Assembly (NCBI GenBank): GCA_001179505.1
Contig: CDMY01000409.1
Coordinates: forward strand, 1 to 64,000
Reading direction: 5' to 3'
DNA length: 64,000 bases
Source of the DNA: Vitrella brassicaformis CCMP3155
Taxonomy: Eukaryota; Protista; Chromerida
The notes beneath the pieces are model-generated. The model had not been told where the DNA came from, did no database searches, and saw nothing but the letters and a program-made list of their open reading frames with translations. The position numbers and the translations under genes were made by a program. Position 1 is the stretch's first letter, and each line of letters opens with the position of its first letter. This document shows, piece by piece, positions 1-64,000 of this stretch.

Positions 1-404
1 ACACACATCCACACACACACACGCACACAAATGCACCTCCGACATGGATTTCGGAGCCCTCCATTTTATCCACACGTCACACGTCACAGGTCGCTAATGA
101 ATGGCTATCGACCCACACACAGTTCACCGAAGGACACTCACCGAAGGACACACAGACAGACAGCTGCTCACTCACACGTACCTAGTGTGCAGAAAAACCA
201 ACAACGGCCCGAGAACGGGCCTTAAGGCATCGCATCCATCGACAGGTGGGAAGACATGCAGACACACACGCCCCGCCCCGCCCCGCCCCGCCCTGCCCAG
301 CGGCACTGCACGCGGCGCCGCGCAGTGCACCATGTCATGTATTGTATGCTATGCAGCTCAATCAACTGGCTGCCTCCCTCGTCTGTCACTCACATCCACT
401 CCAT

Positions 405-1798
405 TCACTCGACACGCACGCGGAAAGATGACGGCCGGGGGATTGGCCAGTCAGGGAAGACCTCTCTCAGCAAATTGAGGCACCCATCGCGCTTCGGCAT
501 GTGATCGCCGCGCCACGACAGAGACTCCTTGCCACCGTCGAAGCCATACAGACTCGAGTCCTCTACTATCACACCTGCAAAGTGGAAGCGCATCCATCGA
601 TGGGGCCTGCCTGCCTGCCTGCCCTGGGTGCTCACTCACATGCTTCTTGTTCGTCGCCACTGATGTAGGCAGTGAGCCAGTTGAACAGCATGTCCTCGCA
701 GTTGCGCTCGCGGTTTATCAAATCAATCACCGGGCTGAATTAACGAACGGGTCAGTCACACACCACATCAAGGGAAGCGACATTGAGCCAATCCCTCTGT
801 GTGTGAGAGTACCGACCGAGGCACGAGCTTCATGTACGCCAACAGGAGCGACGTGGACATGAGAGCCGCGCTCGTCAGAGCGATGTTGTCTTGGTCGCTG
901 TCATTCTCGGTGCCGTAGTACAGGGTGGTCTTTGTGCCGTCCACACACCGGCGAATCGTCCGCCGATTCTCATGCACACTGATTATGCGCCTCGGGAACA
1001 GCCGTGCGGCCAAAAGAAACTTGTGGATATCAGCTGTGACAGACAAGCAACGAATCGCAGACAGATCACACACCAGCCAGTTTGTGTGCGTATGTACCGT
1101 ACGTACCACAGGTGAAGGTCTTGTCGTCGTCGAGGATCAGCGTGAAGGGCGTGTCAATGTACTCGGCCACATAAAACCTCTCGCCAAGCCCCCGCTCCCC
1201 CGGGAGCACCCGAGTCTTTGTCGAACCCACCTGCCTGAGCTTCTCGTGCAGAGCCTCTCTGAAGCCGTCGATGGACTTGTCGTGCGGCACCCATTGTCCC
1301 CAATGTTGGTGTATCGGCACCCATGTATCGAGCACGATCTCTTTGACGAAGCCGCACCTCTCGAGGGCTGGGAGGTACCGAGCGACCCAGCGCCGAGCAC
1401 GGGAGGGGCCCATCGTCACAGCCACCGTCACAGAGTTCTGCATTATATGAGCAGCGGGAGAGAAGGGGCAACACTGCCTGTCTGCCTGTCTTTGGTGTGG
1501 TGAATCACCTCACCTGCAAGTCGTCCGTGTCGGTTTCGTTCCTCCTCAGTACCAGAGTGGTCTGGCTGCTGAACGTGGCCCTCCGTCTGATCGGCGCTTT
1601 CCTCCTGCAGCCACCGCTGGGAAGCCACCGCTGCAGTGACGCGCCCTCCAGCGCTGTGTAGTTGTACGGGACAATGGCGGTGGGACCGGTGAGCGTGGAG
1701 GGCATGCGTGTGAGTGTCGTCCTCAGATAGCCCCAGTCGACGAGTATCCAGGTGGCTCCCGCCACAAGGGCAAAAGACAGGGGCTTCACGGCCCACAT
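405..1798 (-). CDS. GT64/EXTL2-like glycosyltransferase, type II membrane protein, about 5 exons
   Basis: N-terminal hydrophobic anchor (MWAVKPLSFALVAGATWILVDW). DxD motif LILDDD, then NIALTSAALMSTSLLLAY, RNCEDMLFNWL and SLSWRGDHMPKRDGCLNLL, which match GT64 motifs (VLTGAAF, NCEDI.MNF, H...RS.CLN). Exon1/exon2 junction at 1514/1437 is a phase-0 GT-AG intron. Confidence 0.8.
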
Positions 1799-1873
1799 AT
1801 GTAGCAGCCCTAGAAATTTACATTGAATTTACACTTGTACAGAAACGGTTATGGACGGTGGAATTGCTGTGCG
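1799..1873. promoter_or_regulatory. Candidate bidirectional promoter
   Basis: 75-bp AT-richer spacer between two divergent ATGs in a GC-rich background. Confidence 0.45.
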
Positions 1874-4413
1874 ATGGCGGCCAAATACACGACGCGAGTG
1901 GGGAACGCTGCGACGCGAGAAGGGGACGGAGGCGCCGGGACGCTCAGGAGACGGAGGTCTATCATCGGGACTGGTATTGTGAGGCAGACTGGTGCATGGT
2001 CGTGGGCAGATAAATGCGGGCGGGGATGTGTTCTGTGTGTCGATCAGCGTTGGTGGTGTTTCTTGTAACCAATGTTGGGCTGTTGCTGCTGAGGTGTCTG
2101 GAAGACTTATTGCTGCTGAGGGAGAGCGTCGACGCCATGAGGTGAGCAGAGAGTGGAAAGGGAGATGGGCAGCTGGACACAGAGGCGCAGACACAGAACA
2201 CACCGCCTCTCCCTGTTTGTGTATGCACGTGTGTGCCCCTCTGGTCAGGAGTATGCAAGCATCGCGTCTCGCGGGTGCTTCGGTGACCAGTAGCGCCGCA
2301 GGGCAGGTACGCCATTCCTTCTCATCCATGCAGGATGGCGACGATGGTTTTGTGGGCGAGTGGCAGGTCACACAGATCGTCCAGAAGCTGCTTAGAGGTG
2401 AGGTGGGGGGGTGCGCCGCAACGCAATCAATACACACGCACGATGGCCATGAGCGTGTGACTGCCCGACCGATTGCCCCACACACACAGGTGCTGGTCTC
2501 CGGCCGCCTGACACGACGTCGAAGGACCAGCACCATGAGTCACTTGGCTTCTACGATGCGGGTCGGTACACGGAGGCGGAGAGATGGGAGCTGAAAAAGA
2601 GAAACAGAGCCCTCATGTGGCACAGACAAGTATACCGACCGACCGACAAAGACATTTGAAGGGACGCAACCGGCGTATCCACCATCTGTCTGTGTGCGTG
2701 CGTGGGCGTGTGTGTGTATTATATGTGTGTGCAGATGGACCCGAATTGGCTGAGCAAGGTCAGCGAGGTCAAGGGCCACGGCCCCACCTTCTACCAGATG
2801 TTCTTCGAGCCCGACTGGAGCTGCGAGTGGGCAGACAGACATACAGACATCCCCACCTCACCTCACCTGAGCCACACGTGCACACAAATCATGTGTAGGT
2901 ATGATTGTCTGTGCTGTCTGTCTGTCAGGTTTGAGATGCGACTGGGCACTCTGGGCGATGGCGGCAAGTGGGTCTGTGACCCTGACAGGTAGGTCGGTAC
3001 CTCAGCCACTCACAGACAGACGCGTGCATACAAATGCATATTCACATGCAGGATCATTTCGCGTAGCAAGGCGTCGGGCGAGCCCTGTCTGGTGTACTCT
3101 GTGGGCGGCTCCAACGAGGTGAGTGAGTGAGTGAGTGAGTGAGAGGGGGATGGATGGATGGATGGAGGGGCTTGCGGCACACGGTGTGCTCTGCTCTGCT
3201 CAGTGGTCCTTCGAGGACAGCGTACACAAGACACTCGGATGCGAAGTCCACACCGTACGCACCGCAGGGAGGGAGGGACACACGCACCCATGTTGTCAGT
3301 CTGTCAATGGTGTGGGTGGGTGTGCGGGCGGGCGGGCTGATGGCTTTAGTTTGATCACACTGTCGCGACTCCGAAGGCCAAGCCCAACCACGTCATCTTT
3401 CACAGATGGGGGATCGACTGGCCGGGATCGGGGTGGGTATGTGGGTGCAGTGCAATGGGCGTCTCCCTCCCTGGCTCACATCCGTCCACCTTTTGATGTA
3501 TGTGTTCAGGGCCAATCTGCAGGCCGACAGCCCCGGGCCCCTCACAGCAGGCTTGAACGAGATCATTACGTGAGACTGGAGTGGGTGGGATGGGTGGGAT
3601 GGACGACGCACAGAAGGCAAGACGGACTGTCTGTCTGTCTGTCTGTCGTGTGTGGATGTGTCTAGTGCGTTGGGCCACGAGACACGCGAGATTGACATTC
3701 TCAAGATTGATGTGGAGGGCGCCGAGTGAGCAAACGCAGCGCAGAGAGAGACAACTGCGCATCCCTCTCTGTGTGTGTATGTGTGTTGGTGATCAGGTTC
3801 AGGTCGCTCACCCCATTGTTGACGAGTGGAGCATGGAGGAGAAGGCCACCGATACGACAGGCGAGCCGAGCAAGGAAGGACCACCGCCACCCACCCATGT
3901 GGTGGCATCCCATCCAGGCAGACAGACACCTGACTGACCTGTGCGTCAATCAATACGTCTGTGTGTTATGTGGTGTGTGTGTGTGTGTATGTGTGTGGCT
4001 GCATTGCCACCAACTGCAGGTGTTGATCGAGGTGCACGTGTTGGGGATCAACAAGCAGAAGGTGGTCGACTTGAACAAAGAGCTGCTCAGCGCATTCCTC
4101 AACAACGGGTCAGGCAGGGTCAGGCGGGCCACATGCACATTCAGACAGACAGACAGACAGACGGACACACACGTCGATGGATTGGATGTCTGTGTCTGCT
4201 CTGCATGCCTCGGTGTCAGATACGTCTTGTTCCACAAGGAGCCGAACATTCAGGTGCACAGACAGACAGACAGAGAGACTGGATGTGCAGTGGATGGTGG
4301 CTGGATGCGATGCATGTGTGTGTGTGTGTGTGTGGCAGCACGCGGGCGGCAACTGCGTCGAGTTCGCCTTCCTGCAGCTGGACCTGCCCACACCACCAGA
4401 CAAACCCACATAG
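1874..4413 (+). CDS. Methyltransf_22/METTL24-like SAM-dependent methyltransferase with N-terminal TM anchor, multi-exon
   Basis: Exon peptides ALVVFLVTNVGLLLL (TM), ESLGFYD, FEPDWSC, RLGTLGDGGKWVCDP, CLVYSVG..EWSFED, IDILKIDVEG, QVLIEVH, LFHKEPNI, CVEFAFL are typical of this family. Start codon is inferred. Confidence 0.8.
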
Positions 4414-5056
4414 CCACACACGCAACCCGGGCCCTCAATGTGTGTATGGGCGTGAGTGTAGGTGTAAGTAAGCGTATGTGTCTTATGCGTCTCGTCAGCC
4501 ACTGTGTGCATTTGTCGCTCCGACACTCACTGGTCGGTCGATTGCCCAATTACTTACAAGTGCTTGATGGATATCGCCCGCAAAAGGGCGACACGCAGCT
4601 AGCTGTTTTTGGCTGGGTGCAATCACTGCGCGTGTGCATGGCATGGATGTCTTGTCCTTCCTGAGACATTGGATGTGTGCAGTAGGCATGAGGGTGTGCG
4701 CAGACAGCCCAGACCTTCTTGATTGGGGAGGGCACATGTACAGTAGCTAGCTAGCCCCAACAGACAGACACCCACAGTCATTTCATTCACAGAGAACGGA
4801 CGGGTGCGGCGTTTGTCTGTGCCTGCCTGTTTGTTTTTTTGCTCACACCGATGCGCGCGAGCGCTCATACAGTCAGTCAATCTGACCGTCAGATTACGGA
4901 GGAGTGGACATCCACTGAGTCAGTCAGTCTGTCTGCGTGTGTGTGTGCGTGCCACTGATCGACTGCTTGACGAAGATGCGAGTAAGTACGTGTGTAGATG
5001 AGATGCAACTGTGTCCATGTGCCAACAAGGTGACCGATCTTTCAACCTCTCTATAC

Positions 5057-5202
5057 ATTCATCCCGATTCATCCCCCATTCATCCCGATTCATCCCCCAT
5101 TCATCCCGATTCATCCCCCATTCATCCCAATTCATCCCCCATTCATCCCGATTCATCCCCCATTCATCCCAATTCATCCCCGATTCATCCCCCATTCATC
5201 CC
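5057..5202. repeat. Higher-order tandem repeat: about 21-bp unit of ATTCATCCCG plus ATTCATCCCCC, about 7 units
   Basis: Directly visible; some subunits read ATTCATCCCA. Confidence 0.95.
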
Positions 5203-5525
5203 GCGCCAGAGCTAGAAACTCCACATTGCCGGAGGAGATACCGTCCCCCATGGCCAGCTGCGAGTCCACACTGCAGCTGGCGAGTACCTGGCCGTGTGGT
5301 CGAGAGGTGATGGCCACACCCCAGATACAGTACCAGTAGCAGACTACCTCCCCTGCCTGCGTCCTTGTGCTGCTGCACCATCCGGCGTGAGACCTCAGCT
5401 GCCGCAGACCCGTACACAGCGGGAGTGCCCGGCACTCAGCCGTCGCGGAGCGGACAGGAGAAGCGATCGGCTGCGAGCTAAGCCGTGAGGAGGATTTGAA
5501 AGTGCCTCATCTCGTGTCGGCTGCG

Positions 5526-7130
5526 ATGATGGAGCAACCGGAGCAACAGGACCAGCAACAGCAACATCCCTTCTCGTACATCTTGGTTGGTCGTCGCACG
5601 TTCTACCTCCTCAGCCTCACAACATACTCCAGCTGAGGGCCACCTGCACGTGGCTCGAAGGTCTTTTCGGAGCGGCCCAGCTAAAAGATCGGCTCCGTCA
5701 CTCTGTCGGCTCGCAGGCGGGGCTGCGGCGGGTGGTCAACGGGCAGCAAGTGCAGCTGGTGCGGTTCGACGATGACCAGTTCGGCGTGTGTGATCTGCTG
5801 GCGTGGCGGCTGTGTGTGTGATGGAGGAGGGGAGCTGGGTGGAGATCGGCGTGGTGATTGAATGGGCCAGCCAGTGCGGCAACTGTGAGCTGCCTGTCAA
5901 GCTCACGTCAGATGACATCAACACACACGCCAGCAAGACGGTAAGGCACACACACAGATGGGGGCGGGGAGAGAACAGAGAGGCCTCATTCCCTCTCTCT
6001 CTGTGTCTGTGTGGTGTAGGCGTATGGATCGGTAGCTTGTGTGTTGGCGCAGCTCATGGTGGTCGGCCGCCTCCTGGACTTCGGTGACGGCAGCTGCCTG
6101 CAGGTCTTCCGCCGTGCGAATGGTGAGGTGCGGGCCATCAGGGACGAGCCCGGCTTCCGGCTGCAGGTCAACCCGCCCCTCGCTGCCGACCATCTGTATC
6201 AGCAGCACCGACTACAGCATGACCCACCAGTGCGGAGCTGCATCAACTATCGGGGCAACACCGGCAGATGGGTGTCGGGCGGACTGTCCGAGTATGCGTC
6301 GTTGTCGTCGTTCGCCAAGCGCATGATCCACAACCACTTCTACGAGACTCACCAGATCAATGACACAGGGGTAGACCTCAACAGATGACGACACGTCAAC
6401 GGCCCAAGTGGCGAGAGGGGTGCGTGTTTGACTGGGTGTCTGTGTGTGGTTGGTTCAGGCGTGTTGGCGGCGGCCGTCTGGATGGCCTCCTCACCCAGTC
6501 GCCCCACACACCGGTGGCCGGATGCACCACCACATTGAGCCGGGTTGGTGATCTGCGGTACCTGGTGCTGGTGCTGACCGACAGCAGCCACGAGTTCGTC
6601 GCGTGGATTGCCATTCAGGATTGGGGGGACGGCATCGGTCAGGCCGACAGACAGGCAGCTCCGCTGGTCAAATGTTCTCAGTGTTTTCTTCCTGCTTGTC
6701 TGTCTGCAGTGGATGTGTGTGTCGAGACGACCGAGTCGCCTGTGGCTGGTGCAGCTGCGCCCTTCAAGGACCGCTTCCCGGTCACCACTCGGCTGGCTCG
6801 CGTGGCGTTGGGGTCAGGTGTGGTGCCATACGTCTTCGACGGACAAGTACAACAACAGCAGCAGCAGCAGCAGCAAGATGACGACAGCGACGATGGTACG
6901 GACATACACGCACATTGGTGGACGGATGGACGATGGGCTTCTTTATGTGTGTGGTGCAGACGGAGATGGTGGCGATGAGAGTGACGAGATGGATTATGAC
7001 AGCGATGGGGGCAGCGGAGGTATCACGAGCAAAAGGCACACAGCACCAATGCGTCGCATGCATTTCTGTGGGCGTGGGTGTCTGGATGACAGGCGACAAC
7101 GCACCAGCCGAGGAGGAGAATGTCGACTGA
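5526..7130 (+). pseudogene. Uncharacterised multi-copy family, copy 1, frameshifted in exon 1
   Basis: Homologous to the copy at 53738-55528 (HPFSYI.VGRRTFYL...LTxDDINTHASKT / RVLAQLMVVGR / FKDRFPVTT). Indels at about 5620 and about 5800 break the frame relative to that copy. Confidence 0.7.
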
Positions 7131-7699
7131 TCCACCTACCGATCCGTCAATAGCGGGGCACCACAGGTATGCACATACGCCAGGCAGTGCGGCAGATCTT
7201 CCTCCTGTGATGTCATGGGCTCTTGCCGTGTGTGTGTATCCTCTGTGTGTGGTTTTGGCAGGATGTTTGGAGTGCTGTCCGCAGCTGCTGGCTTCTCATC
7301 CCTTTGTCATGTGTGCGACGCCTCCCATGACACAGCAGACTGCGTGGCTAGAGGGCCTTTCTCTACAGAACAATTTGGAGGGGTAGATAGGCTGCGTGCC
7401 TTAACATGACGGTTATGTGTTGTTGGACCGTGTTGGATCGATCGATGCTGCCGAACTGTTTCGTATGATTTGGTATAAGATGAGATTCATCGAATCGACA
7501 GGACAGCGTATTTACACACCACATGACAGTCATGAGGTCTGGTCGCCTTGCTGTCAATAAATGCAGCGCATCGTCACACCAACAAACCTATCGACTCATC
7601 GATCCATGGCAGCTTCACAAAACAGTCACCCCATCAAAACCTCCGGTGCACCCCCCAACCCCCTACCCCGATCACATCGGTCAGGCAGTCAGTCGCCCC

Positions 7700-9922
7700 T
7701 CAGCCCTCGCCGCCGTCCCCATTCTGTTTGGTCATCTTGAGCAGCTCGCAAATGAACGACCCTGACCGTGTCGATGCCCCACCCACACCCACCGGCAATG
7801 ACCTGAAGAGGCAGAGAGACGGACAGTGGTGTGTTTGGGGTGTGTGAGGATGGTCTTACGGTGCCGTCATTTGGCGCATGTCTTGCCGCCTTCGGATGGC
7901 ATCCCTCGCACCATCGGGCAGCCCCCTCTCTGCACAGACACCCAACCCACACACACAGACAGCCGCACAGTGTGTTCACGGGTGCGGCGAATTTCATTTC
8001 TCTCTCTCTCTTTCTCTCTCACCGATTGCGTCGACACAGTCGCCCACAGGCTTCCCCTGCCGCAGTGCCTCGACCAGGTTGTCATAGGCCTGCGAATACT
8101 CCTGTCCACACAAAAAGAATCAAACCACACACACGTCATGGACTGAGCAGCCCTCTGTGTGTGGTGTGGTGTCACCGACCCCCCCACCTTGAGCAGCAGC
8201 ACGGCCTGCGTGACGGCCCATCGGGCCTGCAGAGTGACGCGCGGCAGCGACCAGGGCGGGAAGATGTCCCGACCAAGGAACAACCGCTGCAGCAAGTGAC
8301 AGGACACACACACGCAGATGAGCACTCAGGTGGGTGTGATGCCTCCTCTCTCTCCACTGACGGCGCCCATCCCATGGTCTCACCAGTGCGGCCTCGTCGC
8401 TCCTGCCGCCCTCTGCGTTGCCGAACTGCAGTGCCTCTGCGGCAATGCCGGCCATGGTGATGATGGACAGCCTGTCGATGGTCTCACGCCTCAGCTGCCC
8501 GCGCATCACCTTCTCCTTGATCTCAGGCACGAAAAAGATCGTACCTATACACACACACACACAGAGAGAGATAGATACAAACACATCGTGCCCATCGTCT
8601 GTGTGCGGTTGTCTGTCCCACCTCCCTGTCCGGCCACGAGTGCCTTCTCTTTGAAGAGCTGCGGCACCGTCACGATGCACCGCTGGATGGGGGCCCCCAG
8701 CAGGTAGCCGATGAGGAAGTGGCCCGCCTCGTGCTTGACAATCCTCTCCTGGTAGGGGGGAAAGACCACCCGCGCGACGCTCTTTGAGAGAACGGATCGG
8801 AAGAACAGGGAATCCACCAACACCGCACCACACTGATGGTGAGTGACACACATCGATGGATGGGCGGATACGGTGTGTCATGGGCTGTTGTCTCACCTCT
8901 AGAGGCACTAGAATGTTGAGCGTCTCGGGGGGCAGCAGGGCGATCTGCGCCAGGGCGAAAGCCACACCGCTGAGACACACACGCAGACACACACCATCCA
9001 GAGAAGTGAGACGCGTCGTGCTGTGCTTTTGGTTGTTCGGTTCGGTCATGACTTACGCGACGGACCAGAAGACCCCCGAGCCCTTAGGTGTGAGTTTGTC
9101 CAATGTAAAGTTGGTGTACTTCTCTATGTTGGCATTCTGCAGCTCCACGTTGGTCTCCGCCTGGCCAGCCATCGGCCTTTAGGGGACTGTTATCAAGCGA
9201 GTTTGAGTCCAACAGCTCACACATGCAGGTGCCACAAAACCGTCCGTCCCATACTCACTCACTCACTCACTCACTCACTTTTCCTCTCTGCCATCGAACC
9301 ACTTGGCCAGAACAAAGTTAATTGCGACTTGAAAGAAAAAGAGCCCTGCGAGGACGACTGCGAGCCGTTCACTTTCCCCTGTCTCCTTCAGCTCTGACAC
9401 AAAGCGTTCGAGCCAATCGGGCTGGATGCCATCTTGCCTCTCCAGGCTGTACAGAATGAGCCATATGACGAAAAGTTGAGGGAATGTCTTCGCGGCAATC
9501 CCCTGGACGGCTTTCAAGGTACCCTTGGCGACTACCTTGGCCGCCGTGTCCCACCCTGCTGCAGAAGGGGAGCAGACACAGTGGGTCAATCAACGGTCTG
9601 TGCTGTCCATTCACCTGGTTGTGGAGCGCTCTCAGTCTCCGTCTTATCCTGCACTCAAACGGGGAGATCGATGCACATCCACTTAGACGAATGGCTGCCA
9701 GTGAAGTCATTGATGGTCTCTCACCGGGCGCGCGTGTGGTCTGCTCGTAGGTTCGGTCAGCAGCCACGGACGATGCTCGTACTCGTGAGGCTGCGACGTC
9801 AGGCCTCCTCTGTGCTTGGTGGTGTGGGAGAGGCGGACGGGCGGCACAACGAAGGCAGACACCGCCGATAGCTGGCAGCTCTTCACTGCCAGCAGAACAA
9901 GGCAAAGCACCAGCAGCTTCAT
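7700..9922 (-). CDS. Plastid-targeted peptidase M41-like (FtsH protease domain-like, VIR3/At5g27290-type) protein
   Basis: Signal peptide MKLLVLCLVLLAVKSCQLSAVSA followed by F and a transit-like stretch. RIVKHEAGHFLIGYLLG gives HExxH; also MAGIAAEAL, GGRSD and QARWAV..A.LLL. Confidence 0.8.
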
Positions 9923-10208
9923 AGACACACCTGAAATGCACAGGCAGGCAGGCAGGCAGGCAGGCAGACGGTGGTGTGCGTCGGGGAGAGCATTTCCTCT
10001 GTGTGTCAGGCGAACCTCACGGAAGGTTGAAGCGTCATTCGCTTTGCGGAATGAATGGCAATAAGGCGACTGGGGATGGAGGCTTCATTGCTGCGGAGAG
10101 GGGATGAATCCGTAGCTCCAACGCTCTCTTCAGATCTCCTGGCTTATGCGAGCTTAGAAGCTCCATGTGTTGACAGCTTTGCGTAACGGCTGGGGCGGCT
10201 GACGGACG

Positions 10209-11824
10209 ATGGCCACCCAGGAGCATCCCGTCAGCCACCTGTTTGTCGGCAGCCGAGGGCATCTGCCCGATATCGTCACGGCGGCCCGCCGCAGAGCCAC
10301 ATCGCGGCGCATCCGGGATGCTTTCACCATAGCCGAGCTGCGCAACCGCCTCGCCAAGTCACTGAGCCGTGATGGGGACGGCATCAACACCCCACAGCTG
10401 CAGCTGCTGCGGTTCGACCCATCGCTGGGCATGGGTGACCTCATGGCGGCGGTGTGGATAGCCGAGGAGGGCGGGCGGTGGGATGAGACGGGGGAGGTGC
10501 TGCAGCTGGCCAGCCAGTGTGGCTACTGTCAGCTGCCCCTCAACCTCACGGCCGATGACATCAACACACACGCCAGCAAGACGGTAAGGTACGCACACAG
10601 ATGGGGGCGGGAGGGAACAAACAGGCCTCATCCATTCCTCTCTCTGTGTCTGTGTCTGTGTGTGTGGTGTGGTGTGGTGTGGTGTGGTGTGATGTGGTGT
10701 AGGCGTATGGATCGGTAGCTCGTGTGTTGGCGCAGCTGATGCTGGTCGGCCGCCACATCGACTTCGGTGACGGCAGCCGCCTGCAGATCGTCCGTCATGG
10801 CGACGGTGAGGTGCGGGCCATCAAGGACGAGCCCGACTTCGAGCTGGGCGTCGACCCGCCCCTCGCTGCCCACCATCTGTATCAGCGGCACCGACAGCAG
10901 CATGACCCACCAGTGGCCAGCCGCATCTTCTACCTGGGCGCCACCGGCAGATGGGTGTCGGGCGGCGACCCCTACGCCGATGCCTCAGTGTCGTCGTTGG
11001 CCAAGCACATAGTCCTCAGCCACTTCTACCTGACTCACCAGACCAATGACACATCGATATCACTCAACAGGTAACGACACGTCAATGGCACCAGTGGTTG
11101 CGTATGTGATTGTGCGTGTGTGTGTGGTTGGTTCAGGCGTGTTGGTGGCGGCCGTCTGGATGGCCTCCTCATCCAGTCGCCCCACACACCGGTGACCGGA
11201 TGCACCACCACTCTCAGCTCGGACGATTGTGTGCGAGGTCTGATGCTCACCGACAGCAGCCACCCCTTCGTCGCGTGGATTACCATATCGGTTGCGGGCC
11301 TCGGCACCGGTCAGGCCGACAGACAGGCAGCTTCGCTGCTGTCAAGTTATCAGTGTTATCTGTCTGTCACTGTCTGCAGTGGTGGTTTTTGTTCGGACCA
11401 CCGAGGCGCCTGTGCGGGAGAGTGGTGCCTTCAAGGACCGCTTCCCAGTGACCACTCAGCTGGCCCGTGTGGCGCTGGGACGAGTGGCGCCATACGTCTT
11501 CGACGGCCAAGTAGACGATGACATTGACGATGATGACGGTGCGGTCAGGGGAGGGAGGGACACACACACATTGTGGCAATGGATGGATGGCTTCTCTGTC
11601 TGTCTTTGTGTGTGGTGTAGATTCCGACGGCCATGGCGGCGGCTGGGATGATATGGATGACGACAGCGACGGAGAGGACAGCGGAGGTACACACACGAGG
11701 GGAAGGGACACACACAGCCGACGACAGATGGACCCACACCGACCCGTATCACATTCAGGTTTGTGTGTGTGTCTGCATGACAGGTGACAATGCATCTGAA
11801 GCCGAGGAGGAGAATGCTGACTGA
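10209..11824 (+). CDS. Uncharacterised multi-copy family, copy 2, 6 exons, apparently intact
   Basis: Exon peptides HPVSHLFVGSRGHLPDIV..., RVLAQLMLVGRHIDFGDG..., RVGGGRLDGLL..., FKDRFPVTTQLARVALG, DSDGHGGGWDD, GDNASEAEEENAD*, joined by GT-AG introns. Confidence 0.8.
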
Positions 11825-12191
11825 TATCACTCAATCAACGCTGCGGCACCACAGGTACTCACACACACCAGACAGTGGGCCAGAGTCTTCTATCTTTATG
11901 TATTGTCCTGTCTGTGTGTGTGTGTGTTGGCAGGGTGTCTGGAGTGCTCTCTGTGGCTGCTGGCTGCCCCGAATCCACTCATGCCTGTCTGTGGTAGAGA
12001 GAGATCGTATACCGCCCACTCTGTAGAGAGACCAGCTGCTGACACATGACTGCCCCAATGGCTGTGGGTGGGCGACCTGTCTGCATTGCCCCGTCCAGCC
12101 TCTCTGCACCTCCCTCCCTCCCTCCCTCTCTCTCTCTGCGTTGATGTCTACCTCTCCTGCTGCCTGGCTGCTTGGCTGGGGGGGGGGGGGG

Positions 12192-12491
12192 NNNNNNNNN
12201 NNNNNNNNNNNNNNNNNNNNNNNNNNNNNNNNNNNNNNNNNNNNNNNNNNNNNNNNNNNNNNNNNNNNNNNNNNNNNNNNNNNNNNNNNNNNNNNNNNNN
12301 NNNNNNNNNNNNNNNNNNNNNNNNNNNNNNNNNNNNNNNNNNNNNNNNNNNNNNNNNNNNNNNNNNNNNNNNNNNNNNNNNNNNNNNNNNNNNNNNNNNN
12401 NNNNNNNNNNNNNNNNNNNNNNNNNNNNNNNNNNNNNNNNNNNNNNNNNNNNNNNNNNNNNNNNNNNNNNNNNNNNNNNNNNNNNNNNNNN
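12192..12491. other. Assembly gap, 300 N
   Basis: N run after poly-G. Confidence 1.
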
Positions 12492-12564
12492 CTTGGTGTG
12501 TTGCCCTCCATTGCTGGCCGGCTTTGACCGCCGCTGTGTGTGTGTGTGTGTGTGAGGCCTGTCT

Positions 12565-12658
12565 GCCTGACCAGCTGCCTATCGACGACGATTATTTTTG
12601 CCGTGCGTACATGACCGACACGCTGCTGCATGCTATCCTGGAGTTTGTACAGAGGTGA
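12565..12658 (+). other. Possible orphan coding exon LPIDDDYFCRAYMTDTLLHAILEFVQR
   Basis: Protein-like reading frame after a CAG acceptor; no parent gene visible, possibly hidden in the gap. Confidence 0.25.
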
Positions 12659-13212
12659 AAGCCCTGCTCCATGTGCGCTACGTACCGACATTTACATTCC
12701 TCGCCAGAAAAGCTTACCCACATTTACGGAAACGATGGGATCCTTGAATTGAATTTTCTTGCTGGGCAAGGCAGGACAGACCGTCGCCCTCACACCTTAA
12801 TTTGGTCACGGATCCATCCATGCAGTATGCACGTCAGAACAGTGTGTGCGCGGAAGCGCCCTGGACCTCTAACAACACCACAACACAACACGACACAACA
12901 CGACACAACACGACACAACACAACACGACACAACCAACCAACCTCGGCTACCCAACCAGCCACAGGCCACCCAAATCCGTAGACACAAACCACACACCCA
13001 ACCTGTCACCGGCAATGCATGCAGCGAGTGCTCTACATGGCCGGCCCACATGCGTGTTTGGCAGCAGGCGCCATATCGCCTGCCACCGGCCTTTGCTCGA
13101 GCGACAGACACACGACAGCTGTCGCACAGACGCCGCTTGACCCACGCCTCACACAACACTCAACCAGCATGCACAGTACCGACGGCCGAGAGCATGCGGT
13201 CTAATGCACCAG

Positions 13213-16200
13213 TCATTGGGAGCCGCCATTAGGTGCAGGAGCAGGCCCGGGAGCAGCAGCAGGAGGCTTGTCGGTGCTGGGCTTGGTGCGCTGCTCCCTG
13301 ATCTCCTGGTCCATTTGCAGCAAGCTGAGCAGCTGATTCAGCAGATTCTCGCGGTCCCTGCACGCATGGAACACCCACCCAACGACAGCAGTCAGCCATT
13401 TCCTCAATCGGCCGCCCGCTCTTCTCCCTCACCTCTGTCTGAGCGACTCGATGAATCTTTCGAGCAGCGGTTTGTTGAGGACACACGACCGCATCAGGAG
13501 GTCAAAGGTGTCGTGCAGCGGACTGCCAAGACCACACAGAGAGAGAGAGGAAGAAGCAGCAGCAGGGCGTGAGTGTCGAAAGGGGTGTGTGTGTGTGTGT
13601 GTGTTGGTCACCTCTGACGTGGTGAGTGGATGTATTCTGGGACCAGCTTCGTCTCCAGAATCCTCTCATCCACCTCACAGGCAGCATCCGGCTTCACTCG
13701 GAGAACATACTGCACACAAATAGCCAACAAGCCAGCCACATGTGTCGTCGCCATGCCCATTGTGTGTCGCATGAAAGGCCTTACCGTGAGTGTCTTGCCG
13801 ACGTTCTGCACCATCTCCTGTGTCGGTGCCAGCTTGGGCTGCAGCCACTTCATCAAACACTTGACAGCCGTCGCTGCCTCGCCATCTCGCTTCTCGAGCG
13901 TCAGCTGACAGCACACAAGCAGGTGTGTTCTCTGTGGCCATGTGGGAATGTTTATCTGTCTGTCTGTCATACCGCGAATCCGTCTGTGTCGGCACATGAC
14001 GCCAGGAGCCGGGCCGCCGCCTCTCGCTCAGTGCGGTACTTGGCGTCGGTGAGCTTCTCGTCGATGTAGCTGCGCACTGGCTGGGCGGGCGGGAAGGGCA
14101 GGCCGAGCAGCATCCGGAAGTTGCCCGTCTCGCCGATGAAGAGCGACACGAAGCCGTCACTCTCAGCCAAAGCAGCCACAAGACGCAGCGCAGGCAGGCC
14201 CTGAACACACCAAACCACACACATATCAACGTGTGTTGCTCTTCTGTGATTTCATTGCACGTGTGGCGCCTACGATGGGCAATGGGGCGTGCAGCAGGCA
14301 GAGGAGGGTCATGAGGTCGTTGGAGCCCTCGGTGCTGACGCGGAAGTTCTTGGCCACTTTCCTCAGTGCCGCCCGGCCAGCCAGCTCAATCAGGGGAGCC
14401 TTCTTGTCGGTGGAGCCTTCGAAGGTCGAGAACTCATCCGTCACACTCGCAAGCACCTGATGGGCGCAACAAACACGGCATGTAGGTAGGGGGACAGGTG
14501 GCGTGTGGTCGCCCCTCTCGCTTCTCACCTCGAGGATCCTGGCGATGTGGAATCCGTCATTGGGGGCCATTCTGGGGATGTCGAAGAACGTCATCTTGGG
14601 ACCATCCTTGTCGCCCGGCTGGCCCTTTTCATCACCACCAGCACCACCCTCTGGCTTCGACTCTGTCCCTCCCTCTCCCTCTCCCTCCCCCTCTCCGTCA
14701 GTCACGGCCTTCCCAGTCGCCATATCGACGAGGTCTCGTTCAACGATGAATGAGATGAGCTGCTCGCACTTGCTGAGCTTGTGGGCCACCACATCGCTGA
14801 GAGCGGGAATGTCCGCCAGCAGCCGACCGCCGCAGCTCCGACGACGAGAGGGGCACTTGGCGCTCCACTCGAGCAGCTTCAGGCCATGGGACACCTGAGG
14901 GGCCACACATGACGGCATAAACAGTGAAAAGATACATGACTTCGTGTATGGAGCCATTCCCGCTCACCGTGTCGTCGTCACGAGACTCGGCGAACCCGAC
15001 GCCGCAGCCGACCATCATGCGCAGCACGAACTGTGCCAGTGATGGCGAGAGGTCGCCCTCATGGAGGTCAAATGACTTGCAGAGGACGTCGGTGAGGTCA
15101 CGGATCTCACTCTGGAGCGACCTGAAGTCCTCCTTGGACGATGACGCAACCTCCACCTGCACACAAACATCAACCCAATCATGTGATCGAACCGAACACC
15201 GTCCGTGTGTTTGCTCTTGTCTGCTTACATCGGCAGGTTTGTCAGCCGCGGCGATCTCCGAGAGGGATACGAGCACCTTGCTGGCCTTGGGGTGCTTCTT
15301 TAAGCACTCGAGGATCAGCTCGGAGCCGGGGCCCTCAGTCTTGCTCTTGCTGGCCGTCTCGGTCTGAAACAGCTGCACCAGCAGGGCAATCGCAGCCTTC
15401 AACAGATACCTGATCACCAGAACAACAAGCACCACAGATGAGTGGACGGCAGTCTTGGCCTCTGCTCGCCTTTCCGTCTGACCCGTCAGACGTGCTGCTG
15501 ATGACATCGACGACCTGCTGCACCACACCAGCACGGATGAGCTGCAGGGCGTTGGGCAGGTTGGCCTTGCAGGCCCGCTCCAGGCAGCAGAGGACTGACG
15601 GCCGGCAGCCCTCGAGACCACGGGTGCTGAGGGCCTTGCTGAGGTCGGGCAGCCGCCCTCGGGCGCGGAGCAACGCCTGGATCTCCTGCAGCTTCTCTCG
15701 ATCGTCTGTGCGCAGCACCCGTTGCAGATCCTTCAGCTTGGCCTGCTCGCGCACGGCAACAGCATATACACAGAGAGAGGTGGCAACACACGTGGCATGG
15801 CGTCTTGTGTGGTGGGTCGCACGTGTATGATGGTGAGCCTCCGCCTCCTGGCGGGGTCATCGGGCGTGTTTGCCTGGCCGTCGACCACCTCCCTCAACGC
15901 AGTATCCAACTCCTAATCCGATCCACGGACGGGACGAAAGCACACATTCACATGTTATCTGTCACATGGGTACACACGCTCTGCACTTCACTCATCCATG
16001 CTTACCTCAACGACCTCGCTGGCTTCCACGAGGCGCTTTGGAGCGGCCTTCTGCGTCTTTGATTCCTCGTCCTCCCTCGCCCCCTCTGCCTTATGTGGTG
16101 GTGCCTCGTCGCTGGTCTCGGCCTCCTCGGGCGGGATGTCCGCCTTGGCACGTGGCTGCAGCTTGAGAAGCGCCTCGGTCTCCTGCTTGAGGGTCAGGGC

Positions 16201-17657
16201 CTCGCTGTTGTCGGGGTGGTGCTTCAACAACTGCTGCAAAGACGACACGGCCACCTCGTACCTAAGCGACAGACAGACAGATGACAGGGGCATGACGGCC
16301 CACTTAAGATGGCCATGTCTGTGTCTTTGTCGGCGAATTCTCACCTTTCGAGTTTCTCAGCTGCCTTTGCTTTTCGCAGGAGGCTCTTCTCGTGCTGCGG
16401 GTCGATGTCCAGTGCGCGCGATGCATCGGAGAGCGCCTCCTCCCACTGACGCTGCTTCAGATACAACTGGGACCTGAGACAGCGACAAACAAAGTGCATC
16501 CGTGTATGTAGCTGCCTGTACGTGGGTCGGTGTGGGTGTCTGCCCCGCCGGCCCACCCACCTGTTGGAGTAGAGAACGACCCGCATCTCGTCACTCAGCG
16601 GGTCCAGTTGCAGCGCCTGCAGCCAGGCACATCATCCCATATGTACGTGATTTGTGCCATTGACCCATATGCTATCTGCCGTCGTCCCCCTTTTCCCCCA
16701 CCTGGGTATATTTCTCCTCTGCCTGGTCGTACCGCTGTTTCTTCATGGCCTCGTTGCCCTCTTGCTTCAGCTCTGCCGCACGGTCCTCACACCGGATGTA
16801 CCTGCACTGGGGCATCGGTTTCCTGCCCTCGAATGCCTGCCATCGGGGCAGCAGCGGGATGGACTTGTCCTCAGTCTGGTAGCCGTACAGCGGTCTCGGA
16901 GGCCTCAACTCGCCAAGCACCCACCCGACATTCTGACCATGGCATCGTCAGCCACGGAAAAAGCGCTTCACATGGCGTCCCTGATAGCTGCATGGTCCCT
17001 GTGTGTGGCTCACCTGTCTTGCAATCATGACGTCGCCGTGCTCAGTGTGGATGTAGCTCGGACAGTCCCCCACCATGTGCTCGGAGCGGACATAGCGGCC
17101 GTTGGCGTGAGGCTCACCAGCGCCAAACACCTGTATGGCAACGGAGGGGAATCAACCACGCCACGCTGTATCTGCTGTGTATGTCGGCTGTGCAGACGCA
17201 CCTGGTATCCCCACATGTGCTCGTTGGGCCGCTTGGCGTCTGCTGCCTCGAGAGCCTTGCGCTCCGCCAACTGCACCAGACGCACCCCATGTAATCGACG
17301 TTCAGGACAGGCAGCCAACACTCACTCAAGAGCGCGTCGTTGGCTGACTGACTGACCTTTTGCTTGTTGGTATGTTCCTGGATCTGTTGCACGACGGACG
17401 AGATGTCTTTGGGGTCTGTCACGGTGACGTTCTTGGCCTTGACGCCGCCCACGTCGACGTCGGTCACGACAGACCCCTTCGGATCCTTCCGCTCATCCCC
17501 CAGCTCGTCCCTGCAGCCAGCCATACACAGAGCAAACGAGGGCAGGCAGGCAAATGGCAGCGGTATTCCAGCTGCAGGTCCATCCCCTGTGTGACACCGT
17601 CCGTCCTCACCTGCACATCTTGTCCCACTTGTCCAACACTCGCGACGGTGCCGCCAT
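13213..17657 (-). CDS. TPR-repeat protein with a small N-terminal beta domain and a C-terminal ARM/HEAT-like helical region
   Basis: Start MAAPSRVLDKWDKMCR. Three TPRs (AAELKQEGNEAMKKQRYDQAEEKYTQAL; LYSNRSQLYLKQRQWEEALSDASRALDIDP; YEVAVSSLQQLL). Leu-rich helical exons run to about 13213. No UCS signature confirmed. Confidence 0.75.
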
Positions 17658-18478
17658 TGCACGTGATGGCGAAGACGGATGTCCGGCTCTTATCGCTCAC
17701 AGCAGATCCTGGTCAGGCAGCAAGCAGAGGGAGCGGTGAGTTTCTGGGCTGCTATCTGAGAGAGAGAGTAGGGCAACCCTTCGTTAAACAAGACGCGTAA
17801 ATGCTAGAATCTTTCTCCCCTCCGTTTGACAGTGTTTTCGCCTCGTTCTCTTTTTCGCCTCGTTCTCTTCACCCCCAGCAAGCAGTTCGTCATACCCGCG
17901 ACCCCCAAGGGGAGATCTGTCACCACCTTGCTTCCCTCCATCACCGCACTCCAGATCTCACCTGGTGGTCGCTGTTCGACACCTCCACTATCCACCCGCC
18001 CACCATCACACCCTTACCACACTTTTCTCGACCCTCAGACAGGCACTCATCGTATCCATACGCGTATCAGCCAGTTGCAGACTCTCAAAGCGCCGCCAGG
18101 TAAGTCAGGCACGTGTCGGCGCGGGGATACAGCTTGTCTGTCTGTCAGTACACGTAAGGTGTGGCTGTCCGTACCGTAGCCGTACTCCCACTATACTAGG
18201 GGGGATCCGACACAACGCAGGCTGAGGAGAGCTCGGTCTGTCGGCGTTCGTGCTGCTTCCCTACTGCCTTGTGTGACCATCTATAGGTGTATCGTGACCC
18301 GAGAACAGCGAGACGCTCATCTGGAAGCACATCACCCACAGGTAAGTGGGTGGGGCGACAGACGAAAGGCAGATCAGCAGTCGATGCAGGTGTTGTGGCC
18401 TTGTGTCTGTTGTGTCTCAGCGCAACACGTGTGCCTGTTTCCACAGACGCCCTCGACAGCATCGCCACGAGAGTCGCC

Positions 18479-20224
18479 ATGGACACCAGTATCGCCCTCA
18501 ACATCACGATCGGCTTCGTCCAGCCCAGTCCGCCGCACCACATGGGCGTCGAGGTGGGTGACTCACGCCATCCCCCTCACCTCACCGGGCCGAGTGGCCA
18601 GGTGCCCGTAGCAGCCGCTGAGCAGCAGCCCATGCCACGGCCTTCCAGACGGGCAAATTGCCGCAGGTACGTATCCACAGACAAGCGACACAGCTTCGTA
18701 TTGGACTCGGATGTGTTCTGCGTCAGGCGTCGTGATGTCGACCAGGAGCAGGAGGGTCGTCCCCGTCAGATTCGTCGCCTGGAGCCGCCCGCCGAGCCCA
18801 TCCAGCAGCAGCAGGTGGCCGCCGACCATCCAATCCAGCAGCCGGCTCAGCAGCCACAGCAGCAGCAGCCACAGAGCAGCAGGATCAGTCAGTGATGCCG
18901 CCGAGATACATCCCCGTCAAGCATCAGGGTGCCTTTACCAACTATGAGCGCATCGAGAAGCTGAACGCTGGAGGATACGGCACGGTGTGGGCCTGCAAGC
19001 ACGCCCTGACGCGAGAGGACGTCGCCATCAAGATATTCGACAAGCGAGCCCGGGATGGCTTCACCGCTCATCGCTCGACCATCAAGGAGGTGGAGGTCCT
19101 CAGGGAGCTGCAAGGCCATGACAACATCGTCAAGATACATCACTCCATGCTCGAGCCGGGCGCCCCCGTCGACCTGACCCAACTCATGGTCATGGAGCTG
19201 TGCCGCGGGACGCTTCGCGATTACGTCCGCAGGTCCTGGCCCAGCGGTCTTCCCATCGACCAGGTGCGTTACGTGGGCCGGCAGCTGGTGGAGGGCCTGA
19301 TGCACTGCCACACCAAGCAGATCACGCACATGGACTTCAAGCCCGAGAACGTGCTCCTCATTGGCAACTTGATCTGCCGCATCGCCGACTTCGGAGGGGC
19401 CCTATGGGGCCCCGGACTCAACGTGGATGGCATTTGTACGCCCATGTATCGTCCGCCCGAGGCATTCATAGCGGATATTATGAACAAGAAAGGTACGCAG
19501 ACCACGCCAAAGCACGGCACGGATGTGTGCGTGTCTAAGGCATCGGTTTGTTTGTGTGCGTTTCTCTCCTGATTGCCTCTTTGTGTTTGCCAGGCATGAG
19601 TCATGACAACGTGGTTCGGTGCAGGAGTAAGGTGGACATGTGGGCACTTGGCGTGACCCTCTACTACCTCGCCACGGGCGACCACCTCTTCAGCCGCCCC
19701 GACCCAATGAGCCTCGACCACATGCTCATCCAGACCCTCCAGATCACGGGCGTGCCCGACACGAACGAGTGGCGCAACGTGCAAGGCATCATCTCGGACA
19801 GCGTCACCTCCTCTCCCTACCGCGTCACACCGCCATCCGGATCATCCCCTGAGCAGATCAGCAGTCGGCTTCTTGCTCGCATCGAGCTTGCTCGCATCGA
19901 GCAACACAGAGCCGGGAGCCTCCGGCCGTTGGATATCATGACCCCTGGGTGGGGCCATGGCCAGCTGCTGGACTTACTCTCCAGGTAAGACAGCACAAAA
20001 CAGGAGGCAGTGAGTGAATGAAGCTCATCGAATGAGCTCCTCTGCTGTCTGTCAGGTTGCTCTGCCCACAGTCTGCCAGGCTCACGTCGTCACAAGCCCT
20101 TCGCCACCCATTCTTCGCCCTGCAGCAGCCGGTGGCTGCTCGGCACATGTCCGACGGGCCTCCCACCACACGAAACGCAGCACGCCGATGCAGAGGGTGC
20201 GTCATCGGCAGGACGAGGCCATGA
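18479..20224 (+). CDS. CMGC/CDK-like non-RD Ser/Thr kinase, copy 1; Q-rich leader is out of frame and the kinase ORF starts at ATG 18895
   Basis: NAGGYGTVW, VAIK, EVEVL, HMDFKPEN, IADFG, TPMYRPPE, DMWALGV and ALRHPFF motifs. A 1-nt loss at about 18874 ends the leader at TGA 18893. Confidence 0.8.
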
Positions 20225-20559
20225 TCCGCCCATGAGATACACACGGATGATTGGGGGGGGCAGGGAGGCAGGGGAGCGGGGAGGGGCGGCATGCACACGT
20301 GTCTATCAGCGTCTATGTGTCTGCCTGTGAGTGTGATGTGCACGGGTGTTCGTGTGCATGTGCGTGTGTACGAGTGTGGTGTTGGCTAGTGTACGGTGTG
20401 GGCCAGGGCTCACACATACATTCCATCGTACATGCTGCCTGATGTGACATGCCTGCGTACTCACTGCCTCACTATGATATGTCATTTCTTCTGCTCATTT
20501 TTCTTGGCGCATTGACTGGCCTCTGGAATGCGATGCACCTGCCTGTCTTTCCTCAGTGT

Positions 20560-21190
20560 CACCCACCTGTAAAGTATCCCGATGGCCATCCATGAATGGC
20601 CACTGCCACACCGACTCTGCTGCAGCAAAGCAGAGCAAAGCAAAGCAGAGAATCTTTCCACATGTGCGTGTCGACATACATGTCGTACGTGTCTTGCGTG
20701 TGTCTGCGAGGGCGGCAAGGATGCTTGCTCGCTCTCTTTTATAATGTGACGGCCCGAGCAGGGCGGGAGGGCGGGCTATTTCTCTTCGTGGCAGTGCCTC
20801 TGTTAGGCCGTCTGGCTGCAGGTTGGCCGCTTGGGAAGGTGATTCTGATGTGTGATTTTTGTCCGTCGGTGATTCATCAGTGATTTTCCAGTCATTTTAT
20901 TACACGGGCAAGGCACTCACTCGAGTGATTTCAAGACAGGCACCTTTCTGCAGCCACGGCTGTCACGTGCATGAGATGTGGGTGTCGCTGCGGGCCGATT
21001 GGAGTGTGGCTCAGGTACTGTGCCTCCAGTCGCCCGCAGTGGCACACATCACACACATGCGACAGCTGCCATGGCAGCAGAAAGAGCGAGTGTGTCAGTG
21101 GTTGATGTCGATCGATGGACAATCAAGGCAATGCAACTGACACGGAATGGACAGATCAACTCAACAGATCTGAGCGCACACTGCAGATGA
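20560..21190. repeat. Non-coding blocks downstream of kinase 1, paralogous to 25200-26530
   Basis: Shared strings: AGTATCCCGATGGC..TGGC.ACTGCCAC (about 20573 / 25212), TTTTATTAC..GCAAGGCACTCAC (about 20895 / 26182), CAGATCTGAGCGCACACTGC (about 21165 / 26513). Confidence 0.8.
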
Positions 21191-21709
21191 AATACATGCA
21201 GCGCTGCAATTGAGCCTGACGGTGGTTGGAGCTCGAATCGAGGCCGGCGTGCAAGGTCGATTTCGACCCGTAAACGGTGAATCGTGAAACGGTGACTGCG
21301 TCGCCGTGGTACCTCTACTGCAGCAAGGGATGACACAGTTGTATCTATCATCGTGCTGTGACTCACCCGCCTTGCGGTGCGTCACCAGCCTGGAAAGTCT
21401 GGCGCAGTGGTGGACGGCACCGCCAGTCTGGTTTTTTCTGAGGACAGTGCAGAAAGGGAGGCCACACGAGACAATGACACACTCAGGTGTCGCGGTGTCA
21501 TCACACGGAACACACACTCGCAAACACTTACCAAAGTCAGTGGCCAGATGAGCAAACATCAGCAGCAGCCGAGGCAAGCAGGCGGACGGGGAAGCCGACC
21601 GACAAAAAGGGAAAGGAGGGAAAGGAGGTGATAACGTGCTCAAGGGAAGACAAGATGCAACGAGATCTGGGCGAAAAGCACGGCCGGAGGGTCCTTCAGG
21701 GCAGTCAGT

Positions 21710-21950
21710 AGGGGTGTTTCTGAAGCACCCCTTGATCTGCGTGCTTGCACTGATCAAGGGTAAGAAGCTGCCCGCGGGGTGCTTCGGAAGGGTGCTCCCT
21801 ATCTTGATTTCACTCCAAGGGCACCTTCTCCCAAAGTAGGGGTGCTGCGAGCTTTCCATGGATCGAAAGCAGCCCTAAATCGAAGGAAGGTGCCCGCCGC
21901 AGTCAAAATGCCCTCGAAGCTGCCCCGAAGGGAAATCCCCTCCAAACGCT
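21710..21950. repeat. Cluster of adjacent short inverted repeats sharing GAAG(C/G)TGCCC / GGGGTGC motifs
   Basis: Stems AGGGGTGTTT/AAGCACCCCT (21710-21732), CCCTTGATC/GATCAAGGG (21729-21760), GAAGC/GCTTC (21764-21785), GAAGGGTGC/GCACCTTC (21787-21828) and GCTTTC/GAAAGC inside TAGGG...CCCTA (21837-21877). Confidence 0.8.
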
Positions 21951-22511
21951 CAAAGAACAGACAGATCTGCTCGTTTCTAAGCACACTGCCTTCGTCTTGA
22001 GCCCTTGAGAATCACCAGCGTTCTGCTTCTCTCTCATCAAGCCTGACTTCGTCGCATCGCGTCGGACCCCCTGCTTCAATCAAGCGCTTCGGTGAGGTAC
22101 CTTAGCGCAGCCAGCTAGTCAAATAAAGCTTGTCCGCCAACACACCTCGTGAGCTGTCTGTCTGAGACGAGCACGAACACAGAGAGACAGTCAGGCAGCC
22201 CGAGGGGAAGCTTCCCCTCCCTGCTGCCTTGCGTGACTGTCTGCAGGTGTGTCAGGCCGTGGTTGACGAGCCTACGGAGACATGGACAGGTGAGAGACGA
22301 CCAACTTGAAGCAGCTGCCTGACTTGCCGTGTCGTTTTGTCTCATCCACTGTCTCAATCTGCAGACGCGGCATTTCGCCGTCATTTGGACGACATGATCA
22401 AGCTCAGTGGGACCACTTCAACAGGTGGGAAGACACTGTTGATGCCCGTGCAAAGGTCACGGTCACCAGATGTGGTCGTTGCTTGTGTATATGGCTGGAT
22501 TCAGAGACCAA

Positions 22512-24539
22512 ATGATGCGGCCACGAGGACCCTCACCACCAGCCCGTCCGCCTACCCCCTTCAGAGACAACGACATTGAGCCGATTCTGCGCGTTGACCG
22601 GTGGGCCACAGAGAATACACAACGTTGCCTGGCTGCACAGGGCTGCCGTGCTCTCTCCCAGGGGCGTCGACCCGCGTGGCCCGTGCTCTTCCCCCCCTCC
22701 CCTGGTGCGCAGTTGGGTGCCCGCAGCAGTCGCAGTACAGCAGCGCAAGCCACAGCCACCGGTGCAAGCCAACGCAGGTGAACACGACAGACGGACATGC
22801 AAGCAGGACCACCACGGGTATGTTAATGTCACAAATGGCACAGCTAGCCGCGAGAGCCTGAATGGCTTCTTTGTGTCTTGCTTCAGCCGTCGTCGTGGCC
22901 GCCCCGACGATGCCAGCGACGAGCAAGAGAGTCCCCCTCGTCAGAGGCGCCGCCTCGAGCCACCTGCTCAGCCCATCCAGCAGCAGCTGGCCGCCAACCA
23001 CCCTATCCAGCTCATCCAGCAGCCTGCACCCCAGCAGCAGCAGCAGCAGCAGGGCCGGTCGGTGAAGCCGCCGAGATACATCGCCGTCAAGCATCGGGGT
23101 GCGTTCACTATGAACGCATCGAGAAGCTGAGCTCTGGCTCATACGGCACGGTGTGGGCCTGCAAGCATGCCCTCACGCGAGAGGACGTCGCCATCAAGAT
23201 ATTCGACCAGCGAGCCCGGGATGGCTTCACCGCTCATCGCTCAAGCATCAGGGAGGTGGAGACCCTCCAATCGCTGCAAGGCCACCCACACATCGTCAAG
23301 ATACATCACTCCATGCTCGAGCCGGGCGCCCCCGTCGACCTTACCCACATGGTCATGGAGCTGTGCCGCGAGACGCTCAGCCAGTACATCGACAAGGACG
23401 GCAGTCCTTGTCCCTTCGGACTGCCCGTCGACCAGCTGCGCGACTTCGGCCGGCAGCTCCTGGAGGGCCTCGTGCACTGCCACACCAACGAGACGCTGCA
23501 CCTGGACATCAAGGTGAGAAGACAGAAGAATAGACCAGACAAGATGGACAGGACCGTGAACTGACTGGTGTGGCGTGTGTGTGTGTGTCGTTTTGTTTCA
23601 GCCTGGCAACGTCCTCATTGCGTACGACAAGAAGCTGCGACTGGCTGACTTCGGGATGGCCCACCGGCCCGGCCACCTATTCCGTGTGGACAAACTGGGC
23701 ACCCCCGAGTATCTCGCACCGGAAGCCTTCCTGGCGCGGGTCATGGAAAAGCAAAAAGGTGAGAAGGAGAGCGCACATGGAAGGAATGAAAGAGACGCTA
23801 GTGTGGATGTATGTATCTTGTGTTTGTGCAACTAACCGTAGATGTGGACCAAGGGCACCGTGAGGTGGTCAGCCGCACGATCAGCCACAACCTCAAGAAG
23901 CTGGACATGTGGGCGGTCGGCGGGACGCTCTACTACCTCGCCACGGGCGACCACCTCGTCACCCGCCCCGACCCAATGAACTTCGACCACATGCTCATCC
24001 AGACCCTCCAGATCGTGGGCATGCCCACCGATGCCCTGTGGCAAGACATCATTGGTGCGATCATCAGCAGGGGGCGCCAGGCAGGGCTCCACAAAACCAC
24101 GCTCAGCGATTTGCCACCCACAAGATCCCTTATGGACATCTCCTGGCGATTGGCCGATCGCATCAGAAGCAAGCGCACCGCCGACCGCATCAACCCTGAA
24201 TTCGCCCGCCACAGCAAGAACATCCTCATGCCCAACAAGCACTCTGACTGGAACCACGTCTTGGACCTGCTGTCAAAGTGAGGATGGAAGTGGGGCACAG
24301 CCAGGCACAGTGAAACGCAACTGTCTCTGTGCTACTGTTTCTGGCTTCTCAGGTTGTTGCGCGCGCCGTTCTCTCGTCTGAGTGCATCAGATGCCCTCCA
24401 GCACCCATTCTTCACCCAGCAGCAGCAGCAGGCGGCAGCGGCGGCCAGTGCGACCCCCCGGCGCTCTCCGCCTGTCACGCGTCAGAGGTCCGGGGGCAGC
24501 CGCACACCGCCCGGAGGGTCAGGGAGGGGGCGGGCCTGA
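22512..24539 (+). pseudogene. CMGC/CDK-like non-RD kinase, copy 2, frameshifted just before subdomain I
   Basis: SSGSYGTVW, VAIK, HLDIK|PGN, LADFG, GTPEYLAPE, DMWAVGG and ALQHPFF motifs. A 4-nt deletion at about 23108 relative to copy 1 (ACC AAC TAT becomes AC TAT). Start is approximate. Confidence 0.65.
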
Positions 24540-24710
24540 CGGCAGGGCGGCGCGGGGGATGGGATACATGGTGTTGCGTGTCGTACATGTGTATTTGGCG
24601 TGGGTGTGTGGGTGGGATGTCGGGACGATGTCATAACCCGACGCAATCGCTTCATGCATACGAGACAGAGAGAGAGAGGGGACGGGTGTGTGGGTGGGAG
24701 AGAGGGAGGG

Positions 24711-25010
24711 NNNNNNNNNNNNNNNNNNNNNNNNNNNNNNNNNNNNNNNNNNNNNNNNNNNNNNNNNNNNNNNNNNNNNNNNNNNNNNNNNNNNNNNNNN
24801 NNNNNNNNNNNNNNNNNNNNNNNNNNNNNNNNNNNNNNNNNNNNNNNNNNNNNNNNNNNNNNNNNNNNNNNNNNNNNNNNNNNNNNNNNNNNNNNNNNNN
24901 NNNNNNNNNNNNNNNNNNNNNNNNNNNNNNNNNNNNNNNNNNNNNNNNNNNNNNNNNNNNNNNNNNNNNNNNNNNNNNNNNNNNNNNNNNNNNNNNNNNN
25001 NNNNNNNNNN
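24711..25010. other. Assembly gap, 300 N
   Basis: N run. Confidence 1.
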
Positions 25011-25199
25011 GAGAGGGAGGGGGTGGGCCAGAGAGAGAGGGCGGGGGGGGGCTGACAGTGGGGAGCTTGCCTTATGCACAGTGTGGGCTACCGCTCGTTG
25101 TACCTACCTGCTGGCTATCGTCACACGCTGATTTCCTGATGAGTCATCTCTCTCTCGTCTTCCGCTCGTTTTCTCGCCCACTGATTGGTCACTGGAACA

Positions 25200-26530
25200 G
25201 TGTCACCTATAGAGTATCCCGATGGCTGTTTTGTATGGCTACTGCCACGCAAACTGTGGCATTGTCCTCGCTCATGTCCGCATCCAGCAGCAAAGGCGTG
25301 TTGGGGGGCGGCAGGCAAGTGTGGATCCCTATCGAGTGGGGATGATCTGATGTCGGTCGGTGCGCTTTTGTCGGTCGGTGCGGTTTTGCAGTGACGTCTG
25401 GACGATGAGACGTAAGAAAATGTCTGGCCGCCGTGTGTGTGGTGTGGGGGGCCGGGGGGGAGGGAGGGAGGGTTTGATGTTGGCGCGTTTTGTGCTTAGC
25501 TATCGTGCGTACCCACCCACACATTCATTTATCCATCCATCCACTTCACGCATCCACCCATCCATCCCATCTTCCACCTTGCGTCCCACTTCTCGCTTAC
25601 GTCAATGTCTACGATGCTGCTGCGGCACAAGCGGTCTGTGCTTCATCCAGCTGCTTGCTTACAACTGCTACGGTGTTTGCTGTCGATGTCACTGGCAAGT
25701 GTTTGAGAGAGAGACTGCCCGTCTTCATCTGGAAACCTCTATTCTCTCCCCTTCATGTGCGTAACGTACGACCCATCATGCGGCCCGAGCGGCCTGCGTG
25801 AGTGTATCATATCATACATAGAACGGGGAGATCAGGGCCGGCGGGGGGGGGTGGGGGGGTTGGGGGGGGGCTATCTCTCTTGATGCAGCCTGATGGGTGC
25901 CTGCGTCTCTGACTTGGGTGTGTGTTCCTGTTTCTGCCCATGTGTGGCGGGGAGAAGCCCACTGGGCGCCCTCTTTCGTCTCGAGTAGGCCTACCATCGC
26001 TGGCAGACTGGCTGCCGGTGCGGACGAAAGAGGCAAGGAGGGCACACGTGTGCATGGTCTGGCTGCACTTTTGTGGTGACGTCTCATCTGCCGGCCGGCC
26101 GGCTGGCTGGTTCGGTTGATGAGGTGGATCCTGGCTGCTTTGATGCATGTGTGATGTATTCTCATGTGATTTTTATGTGATTTTATTACCGAGCAAGGCA
26201 CTCACGGCCTGCAGTGATTTTAATATAGGCGCCTCCCTGCAGCCATTGGCTGTCCCGTGTGTGCGCGAATGGATGTGTCACTGTGGGCCGACAGGAGAGG
26301 GGTCAAGTGGTCCCTGCTGCGGCCATGCATGGCATGCAGCAGGGGTTATCCACTGCACTCCCAGCCGTTCCTCAGTGGCACATCCATTCACGCGCCCACA
26401 CGGGGCGGCCAGGGCCACACACACACAGACAGATACCGACTGCATAAGTCGTCCTTGTCTACGGATGGACACCACGTGACGTCACAGAGAATGGACAGGT
26501 CGATCGGTTCATCAGATCTGAGCGCACACT
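25200..26530. repeat. Non-coding blocks downstream of kinase 2, paralogous to 20560-21190
   Basis: Same shared strings as listed for 20560-21190. Confidence 0.8.
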
Positions 26531-27810
26531 GCCTCTGTGCGGTCGGTCACCCACCAACCAACCGAGTGCGCCTGACACAGAGCACAGATGGCGTCTCGCT
26601 GCCTCCACACATTCACCGCACCAAAGTTGGCCGCACCACAATACAATGGACTGACTGACATATGCCGCTACTTCCAACGGCCAAACGAACGAAATCGGCA
26701 CGGCCGACAGACGGAGGGCGAGATGCACAAGTACGAAGGCAGACAGGCAGATCGGGGACGCCATTCGTCCCGCTCACAAACCAAAAATACGCGCACGTAC
26801 ACAGACAACAACAGGCAGGCCACGCGCAGCACCGCAGAAGAACCACACTAGAGACGTGCATCCGCAACACAGACAGCCAGCCGTCAGGTCGATATATGGC
26901 ATTTGGCGTCAATCAGTTCGTGAGTGAGAAGGTGGGATGATGATGATGTGCTCATCGTAGGTTTGTGCCTTGTATGGTTTGTGTTTTATATGCGGTCCTC
27001 TCGACGAATTCACAGGGGCCGCTGCCGCTGGGTGCATGCCATGCGGATAACCAACATCAACGTATGTGCCTATGTCAATCTGTCCGAGTGGAGCGCTTCA
27101 TGGAAAAGAGGAAAGGAAACGGTCCATCCATCCATCCAGATAGGTGTGTGTGGTGCCAGTGAATAAGTGAATGCAACACTGCAGCCAGGCCATGGCCGTG
27201 CACGGCCAACACCACCCACGCCAGCCAGCCAGCCAGCCAGACAAGATGGACGATGGGATCGCACAAATCACACACAGACAGTGCAGAATGACCATTAAAA
27301 CTCTGTGTGTCCCCTCCGTGCCTGTGAAACCCTCTGTGTCTGTGTGTGTCTGTATCCCGCCCGTCTGAAAGAAGTGGTGTAGTAGCTCTACTCGGCTATC
27401 TAATGCTGCCGTGGTGGGCCGGGGTGCGGTGCGGGACGAGGCCCATATGCTCACCCACAGGCAGTCCCCCATTGTCCGCGACACACACACCCACAGCCAG
27501 GCAAGCCGCAGCAAAACGCACAGATACAATCGACACGTACAGAGTGAGTGAGGGAGGGAGGGAGGGAGGGAGGGCCAGATACACACACAGATTTCTGCAG
27601 ACAGCAACACAAACTAGGCGCCCCCCACCCATATGTCTGGCAGCATCGGTGAGTCACCACTGGCTACGGAGTCAGTGGTATGTGTGCAATCCAGCTACAG
27701 CCACAGAGAATCTCCTGCACACACACACAGCCACACAGAGGACACGACATCCAGTCATCCATTGGCCTCACAAACCGATTTGTGGCGTACCGGTGTTTTG
27801 TGTTGGTTGG

Positions 27811-29433
27811 TCATCCGAGCGATGCAGTGTCGTCAGCGCCGTTCTCCTCCTCAGCTGCGGCGTCCTCGCCTGTCAAATAAACACACACACGCACGGGTGT
27901 TGCGGACAGACATGAGATGTGTGTGCCTCTCTTCCTTTGTTGGTACCTCCGCTGCCGTCAGCCATATCGTCACCATCACTGCCGTCTACACCACACACAC
28001 AGAAGGCCCATCCACCACACGCGGTTTCACTCACATGCTTCCGTCTCTCCCCTATCGGTACCATCGTCATCGTCGTCGTAGTCATCGTCTACTTGTCCGT
28101 CGAGCACGAATGGCGCCACCCCCCACCCCAGCGCCACTCGGGCCAGCTGAGTGGTCAAGGGGAGGCGGTCCTTGAAGGCACGACCAGCACCAGCCACAGG
28201 CGCCTCGGTCGTCGCGACATACACCCGCACTGTAGACAGACGAGAGAGAACAACACATGTGGCAGTTGACGAGCAGAGCCGCCTGTCTGTCGGCCTGACC
28301 GGTGCCGTCCCCCCAATCCGATATGGCAATCCACGCGACAAAGTTGTGGCTGCTGTTGGTCAGCACCAGGTAACGCACACGACCGTCCCGGCTGAATGTC
28401 GTCGAGCAGCCGGCCACCGGTGTGTGGGGCGACTGGGTGAGGAGGTCATCCAGACGGCCGCCACCAACATACCTGAGCCAACCACACAGACACACACACA
28501 ATCAAACACACGCCCATCTCGCCACTTGGTGTGCTACCTGTTGAGCTGGATCAATGTGCGATTGATCGGGTGAGTCGCGTGGAACTGATCGACGATCTTG
28601 TTCTTGGCGAATGACGACAATGACGCATCCGTGGTCGGGGCGTCCGACACCCATCCGCCGGTGGCGCCCAAGTACTTGATGCGTCTGGCCACTGGTGGGT
28701 CATGCTCTAGTCGGTGCTGCTGATACAGATGGTGGGCGGCGAGGGGCGGGTTGACGTCCAGCCGGAAGCGGGGCTCGTCCTTGATGGCCCGCATCTCACC
28801 ATTGGGATGGCGGAAGATCCGCAGGCAGCTGCCGTCACCGAAGGCCACGTGTCGGCCGACCACCATCAGCTGCGCCAACACACGGGGAAACGATCTATAC
28901 GCCTACACCACACCACATACACACAGACAGACAGACAGACAGACGGACAGGGAGAAGAATGAGTGAGGCCTTTCTGTTCTCTCACCGCCCCTCTCTGTGT
29001 GTGTGTGCCTTACCGTCTTGCTGGCGTGTGTGTTGATGTCATCGGCCGTGAGGTTGACGGGCAGCTGACAGAAGCCGCAGTCACTGGCCCACTGCAGCAC
29101 CTCAGCCACCTCGTCCCACTTCTGCTCTTCCACCAGCCAGATGGCCGCCAGCAGCAGCTGCGCCCCGACCACCGACTGAGTGTCGAAGGTCAGCACCGCG
29201 TCCAGCCGCGTGCCGTCAGCGAGGCGAATGCGATGGAGGGAGCGGTTGAGTCGGCTGCGGAGGATCTGGGCAGGGAAGTCGACCTTGCTGAAGAACAGGG
29301 CCGTCCTCCTGATGTTGCCGAGGTCCTTCAGGGTGTGCAGGCCATCGCGCTCGTCCCGATAGACGACGTCGAGCACCTGGCCGTTGATGGCAGGCGACGC
29401 CTCGTCGGTGCTCTTGCTGTTGACCGCACCCAT
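27811..29433 (-). CDS. Uncharacterised multi-copy family, copy 3, with divergent N-terminus MGAVNSK
   Basis: Exon 1 ends LPVNLTADDINTHASKT; the standard exons 2-6 follow, ending GEDAAAEEENGADDTASLG*. Confidence 0.8.
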
Positions 29434-30814
29434 CGCACTCGCAAAGGCTACTTTCTACCCCACGGAATCGCCGTCATTGAAGCTCGCAATGTCACGATCG
29501 AATTCATTGCTCCGCCGAGAGATGACGAGAAGAGAGAGCTTCAGGTGCGTGTGAGTGTTGCGAATGCCTGCCAGTGCGATGATGTGTGCGGGATGGCCGA
29601 TTGTGGTTTGAGTTCACGGAGAAGGAGTGTCTGAGTGCAAAATGAATATGGGCAACACATCGCATTCATTCATTCATCCACTGACACACACCGGTCAGTC
29701 AGTCCGTCCATCAACACAGTCAGGCAGGCAGGCCAAAATATTCATATGGACGACAGGCAGAGAGGGGAGAGCGCCATTCCTCCAGAGAGAGGGGAGAGCC
29801 ATGCAGCCATCGTCATGCATCTCTACGACCGACATGCCCAGGCCTGGCCCACCTGACTGAATCAATGAAGGCGTCAGTCAGGTGCCTCACTCATGATCCC
29901 TGGCTATGCAGGCAACACACACACACTTCACGAGAGAGAGAGAGAGGCCATCGATGTGTACAGACACATACATTCCGTATATGAAGTCAGTCCGTATATA
30001 CGGATGTGTGTACTCACATAATAATATATACATATCGGTGTGTACAGAGATCGACGGACACAGAGAGGGGGGGCAGCCGACGTAAGTAAGGCAATTAGGC
30101 ACCAGGATGGAGACAAAGCAAGACGCACGCACCGCATGCAGCGAGCCGCCCCGCCCCACCACCCCCATGCACCACCGCCACCACGAGTAAGTCAGGAGGG
30201 CTGGAGCGGATCGCTCCAGTGTGTGTGGAGGCGTATACACATGACCGAGTGCCATGCAGCAGCCGCACCCGATACGATGTGAATTTCAGGAAGCCGCCCA
30301 CAGCCCCAGGGAACCAACAAGTAGGCAAAGCCAACTGACTGCATCGGAGCAGCCTGTGTGTCTGATGTGACGGTGTGAGTGGATGGACCACGACTGTGAA
30401 GCAGACACTGCCACGTGTGGCCACGTAGGTATGTGTGAGGTATGTGTGATGTGTGTGGGCATGGAGCAAACAATGCGTCGCAGATGGATAAATGGATAAA
30501 CGGATGGAAACACAATTTTAGAGTGTGCGGTGCATCGATCGGCCTGTCTGTCTGTCTGTCTGGGTGAATACACATGCACATGTGTGCACACCTTCACAGA
30601 GAGAGAGAGAGGAGATGTCAATCATCAGCCCAACAAAGTAAAGCACCGACCGCCCAGCCATCCAGATGGAGAGGAGGGAGGGGCAAAACACATAGACACG
30701 GCAGCCAAGGAGTGTTTGAGTGTGTGTGTATTGATTTCTGTGCGCCGACACGTTCACATCAGTCAGTCAGTCTATCCACATCACATCCACGCACACAGAC
30801 GCAGACACACACCA

Positions 30815-30846
<32 letters not shown>

Positions 30847-31145
30847 GGGACGTCCGTCCACACAGCCAGGCCAATACATATCGACAGCACACATGCAGCG
30901 AGAAAAAGAGAGAGAGAGAGAGATGGAGGAGGCAGCCATTCGTGGGTTGCCATCAGCAGTGATCTGCACCGGTCAGCGGGCTACAAACAGAGAGGACGGC
31001 AGACAGCACTCCGCCACCCTCCTGAGGCCACAACACACACACACACACACACACACAGACAGAGAGGGAGGGATGGCACCAGCCGATGACATTGCAGTGT
31101 GTCCGCGGCGCACCGGTGAGTATTGAGATCGGTCTGTGTGTGTCG

Positions 31146-31845
31146 TCAGGGCGATGCATTGCCGTCACCGCTGCCATCCTCGTGCTCCTCCTCAGCCGAC
31201 ACACCCCCACCTGCCATCGACACAGACACAGACGCACACACGCAGACGTATGATGCGGGTCGGTGTGGAAGGTAAGGCATCTGTGGCGGGGGCGTCTGTG
31301 CCTTCCTCCCTCTCTGTGTACCTCCGCTGTCCTCTCTGTCGCTGCCGTCATCCATATCATCCCAACCGCCGCCATGGCCGTCGGAATCTACACCACACAC
31401 AAAGACAGACAGACAGAGAAGTCCTGCCGTCCATCCATCCAACGCCACCATGTGTCTGTGTGTCCCCTCCCCTCCCCTGTCCGCACCGTCGTCATCCTGC
31501 TGCTGGTCTTCTACCTGGCCGTCAAAGACGTATGGCGCCACACGGGCCAGCGCCACACGGGCCAGCCGAGTGGTCACGGGGAGGCGGTCCTTGAAGGCAC
31601 CACCAGCACCAGCCACAGGCGCCTCGGTCGTCACGACATACACCGACACTGCAGACAGACAGACGAGAGAGAACAACACATGTGGCAGTTGACGAGCAGA
31701 GCTGCCTGTCTGTCGGCCTGACCGTCGCCGTCCCCCAAATTCGAAATGATAGTCCACGCGACGAAGGAGTGGCTGCTGTTGGTCAGCACCAGAACTCGCG
31801 CATCACCGATGTCATCTTCCCCGCTGAGTGTAGTAGTGCACCCGG
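31146..31845 (-). pseudogene. Family copy 4: 3' fragment only, from mid exon 3 to exon 6
   Basis: Begins abruptly at GCTTTLSG. Contains FKDRLPVTTRLARVAL, DSDGHGGGWDD and GGGVSAEEEHEDGSGDGNASP*. Exons 1-2 are absent. Confidence 0.8.
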
Positions 31846-32095
31846 GGAGGCGGAGAGACCGCTGGATACACACATAGCTCGGCAGACAGACCTAAAAGAC
31901 AGACCCACCCCAGCCCCTCAGCCCACAGCCAGCCTGGATGGACCATCGGCAGCTATCCAGGATGGACCATCGGCAGCTATCCATGCAGCCACTTGAATGC
32001 AACCCAGCTACAGGTATTCTCCTGAACACAGACGCACACGCCGGGAGGGCACGGCATCCATTCACACACACATTCCTCCCTCAGTCTATACCGTC
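31845..32095. repeat. About 240-bp near-identical module, also at 36700-36912
   Basis: GGAGAGACCGCTGGATACACACATAG...CCTCCCTCAGTCT is shared. This copy carries an internal tandem duplication of GGATGGACCATCGGCAGCTATCC. Confidence 0.9.
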
Positions 32096-34270
32096 ATCGT
32101 CGCTGTCGTCGTCCTGCTGCTGCTGTACTTGTCCGTCGAAGACATATGGCGCCACTCGCCCCAGCGCCACACGGGCCAGCTGAGGGGTGGCTGGGAAGCG
32201 GTCCTTGAAGGCACCACCTCTCACACCAGCCACAAGTGCCTCGGTCGTCACGACACTAACAAACACTGCAGACAGACAGACAGACAGACAGACAGACGAG
32301 ATTAATGAGCAAAGCTGGCTCTCTGTCGGCCTGACCGGTGGCGTCCCACAAATCCTGAATGGTAATCCACGCGACGAAGCCGTGGCTGCTATCGGTGAGC
32401 ACCAGAAACCGCACACCACCGTGCCAGCCGTCCCGGCTGAATGTGGTGGTGCATCCGGCCCCACTGGTGTGTGGGGCGACTGTATGAGGAGGCCATCCAG
32501 ACGGCCACCACCAACACGCCTGAACCAACAACAGGCACAGATACACAAAATCAGAGACGCACCCATCTCGCCACTGGTGTCGTTGACGTGGCGTCACCTG
32601 TTGAGGAGTATCCGTGTGCGATTGGGCTGGTGAGTCCTGTCGAAGTGGTTGAGGATCTTGTTCTTGGCGAATGACGACACTGATGTATTGGTGGACGGAA
32701 AGCTCGACTCCCATTGGTTGATATCGCCAAAGTAGTCGATCCCGCTCTGCACTGGTGGGTCATGCTGCTGTCGGTGCTGCTGGAACAAGTGGCCGGCAGG
32801 GAGGGGCGGGTCGACGGCCAGCTGGAAGCCGGGCTTGTCCTTGATGGCCCGCACCTCACCGTTGGCATGGCGGAAGATCTGCAGGCAGCTGCCGTCACCG
32901 AAGTCGATGTGGCGGCCGACCACCATGAGCTGCGCCAACACACGGGGAAACGATCTATACGCCTACACCACACCACACACAGACAGACGGAGAGAGAGGA
33001 TGACTGAGGCCTCTCTGTTTTCTCACCCACTGCCCCTCTGTGTGTGCCTTACCGTCTTGTTGGCGTGTGTGTTGATGTCATCTGACATGAGGATGACAGG
33101 CAGCTCACAGTTGCCGCACTGGCTGGCCAGCTGCAGCACCTCCCCCGTCTCATCCCACCGCCCGCCCTCCTCGGCTATGCACACCGCCGCCATGAGGTCG
33201 GCCATCCCCAGCGATGGGTCGAACCGCACCAGCTGCAGCTGTGGGGTGTTGATGCCGTCGCCGTCACGGCTCAGTGAGTGGTCCAGTCGGCTGCGCAGCT
33301 GGTCTGATGAGAAGGCGTCTCTGATGTCTCGTGAGGCTGCCCTCAGCTGCAGTGTGGTGCTGATGTCGGGGATGCGGCAGCGGTCTTCGGCATACAGATG
33401 GGCGAGGGGGTGCTCCTGGCGCCCCCCTGCAGATCGATACACAAGGCACATCTGGTGCATGGCGGTCGGTTGTGTCAGACACACCTGACAATGCTGCTGC
33501 TGCTGCTGCTGCTCTTGCTGCGGGTGGCTGCGGGACGATGCGACGCCGTGGCGGTCGGGCGAGGCGAACAGCTCGTCTACTGCATCGGTCACGATCTGCA
33601 CACACCACACAAACACAAACAACGACATCAACACGGTGCTGTGTTGGCGATTCTACTGGTCTTCTGCCATGCTCACCGCTTTGGTGGTCTGTGTGTCGCC
33701 CCACATGAGCCGCTGCATCCTCAACGTCGTCATGCTCGACTCCAACGCCGACTCGCTAACCGAGCTCTCAGCCACAAGGGCCGCACTCTGACAATGAACA
33801 ATGGGACAAACCCACACAGGCCGTAGATAGGCCATGACACGTGTCGCTTCGGCTCACCCATATGCGGCCCGCTATCTCTTTCTGGTTTGTCTTGCGTGTG
33901 ATGTAGACGGCCGTGGCGGCCAGCAGACGGACATCGCACCCGGCCAAGTCGATGTCACAGATCGACAAGAACTGCACAGACAGACAGACAGACAGACAGA
34001 GAGGGAGGGACAAGCCATTCGATGGCTGGAGGTGTCTGTCTGTGTGTGGCTGGCTGCCCGACTGACCATGAGGTATTTGGCCAATGAGAACAGGCGGCCG
34101 TGGGTGTCCATGCCGGCCGCAGTGAACAGCTTATCCAGACACTCAATGCCGCACACAGAACAATCAGACCTCACAGCCAGCAGCCGCACCGCCCGCATGA
34201 CGGTCGCGTCGCGGCAGCCCAGAGATGAGGCGCTCTTTACTAAGCGATTCACCAACACGGCTGCCACACA
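32008..34270 (-). CDS. Family copy 5, fused downstream of a cyclin C-terminal box; 5' start unresolved
   Basis: Spliced upstream exons read LFTAAGMDTHGRLFSLAKYLM|FLSICDIDLAGCDVRLLAATAVYITRK...IW|SAALVAESSVSESALESSMTTL...KA|IV, matching the Cyclin_C pattern (LAKYLxELSL...PSxIAAAAxYLAR...WTxTL...YSxxxL). They continue into QQQ-HPLAHL and the family core. Confidence 0.65.
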
Positions 34271-35162
34271 TGACAGACATCACAGCACACCTCTGAGGGC
34301 ATCTGTGGTGTGCTGCTGTGTGCAAGTCGGGCGTACCTCTCTGTGCGGCCATTTCATGCTACCGACCTGTTTGTCAGACAAACCGAACACAGAGCATCTC
34401 TTGATTGATCAGTCATCCGGCATTCCCTCTCTTACTGTCCTGCTCGCCTCACCGTCACAGCCGCCATGGTGCCCTGCGATGGGCCTCAGCGATGAGTTGA
34501 AACCATCAGTTTGTGTCTAATGGGGCTCCTGCTGCCCTCTGGAAGGCACCACAATCGCTGAAACAGGCTGCAAGGAACGATCGAATCAGTGCGAGCTGGA
34601 AGATGAGGAACTTTGAATCCCGGCGATGAAGATGGCCTTTTCGTGAGCCGCCAGACTTCTGCACAGGCGTGTTGTGTTCTCATTTGGCGTTGAGTGCCTC
34701 GCCTGGTGCCGTCTGGTTTCGGGCTGCGTCAATCTCGCGGGCCGTGGAGGAGATCTCTGCCAGACTGACTGAGCAGCCGTGAGCAAGGGACCAGAGGGCA
34801 TCCACGGGCAGCCCTGATCTATGTCATTTCGTGGCGTCATTTGTTCTGCAGGTGTGACCTGTGGCATCTGCGCGGACAGCAGGCGGCAGCGGGACCCTTC
34901 AGCAGCAAAAGGGAGGACCGCTGAGCAGACAAGGAGGTCAGATGGATCAAGCAGAGCAGACACGGACTTATCTGCACCATGTGTGTGTGGGTGTGGGTCT
35001 TCGCAGTGTGACGAGATGGAGTCGGCGGCCAGCACAGCAGGGCCAAGGTCAGTGAGCAAACACGAGGGCGGGCACGAACCACCACCTTTGGCTGGCTGCA
35101 GTGCATGGCTGATCGCTGTATACGCCCTGCTTACCTCTGATTGGGGATTCCCTGGCTCATAG

Positions 35163-36318
35163 GTACCGATGCCGACCGTGATGTGTTGGTCGAGTGTGGC
35201 GCCGTGGCGTCGGTCAAGACGCTGCTCCAGTCAGCTGAGCCACCAATGAGACTCACCGGATGCCTGACGATGGCGTTCGTGACTGGAGGTAGACGGCCAC
35301 ACACATCCCATGCTGCCGCGTCACGAGTGAGGTGCTGTGCTGTTTGGTGTGGACCGCCTGTGTGCAGGTAGTCCTGCTCACCTGCAGGCTGTCATCGATG
35401 CTGGTTTAGTTCCTCTGCTCGTCGACGCGGCCAGGGAGGAGCCTTCTGGCACGGCAGCAAGGACCACCGGAATTGTAGCCCGAGGATCACAGCGACAGGT
35501 GGGTATGGCAGCCAGCGATATGCAAGACACACACGGCACACAGCCCCACATTGACGTGTGTGTCTGATTGCGTATCCGTTTGTGCAGATTGAGCATGTGA
35601 TTGAGTGTGGAGGAATTCAGCCCCTTCGTGGCCTGCTCAATGGCGACACGCTCAGGATGCTGTCAGGCTGTCCTAAGGTAGGTCCACACGCACACAGACT
35701 ACACGGAAGTACATGTCCATCGCTAGCCCTCCTACCTGTTGTGTGCTGCCTGTGTGTGTGCATCGGTGCGGGTCGTCAGAAGCAGGCCAACGAGGGCCTC
35801 CCCGAAAACCCCTACTGCAGGCTGGTGGAACAGGTCAGAGGACGAGAGAGAGCGATGGACAGCGGGTACCATTCATTCACACGGCTACCTTGCTCTGACC
35901 TCCGTGCAGGCCGGCGGTGTGGAAAAGTTGGTCGAGCTGCAGGCACACAACGACGGGAACATCGCAGTGCAGGTGGCCTGCCTGCCTGCACGGCACCGTG
36001 TGTGTATGGCACACGACGCGAACACACACTGTCAGTGGGCTGTCTGTCTCTTGTGTGCTCTTGGGTTCATTCATTCAGGCAATGGCGATCCTCATTGACT
36101 ACTTCCCAGCTCGCGTCGACGCACAGCGTCTGGAGGCCTTGATTCAGGCGGGTGTGATTCACGTGGTCCCTGAGCCTGGTGGGGGTGAGGATGACCGGGC
36201 CACCCACGTGAGCGACAGCGATGGCGACGAGGAGGCAGACGGCCAGCTGTATGGCCATGGCGAGGACCAGGAGGAGAAGATAGATAGACAGACGGGGCGC
36301 TTCCTCCATGACGCGTAG
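35163..36318 (+). CDS. Importin-alpha-like ARM-repeat protein, C-terminal half only; 5' part not recognised and possibly degenerate
   Basis: GTDADRDVLVECGAV, GSPAHLQAVIDAGLVPLLV, IEHVIECGGIQPLRGLL and NPYCRLVEQAGGVEKLVELQAH...AMAILIDYF match importin-alpha ARM6-10, followed by an acidic tail. Confidence 0.7.
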
Positions 36319-36699
36319 ATGCGTAGATGCGTGCATTCCTGTGTGCGAATGTCTGTATGTGTAGCTAGCTGGCGAGAGGGAGACGCAATACAAACGCATA
36401 CGGATGTGTGGCTGACTGACCCGACGAGCATCGCGTTGAAGTGGCCAGCCTCTTGCCCGATGGCCGGCCGTGTCTTGATGGAATTTGACTCGTCGCTGAA
36501 CACATTGACTGACACGACCATGGGGCCAAATGAAATGAGACACGTTTCGATGGGATTTGACACGAAAGGACGGTTAGTATTATTCTCACACTTATACATA
36601 CTGGGCAATGTCACGCACATCAGAAAATACATCAACACAACACACCGGACAAAGTCGGCCAGCCATCCATCGGTATGCATCGACTGGTTAGAGGGAGGG

Positions 36700-36912
36700 G
36701 GAGAGACCGCTGGATACACACATAGCTCGGCAGACAGACCTCAAAGACAGACCCACCCCAGCCCCTCAGCCCACAGCCAGCCTGGATGGGGACCGTCGGC
36801 AGCTATCCATGCAGCCACTTGAATGCAACCCAGCTACAGGTATTCTCCTGAACACAGACGCACACGCCGGGAGGGCACGGCATCCATTCACACACACATT
36901 CCTCCCTCAGTC
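36700..36912. repeat. Module paralogous to 31845-32095
   Basis: Near-identical sequence. Confidence 0.9.
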
Positions 36913-38255
36913 TGTACCGTCATCGTCGCTGTCGTCGTCCTGCTGCTGCTGTACTTGTCCGTCGAAGACATATGGCGCCACTCGCGCTAGCGCCACACGG
37001 GCCAGCTGAGTGGTCACGGGGAAGCGGTCCTTGAAGGCGCCACTCACACCAGCCACAGGCGCCTCGGTCGTCAGGACACTAACCATCACTGCAGACAGAC
37101 AGACGAGATTTAATGAGCAAAGCTGCCTGTCTGTCGGCCTGACCGGTGGCGTCCCACAAATCCTGAATGGCAATCCACGTGACGGACTCGTGGCTGCTGT
37201 TGGTCAGCACCAGAAACTGCACACCACCGTGCCAGCCGTCCCGGCTGATTGTGGTGGAGCAGCCGGCCACTGCTGTGTGGGGTGACTGGGTGAGGAGGCC
37301 AGCCAGACGGCCGCCACCAACACGCCTGAACCAACCACACACACACACACACACACAATCACACACGGACCCCTCTCGCCACTTGGGCCACTGGTGTGTC
37401 GTCACCTGTTGAGTGATATCGATGTGTCATTGGTCTGTTGAGTGTGGCAGAAGTGGTTGAGTATCTTGTCCTTGGCGAACGACGACAGCGACGCGTCGGT
37501 TGACAGGAGATCGCTCGACCCCCATCTGCCAAAGACGTCAGAGTAGAAGATGCCGCTCCGCACTGGTGGGTCATGCTGCTGTCGGTGCTGCTGATACAGA
37601 TGGCCGGCGGGGAGGGGCTGGTCGACGTCCAGCTGGAAGCCGGGCTCGTCCTTGATGGCCCGCACCTCACCATTGGCACGGCGGAAGATCCGCAGGCAGC
37701 TGCCGTCACCGAAGTCGATGTGGCGGCCGACCACCATGAGCTGCGCCAACACACGGGGAAACGATCTATACGCCTACACCACACCACACACAGACAGACA
37801 GACAGACAGACAGAGGATGAGGCCTCTGTGTTCTCTCCCATCCCCGTGTGTGTGTGCCTTACCGTCTTGTTGGCGTGTGTGTTGATGTCATCGGCCGTGA
37901 GGTTGAGGGGCAGCGTGCAGTAGCGGCACTGGCTGGCCCACTGCAGCACCTCCCCCGTCTCATCCCACCGCCCGCCCTTCTCGGCTATGCACACCGCCGC
38001 CATGAGCTCACCCATCCCCAGCGATGGGTCGAAGCGCACCAGCTGCAGCCGCTGAGTGTTGATGCCATCGCCGTCACGGCTCAGTGAGTCGGCGAGGCGG
38101 TTGCGCAGCTCAGCTACGGTGAAGGCAGCCCGGATGCGCCGCGATGTGGCCCTCAGGCGGGCAACTGTGACGATGTCGGGCAGATGGCCTCGGCTGCCAA
38201 CGAACAAGTAGCTGACGGGATGCTCCTGGGCGGCCATCGTCCCATCAGCCATCAT
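36834..38255 (-). CDS. Family copy 6, lacking exons 5-6; ends GEYL* if spliced or GTD* at 36907 if not
   Basis: MMADGTMAAQEHPVSYLFVGSRGHLPDIV..., followed by exons 2-4 and then the shared 3' module. Confidence 0.75.
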
Positions 38256-38330
38256 GCCAAGCCGTCAACACATGCCTACGATGAAATCCGCCGAAAAATG
38301 GGCTCGGCATGATCGAGTTTATTCAGCCCA

Positions 38331-38630
38331 NNNNNNNNNNNNNNNNNNNNNNNNNNNNNNNNNNNNNNNNNNNNNNNNNNNNNNNNNNNNNNNNNNNNNN
38401 NNNNNNNNNNNNNNNNNNNNNNNNNNNNNNNNNNNNNNNNNNNNNNNNNNNNNNNNNNNNNNNNNNNNNNNNNNNNNNNNNNNNNNNNNNNNNNNNNNNN
38501 NNNNNNNNNNNNNNNNNNNNNNNNNNNNNNNNNNNNNNNNNNNNNNNNNNNNNNNNNNNNNNNNNNNNNNNNNNNNNNNNNNNNNNNNNNNNNNNNNNNN
38601 NNNNNNNNNNNNNNNNNNNNNNNNNNNNNN
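38331..38630. other. Assembly gap, 300 N
   Basis: N run. Confidence 1.
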
Positions 38631-40130
38631 ACCTCCGCTGTCCTCTCCGTCGCTGTCGTCGTCCATATCATCCCAACCGCCGCCATGGCCGTCGGAATCT
38701 ACACCACACAGACAGACAGAGAAGAAATGCCATCCATCCATCCATGACCACCATGTGTGTGTCCCATCCTCCCCTGACCGCACCGTCGTCATCGTCATCC
38801 TGCTGCTGTTGTACTTGTCCGTCGAAGACGTATGGCGCCACTCGCCCCAGCGCCACACGGGCCAGCTGAGTGGTCACGGGGTAGCGGTCCTTGAAAGGCG
38901 CATCCTCACTCACACGAGCCGCAGGCGCCTCGGTTGTCTTAACAATAACCATTACTGCAGACAATGACAGTCAGAAAGAAAGGAGAAATGTGGCAGTTGA
39001 CGAGCAAAGCTGCCTGTCTATCGACCTGACCGGTGCCGTCCCCCCAAACCGAAATGCCAATCCACGCGACGAAGTCGTGGCTGGTGTTGGTGAGCACCAG
39101 AATCCGCCAACGACCACCCCCGCTGAATGTGGTGGTGCATCCGGCCACCGGTGTGTGGGGCGACTGGGTGAGGAGGCCATCCAGACGGCCGCCACCAACA
39201 CGCCTGAACCAACCACACACACACATACACACACACACACATACACACACATACACACACATACAGTAATCAGACCACTCTCGCCACTGGTGGCATTGAT
39301 GTGTTACCTGTTGAGTCGTATCCTTGTGCCAGTGGTCTGGTGGGTCTTGCTGAAGTGTTGGAAGATGATGTCCTTGGCCAACGAAGACACTAACGCATCG
39401 GTGTACGGGCCAGCGAACGACACCCATTCGCGGGCGGTGTCCCAGTGGATGCAGCTGGCCACTGGTGGGTCATGCTCTAGTCGGTGCCGCTGACACAGAT
39501 GGTCGGCAGGGAGGAGCGGGTTGATCGTCAGCTCGAAGCCGGGCTCGTCCTTGATGGCCCGCACCTCACCATTGGCACGGCGGAAGATCCGCAGGCAGCT
39601 GCCGTCACCGAAGTCGATGTGGCGGCCGACCACCATCAGCTGCGCCAACACACGAGCTACCGATCTAAACGCCTAGACCACACCACACACACAGACAGAG
39701 AAGAATGAATGGGGCCTCTCTGTTCTCTCCCCGCCCCTCTGTGTGTGTGCCTTACCGTCTTGTTGGCGTGTGTGCGAATGTCATTGGCTGTGAGGTTGAC
39801 GGGCAGTGTGCAGTAGCGGCACTGGCTGGCCCACTGCAGCACCTCCCGCGTCTCGTCCCACCGCCCGCCCTCCTCGGCGATCCACACCGCCGCCATGAGG
39901 TCACCCATCCCCAGCGATGGGTCGAACTGCACCAGCTGCAGCCGCTGAGTGTTGATGCCATCTCCGTCACGGCTCAGTGAGTTGGCGAGGCGGTTGCGCA
40001 GCTCGGCTACGGTGAAGGCAGCCCGGATGCGCCGCGATGTGGCCCTCAGGCGGGAAACCGTGACGATGTCGGGCAGATGGCCTCGGCTGCCGACAAACAA
40101 GTAGTTGACGGGGTGCTCCTGGGCAGCCAT
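38631..40130 (-). CDS. Family copy 7; 3' end runs into the gap
   Basis: MAAQEHPVNYLFVGSRGHLPDIV..., with exons 2-5 present. Confidence 0.8.
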
Positions 40131-40506
40131 CGTCCCGTCAGCCGCCCCAGCCGTCACGCCAAGCCGTCAACACATCGCTACGACGGAAATCACATGCGCT
40201 GGTACTCGGTTGTGTTCTCATTGGTCAGGAGCTGGCCCAGGAGCGTCTGGGGGTGTCGCTCGACAGTCGATCTGGTCATGTGGGCCGGGTGGGGGCAAGG
40301 GGAGACTTCAAGCCGTTTCGTCTACAGACTGCATGACTGTATTTTTCTGCGCATGTTTCTTCCTTTTTCATTCACAGATGTACATATCTATGTACAGTCA
40401 TTGAGACCCGTCCACACGCAGTGCTCCCAAGCGACAAAGCGAAACAAGGACAGCAGAATGAATGAATGGGTGAGAGGAATCGAACGCACAGACAATGAAC
40501 GCCATC

Positions 40507-41583
40507 TTAGCCACTCTCGCGGATGTTGTCCTGGAATTTCTGAATAAAGGATGACAGGTTGTCCACAATGGAATCCTGAGCAAAACCACGGTCGTCCGCC
40601 TCCCTATCCAAAGACACAAAAGACGCACGGGCAGACATATATACAGACCCAGAGCAATGTCTCTCCACTGTCCGTTTGCGTTGCATTCCTCTGCTGACTT
40701 TTCGATGTCTTCTCTGAGTTTTTGCACGGCGAGGGCCGCCAACTGCTCGCCCTTGAGCTGCCTCTTCTCCAGCTTGTCCTGCTCGACGGTCGTGTCGTCT
40801 CGAAGCTTGTCGATCTGAGAGACAGCGGTGGAAGCTGTGTGATGTGATGTCTGGTGTCGGTGGTATGTCTCTCTCTCTCTCTCACCATGACTTCCAGCTT
40901 GAATCTTTCCTGCTCCAGATCTTTCCTGTGCACATCAAAGTGCTCCCTCATCTTTTGCGCGACCTCTTTCTGCACCATCAATGGTGAGACAACGAGTGCA
41001 GTGCAGCACGCATGTCACTTTCTGGCTGGTTGGCTGTGTGGATGCTGTGAGTGAGTGGCTGACTGACCTCTTTCTGCAGTCTGTGTTTCCTCTCTGTCTC
41101 GAGCCCCTCGTTGAGGTGCTCCACGTTCTTCTGTACCGCACCCAGTGTGTCCTCTACAGCCTTGACGCGCTCGTCCTTCTCCTGGCAATCGGGTGATGCG
41201 GACAAAGAAGAAAACAGTCCGGTCTATGCGGTGTCTGTCTCTCGCACCTTTTGCAGCTCTTCAAAGCATTTCTCAATCTGCTGGTCCAGCACTTTGATGT
41301 CACCCCTGCAGGAAGGAGACAGCAAGAGAGAGAGACACACACACAGACAGATGCATGCATTTGCGCGGTGGGCTTTTCGCGCACTTGAGCTCTTCGTATC
41401 GCTCCTCCAGAGCTGCCTTCTGCTCTTCCCGGAGACTTGACAAATCGAACTCAAATTTCTGAATACACAAAGGCGAGGCGGACAGTCGGATGGAAAGGCG
41501 AGAAAATGGCGTTATTGGTGTTCATGTTATCATTACGCTTTGGAAGGACTTGATGATGTCCATCAGCCTCTTGGTCTCTGCAG

Positions 41584-41615
<32 letters not shown>

Positions 41616-42218
41616 CCAACATACTGCACGGGAGTGAAGCCATCCCCATCGACCCGCCCAGGTGACCTGCTTGGATGAGGTTGTTTGTTGCTTGTATCCT
41701 CATAAGCACATCCTGGTGCCTCTCCTCCTGCAATCGTCTCTGCTCCTCACGCATACGCTGCGCCTCCTCAAACACACGAGCCATCGCCATCACCTGCATC
41801 GATCACACACAGACAGACAGCCATCCACACACGAAGGGGGTGAGTGGTTGTGTCTTTGCCTCGCGCACCTGTCCCGCCAGCGCATTGAGTTTCTCGTCTT
41901 TGCTGCTGGGAAGGTCTTCCTTTCTTGTTGTCCTCTCCATGCCCTCTGACCCCTCCACTGCCCTCCTCTCGATGGCCTTGGCGCCCACACTGCTCCTCAG
42001 CTCCGCCTCCCTGACCATGAATCATCAATCAGAATGGGTGGATCGCTACATGCACCGCATACACGATTCCGTCTGGGCCGTACGTACCTGATGGTCATGA
42101 CTTGGCTCTTGTTCAGGCCGTCTGCTTCGTGCTTGCCCAGTCCCCCAACAGAGCGCTTCTTGTGGCTTCCAGCCGGACTGGACACCTCGGCATTCCGCAA
42201 ACGGCTACGCGTCGACAT
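40507..42218 (-). CDS. SFA: SF-assemblin / beta-giardin family striated-fibre protein
   Basis: Non-helical head, then coiled coil DEKLNAL...FEEAQRMREEQRRLQEERHQDVLMRIQATNNLIQAETKRLMDIIKSFQSKFE. C-terminus EADDRGFAQDSIVDNLSSFIQKFQDNIRESG* fits the SFA pattern. Recognised by motif memory, not by search. Confidence 0.7.
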
Positions 42219-42336
42219 CGGACTATCAGAGGCAAGAAGCGACGGAGTACTGAAAGGGATCTTCACATCTCAGCTCGCAAAGTTTCGGGCCCCGCGTGAA
42301 ACCGCTCTCTCTTTCACTCCTTTCCTTTTTCAGTCG
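42219..42336. promoter_or_regulatory. Candidate bidirectional promoter between SFA and the ART-like gene
   Basis: 118 bp between divergent ATGs. Confidence 0.4.
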
Positions 42337-44712
42337 ATGACGCGCAGTGGTGCAGAGCGAAAACGACGCTGGTAAAGCAAGGCTGCTCGCACCTCATGCA
42401 TCCCCTTCGCATGCCCTTCCTCTGTGTGTGTCTGTGTGTGTCCATCGACAGGAAGCTGAACAAGCGCCTTCAGGCCACCGCGTCGTGGCTGGGGGGTGAC
42501 GGCCAGTCTGACTCGACATGGATCTCCCACGCGGGCAGCGCACCGGCCATCCTCAACCCATCGATGGTCATCACACCTCGAGGCTTCTCGAGGCCACCAG
42601 GGGGGCCTGATGAGCGGCGGACCGATGGGGGGAGTCCAATGGTGCCGCTTCTGGGGAGCGGTGGCTTCCCGCCTCGCGTGTCTGGGCAGGCCGCGTCTGA
42701 CAGGGGAGGGGTGACCTTGTCAGACAGGGAGTTCCAGATGGGCAGCCAAGACTCGGGCGGATCTCTCGGTGCGCGAGGGAATGGACGGGGATTGTCCACT
42801 GCTGACCTCACTTTCTGTCTGTTTCTGCCAGGTGACGAGTCTGAGGATCCCCGGTTTCCTGCTTTCAGCGAGCCGGCGCCATACCATCTCTCAGGTCACA
42901 CACACAGCCGGCCATATGTGCGCTTGCATCCACACGTCTTGTTATTTTGTTCTTCCTGCATGTAGCTGCGGAGCGTACGTGTCTGAAGACGCTGGCCCGC
43001 ATGCGTGAGGCGATAGACCCCGCCAGTCCCTTCCACATGCTGATGGACCGGCTGTGTCGCATGGTCTTCAAGAAGGACTTCTGTGTGCTCGACCAGTGGA
43101 CGAGGGCAACCACTACCATGATCGAAAATGTATGCCAGCCAGCACTGCTGGAGAGCACCCCCATGGGCTCCGCATGTCAATGGATACTGTGTGGTGGTGT
43201 GTTCAGGCGACGGCGAGCGCGATCGAGGTTGAGGTGGCCCAGTGCGACTTTCTCTGCCTAAACCCCACCATCCACGAGGCAGCCGGAGATAAGGTACTCA
43301 CCACATCGCAACACGATGACGCCCCACCACGCATTGACCATTGTCTGTTTCGGCCTGCCTGCCTCCGTGCCTGGCTGCCTGCAGTCCTTCCCTCCTGACG
43401 TGAATCGGAAGATGATGCGTGGTGGGGAGGCGTACGTCATCCCCTCTGGCTGGTGCCGCCTGGGCATCAAGGGCGGAGAGCTGCCGTCACACTGGTGTGT
43501 CGCATTCGCCGGTACGCAACCCACCACATACTCACACAGCCTCAGACACAGCCACATGCGATGGATGAATGTGTGTGTTTGTGTGTTCAGGCAAGAACTT
43601 CTCTCGGCGGAACTCGCTGTTTGAGAACAACATCCTGCTGCCGGGCATCTTCTACCGCGACGGCACTGTCCTGCTGCGCCGCTTCGACGTCCCCCCGCCG
43701 AAGTCCCCCGCACTCACACCCTTCGCCACGGCCGCACCCACACCATCGCCTCCCCTGCTGCACAAGGAACTCCCGGCATCCAGCCACAGCGACACGTCCT
43801 TTCTCTCCCTGCAGTCATCCGAGGCTTCGGGCAGCGAATTGGACAGCGAGCGGCAGCAGCGGCGTGCGACATCTGCGGTGGAGGGGCGGGCGATGCGAAA
43901 CCTGCCGGCGGTGACGGAGGCGTCTCAGAGTGTGCACTATGCGGGGCTGCACTCGCAGCCCCATGCGCTGGAGCGGTCGTATGTGCAGTTCTCATTCCAG
44001 GTGCTGGTGCACCCGCAACACGTCAGGCGGACTAAGGGTAGGGTGAGCGGGGGAAATCCATCCACACATTCACAGAGATGAGTGTGACGATTGTGTATCG
44101 TGTCTGTCGGTGTGCAGGCCAGCTGGCGGCGGCCATATGGCCCTGTGAGCTGCCTTTTGACCCCAACTACCCGGACAACGAGCTCGAGTGGCACATACGC
44201 GACCCATCCAAGGTCATCATCATGGGCCTCCTATTCAGAGAGGTCAGCGAGCGACCGCACAGACGTCCATAGTGACAACACACAACAGCGGCCTGCTCTG
44301 TGTGTGTGTGCGTCAGGTGGCGGTGCATCCGTTCGACCTGAATCTGCGTCGGCAGCAGGAGGTCGAGGCCTTCAGGCAGATGCGCATGCGCGAGCCACCC
44401 GCCATATGGCTCTACAAATACGCCGACCACTCACAGCCTGTCCGATTCCCAACCGGTGAGGAAGCGAGACCACACACACACACCCTCATGTCATGCACAA
44501 GGACAGGCAGGCAGGCAGATCGGCCCACGGCTGTGTCGTGTTGTGTCGTGTTGTGTCGCGTTGTGCTGTGTGTCAGGCATCCAGAGTTTGCTGAACAGTG
44601 AGTATCGTGCGGGCAAGGCGCGATCATCGGCATTTCGGCTTGAAGACATGGACATCCATGGAGCCTGTTAGCCATCATAGACAGGCGGGGAGGGAGCCAA
44701 CACCAACAGCCG

Positions 44713-44746
<34 letters not shown>

Positions 44747-45159
44747 TGTGTGCAGTCGCGCCCGGTGCGCCTGCGGTGTTGTGGGACGTCGTCTTCATGA
44801 TCCCTGCCCTCAGACAGGTACGCACACACCAGCCACATACCCCTCTTCATCTGTCAAGGTATCGTTCTTTCCGTCAGGTGAACAACCCTACAGTGTGTTT
44901 CTCGGTCACCCGTGTGGTGCAGGACGACCGGCCGGCCCCCCACGACCCACTGCGCGCTCTCGGGAGCGACAGCAGCGCGGCCCCCATCACCGTCGACCTT
45001 GCCAACTTGCGGGGTCACCACTTCATCCCCGGCATGCGGGAGGATACTAATCCGCCGGGCGTGGGTGGTGTGGGTCTGGGGCTGCGTCTGCTGCCGCAGT
45101 TGCCGCAGTCTGAGGGGCCGGGGCTGCCCAGGACAGAGGCTATCGACCACGCCAGATGA
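42337..45159 (+). CDS. Protein with a NEURL4-type ADP-ribosyltransferase (PARP-like) domain and a WWE-like domain
   Basis: RGGEAYVIPSGWCRLGI..WCVAFAG, SVHYA, VQFSFQVLVHP, PFDPNYPDNELEW and IIMGLLFR match the NEURL4 C-terminal ART-like pattern. WLYKY...FPTGIQSLLNSEYRAGK...RQVNNPT..FSVTRV resembles WWE. Confidence 0.7.
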
Positions 45160-46148
45160 GCCGTGATGGCGAACCGGAGAGGCGAGAGGGGGCGCTCAGC
45201 TACTACTATTTTTCTTGGCTGACCTGGTGCGACCAACGTGCATCTATCTGCCCACCTCATGTGACAGATGCACCATCTCACGTGTCTATGTTCCCCTTGC
45301 GTACGGCACGGGGTTAAGTGGCGAGGTGCGGAGACGTCCTGCGGGGTGCTGTATGCGTGTGTGCCTGCTTGACTGGTGTGTGTGGAGTTGGGGTGTAGTG
45401 GTTGTTGAGGGTTTGAGCGTCGGAGCTCCCGCTCCCATATGTTCCTTATAAGGATGGGAGAATGGGAGACACTCGCTGACAATTGCGTGACTGACTGGCC
45501 GACCGACTGGCTGACTGGCTGACTCGCTGAATGAGGGGCAACATGGGGATCATGAGAGTGTGTGACCGAGTCGATTGCATGCATACACATAGATTGCATG
45601 CATACACATACATGCCTTCAGATGGAGACACAGCATCGCCAGGTTGTGTCTGCCATTTATTGCCTCTTGTGGTTGTGCGCATCTGTTGGAGCTTTTCTAT
45701 TTTTGCGCGTCCATGAATGGCCCTCCACATCTGCCGGAGGTCAGAGTCAGCTCAGATAAATCCACTGCGCGTCCGTGTGACCTTGCAGCCACCGTGTATG
45801 TGTGACTTGTCAACCTTCAGCGGTATCGTCGGCCTGGTGGTGAGGGCGGGGCTCACTGCATACATTAAAGTGTGTCCCCACTCTCTGCAGGCAACGCGAC
45901 CGAAAGATTTGCTCCCTTCGGCCGAAGATATGCTTCCTTCGGGTCGGCGTGAAACAAACACAGAAAGGGTACCGTGATTCCACGGTAGATATGGGGCTCC
46001 AAGGTCTTCGCACGCGACACAACGCTCCGTCATTTTTTGCGAGGAAGGCTTTGGAAGAGTGTCTGGATAGAGCGTCATCTCCGTGAAGATCCGTCCCCCG
46101 GCCCCATTCTCGCACGAGTGACCCCTTCGTCCCCTCCCCGTCACCAAG

Positions 46149-49100
46149 ATGGACGCCAACACGATGATGGATGACCGCACTCAAAGGATGTTCGAGCTGG
46201 AACTGATGCGACTGGTAAGCCTCTCACTCGTCAATCATTCATTTATCCATCCATCCATCAAGTGCGTCCATACGCAATTGCCAATGTGTGGTCACTGCGG
46301 TGCAGGACGGCCACAGCCCCAGGAACGCCGGCAAGGTCAGCTCACAAGAGGAGATCGAGATGGTGGCGGCCCCCCAGGAACGCCGGCAAGGTCAGCTCAC
46401 AAGAGGAGATCGAGATGGGTGCAATACAAGCGGCGGGTGGCTGTCAGACCAGGCACGGACATAGCTGCAGACGTCATGATCAAGAGAGCCCCTCGCGACG
46501 CGATACACAAACGAATGAATTATGTTAACTGGTATGTAGGATACATCCACAGATATCATCTTGACATGCTTATTGTATGCTGCTTCTGGCAGGTTTTTCG
46601 CTCTGGTGGTGGTGTTTCTTGCCGTGATCCATGTGCTGGCTGAGCAGGTCGTAGCCGACCTGCCGTCATTCTACGACGAGTATGTCCTGCACAGCACATC
46701 CACAGCGACATGCAGTCACGCGAAGAATCCGTGTTGCCTGTGCTGTGGCACGTCATGTGTCACAGCTATGGTTTCTTTGCTTTCCCAACCATACAATCAT
46801 ACATCGACCAGAGCACCAACACGACCAAGCACTACCGGGTCGAGAGCAGCGGCTTGAGTGTCTTTTATGCCATTCTGTGGGCACTGGTCGCGACGGCGGG
46901 GCTCTACACCTTCATCCTGCACGCCGCCTTTTTTCGCCGCAAGATATCGAATCTAAACCGCCACAAATGGAAGTCTTTCGTGCGGGCCCATCAGCGCAGA
47001 CAGAGCATCAAGCAGCTCCACACAATCTCTCAGAGACACATCTCTAAGAGGTCGGTCGGCGGACAGGCTACGGAAGGGCTCGACGAGACCAGGTGGAGTG
47101 CCTGTTTGCGATCCGCGCGCATCATTTGGATTGAGGCGCTGCTGCTGCTCGAGGCTATACTGGGCGTAGGTGGACGGTAAGCGAAGCGAGCGACAAGTGT
47201 CTCGGTGTGCTATCTATGGGTCTCATGCAGCTTATTTTGGACTTCGTACTTCGTCGATGAGATTTTCACGGGTCATTTACAGCTCTATCGCGTTTTCTAT
47301 ATAGGCGGCTGGGACATCTTGCGTACGCACGGCGAAACACCTCCAGGTAGGTACATGGATGCTGCGAAGAATGGGCCCATCTTCTCTGTCTTTGTGTCGG
47401 CTGTACGCACTAGGTCACTGGGCGGCTTTCACCTCGCTGTCTCTGATAATTGCTCTGCACTCATGCGTCTTGCTGTGGGCTTGGCTCTCAAAGAAGCGGG
47501 GGCTGGCCATCTTGCTTTCATTTGTGGTCAACATGACTTATGCCGCACACCAAATTGGGACTGGACTGGACTGGACAGGCCGAACGAGAGGAGTCACTCT
47601 TGGTAGCGTCACAAGAGCCTGCCTTCTTGTTCGATGGTGTGTGCATTCTTGTGCTCATGTCGGCGTTCAGGTACTCTCGTGCAGCTTCGGTCCGCCAACT
47701 TTTTGTTCTTCTTGGCGGTGTGGTATCCACTCTGGAAAGAAGCCCATACCTTGCACACGCTCGATGGACTGATCATGGTGCGCAACTATCTGCGGTGGAA
47801 ACAACACAACGCCAGGAAACTGCACCCTAGTAAGCAGCCAAAGACAACGACACTCGTGAGTTCGCCTTTCAGAGAACATGCTTTGGGCATAATGGATGGA
47901 TGCAGCAATCCAGCCGAGAACGACGTGCATGCGGCCCCTGCCGATGCCCGCCTTGCGGATGTGGCAAAAGATGCGGACTCGTCCGCTGAGCCTCTCAGCC
48001 ATGTGCCCGAGGAGGTGATGCAAGCCAAGAATCAAGCAGAGGGCGCCCCGACCCCCGTCAGACGCAGCAAAAGCAGCCTTGAGCACAGTGACATGCTGCT
48101 CGAGCAAGCGGATGATATGTCTCTGCCGTCGGACGATCACCCGGTTCTGTCTCCCGTCCACAAGTCCGACACTCGAACGGGGCGATCCAGCATCAGGTCC
48201 GCCACTATCCCACGTGTGGGAGCGGCGAATAAAGAGCCCCCACCGACAAGGCGTCTGAGAGGGCCATCGATTGTCAGTGCTCTTGCTTATGTGAAGCCCA
48301 TTCAGCCAAGTGAAGCGTCCCGGGCCACAACAACATCAATGATATCGGCGGCCAGCTGGCACCCCGATGACCACTCGCCAGCAATGGTCACAGTGCGGTC
48401 CCACCTGACGGATCTGGTATCAGAGGTGACTGCCCTTGCAGGGCTGGGTGACCCAGACAGCCCAGAAGGCAAATTCAGCAATGCACAAGATCAAGAGCAG
48501 GAAGACAATCGCGAGATGGGATCCGAGAGGCGTGGAAGGCTGTTGCGGCTTCTCAGTGTTCTTGGTCGGGTTGAGAGGAACGTTCCTACACCAATCGCGG
48601 TCATTTGGTTCCTGATCTGCGTGAGAGCGACAGACAAGCAAAGCCAAGAATGAATGCCAAACGGACCGTTTCCCCCATGTGCCTTCAGTTGACCCTGTTG
48701 ACTTTCCTGGTGACACAAATGATCCGCTCATCGGTGCAGTGCCCCACGTAAGGCCATCCACTCACACGAAGGAGAAGTGGGCCTTCCTGACCTTACAGCT
48801 GGTGCATCACAGGATTTCCGGATACAAGTACTGTCTTCAAAAGGTGGGCTCGTAGCAAGGGATCCACATGACAAGTGGATGTGCCTGATAGTAGCCTGTG
48901 TCGTAGACGTACCCGCCATGGGGCACAGAGAAGAACGCCATGGTACGCCAAACAACACCGCGCGAGAAACGCTGTCCACAAGTGTCGGCTTCTCTCAAGT
49001 GATCCATTTGTGGATGCAGCGCCCGTGCAACTGCCGTCAGTACGGGGCGGGATTTGGCGTGGATCCAAGAGAGTTTCGGGACGGCATCGACGAGTACACT

Positions 49101-50047
49101 ACCATTGAAGGTATCGGTGTTGGCTTCGATTCCTCGTCGACAGAAAGAGTTCTCAACGCCAAGCAAAAACTGCCTCTCCAGGCCATACCCGACTCGATTC
49201 ACCACCACAAATTCCTTAAATGTATGCCTCGCTCAGCAGAAAGGAGCCCAACATGTCAAGCCGTTTGTTTCCGTTCAGACATTATTTATCAGTTGAGCGC
49301 GATCAGCTCATTGCCACGAGCGCTGCTGGCCCTGCCGGATTTGGAGTATATAAATCTCGCTTTCTGCGATATCGGTAGCTGTGTATGTATCCCTCAAACA
49401 GCCAGCCAGCCAGCCAGCCAGACAGCCAGACAGTTGCAATGTCTCTCACAGACAGACAGTTGCAATGTCTCTGTGCTCACCAGGCGAGGTGCCTGACTGG
49501 CTGCCGTATCTTCCCAAGCTGAAGGCACTGGACCTGCGATTGAACCGCATCGCCAGTCTTCCCTTGACGATGACCAAGGCAGCTAATACCCTGAACAACC
49601 TCTTTCTGCTGCTCAATCCGATCTGCTTCAATGGTTGGTTCGACACCATCACTGACAGAGACATGCAGCGACTCTTCGATCGGCTGAAGCCCTGCCCCGA
49701 CATCATCCAAGACCCATTGAGACCCGACACCAGAGCAAGGGCCATTGACGAGGGCCACCTGCAGATCCATACACTGTCCGGGGCAACCGCTACAAGCGAT
49801 GAGTGCCTTCCGATCTGCACGCTGGTATCACTCACATGACACGGACAAAGGTGCAAGAGAACTCTGCAAATGTCCGTTTGTGTGTGTGTGCAGATGCACT
49901 CGTATTTCCGGGGGCTGGACGGCAATTTCGACAATTCTTTGTGTTTCAAGGAGATTGACAACGTGATATCGGTTGAAAAGGGGGTGTACGACAGCCTACT
50001 CAGACACTACCAGGCAGACGACCTCACCCTGCCATGCGCAAAATGGA
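46149..50047 (+). CDS. Multi-pass membrane protein with a low-complexity loop and an LRR region
   Basis: Hydrophobic exons FFALVVVFLAVIHVL, VFYAILWALVATAGLYTFIL, IIWIEALLLLEAILG, ANFLFFLAVWYP and PIAVIWFLIC. Then WMQRPCNCR and LRRs LPDLEYINLAFCDI / LPKLKALDLRLNRIASLP / LNNLFLLLNPIC. Exon structure is partly uncertain. Confidence 0.65.
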
Positions 50048-50117
50048 GTAAGGCAGTATGTATGTGCAAGCGAAATGATACGTCCATACTACTTATGTTG
50101 CTGTCCCTTTCCCTCAG

Positions 50118-52350
50118 CGACAGTGATGCAGTACGGAAGCCACGATATTACTGACTGCTCAAGCTGTTCCTTTGCCATCACCGAGGTGGACCACCAGCGG
50201 CAGCACACGGGCGACCTCAGCACCGGTTCGACAGAAGCGAGGTGGTCCACACTGCCTGTTGCTGTCGTCGAGTCTAATGTGGGCCAGAGACACCAGAGAT
50301 GCAGGCAGCCATGTTGATTTTGTGTGTGTGTGTGTGTATGTGTGTGTGTATGTGTATGTGCGTGTGCGCGGCAGGTGACCGGCAATGCTGTGTGGCACAA
50401 CGACAAAGTGTATCTGCTCGCCAGCCAGATCCATGTCCATCCGCCGGCAATCCTCACCATCGAGCCAGGTGCACACATGATACGCTGTATCATGCCCGGC
50501 CTGTCAGACTTCATTGTATCGTGTGTCTTCTCACGCACAGGCACATTGATCCGTGGCGTCAACGTCATCAAGCGGGGCTTCTTCACTGGGTGAGAGCACC
50601 TCACATGTACACAATATGTGTGAATGCTGCAGACACGTATTTGTCGCAGCCTCACCAGTGCTCTGGTCGTCAATCCAGGCGCGAAGATATACGTCGCAAA
50701 CAAGAGACACACACCGCATCAGCACAGAATTGAATTGAATGGATGTGTGTCACCCGTTCTCAGGCGAATGGAACAAAGGAGCAGCCGATCACCTTCACCG
50801 GTGAATGAAAATGACCGGTGAAGGATTCACCGCCTCTTTTCACTTTCAGCTGAGGACGTTAATGACGAGACCAAACCCGAGAGGGAAAAGTGGGGCGGCC
50901 TGGTGATCCTGGGCAAGTGGGTCTCGCAGCACAGGCAGACAGACAGAAAGAAAGACAGACAGACGTGTTTGTCGCTTTCCCTCCTTTACAGGGCGCCTAC
51001 CAACAACGGCGGTGACGATGGCATGGACGTCATCGACAGCCTCGTCCCTGAGGTCAAATACGGAGGTTGGTGCGATCGGACTCAACCACTATCACACAGT
51101 CAATCGTTCTCCTTTTTCATCAGGGACGAATGCGAGTGACGATTCCGGTGTCCTGCGGTACGTGCGTGTGTGGTATGGCGGAAAGGAGATCGGCGAGAAC
51201 AACGAAATCAACGGAATTACGTTCGGCAGTGTGGTGGGATTAATCAATGAATGACGTGTGGATATGCATTCACGTAGCGCATGTACATGATGGGAATTGC
51301 AGGGAAATGGGACCACAGTCGAGTATGTGGAAGTGGCATTCGATGTTGACGAGTGAGCGAGAGGGAGACAGGGCGATTCAGAGACACCACTATATTGTGC
51401 CTGTTGCTCTTTCAGTGGAATTGAGCTCTTTGGTGGCACCGTCAACCTGCGCTACGTGTCTCTCCGTGTAAGACGGAGGACATACGTAGAGTCGCTCACA
51501 TTGCGATGTGCCACATGATGGATGCAGTGCAATGGAGACGATTCGCTGGACGCCGACAACGGCTGGCAGGGCAAGGCACAATTCATCTTTATTGTCGTCT
51601 GTAAAAACGGGACTCACGAGGAAGGTAGGAGAGAAGCAGAGACACGCGGAAAGCCAGCACTTGACGTGCATCGTCTGCTTCTGGTCCATTCGGAAATTCA
51701 GATCGTTACTTGATCGACAAAGCGTTTGAATTCGATAGCAACGGCAAGGGTTTTGATTTGGAGCCAAGGACCCACCCACAAATCAGCCACGTGACAGTCC
51801 TTGGCCCCGGCAGCAGCAACGACACATGGGAGCGGACGGCGGCATCGAAGCGGCTGTTCGAGTTCAGGGAAGGGGCGGGAGGGACGTACGTCAACTTCAT
51901 TGTGACGGATGCCGAGGCAGGTATCGACTTCGACGACTTCGATGAAGACGGTACGAACAAAACCATGCAGATGGAGTCACTGAGTCACTGCATCATTTGT
52001 ATGCGACTGTATACGGGCGCCGCTCCGTTCACTTCGTCCTACCCCAATGAGACGAGTCCCCTGCAGTTCCCGGACTTCTTCTATTGGTCGCCACTCGCCA
52101 TCATGCACAACATCGACGCACTGCGATACAAACCCGATGTCAGCACATCTGTCCCTGAGCCCATCGACGTGCTAACCGTCGACCCCATGCTGAATCAGGC
52201 AAACACACACACCACAAAAGAGACACGAGCGCTCGCACTTCCTGTTCGACCGACACACCTCCTCAGCCGCCGCACGATGTCTCCACCAGCTGTGCATGTA
52301 TGGCTATGTGAGCGACACCGACAGCAATTGCCGTGCGGTGGGGAGACGCG
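50118..52350 (+). CDS. Bacterial-type parallel beta-helix (pectin-lyase-like) domain, multi-exon; probably the continuation of the upstream TM/LRR gene; 3' end uncertain
   Basis: VTGNAVW..KVYLL...ILTIEPG, ALVVNPGAKIYVA, GTKEQPITFT, RGKWGGLVILG.AP, DDSGVLRYVRVWYGG...NEINGITFG, ELFGGTVN, DDSLDADNGWQG..QF and AFEFDS follow a widespread bacterial secreted/lipoprotein family pattern. Confidence 0.75.
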
Positions 52351-53737
52351 GAGCAGAGCTTGCCCAACGTTCCCTCGCCCCCCTTGCCCCAGCACTGCGG
52401 CCATCATCCAACACTGGGCAGATGCGATGTCTCGGCGTCCCCCACACGCGAAAAGCGCCTCAATGTAGCAAGAAGTCAGTGGGGCACCCAGTCAGCTCGT
52501 CACGTCGACATCGCCGTCCGCGAGGCAAAGCATTCCCTTTGACGAGCCGCAGTGCCGACGCAGAAAGCTTCTGCAACCAAGTCCCTCTGTGCTGTCTCTC
52601 ATGCCCGTGTTGGAGCCGCTCGCCGTATGCAGCAGCAGCAGCAGCAAGGAAAGGATACCAAGGCGAATGCGGCTGACCATGTCAATGGCAAGACCAACCG
52701 AGGTGACGCAGTGCGAACAGGCCCGAACCTGCCAACGCAGAGGGGGTCTGCGTCAGCTTGGTGTTTCTCTGGCCCTCAGACAAGCCGTAGCCACGCTGAC
52801 CACTCATCTGTTTCTCTGTCCGCGTTTCCAGAGAGAGCGGCCGTCCGGCGACTGACTGTGTCGGCCGGCTGACGAGAGTGAGAATGAGCCGCCACAAAGC
52901 TAGCCCTGTCGAGAGGATTCATCTTTTGTGCGACGGGCAGTCTTGTTTGCCCTCACGGGTGGCAGTTTCTCGTGTTTGTACAATAGGTGGGTGCTTCTGA
53001 CGAGGGTTTTAGCCTTGCTACTGAGTGAGTGAGTGGGGTCTCTGTCTTTTGCTGCTAGGGAGTATTTTTGCTGCGTGGCTTCAACTGACTCCATACACGC
53101 GCACCCTCCTCGATGTACGTGTCCCTTCCTTGGCTGTGCTCCATAAACAACACTTCACTTTATGTCCGTCGCGGCACACTCACATGCAGACACACTCCAC
53201 CACAAAGTCATCGAGAGAGAGAGAGGCATGGCAGGCGAGTGAGTTAGCCAGACAGTCACACACAGTCACACATCGGCCGAACCATCAAATCAAAATCGGC
53301 CGGCCGGCAGCGGAGAGCGCGAAGTGCGCCCACACCCCCACGTACACCCACAGGCAGCCAGCCATGAGGACGGGCAGAGATCTATACACACACAGAAATA
53401 CAGATGGAGGGAAGAAGGGCTACATATAGAGGAGAGATACGCACGGGCAACAAGACGAACCAACTGACGCCTGCATCAGAGGCATGGAACCCTTCACCAC
53501 AACAGCCACCCATCCAGCCATTCGGCCACACGCCACCACCACCACAAATATCAGCTGCTGCACTATGGTGGCCCGTCTTCCACCGACACACAAACGGATC
53601 GGCGACAGAGATGATCACAGCCGGCGCCCAAGAGATACCATCCTGATGGCACACAACACACATACCAGTCTGGGCGACATTCAGCCACATGACAGAGGAT
53701 ATGAATCGCTGCTCACCCACCAATATTGACTGATCGA

Positions 53738-55528
53738 TCAGTCGCCGCTCTCCGCCTCAGCTGCTGCATCCTCACCTGTCGAGTGCACAGGACACACACA
53801 TAGGTGAAAGTCATTCGGGTCGACGTGAGGGCCTCTGTGGTGTGTGTGGCTGTGTACCTCCGCTGCCGTCATCCATATCGTCACCCTCGTCGGAATCTGC
53901 AGACCACTCACAGACACAGAGAGAGAAGGCACTTCATCCATCCATCCATCCATCCATGTGTCTGTGTGTCAGTACCATCGTCGTTATCGTCATCCTGCTG
54001 CTGCTGCTGCTGCTGTACTTGTCCGTCGAATACGAATGGCGCCACCGCCCCCAAGGCCACACGAGCCAGCTGAGTGGTCAACGAGAAGCGGTGCTTGAAG
54101 GGACCCCCCTCACAGACAGCCGCCTCAGTTGTCACCACAGACATACCCACTGCACATGAGGGGCAGAAGACCACGCGACGTATGACCAGCGGAGCATCCC
54201 CTCTGTCAGTCTGACCGTCGTTGTTTCCTGCTCCGCTGATAACAATCCATGCGACAAAGGGGTGGCTGCCGTCGGTCTGCACCAGCTGTCGCACATTGCC
54301 GTGCAACCCGATTGCGGTAGTGCAGCCTGCCACCGGTGTGTGGGGCGACTCGGTCAGCAGGCCATCCAGACGGCCGCCACCAACGTACCTGAACCAAGCA
54401 CAGCCAAAGACACAGGCAAAGACCCACCCTCGTGCCTTCAGTGCCATTGATGTGTTGTCACCTGTTGAGCATTATCGATGTGTAATGGGTCTGATGAGTC
54501 AGCCTGAAGTGGTCGAAGACCATGCACTTGGCAAACGACGACACTGACGCATCGGTGTCCTGGCCACCGTCGGTGGATATCCATCTACCGCCCTCGCCCC
54601 AGTAGTAGATGCCCTCACGCACCGGCGGGTCGTGTGGCTGCCGGTGCTGCTGGTACAGATGACCGGCAGGCAGGAGCGGGTCGACCTCCAGCTGGAAGCC
54701 CGGCTCGTCCTTGATGGCCCGCACCTCATCGCCATGCTGGAACAGCTGCAGGCAGCTGTCGTCACTGAAGTGGACGTGGCGGCCGACCATCTTGAGCTGC
54801 GCCAACACACGGGGAGCCGACACATACGCCTACACACAGGACCACACAGACAGAGAGAATGAGGCCCTCTCCCTCCCCTCCCCGCCCCTCTGTTTGCTGG
54901 CTCACCGTTTTGCTTGCGTGTGTGTTGATGTCATCGGCTGTGAGGATGACAGGCAGCTCACAGCTGTCGCACTGCCCCGCCACCTCAATCACCTCGCCGA
55001 TCTCGTCCCATGGCCCCTCCTCCACCACACACACAGCCGCCAAGAGATCATGTGTGCCGAACTGGTCGTCGTCGAACCGCAGCAGCTGCACTTGCTGCCC
55101 ATTCACCGCCCGCCGCAGCCCCGCTTGTGAGCCCAGCGAGTGGCGGAGCCGATCTCTCAGCTGGGCCGCTCCGAAGAGGTCTCTCAGCCACGTGCAGGTG
55201 GCCCTCAGCCGCAGGACGTCCTTGATGCTGCTGAAGAGGTAGAAGGTGCGGCGGCCGACGAAGATATACGAGAAGGGGTGCTGCTGCTGCTGCTGCTGCT
55301 GCTGCGGTGGCTGCATCTGGGTAGCTATGATGTGCTCGACGACAGCCTGCACAGAGCGACAGAGCCGACAGAGGATCGTGTGCATCAAGCATGCTGCTCA
55401 TTGATCTGTGTGCTGCTCACCTCGTTCGATGCTCAGACGGACAGATCAGCATGCAGAGAACTGAATGCACCACCACCACCACCACCTTTACCACCACCAG
55501 CAGCAGCGGCAGATGAGGAGGCCGCCAT
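53738..55528 (-). CDS. Family copy 8, with A/G-rich and Q-rich N-terminus, apparently intact
   Basis: QQQHPFSYIFVGRRTFYLFSSIKDVLRLRAT..., standard exons 2-6, ending GEDAAAEAESGD*. Start is inferred. Confidence 0.8.
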
Positions 55529-56022
55529 CACTCCTCAACGACACGCCTGCAGCCATGGGCCGACAGAGAGAGAGAGAGAGAGAGAGATGCCAACACAATA
55601 CCACGGCCAACGCATTGAGGCCAATTGATCAGTGAGCGCATCAGTGAGTCAGTCAGTGAGTGATCGGCCTCCCTCACCACTGTTTGGCTGTCAGCTCAGT
55701 GGCCCGCCATCTCACCGCAGCAGCCGAGAGGGATGACTGACTCGAGTGTTTCCTCTCGCCCTCTTGTCGGCCGAGTGCGTCACTCTCTCAAACGCACAGC
55801 TCTCCGACCAGGGCACAGCGCCTCGCACGTAGGGTTACAGGGTAAGAAACCCTTTAGCCCCTCAGACCCTCTTGCTGGATGGCTCCTTATCCTCGTTCCC
55901 CCCTTTCCCTCTCAGGTCCGCAGCCCTCTGACCGCCCTGCGCCCAGATGTGCATCTTAAAGGGCACCACACGCGATGAAGCGTTAACGGCCGCTGTACAG
56001 TGTGCATAGCGGCTCACACAAG

Positions 56023-57169
56023 ATGCCCGCGTCTGCAGCCCTCCTCATCATGTCCCTTGCCATCTTCTTCCTGTTGGGCATCGCGTCGGCGCAGCATGAC
56101 CTGCCTGGGGATGGTGACGCATTTCTGCAGTCGACAGCAGATGCAGCTCAGCACGAGACCGACGGCCTGTCCTCTTCGCCCCCTTTCGGCTGCCGGCCAA
56201 TCCATGCTTCCTCGGCTTCCTTCCCAACTGCAAGACCGACGCCGACTGTGAGGTCTGCACTGAACCGCCGACAGCAATGGGCACTGGAGGCGACAATGTG
56301 CCGTTCAAATGCTTTAACGCCAGCTTCTCAAGCGACGCCGACACCGTCACCGACGATCCTTGGGTGGCTCTTGTCGAGGCGCTTTTGAGAGTCAAGGGCG
56401 GCGTGTCGGCCATCGAGGAGCGGATTGGCAAGGGCACCGGCAAGGTGTGCCTGCCGGAGCTATATGGCGACGGTGAGGGCGGCATCGCCCAGCCGGTGTC
56501 GTCCATTACCGCCGGCTTCTCGGTTTTGACTGTGACGGGCCTTCTTGGCGGTTTGCAGGTGGGCCCATGCTCCCCCAATGGCCAGCTGTGCACGGCTGTC
56601 GGGGCGGAATGCATCGTGACGGCCTTTGCTTCACCGGTAAGGCAGCACACATCCACTTGTATGTCTCTTGTCTGTGTGTACCGTGATTGTTTTGGTTCAG
56701 GTTCCAGGTGGTTGTCTGTTCCCGCCTGGCGTCAGCGAGGAGTCGGCCGAGTGTCCTGACTGCGAGGTGCTGGGCGGCAACTGTGCTTTCGACAAGAGGG
56801 TCGTCGAATTTGACGGGCAGGAGAGGGTCTTCTGTGAGTCGCGTGGCACCGCCGAGGAGGGCTTCTGTGACAAACTGTTGACGCCATGCGACCCATCGGA
56901 CATCGGCACCAACGGCAATTGCTGCGGTGTCGACACGCTGCCTGACGGGTCGCCAGGAGGTGAACTGCACGTATGTCATCCATCAAGCATCAACCAGGTC
57001 ACGTGTGTGTGTGTTGGGCAGGGAGGCTGGTGTGCCAGCGTGCGAGTGACGCACTGAGGCTGCTATACGACTATTGCAATTTGGCTGGCGGCCCCCTGGA
57101 CGTCATCCCTCCCCCCGTAGCCAAGCTGTCCTTGGACCTCGCTGACAAAATCAGCGGGCCGGTTTGCTC
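56023..57169 (+). CDS. Secreted Cys-rich protein, copy A; 3' end in the gap
   Basis: Signal peptide MPASAALLIMSLAIFFLLGIASA. Cys-rich body (PCFLGFLPNCKTDADCEVC, ECPDCEVLGGNCAF, GNCCGVD). A short intron near 56114 is needed to join the two frames. Confidence 0.7.
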
Positions 57170-57470
57170 NNNNNNNNNNNNNNNNNNNNNNNNNNNNNNN
57201 NNNNNNNNNNNNNNNNNNNNNNNNNNNNNNNNNNNNNNNNNNNNNNNNNNNNNNNNNNNNNNNNNNNNNNNNNNNNNNNNNNNNNNNNNNNNNNNNNNNN
57301 NNNNNNNNNNNNNNNNNNNNNNNNNNNNNNNNNNNNNNNNNNNNNNNNNNNNNNNNNNNNNNNNNNNNNNNNNNNNNNNNNNNNNNNNNNNNNNNNNNNN
57401 NNNNNNNNNNNNNNNNNNNNNNNNNNNNNNNNNNNNNNNNNNNNNNNNNNNNNNNNNNNNNNNNNNNNNT
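57170..57470. other. Assembly gap, about 300 N
   Basis: N run. Confidence 1.
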
Positions 57471-59165
57471 CATGTCCCTTGCCATCTTCTTCCTGTTGGG
57501 CATCGCGTCGGCGCAGCATGACCTGCCTGGGGATGGTGACGCATTTCTGCAGTCGACAGCAGATGCAGCTCAGCACGAGACCGACGGCCTGTCCTCTTCG
57601 CCCCCTTTCGGCTGCCGGCCAATCCATGCTTCCTCGGCTTCCTTCCCAACTGCAAGACCGACGCCGACTGTGAGGTCTGCACTGAACCGCCGACAGCAAT
57701 GGGCACTGGAGGCGACAATGTGCCGTTCAAATGCTTTAACGCCAGCTTCTCAAGCGACGCCGACACCGTCACCGACGATCCTTGGGTGGCTCTTGTCGAG
57801 GCGCTTTTGAGAGTCAAGGGCGGCGTGTCGGCCATCGAGGAGCGGATTGGCAAGGGCACCGGCAAGGTGTGCCTGCCGGAGCTATATGGCGACGGTGAAG
57901 GTCGTATTGCTAGCCCTGTGTCGTCTTTGGCTGCCGGCTTCACGGCTCTGAGTGTCACTCCCGCCCTGCTTGGGTTGGAAATCGGCCCATGTGTGCCCAA
58001 CGGGAAGGTCTGCACGGACTTCGGTGCGGAATGCTTTACATCGGAGTTCTTCTCGCCCGTTCCTGCTGGTTGTCTGTTTCCGCCGGGCACGACAAAGGAG
58101 TCGGCCGAGTGTCCTGACTGCGCTAGCTTGGGCGGCAACTGTGCTTTCAGCAAGACGGTCGTCGAAATCGATGGGCGGAAGAGGGTCTTGTGTCAGTCCC
58201 AGGGGTTTGTGGATAAGGACTTCTGTCTGGAGCTGTTCTCTCCTTGCGATGAGGAAGACATTGGCACGAATGGCGAGTGCTGCGGTGTTGATGCGCTTCC
58301 CGATGGCTCAATCTCAGGTGGGTGGGGGGGTGGGGGGGGGGGGGAGAGGNNNNNNNNNNNNNNNNNNNNNNNNNNNNNNNNNNNNNNNNNNNNNNNNNNN
58401 NNNNNNNNNNNNNNNNNNNNNNNNNNNNNNNNNNNNNNNNNNNNNNNNNNNNNNNNNNNNNNNNNNNNNNNNNNNNNNNNNNNNNNNNNNNNNNNNNNNN
58501 NNNNNNNNNNNNNNNNNNNNNNNNNNNNNNNNNNNNNNNNNNNNNNNNNNNNNNNNNNNNNNNNNNNNNNNNNNNNNNNNNNNNNNNNNNNNNNNNNNNN
58601 NNNNNNNNNNNNNNNNNNNNNNNNNNNNNNNNNNNNNNNNNNNNNNNNNGGGGGGGGGGGGGAGAGGTGAGCCAGCTAGTAGCCAGCTACTACACGGCAT
58701 GAGCCAAACACAGAGACAAAATGCCGCACACGCGCTCCTCCATGCCCCCAATGCTCGTGCAATCAGTATCTGTGTATCATGGGTCATGTGTGTGTGTCTG
58801 CAGGCAAGCTCATCTGCCAGCGAGCGGGTTATGTGGTGAGGGACCTGCTGGAGTGGTGCAACCTCGCCGCCACCGGGGGACCTGCAGACCTCATCTCCGC
58901 ACCTCTCGCAGAAATAGCCGTCGCTTTCGCTGACAAGATCAGTCCGCCACTGTGTGCACCACCTGATGGATTCCAGGTCATCGAGTGACAAAGCATGTGC
59001 GCATTTCGACTACGTTATGTTTCTCTCTGTTTTTTGCCGCAGGCCACAAATTGGTTCCCGGGAGGGTCGTCGGTTCTGGGTGGCTTACTGGGTGAGGATG
59101 TCATCAAGGCGTGTGGCGATATGCTCAAGCCGCTGGACATCAACCTGAAGAACCTGGGCAGTTGA
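57471..59165 (+). CDS. Secreted Cys-rich protein, copy B; 5' end in the gap
   Basis: Paralog of copy A. Likely last exon ATNWFPGGSSVLGGLLGEDVIKACGDMLKPLDINLKNLGS*. Confidence 0.7.
58350..58649. other. Assembly gap, 300 N, within a G-run
   Basis: Both flanks read G(n)AGAGG. Confidence 1.
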
Positions 59166-59385
59166 CTGACATGTCGACTTGGGCTGAGCTGATATGCTGT
59201 GAATAGACATGTGATTGTCGAAACTTCCCCTTTTTCGGTGGCCATGGTGATGCGGCAGCGGCAGAGTGATGCGATGATGTGTATGCCCTGAGACGCTCCC
59301 TCGAGTGTGAGCTGCATGTGACACAATGACAGGTATGAGATCAGTCGAGCAATGTCCACCACACAGCACAGCACACTGTTGGCTC

Positions 59386-61694
59386 TCATGCATTGCTGTC
59401 TTTGTCTCCGCCATTGTCCACTTGCAACACATCAGCCTGCCCCTCTGGCTGCTCTGCCTCCTTCGCATTCGGCACTGACGCCACCATAGACAGACGCCGC
59501 AGCCGGTCGGCCGCGAAGGCACTCTGCATATAGCCATCCAGGAGACGCACACACGCACATGCAACGACTGTGTGCCCTGCCCTAGTGCACAGCATTACCA
59601 GTCTATCGACGTTTAGGGCCTGCTCGAAGAGGGAACGAGCAGCACGGAGGTCGCCAGCCCATTCGATGGCGTTGGCTATCGACGACGTGTGTTGAGGGTC
59701 TGTGGGGCCGCCATTGGCGGCACGTGTCTGGCCGATGAGCCGATAGAACTCACCCAAACCGCACAATGAGTCGGCATCCTAATGGACAGACGACAGACCG
59801 ACAGACAGGTCTACACGAGAGAGAGTGGGATTCCATTTCTTCCTTCATTCACCTCACTGTCGACAGCGAGGGATTGCTTGTAGTAATTTCGCGTGTGCAC
59901 CCGCTGAATGGCCACATTGCTATCTGCACACGGCCAACACACGTGCTTGCTGCATGACAATGAGACACAGCATTTCCCACCAGGCGGCGTGCTCAGTCTC
60001 GTCCCAGAGCTGCTCGATGGCGCCTCGCTCCTCTCCGGCCGCATGGCCCGCCTCTCGTGACCAGGGTAAGTCACGATGGTCGGTGCACCCAATCGATGCG
60101 CCTCAGCGACCTCTAGCGGAGGGGATATGCTCGATTTCAGTGCACGCACATAGGCCAGCAGGTCTTCATCAGACGCCGCCTGCTCATCGGCGGGGCAGGA
60201 GGGCATTTCGATGCCGGTGTGGTCTTCTTCTCCTTCTGCAGGGACCGAGGCCTCCTGGTCGTCATCGAGAGACACGTTGGGCGGTGGGCTGAGGTCGATG
60301 CTGTCGATCAGATTCTTGCCCATGACGGGACTGTTGCCGCCTGGACAATGACAATGGAGAGGATAACACATCACAACAGGACATCATGTGTCTCACACGG
60401 AGTGCCAGCCCACCGGATTGCGCAGGTGCCGTGCTCAATCCTGTCCTGTCGACTTCCCGCCCTTCGTCCTTCCCCACGGGCAGCGCCACCGACGCGGCCC
60501 TCTCCTCCAGTGAGTCCATCATGTGCAGCCCACCGCTCTCGAAACTCAATGCGCCGGAGCCAGCAGTCTTGGCGCGCATCAGCTTGACGAGCACCTTCAC
60601 CAGGTCCTCGAGGGACCGGAACAGCTCGCTCAGGCCGAACAGCTTGACGGCGCGCTCTTTCTGCCGAGAAAAAGGGACAGCGAGGGAGGCTGTGCTGTGT
60701 GTGATTGCGTGTGCGTGCGGTTGGGTGGGAACTTTGTTGCACTCGACTGCCTGTCTGTAGGCGGCACGTGCTGCCATGAGGTGGCCGCGGCAGAGGAAAT
60801 TGTGAGCGATGCCGAGCCAACACAAAGTGGACTGCGTCATACATACACACATACACACATGCGTGTATGACGTAGGGACGCGCAAGGAGTGTGTTCGTCT
60901 TGGTTACCTTTGGCTTGACTTGCAGGACACACCGGTAGAGCACGTCACTCGACAGCCAGCGACCCCGCCGCTCCCTGGCAGCCAGAAAAAGAAAAAAAGA
61001 TGGCAGTCGTGCAGGGGAGGATATGTGTGTGCTCACCTGTAATACTCGGCAGAGAGGAAGAACGTCTCGATTGCAGTCGGCTGTGGACAACAGGTCAAAC
61101 AGAAAATCATGCTCGCTGCGTCATGCACGAGACATCACTGCACCTACATTGCTGGCGACGTAGGTCGCTGCCTCTCGATAAGGCATCTCCTCAAGCAGAC
61201 CTGAGCACACCACCAGCAGCCACAATGCACCAGAGGCGTGACTCACTTCGCATTGGCTCACCGTCGATCGACGCCTGGGACGAGAAGTCACTCAGACCTC
61301 TCAAGACCACCCCACCTGACACACAATCCGGACCCAGGACCGACATCTCGAGACATGGAGTCCGGCTGCCCTCACCTTCGGCCCCGGCTCCCTCTCTCTT
61401 CACCTCCTTGCCCTCGTCTGCAGCCGGTTGCCCCTCCTGCTTGCCTTTGGCAACCGCAATGGAAGTTCTCGGATTGAAGGTCCCGATAGGGGCGCTGCTC
61501 ATGGGCTCGCTCAGCTGCAGCTCACCCATGAGGGACGGCCGCACCCTGGGTGACTCGGTCTGCTGAGGCACTTCCTCGGGGATGGGCAGTGTCTGCAGCG
61601 ACAGTCGCATCGATGAGCTGGGCGACTCGCGAGGGGGGACATCACGCCCAGGGGGTGTTGCGGGGGGAGGGCTACATGGGACGCCAGACAGACC

Positions 61695-61729
<35 letters not shown>

Positions 61730-63701
61730 CGACAGACCGACACATGGTAAATGACAAGCATACACATTATGCACCACAAGTCGGCGTACGCAGGCAGAGG
61801 GACTTTGGGTGCAGGGCCCGATGCCTTGAGGACGGGCAGCTGTGTGGGCAGGGAAGCAGGCGCAGCTCTCGGAGACACGACAGATCCCCTGGGCGAACTC
61901 TTCCTTGATGTGGGGCTGGCCGCGTGATCAGTGGAGGGCGGGGCCTCCTGCTGAGATGAGATGGATGCGCGCTGGGACTTGGGTGAGGGTGTGCGCTTCA
62001 CCCGCTCCTTAGACGTGTCGGTGGTGGGGAGGTCTTCATCGATCATCCACATGGCACGGTACTGTGTCGTGCCCCAATAGTAGACACCTCCATTCTTCAA
62101 CAGGCTGCGACACAACGGGAGATGACGACTTGGAGACATGCAATGGTTGCTCTGCCTAACCTTTCGGCGCTTTGTTTGCACATTATCTGGTGCATCTCTG
62201 GCATGAGGACCGTAGTCCCCCTCAATCTCACCTCGTCAGCAGCAGGCCCGCCCGCCTGGTCACCTTCTCCTTCATGAGAAGCTTCGCGGTCGAGTGCAGC
62301 TGCCACAGAGACGACACACTCCCGAAGTGACGGAGGGAGGGAAGGGGCGGGGTCCTGCAGACAAGAAAAAGTGCATGTCTCTCTTCGCGCAGGCGCCTGC
62401 TCGTGTGTGGGTGGACCACAAGAGTGAGCACAGTAGGGCTTTCAAGCAGGTCATCAACAGTCGGGCGAGACGAGGGCAGTGGACTCAGCATCTGACGAGG
62501 CAACCCAGAACAAATGTGCGCATCTAGGTGTGGCTGCAGAAGCATATCTAGATGGGCTTCACCGTGCAGATGAGCTCGAGGAAGTCCGTTTGGGGCGGCG
62601 GTGCACCAATCGCTTCGAGACGCGACAAAACGAACTGTGGCACCCCGTCGGGGGAAAGCCGCAGCACGTCCGCCTGCACCCACATACACAAGCACCGCCG
62701 TGCACATGCATCAGCAAAGCAGTCCCAGCCACGCTAACCGGATCCCCGATGAACTCCGAATGAGGCGTGAGCGTCGCCATCTCGAGCAGACACATACCCA
62801 GAGCAAAGACGTCATCCAAGGGCTGCACACCAAAGTGGTCCGGTGTCTCCTTCATTGCCGCCAGCCGCTGTCGGGGGTAGAACGGGGAGTGCGGCATGTG
62901 GGCATTCTCATGGTCGGAAGGCAGCGTGTTGACGTGAGCGTCACCGATCTTGATCGCGGGAGCTGTGCGGCCGCCCTTGCCAGTGGGGGCCTTCAAGAAC
63001 ATGTTGTTCAGCTGCAGATTGCCATGAACGAAACCTGCGAGCAAAGGAGGCATCATCGTGTGGACAGCCTCTGTGTGATAAACAGTGACCTTGGTGATGG
63101 ATTGTCTGCAGTGTCTGCAGCAGGGTGGCGGCGAACTGATGCAGCTGGCCAGGAGAAAAATAGGCAGGCGGGTCGAGGGCGCGGCGACGAAGGATCTCGT
63201 GCTCGAAGCTTGTGTCCATCAGCTCCTCTGACACACATACAAACACACAAGCAGCCGCAGCCGTGTCTCGTTGTCCGTGGGCCATTTCTGTTTCCATTTT
63301 AGCCTACCCACGACGCAGCAGCGGAACTTGCTTCCCTGTGTACACTCCTCAATGAAGCACACATTGGCGAGTATCGTCACCTTGCCCGACTCTTTGGCTT
63401 TGAATTCCTTCATCCACTCTGCTTGCCCCACAAACTCCCCGAGCACCCTCTCCGCCTCTTCCAGCGTGTCGAGGGCCACCCTTTTCAGTGCCAAGTGTGG
63501 TTTCTGCTCACTGCCAGAGGTGGACAAGCTGGCGCTGAGTCGTCTGGCTGGCGTCACACACAGGACGTCCTGAAACACGGGAACACACACGAGGGGAGGG
63601 GGTGATATGTTTCTCGTGTTTTCTCATTCTTTCCTGCTCACCCCGTAGCCCCAGCATGCGTCCCGGCTCCCCAGCTTTCGTACGACTTCCCAACGCTCCA
63701 T
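59386..63701 (-). CDS. NEK-like pseudokinase with a long low-complexity linker and a C-terminal TPR/alpha-solenoid region
   Basis: MERWEVVRKLGSRDACWGYG|DV, HLALKRV and EEAERVLGE form the N-lobe. Catalytic loop is HGNLQLNN, DFG is replaced by DAH, and DDVFALGMCLLEMATL follows. Late exons are TPR-like (IAHNFLCRGHLMAARAAYRQA; IANAIEWAGDLRAARSLFEQA). Confidence 0.7.
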
Positions 63702-64000
63702 CTTTCTGTCCCCCGCTCAGCCACACCGATCGCGAGCTGCGAGCTGAGAGTGAGTCTGAGAGACCTCATTGGCATACATATTCCTTTTCTAGCCTATTCT
63801 GCAGCCAGCCACAGTGCCTGGCGGCCTCGTGCGAAGAGGGCGGCTGATCTCCCCAAACGCCTCGTACGGTGGTTGCTCGAAGGTAGATTGTAGACATGGG
63901 CCTGCCGGAGCATCTCTTCGAGGCCCATGCGTCCCCAGGTGGAGCAGCCATCCTCAAGCAGGTGAATCGGTCACAGATCTGTCTTGCATGTGGCTTGACG

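What the first reader, a model, noticed from the sequence alone, without database searches (positions are those of the whole stretch)
33400..34270. Cyclin C-terminal box spliced in frame to the uncharacterised family domain
Seen: phase-compatible GT-AG junctions give ...LFSLAKYLM|FLSICDIDLAGCDVRLLAATAVYITRK..IW|SAALVAESSVSESALESSMTTL..KA|IVTDAVDELF..QQQ..HPLAHL. Established: this follows the Cyclin_C consensus, and in animals cyclin F combines a cyclin fold (substrate receptor) with an F-box. Inference: an independently evolved cyclin plus F-box-like plus novel-domain chimera that could recruit cell-cycle substrates.
Basis: partly seen in the sequence, partly recalled or inferred. Interest (0 to 1): 0.75.

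Follow-up and report, generated by a model that had tools for sequence, protein, structure and literature searches.

The report
Damaged cyclin-fusion gene copy in Vitrella
This is one of about 17 copies of a gene, found only in the alga Vitrella brassicaformis, that joins a very divergent cyclin to a large Vitrella-only protein family; the join is real and already in public databases, but this copy carries two frameshifts and a deletion and is probably decaying.

Summary
They are exactly the exons of the public Vitrella brassicaformis CCMP3155 model CEM11099.1 / A0A0G4FDR3, which UniProt names "Cyclin C-terminal domain-containing protein". That model scores 30.4 bits on Pfam Cyclin_C (cut-off 22).

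About 17 paralogous loci share the same exon chain. Intact paralogs carry a full two-box A/B-like cyclin core (ESM Atlas model TM 0.77-0.79 to cyclin A/B). The core is fused at the start codon of a family with at least 151 genomic matches, found almost only in Vitrella.

The last cyclin helix and the start of the family domain lie in one open frame, so this is a true fusion.

"F-box-like" is only weakly supported. Pfam finds nothing. hhalign matches only the second half of the F-box (probability 12%, but above 150 of 150 shuffles). The family domain folds with confidence but matches no known fold (best Z 5.2).

This copy is damaged:
- a unique 1-nt deletion in exon 2;
- a unique 2-nt insertion in the penultimate exon;
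- a deletion of about 340 bp, shared with one sister copy, that removes the middle of the N-terminal cyclin box.

The scan already reported the same architecture on a paralog (s1-218514). No binding partner or transcript evidence was found. Interest is modest.

The parts
34453..34467 (-). Exon 1: ancestral start codon and first 5 codons (M-A-A-V-T), donor GT at 34452-34451
   Evidence: Conserved ATGGCGGC..ACG|GTGAGG in 13 of 15 paralogs; N-terminus of public paralog models P0005, P0010 and P0011
34337..34366 (-). Exon 2 (30 nt; 31 nt in every paralog). A private 1-nt deletion (G lost between 34344 and 34343) puts exons 1-2 out of frame with the cyclin exons. An ATG at 34352-34350 becomes in-frame only because of the deletion.
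   Evidence: Alignment of the window with 15 paralogs: all have GCAGCAGAGAG|GT, the window has GCA-CAGAGAG|GT
34067..34260 (-). Cyclin exon Ea: N-box helices 1-2 joined directly to the end of the N-box and the first helix of the C-box. A genomic deletion of about 340 bp (junction near 34174-34170) removed about 50 codons, including a whole exon and two introns.
   Evidence: DNA alignment (deletion shared only with C678, the P0005 locus). The public model starts at the internal ATG at 34111.
33858..33971 (-). Cyclin exon Eb (38 aa): C-box helices 1'-2'
   Evidence: Cyclin_C E 0.035 on its own; 19 genomic copies at 76-100% identity
33677..33787 (-). Cyclin exon Ec (37 aa): C-box helices 3'-4'. 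Reading into the following intron meets a stop after 7 codons.
   Evidence: 18 genomic copies
33490..33595 (-). First part of exon Ed: last cyclin C-box helix (IVTDAVDELF..) and a poly-Q linker. Present only in cyclin-bearing paralogs.
   Evidence: The Cyclin_C alignment of P0007 runs to residue 111, which is 21 residues into this exon. In one search only cyclin-bearing loci match Ed residues 1-57.
33427..33489 (-). 63-nt junction intron, in frame and without a stop; marks the fusion point
   Evidence: Spliced in public model P0007; ORF 33634-33023 is continuous
33053..33426 (-). Start of the family domain (GRQEHPLAHL..). It corresponds to the M-A-A-Q-E-H-P start of stand-alone family genes. 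The first ~45 residues are the possible worn F-box.
   Evidence: stand-alone copies at 38243 and 40136 start with ATG at this position, with stops upstream; hhalign
32598..32962 (-). Family-domain exon Ef
32336..32519 (-). Penultimate family exon with a private 2-nt insertion (GG within 32462-32459) that shifts the frame. The public model reads on in the wrong frame.
   Evidence: Alignment with 15 paralogs: all have GT--GGCCGG, the window has GTGGGGCCGG. P0007 departs from all paralogs at this point.
32081..32265 (-). Last family exon (..TTEA..FKDRFP..VAPYVFDGQ, acidic tail), stop codon at 32083-32081
31146..31757 (-). Orphan duplicate of the family C-terminal exons. The public model splices part of it on as a chimeric tail.
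   Evidence: (repeats D3, D5)

Best explanation
The locus is a decaying copy of a gene-fusion subfamily specific to Vitrella. Shown: a short, very divergent A/B-type cyclin of about 230 aa (two cyclin boxes) became fused by its 3' end to the start codon of a family gene. That family has at least 151 genomic matches, an alpha/beta domain of about 350 aa with no known fold, and an acidic tail. The fused unit then spread to about 17 loci, together with a neighbouring ARM-repeat-like gene. Inferred for intact paralogs such as CEM10013.1: the cyclin core is a docking module, for a CDK or for an RxL-type partner through the conserved R-A-V-L helix-1 motif, and it brings the family domain to that partner. 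The family N-terminus may be a worn F-box, which would tie the protein to Skp1. For this copy: the middle helices of the N-terminal cyclin box are deleted, the ancestral start is out of frame, and the C-terminal third of the family domain is frameshifted. At most a truncated protein (C-terminal cyclin box plus a partial family domain) could be made. The copy most likely does not work as a cyclin.
For: Organism and public model; exact exon map. Cyclin_C above the Pfam cut-off on the window's own model (30.4 bits) and on 13 of 13 subfamily proteins. A full two-box cyclin in the intact paralog P0008, residues 1-240: 27 of the 30 nearest ESM Atlas clusters carry Cyclin_N plus Cyclin_C and the other 3 carry Cyclin_N alone (best score 0.94, 173-175 shared features). 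The Atlas model aligns 216-217 residues to cyclin A and B-like clusters at TM 0.77-0.79. Cyclin_N is sub-threshold but at the expected place (18.5 bits, profile 26-89). Fusion: the last C-box helix and the family start share one stop-free frame. Stand-alone family genes start MAAQEHP where the fused copy reads GGRQEHP. The same exon chain occurs at about 17 loci, and 12 public fused models exist. Damage: a private -1 deletion, a private +2 insertion and a ~340-bp in-frame deletion. Other copies are decaying too, for example an in-frame TAG at C973.
Against: I found no transcript evidence: no MMETSP peptide covers the cyclin part and no encoding contig is on record. The two small indels could be assembly errors, although neither is a simple one-base homopolymer slip. 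An ATG created by the -1 shift (34352-34350) could rescue translation of the cyclin exons. The ~340-bp deletion is kept in frame in two copies, which hints that it is tolerated. dN/dS of the two cyclin exons among paralogs is about 0.6, so constraint is weak and the module's function is uncertain even in intact copies. AlphaFold2 on the shallow paralog alignment failed (pLDDT 43.7). No partner (CDK, Skp1) was tested.
Confidence: 0.7

Rival explanations
1. This locus encodes a working, independently evolved cyclin-F-like adaptor. In this reading the cyclin box, an F-box-like motif and a novel domain together recruit cell-cycle substrates to an SCF ligase.
For: Cyclin_C is real. The family N-terminus resembles the second half of Vitrella F-boxes more than any of 150 shuffles does. 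ESM Atlas lists F-box clusters at 0.84 for a family member.
Against: This copy has two frameshifts and lacks N-box helices 3-4. Pfam finds no F-box in 72 of 73 members. hhalign probability is only 12% and the LPxE half of the box does not align. The Atlas score of 0.84 is below the tool's noise guide. The domain order is the reverse of cyclin F.
Confidence: 0.08
2. The two small indels are assembly or sequencing errors, and the copy is an intact member of the fusion subfamily. It would still lack the middle of the N-terminal cyclin box.
For: The public assembly is a short-read draft of 1064 scaffolds (PMC4501334). The +2 insertion lies in a run of G. Exons Eb and Ec are clean and close to the paralog consensus.
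Against: The -1 deletion is not in a homopolymer (GCAGCAG to GCACAG). A two-base gain is unusual for Illumina data. Two independent errors in one gene are unlikely. Other paralogs show clear decay (stop in Ec at C973; truncated copies at C675, C288 and C973:42k).
Confidence: 0.15
3. The cyclin exons and the family exons belong to separate mRNAs. In this reading a short stand-alone cyclin gene lies next to a family gene, and the fused models are annotation artefacts.
For: Public models P0001 and P0089 end in the retained intron after Ec and are cyclin-only. The gene models are Augustus predictions that use RNA-seq only as hints. No transcript evidence was found.
Against: The fifth helix of the C-box is encoded at the start of exon Ed, in the same stop-free frame as the family domain. 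The family start codon is absent in fused copies and present in stand-alone ones. Junction phases are conserved at about 17 loci. An earlier follow-up on a paralog calls that gene expressed (s1-218514; I did not verify this).
Confidence: 0.06
4. The cyclin resemblance is a chance match of a helical region.
For: BLASTP against a canonical Vitrella cyclin exon finds nothing. phmmer and profile searches against PDB sequences find no cyclin.
Against: Cyclin_C is above the curated cut-off in 13 of 13 proteins. Cyclin_N sub-threshold hits lie directly upstream, in the right order. Atlas feature and structure hits are almost all cyclins, with TM 0.77-0.79 over 216-217 residues.
Confidence: 0.01

Closest known systems
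A/B-type cyclins (Pfam Cyclin_N PF00134 + Cyclin_C PF02984)
   Same: Intact paralogs have a two-box helical core. Cyclin_C is above the cut-off, Cyclin_N is weak but in the expected position, and an R-A-V-L motif lies where MRAIL sits on helix 1. The Atlas model superposes on cyclin A and B-like clusters.
   Different: There is no N-terminal extension or destruction box. The sequences are too divergent for pairwise detection. The core is fused to a ~350-aa foreign domain. In this window's copy N-box helices 3-4, the main CDK interface in canonical cyclins, are deleted.
Cyclin F (FBXO1), an F-box protein with a cyclin domain
   Same: It combines a cyclin fold with, possibly, an F-box-type motif in one polypeptide, so the cyclin box could act as a docking surface rather than a CDK activator.
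   Different: The order is reversed (cyclin first). The F-box is unproven: only its second half aligns (probability 12%). The origin is independent and Vitrella-only. An extra alpha/beta domain of unknown fold and an acidic tail are present.
Public paralog models CEM10013.1, CEM10031.1 and CEM29749.1 (UniProt 'Cyclin C-terminal domain-containing protein')
   Same: The exon chain and architecture are the same, with 71-79% identity to the window's model.
   Different: They lack the window's two private indels. CEM10013.1 keeps the full N-terminal box, while CEM29749.1 shares the ~340-bp deletion.
Adaptin/COPI appendage platform and other TBP-like alpha+beta domains
   Same: The C-terminal ~130 residues of the family domain show a similar helix-on-sheet arrangement (Z 4.3-5.2, rmsd 3.2-4.0 over 98-105 residues).
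   Different: These Z values are within the tool's stated noise range (typical best Z is 7-8 for unmatched models). Identity is 6-12%. There is no basis for claiming membership.

Membership tests
Cyclin, C-terminal box (PF02984) | Profile match above Pfam's gathering score | tested here: met
   The window's own public model P0007 scores 30.4 bits against a cut-off of 22, E 4e-7, covering profile 21-116 of 119. 13 of 13 subfamily proteins pass.
Cyclin, N-terminal box (PF00134) | Five-helix N-terminal box detected by profile or by fold | tested here: not met
   For this copy: no Cyclin_N hit on P0007 or P0005, and the helix 3-4 coding sequence is deleted. For intact paralogs the result is inconclusive to positive: best 18.5 bits against a cut-off of 23, but the Atlas model aligns residues 5-229 to Cyclin_N+Cyclin_C clusters at TM 0.77-0.79.
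Functional cyclin | Binds and activates a CDK | not testable with these tools
   No multimer prediction or assay was available. The single-chain AF2 model of P0001 was unusable (pLDDT 43.7).
F-box (PF00646 / PF12937) | A ~45-aa three-helix motif detected by profile | tested here: inconclusive
   Pfam F-box-like hits 1 of 73 members at E 0.2. The genome scan finds no hit at a family locus. hhalign against 12 Vitrella F-boxes gives probability 12%, P 0.0024, over 29 columns covering only the second half of the box. The score of 26.2 exceeds 150 of 150 column shuffles, whose maximum is 17.1.
F-box | Binds Skp1 | not testable with these tools
   No assay or complex prediction was possible.
Cyclin F-like architecture | F-box N-terminal to the cyclin domain | tested here: not met
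   Here the cyclin core comes first and the putative F-box follows it.
Vitrella expanded family (unnamed; no Pfam) | Homology over the ~350-aa domain with its conserved motifs (QC..C.LP, HDPPV, QSPHTP..GC, TTE, FKDRFP) | tested here: met
   Exon Ed gives at least 151 genomic matches. 85 database proteins match, E down to 1e-266 and beyond. Alignment A3. In this copy the QSPHTP..GC region is broken by the +2 insertion.

The most novel reading that the evidence does not exclude
Vitrella independently built a 'reversed cyclin F'. In this reading a divergent cyclin core is fused to a worn F-box and a new alpha/beta domain. The intact paralogs would link CDK or RxL-motif partners to an SCF-type ligase, or to whatever the at least 151-match family domain binds, and the ~17-copy expansion would reflect diversifying selection on targets.
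Probability: 0.12. Interest if true: 0.6.

Novelty: new variant of a known kind. Interest (0 to 1): 0.3.

Why it matters
Cyclin folds reused as docking modules outside the CDK cycle are rare, and cyclin F is the textbook case. A second, independent and amplified fusion in a free-living relative of the apicomplexans would show how cell-cycle parts are recruited into lineage-specific, fast-evolving families. It would also give a handle on a Vitrella family with at least 151 genomic matches, unknown function and no recognisable fold. For this particular locus the value is mainly annotational. The public model CEM11099.1 is a chimera read through a frameshift, and should be treated as a probable pseudogene, not as a cyclin.

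Tried and rejected
- Exon-by-exon Pfam scan: only one sub-threshold Cyclin_C hit, too short to decide. I used the public proteins that the HMMER representative search and the word search returned.
- AlphaFold2 of the cyclin-only paralog P0001 with 13 paralogs as the alignment: pLDDT 43.7, unusable, so it was not sent to fold search.
- phmmer and profile searches against PDB sequences with P0001, A2 and A3: no cyclin hit and no hit for the family domain.
- BLASTP of P0008 against a canonical Vitrella cyclin exon: nothing.
- Foldseek against PDB, plus two VIA-align searches, with the confident family-domain model: nothing above noise.
- Search for MMETSP or other transcripts of the cyclin part: none. 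Exact-protein contig look-up: none.
- Literature: no paper describing this family. The genome paper never mentions cyclin.
- Per-paralog integrity survey by tblastn: too noisy to count intact copies, so it was not used for that.
- The idea that the family is TE-borne was considered and not pursued. The copies have conserved introns and sit in tandem gene clusters, and no TE domain was seen.

Full report
WHAT IS THERE

The window is contig C409 of a 72.70-Mb assembly in 1064 contigs. Database names identify it as Vitrella brassicaformis CCMP3155 (assembly CDMY01000001-1064 in PMC4501334).

- Ea, 34260-34067
- Eb, 33971-33858
- Ec, 33787-33677
- Ed, 33595-33053
- three further exons, down to the stop codon at 32083-32081

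All junctions are GT-AG and phase-compatible. It is in frame and has no stop, so exon Ed is one continuous ORF either way (33634-33023).

Instead I used proteins returned by the databases. One of them, P0007 (CEM11099.1 / A0A0G4FDR3, 598 aa), maps residue for residue onto these same exons.

IS IT A CYCLIN?

- Exon by exon, only Eb touches Cyclin_C (E 0.035, 14.6 bits).
- A HMMER search of 1.84 billion representatives with Ea found two Vitrella proteins. A word search with one of them found 85 relatives.
- The window's own model P0007 gives Cyclin_C at 30.4 bits (cut-off 22), E 4e-7, residues 6-111 against profile 21-116 of 119.
- All 13 subfamily proteins pass the cut-off.
- UniProt already names them "Cyclin C-terminal domain-containing protein".
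- Full-length paralogs (P0008 and others) also have an N-terminal box. Cyclin_N is sub-threshold (best 18.5 bits against 23) but lies at the expected place (profile 26-89, directly upstream).
- For P0008 residues 1-240, 27 of the 30 nearest ESM Atlas clusters carry Cyclin_N plus Cyclin_C and the other 3 carry Cyclin_N alone (best score 0.94). The Atlas's own model aligns 216-217 residues to cyclin A and B-like clusters at TM 0.77-0.79.
- My own AlphaFold2 run on 13 paralogs failed (pLDDT 43.7).
- Pairwise or PDB sequence searches see nothing.

The module is therefore a very divergent cyclin, detectable only by profile, language-model features and fold.

IS IT ONE GENE?

- The Cyclin_C alignment of P0007 runs 21 residues into exon Ed. 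The fifth helix of the C-terminal box is therefore encoded in the same stop-free frame as the start of the family domain.
- In one search, Ed residues 1-57 match only at cyclin-bearing loci. The rest of the family matches from about residue 58 onward.
- Stand-alone family genes in this same window (starts at 38243 and 40136) begin ATG-GCG-GCT-CAG-GAG-CAC (MAAQEHP), with stops upstream. The fused copy reads GGRQEHP at that position. The fusion point is thus the family gene's start codon.
- The same exon chain, with the same exon lengths and phases, recurs at about 17 loci (19 copies of Eb, 18 of Ec).
- Twelve public models of 545-712 aa are fused.
- Against this, two public models (P0001, P0089) stop in the retained intron after Ec, and the models are Augustus predictions with RNA-seq used only as hints.
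- I found no transcript evidence of my own. An earlier follow-up of this scan on a paralog (s1-218514) calls that gene expressed; I could not check this.

THIS COPY IS DAMAGED

Three lesions stand out against 15 paralogs:

1. Exon 2 (34366-34337) has lost one G (GCAGCAGAGAG to GCA-CAGAGAG). The ancestral start (34467, or the ATG at 34357) now runs into a stop a few codons into Ea. An ATG at 34352-34350 falls in frame only because of this shift and could give a partial rescue.
2. About 340 bp are missing between mid-exon 3 and the start of exon 5, in frame. This removes about 50 codons, including a whole exon and two introns: N-box helices 3-4 and part of helix 5. Only the C678 copy (P0005) shares this deletion.
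3. The penultimate exon has two extra G (GT--GGCC to GTGGGGCC, at 32462-32459). This breaks the conserved QSPHTP..AGCTTT..LVLTDSSH stretch.

The public model CEM11099.1 copes in three ways. It starts at an internal Met (34111). It reads 50 residues in the wrong frame. It then splices past the true stop into an orphan family fragment at 31649-30984.

Other copies are decaying too: an in-frame TAG in Ec at C973, and truncated copies at C675, C288 and C973:42k. dN/dS over Eb plus Ec among the paralogs is about 0.6 (median dN 0.09, dS 0.16, 75 codons). Constraint is therefore weak.

THE FAMILY DOMAIN AND THE F-BOX QUESTION

- Exon Ed gives at least 151 genomic matches.
- All named database relatives are from Vitrella. 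The rest are four short JGI metagenome contigs and one MMETSP transcript.
- No Pfam family recurs across the members.
- AlphaFold2 on 73 members gives a confident model (pLDDT 82.5, pTM 0.82).
- Foldseek finds nothing at E <= 0.001.
- VIA-align's best result is Z 5.2 (adaptin appendage, rmsd 4.0 over 105 residues). That is within the noise range the tool states. I treat the fold as unassigned.
- For the F-box, Pfam gives 1 of 73 members at E 0.2, and the genome scan with PF12937 hits no family locus.
I therefore aligned 12 genuine Vitrella F-boxes and compared profiles. hhalign places the second half of the F-box (the ..RL..VCR.FR.. part) on the family's N-terminus (P0022 residues 20-48), with probability 12% and P 0.0024.
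- The score of 26.2 beats 150 of 150 column-shuffled controls (median 10.6, maximum 17.1) and the reversed control (14.9).
- The LPxE half of the box does not align.

I conclude that the F-box reading is suggestive but not established.

HOW IT MOST LIKELY WORKS

Shown: the fusion architecture, its amplification, and the damage to this copy.

Inferred: in intact paralogs the cyclin core serves as a docking module, for a CDK or for an RxL-type partner through the R-A-V-L helix-1 motif, which sits where MRAIL lies in cyclin A. That placement is my own reading, consistent with the Pfam alignment start, and was not tested. The core would be tethered to the family domain, and the family N-terminus might bind Skp1. 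In this copy the N-terminal box cannot fold as a cyclin box, so canonical CDK binding is very unlikely.

COMPARISON AND NOVELTY

The closest known relatives are A/B-type cyclins for the fold and cyclin F for the idea. Here the domain order is reversed, the F-box is unproven, and there is an extra domain of unknown fold. The domain call is already public through automatic annotation, and this scan has already reported the architecture on a paralog. No paper describes it. I class the subfamily as a new variant of a known kind, and this locus as a decaying member of it. Interest is 0.3.

Noticed in passing
window 35100-36320, + strand: An ARM-repeat-like gene lies head-to-head with the fusion gene (Pfam Arm E 0.007 and 0.045, sub-threshold). 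Its sequence is also found upstream of most paralog loci, so it seems to have been duplicated together with the fusion gene.
   Followed up: partly
window 28000-29300, 36900-38250, 38800-40150, 54000-55300 (- strand) and 10200-10600 (+ strand): Tandem cluster of stand-alone members of the same expanded family, without a cyclin part. The copies at 38243 and 40136 start MAAQEHP.
   Followed up: partly
window 30984-31757, - strand: Orphan duplicate of the family's last exons, just downstream of the true stop. The public model CEM11099.1 splices it on as a chimeric tail.
   Followed up: yes
window about 38330-38474: A run of N (read as X in translation) lies just upstream of the stand-alone family gene at 38243. 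It is an assembly gap or a withheld stretch.
   Followed up: no
window 12070-12584 and 24584-24900: Long microsatellite-like arrays with an 8-bp period (136 overlapping copies in repeat family D1). They coincide with local dips in GC content.
   Followed up: no
window 33975-34000 and 32268-32295 (introns): (CTGT)n tracts at the 3' ends of introns, and CA/GACA-rich 5' ends.
   Followed up: no
G000:C973:218203-218310 (L022): A paralog of exon Ec carries an in-frame TAG. Copies at C675, C288 and C973:42k are truncated. The subfamily is in birth-and-death flux.
   Followed up: partly
P0084 (909 aa, contig of 141068 bp): A distant family member carries two family domains, each followed by TPR repeats. 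This is another fusion of the family domain with a protein-interaction module.
   Followed up: no
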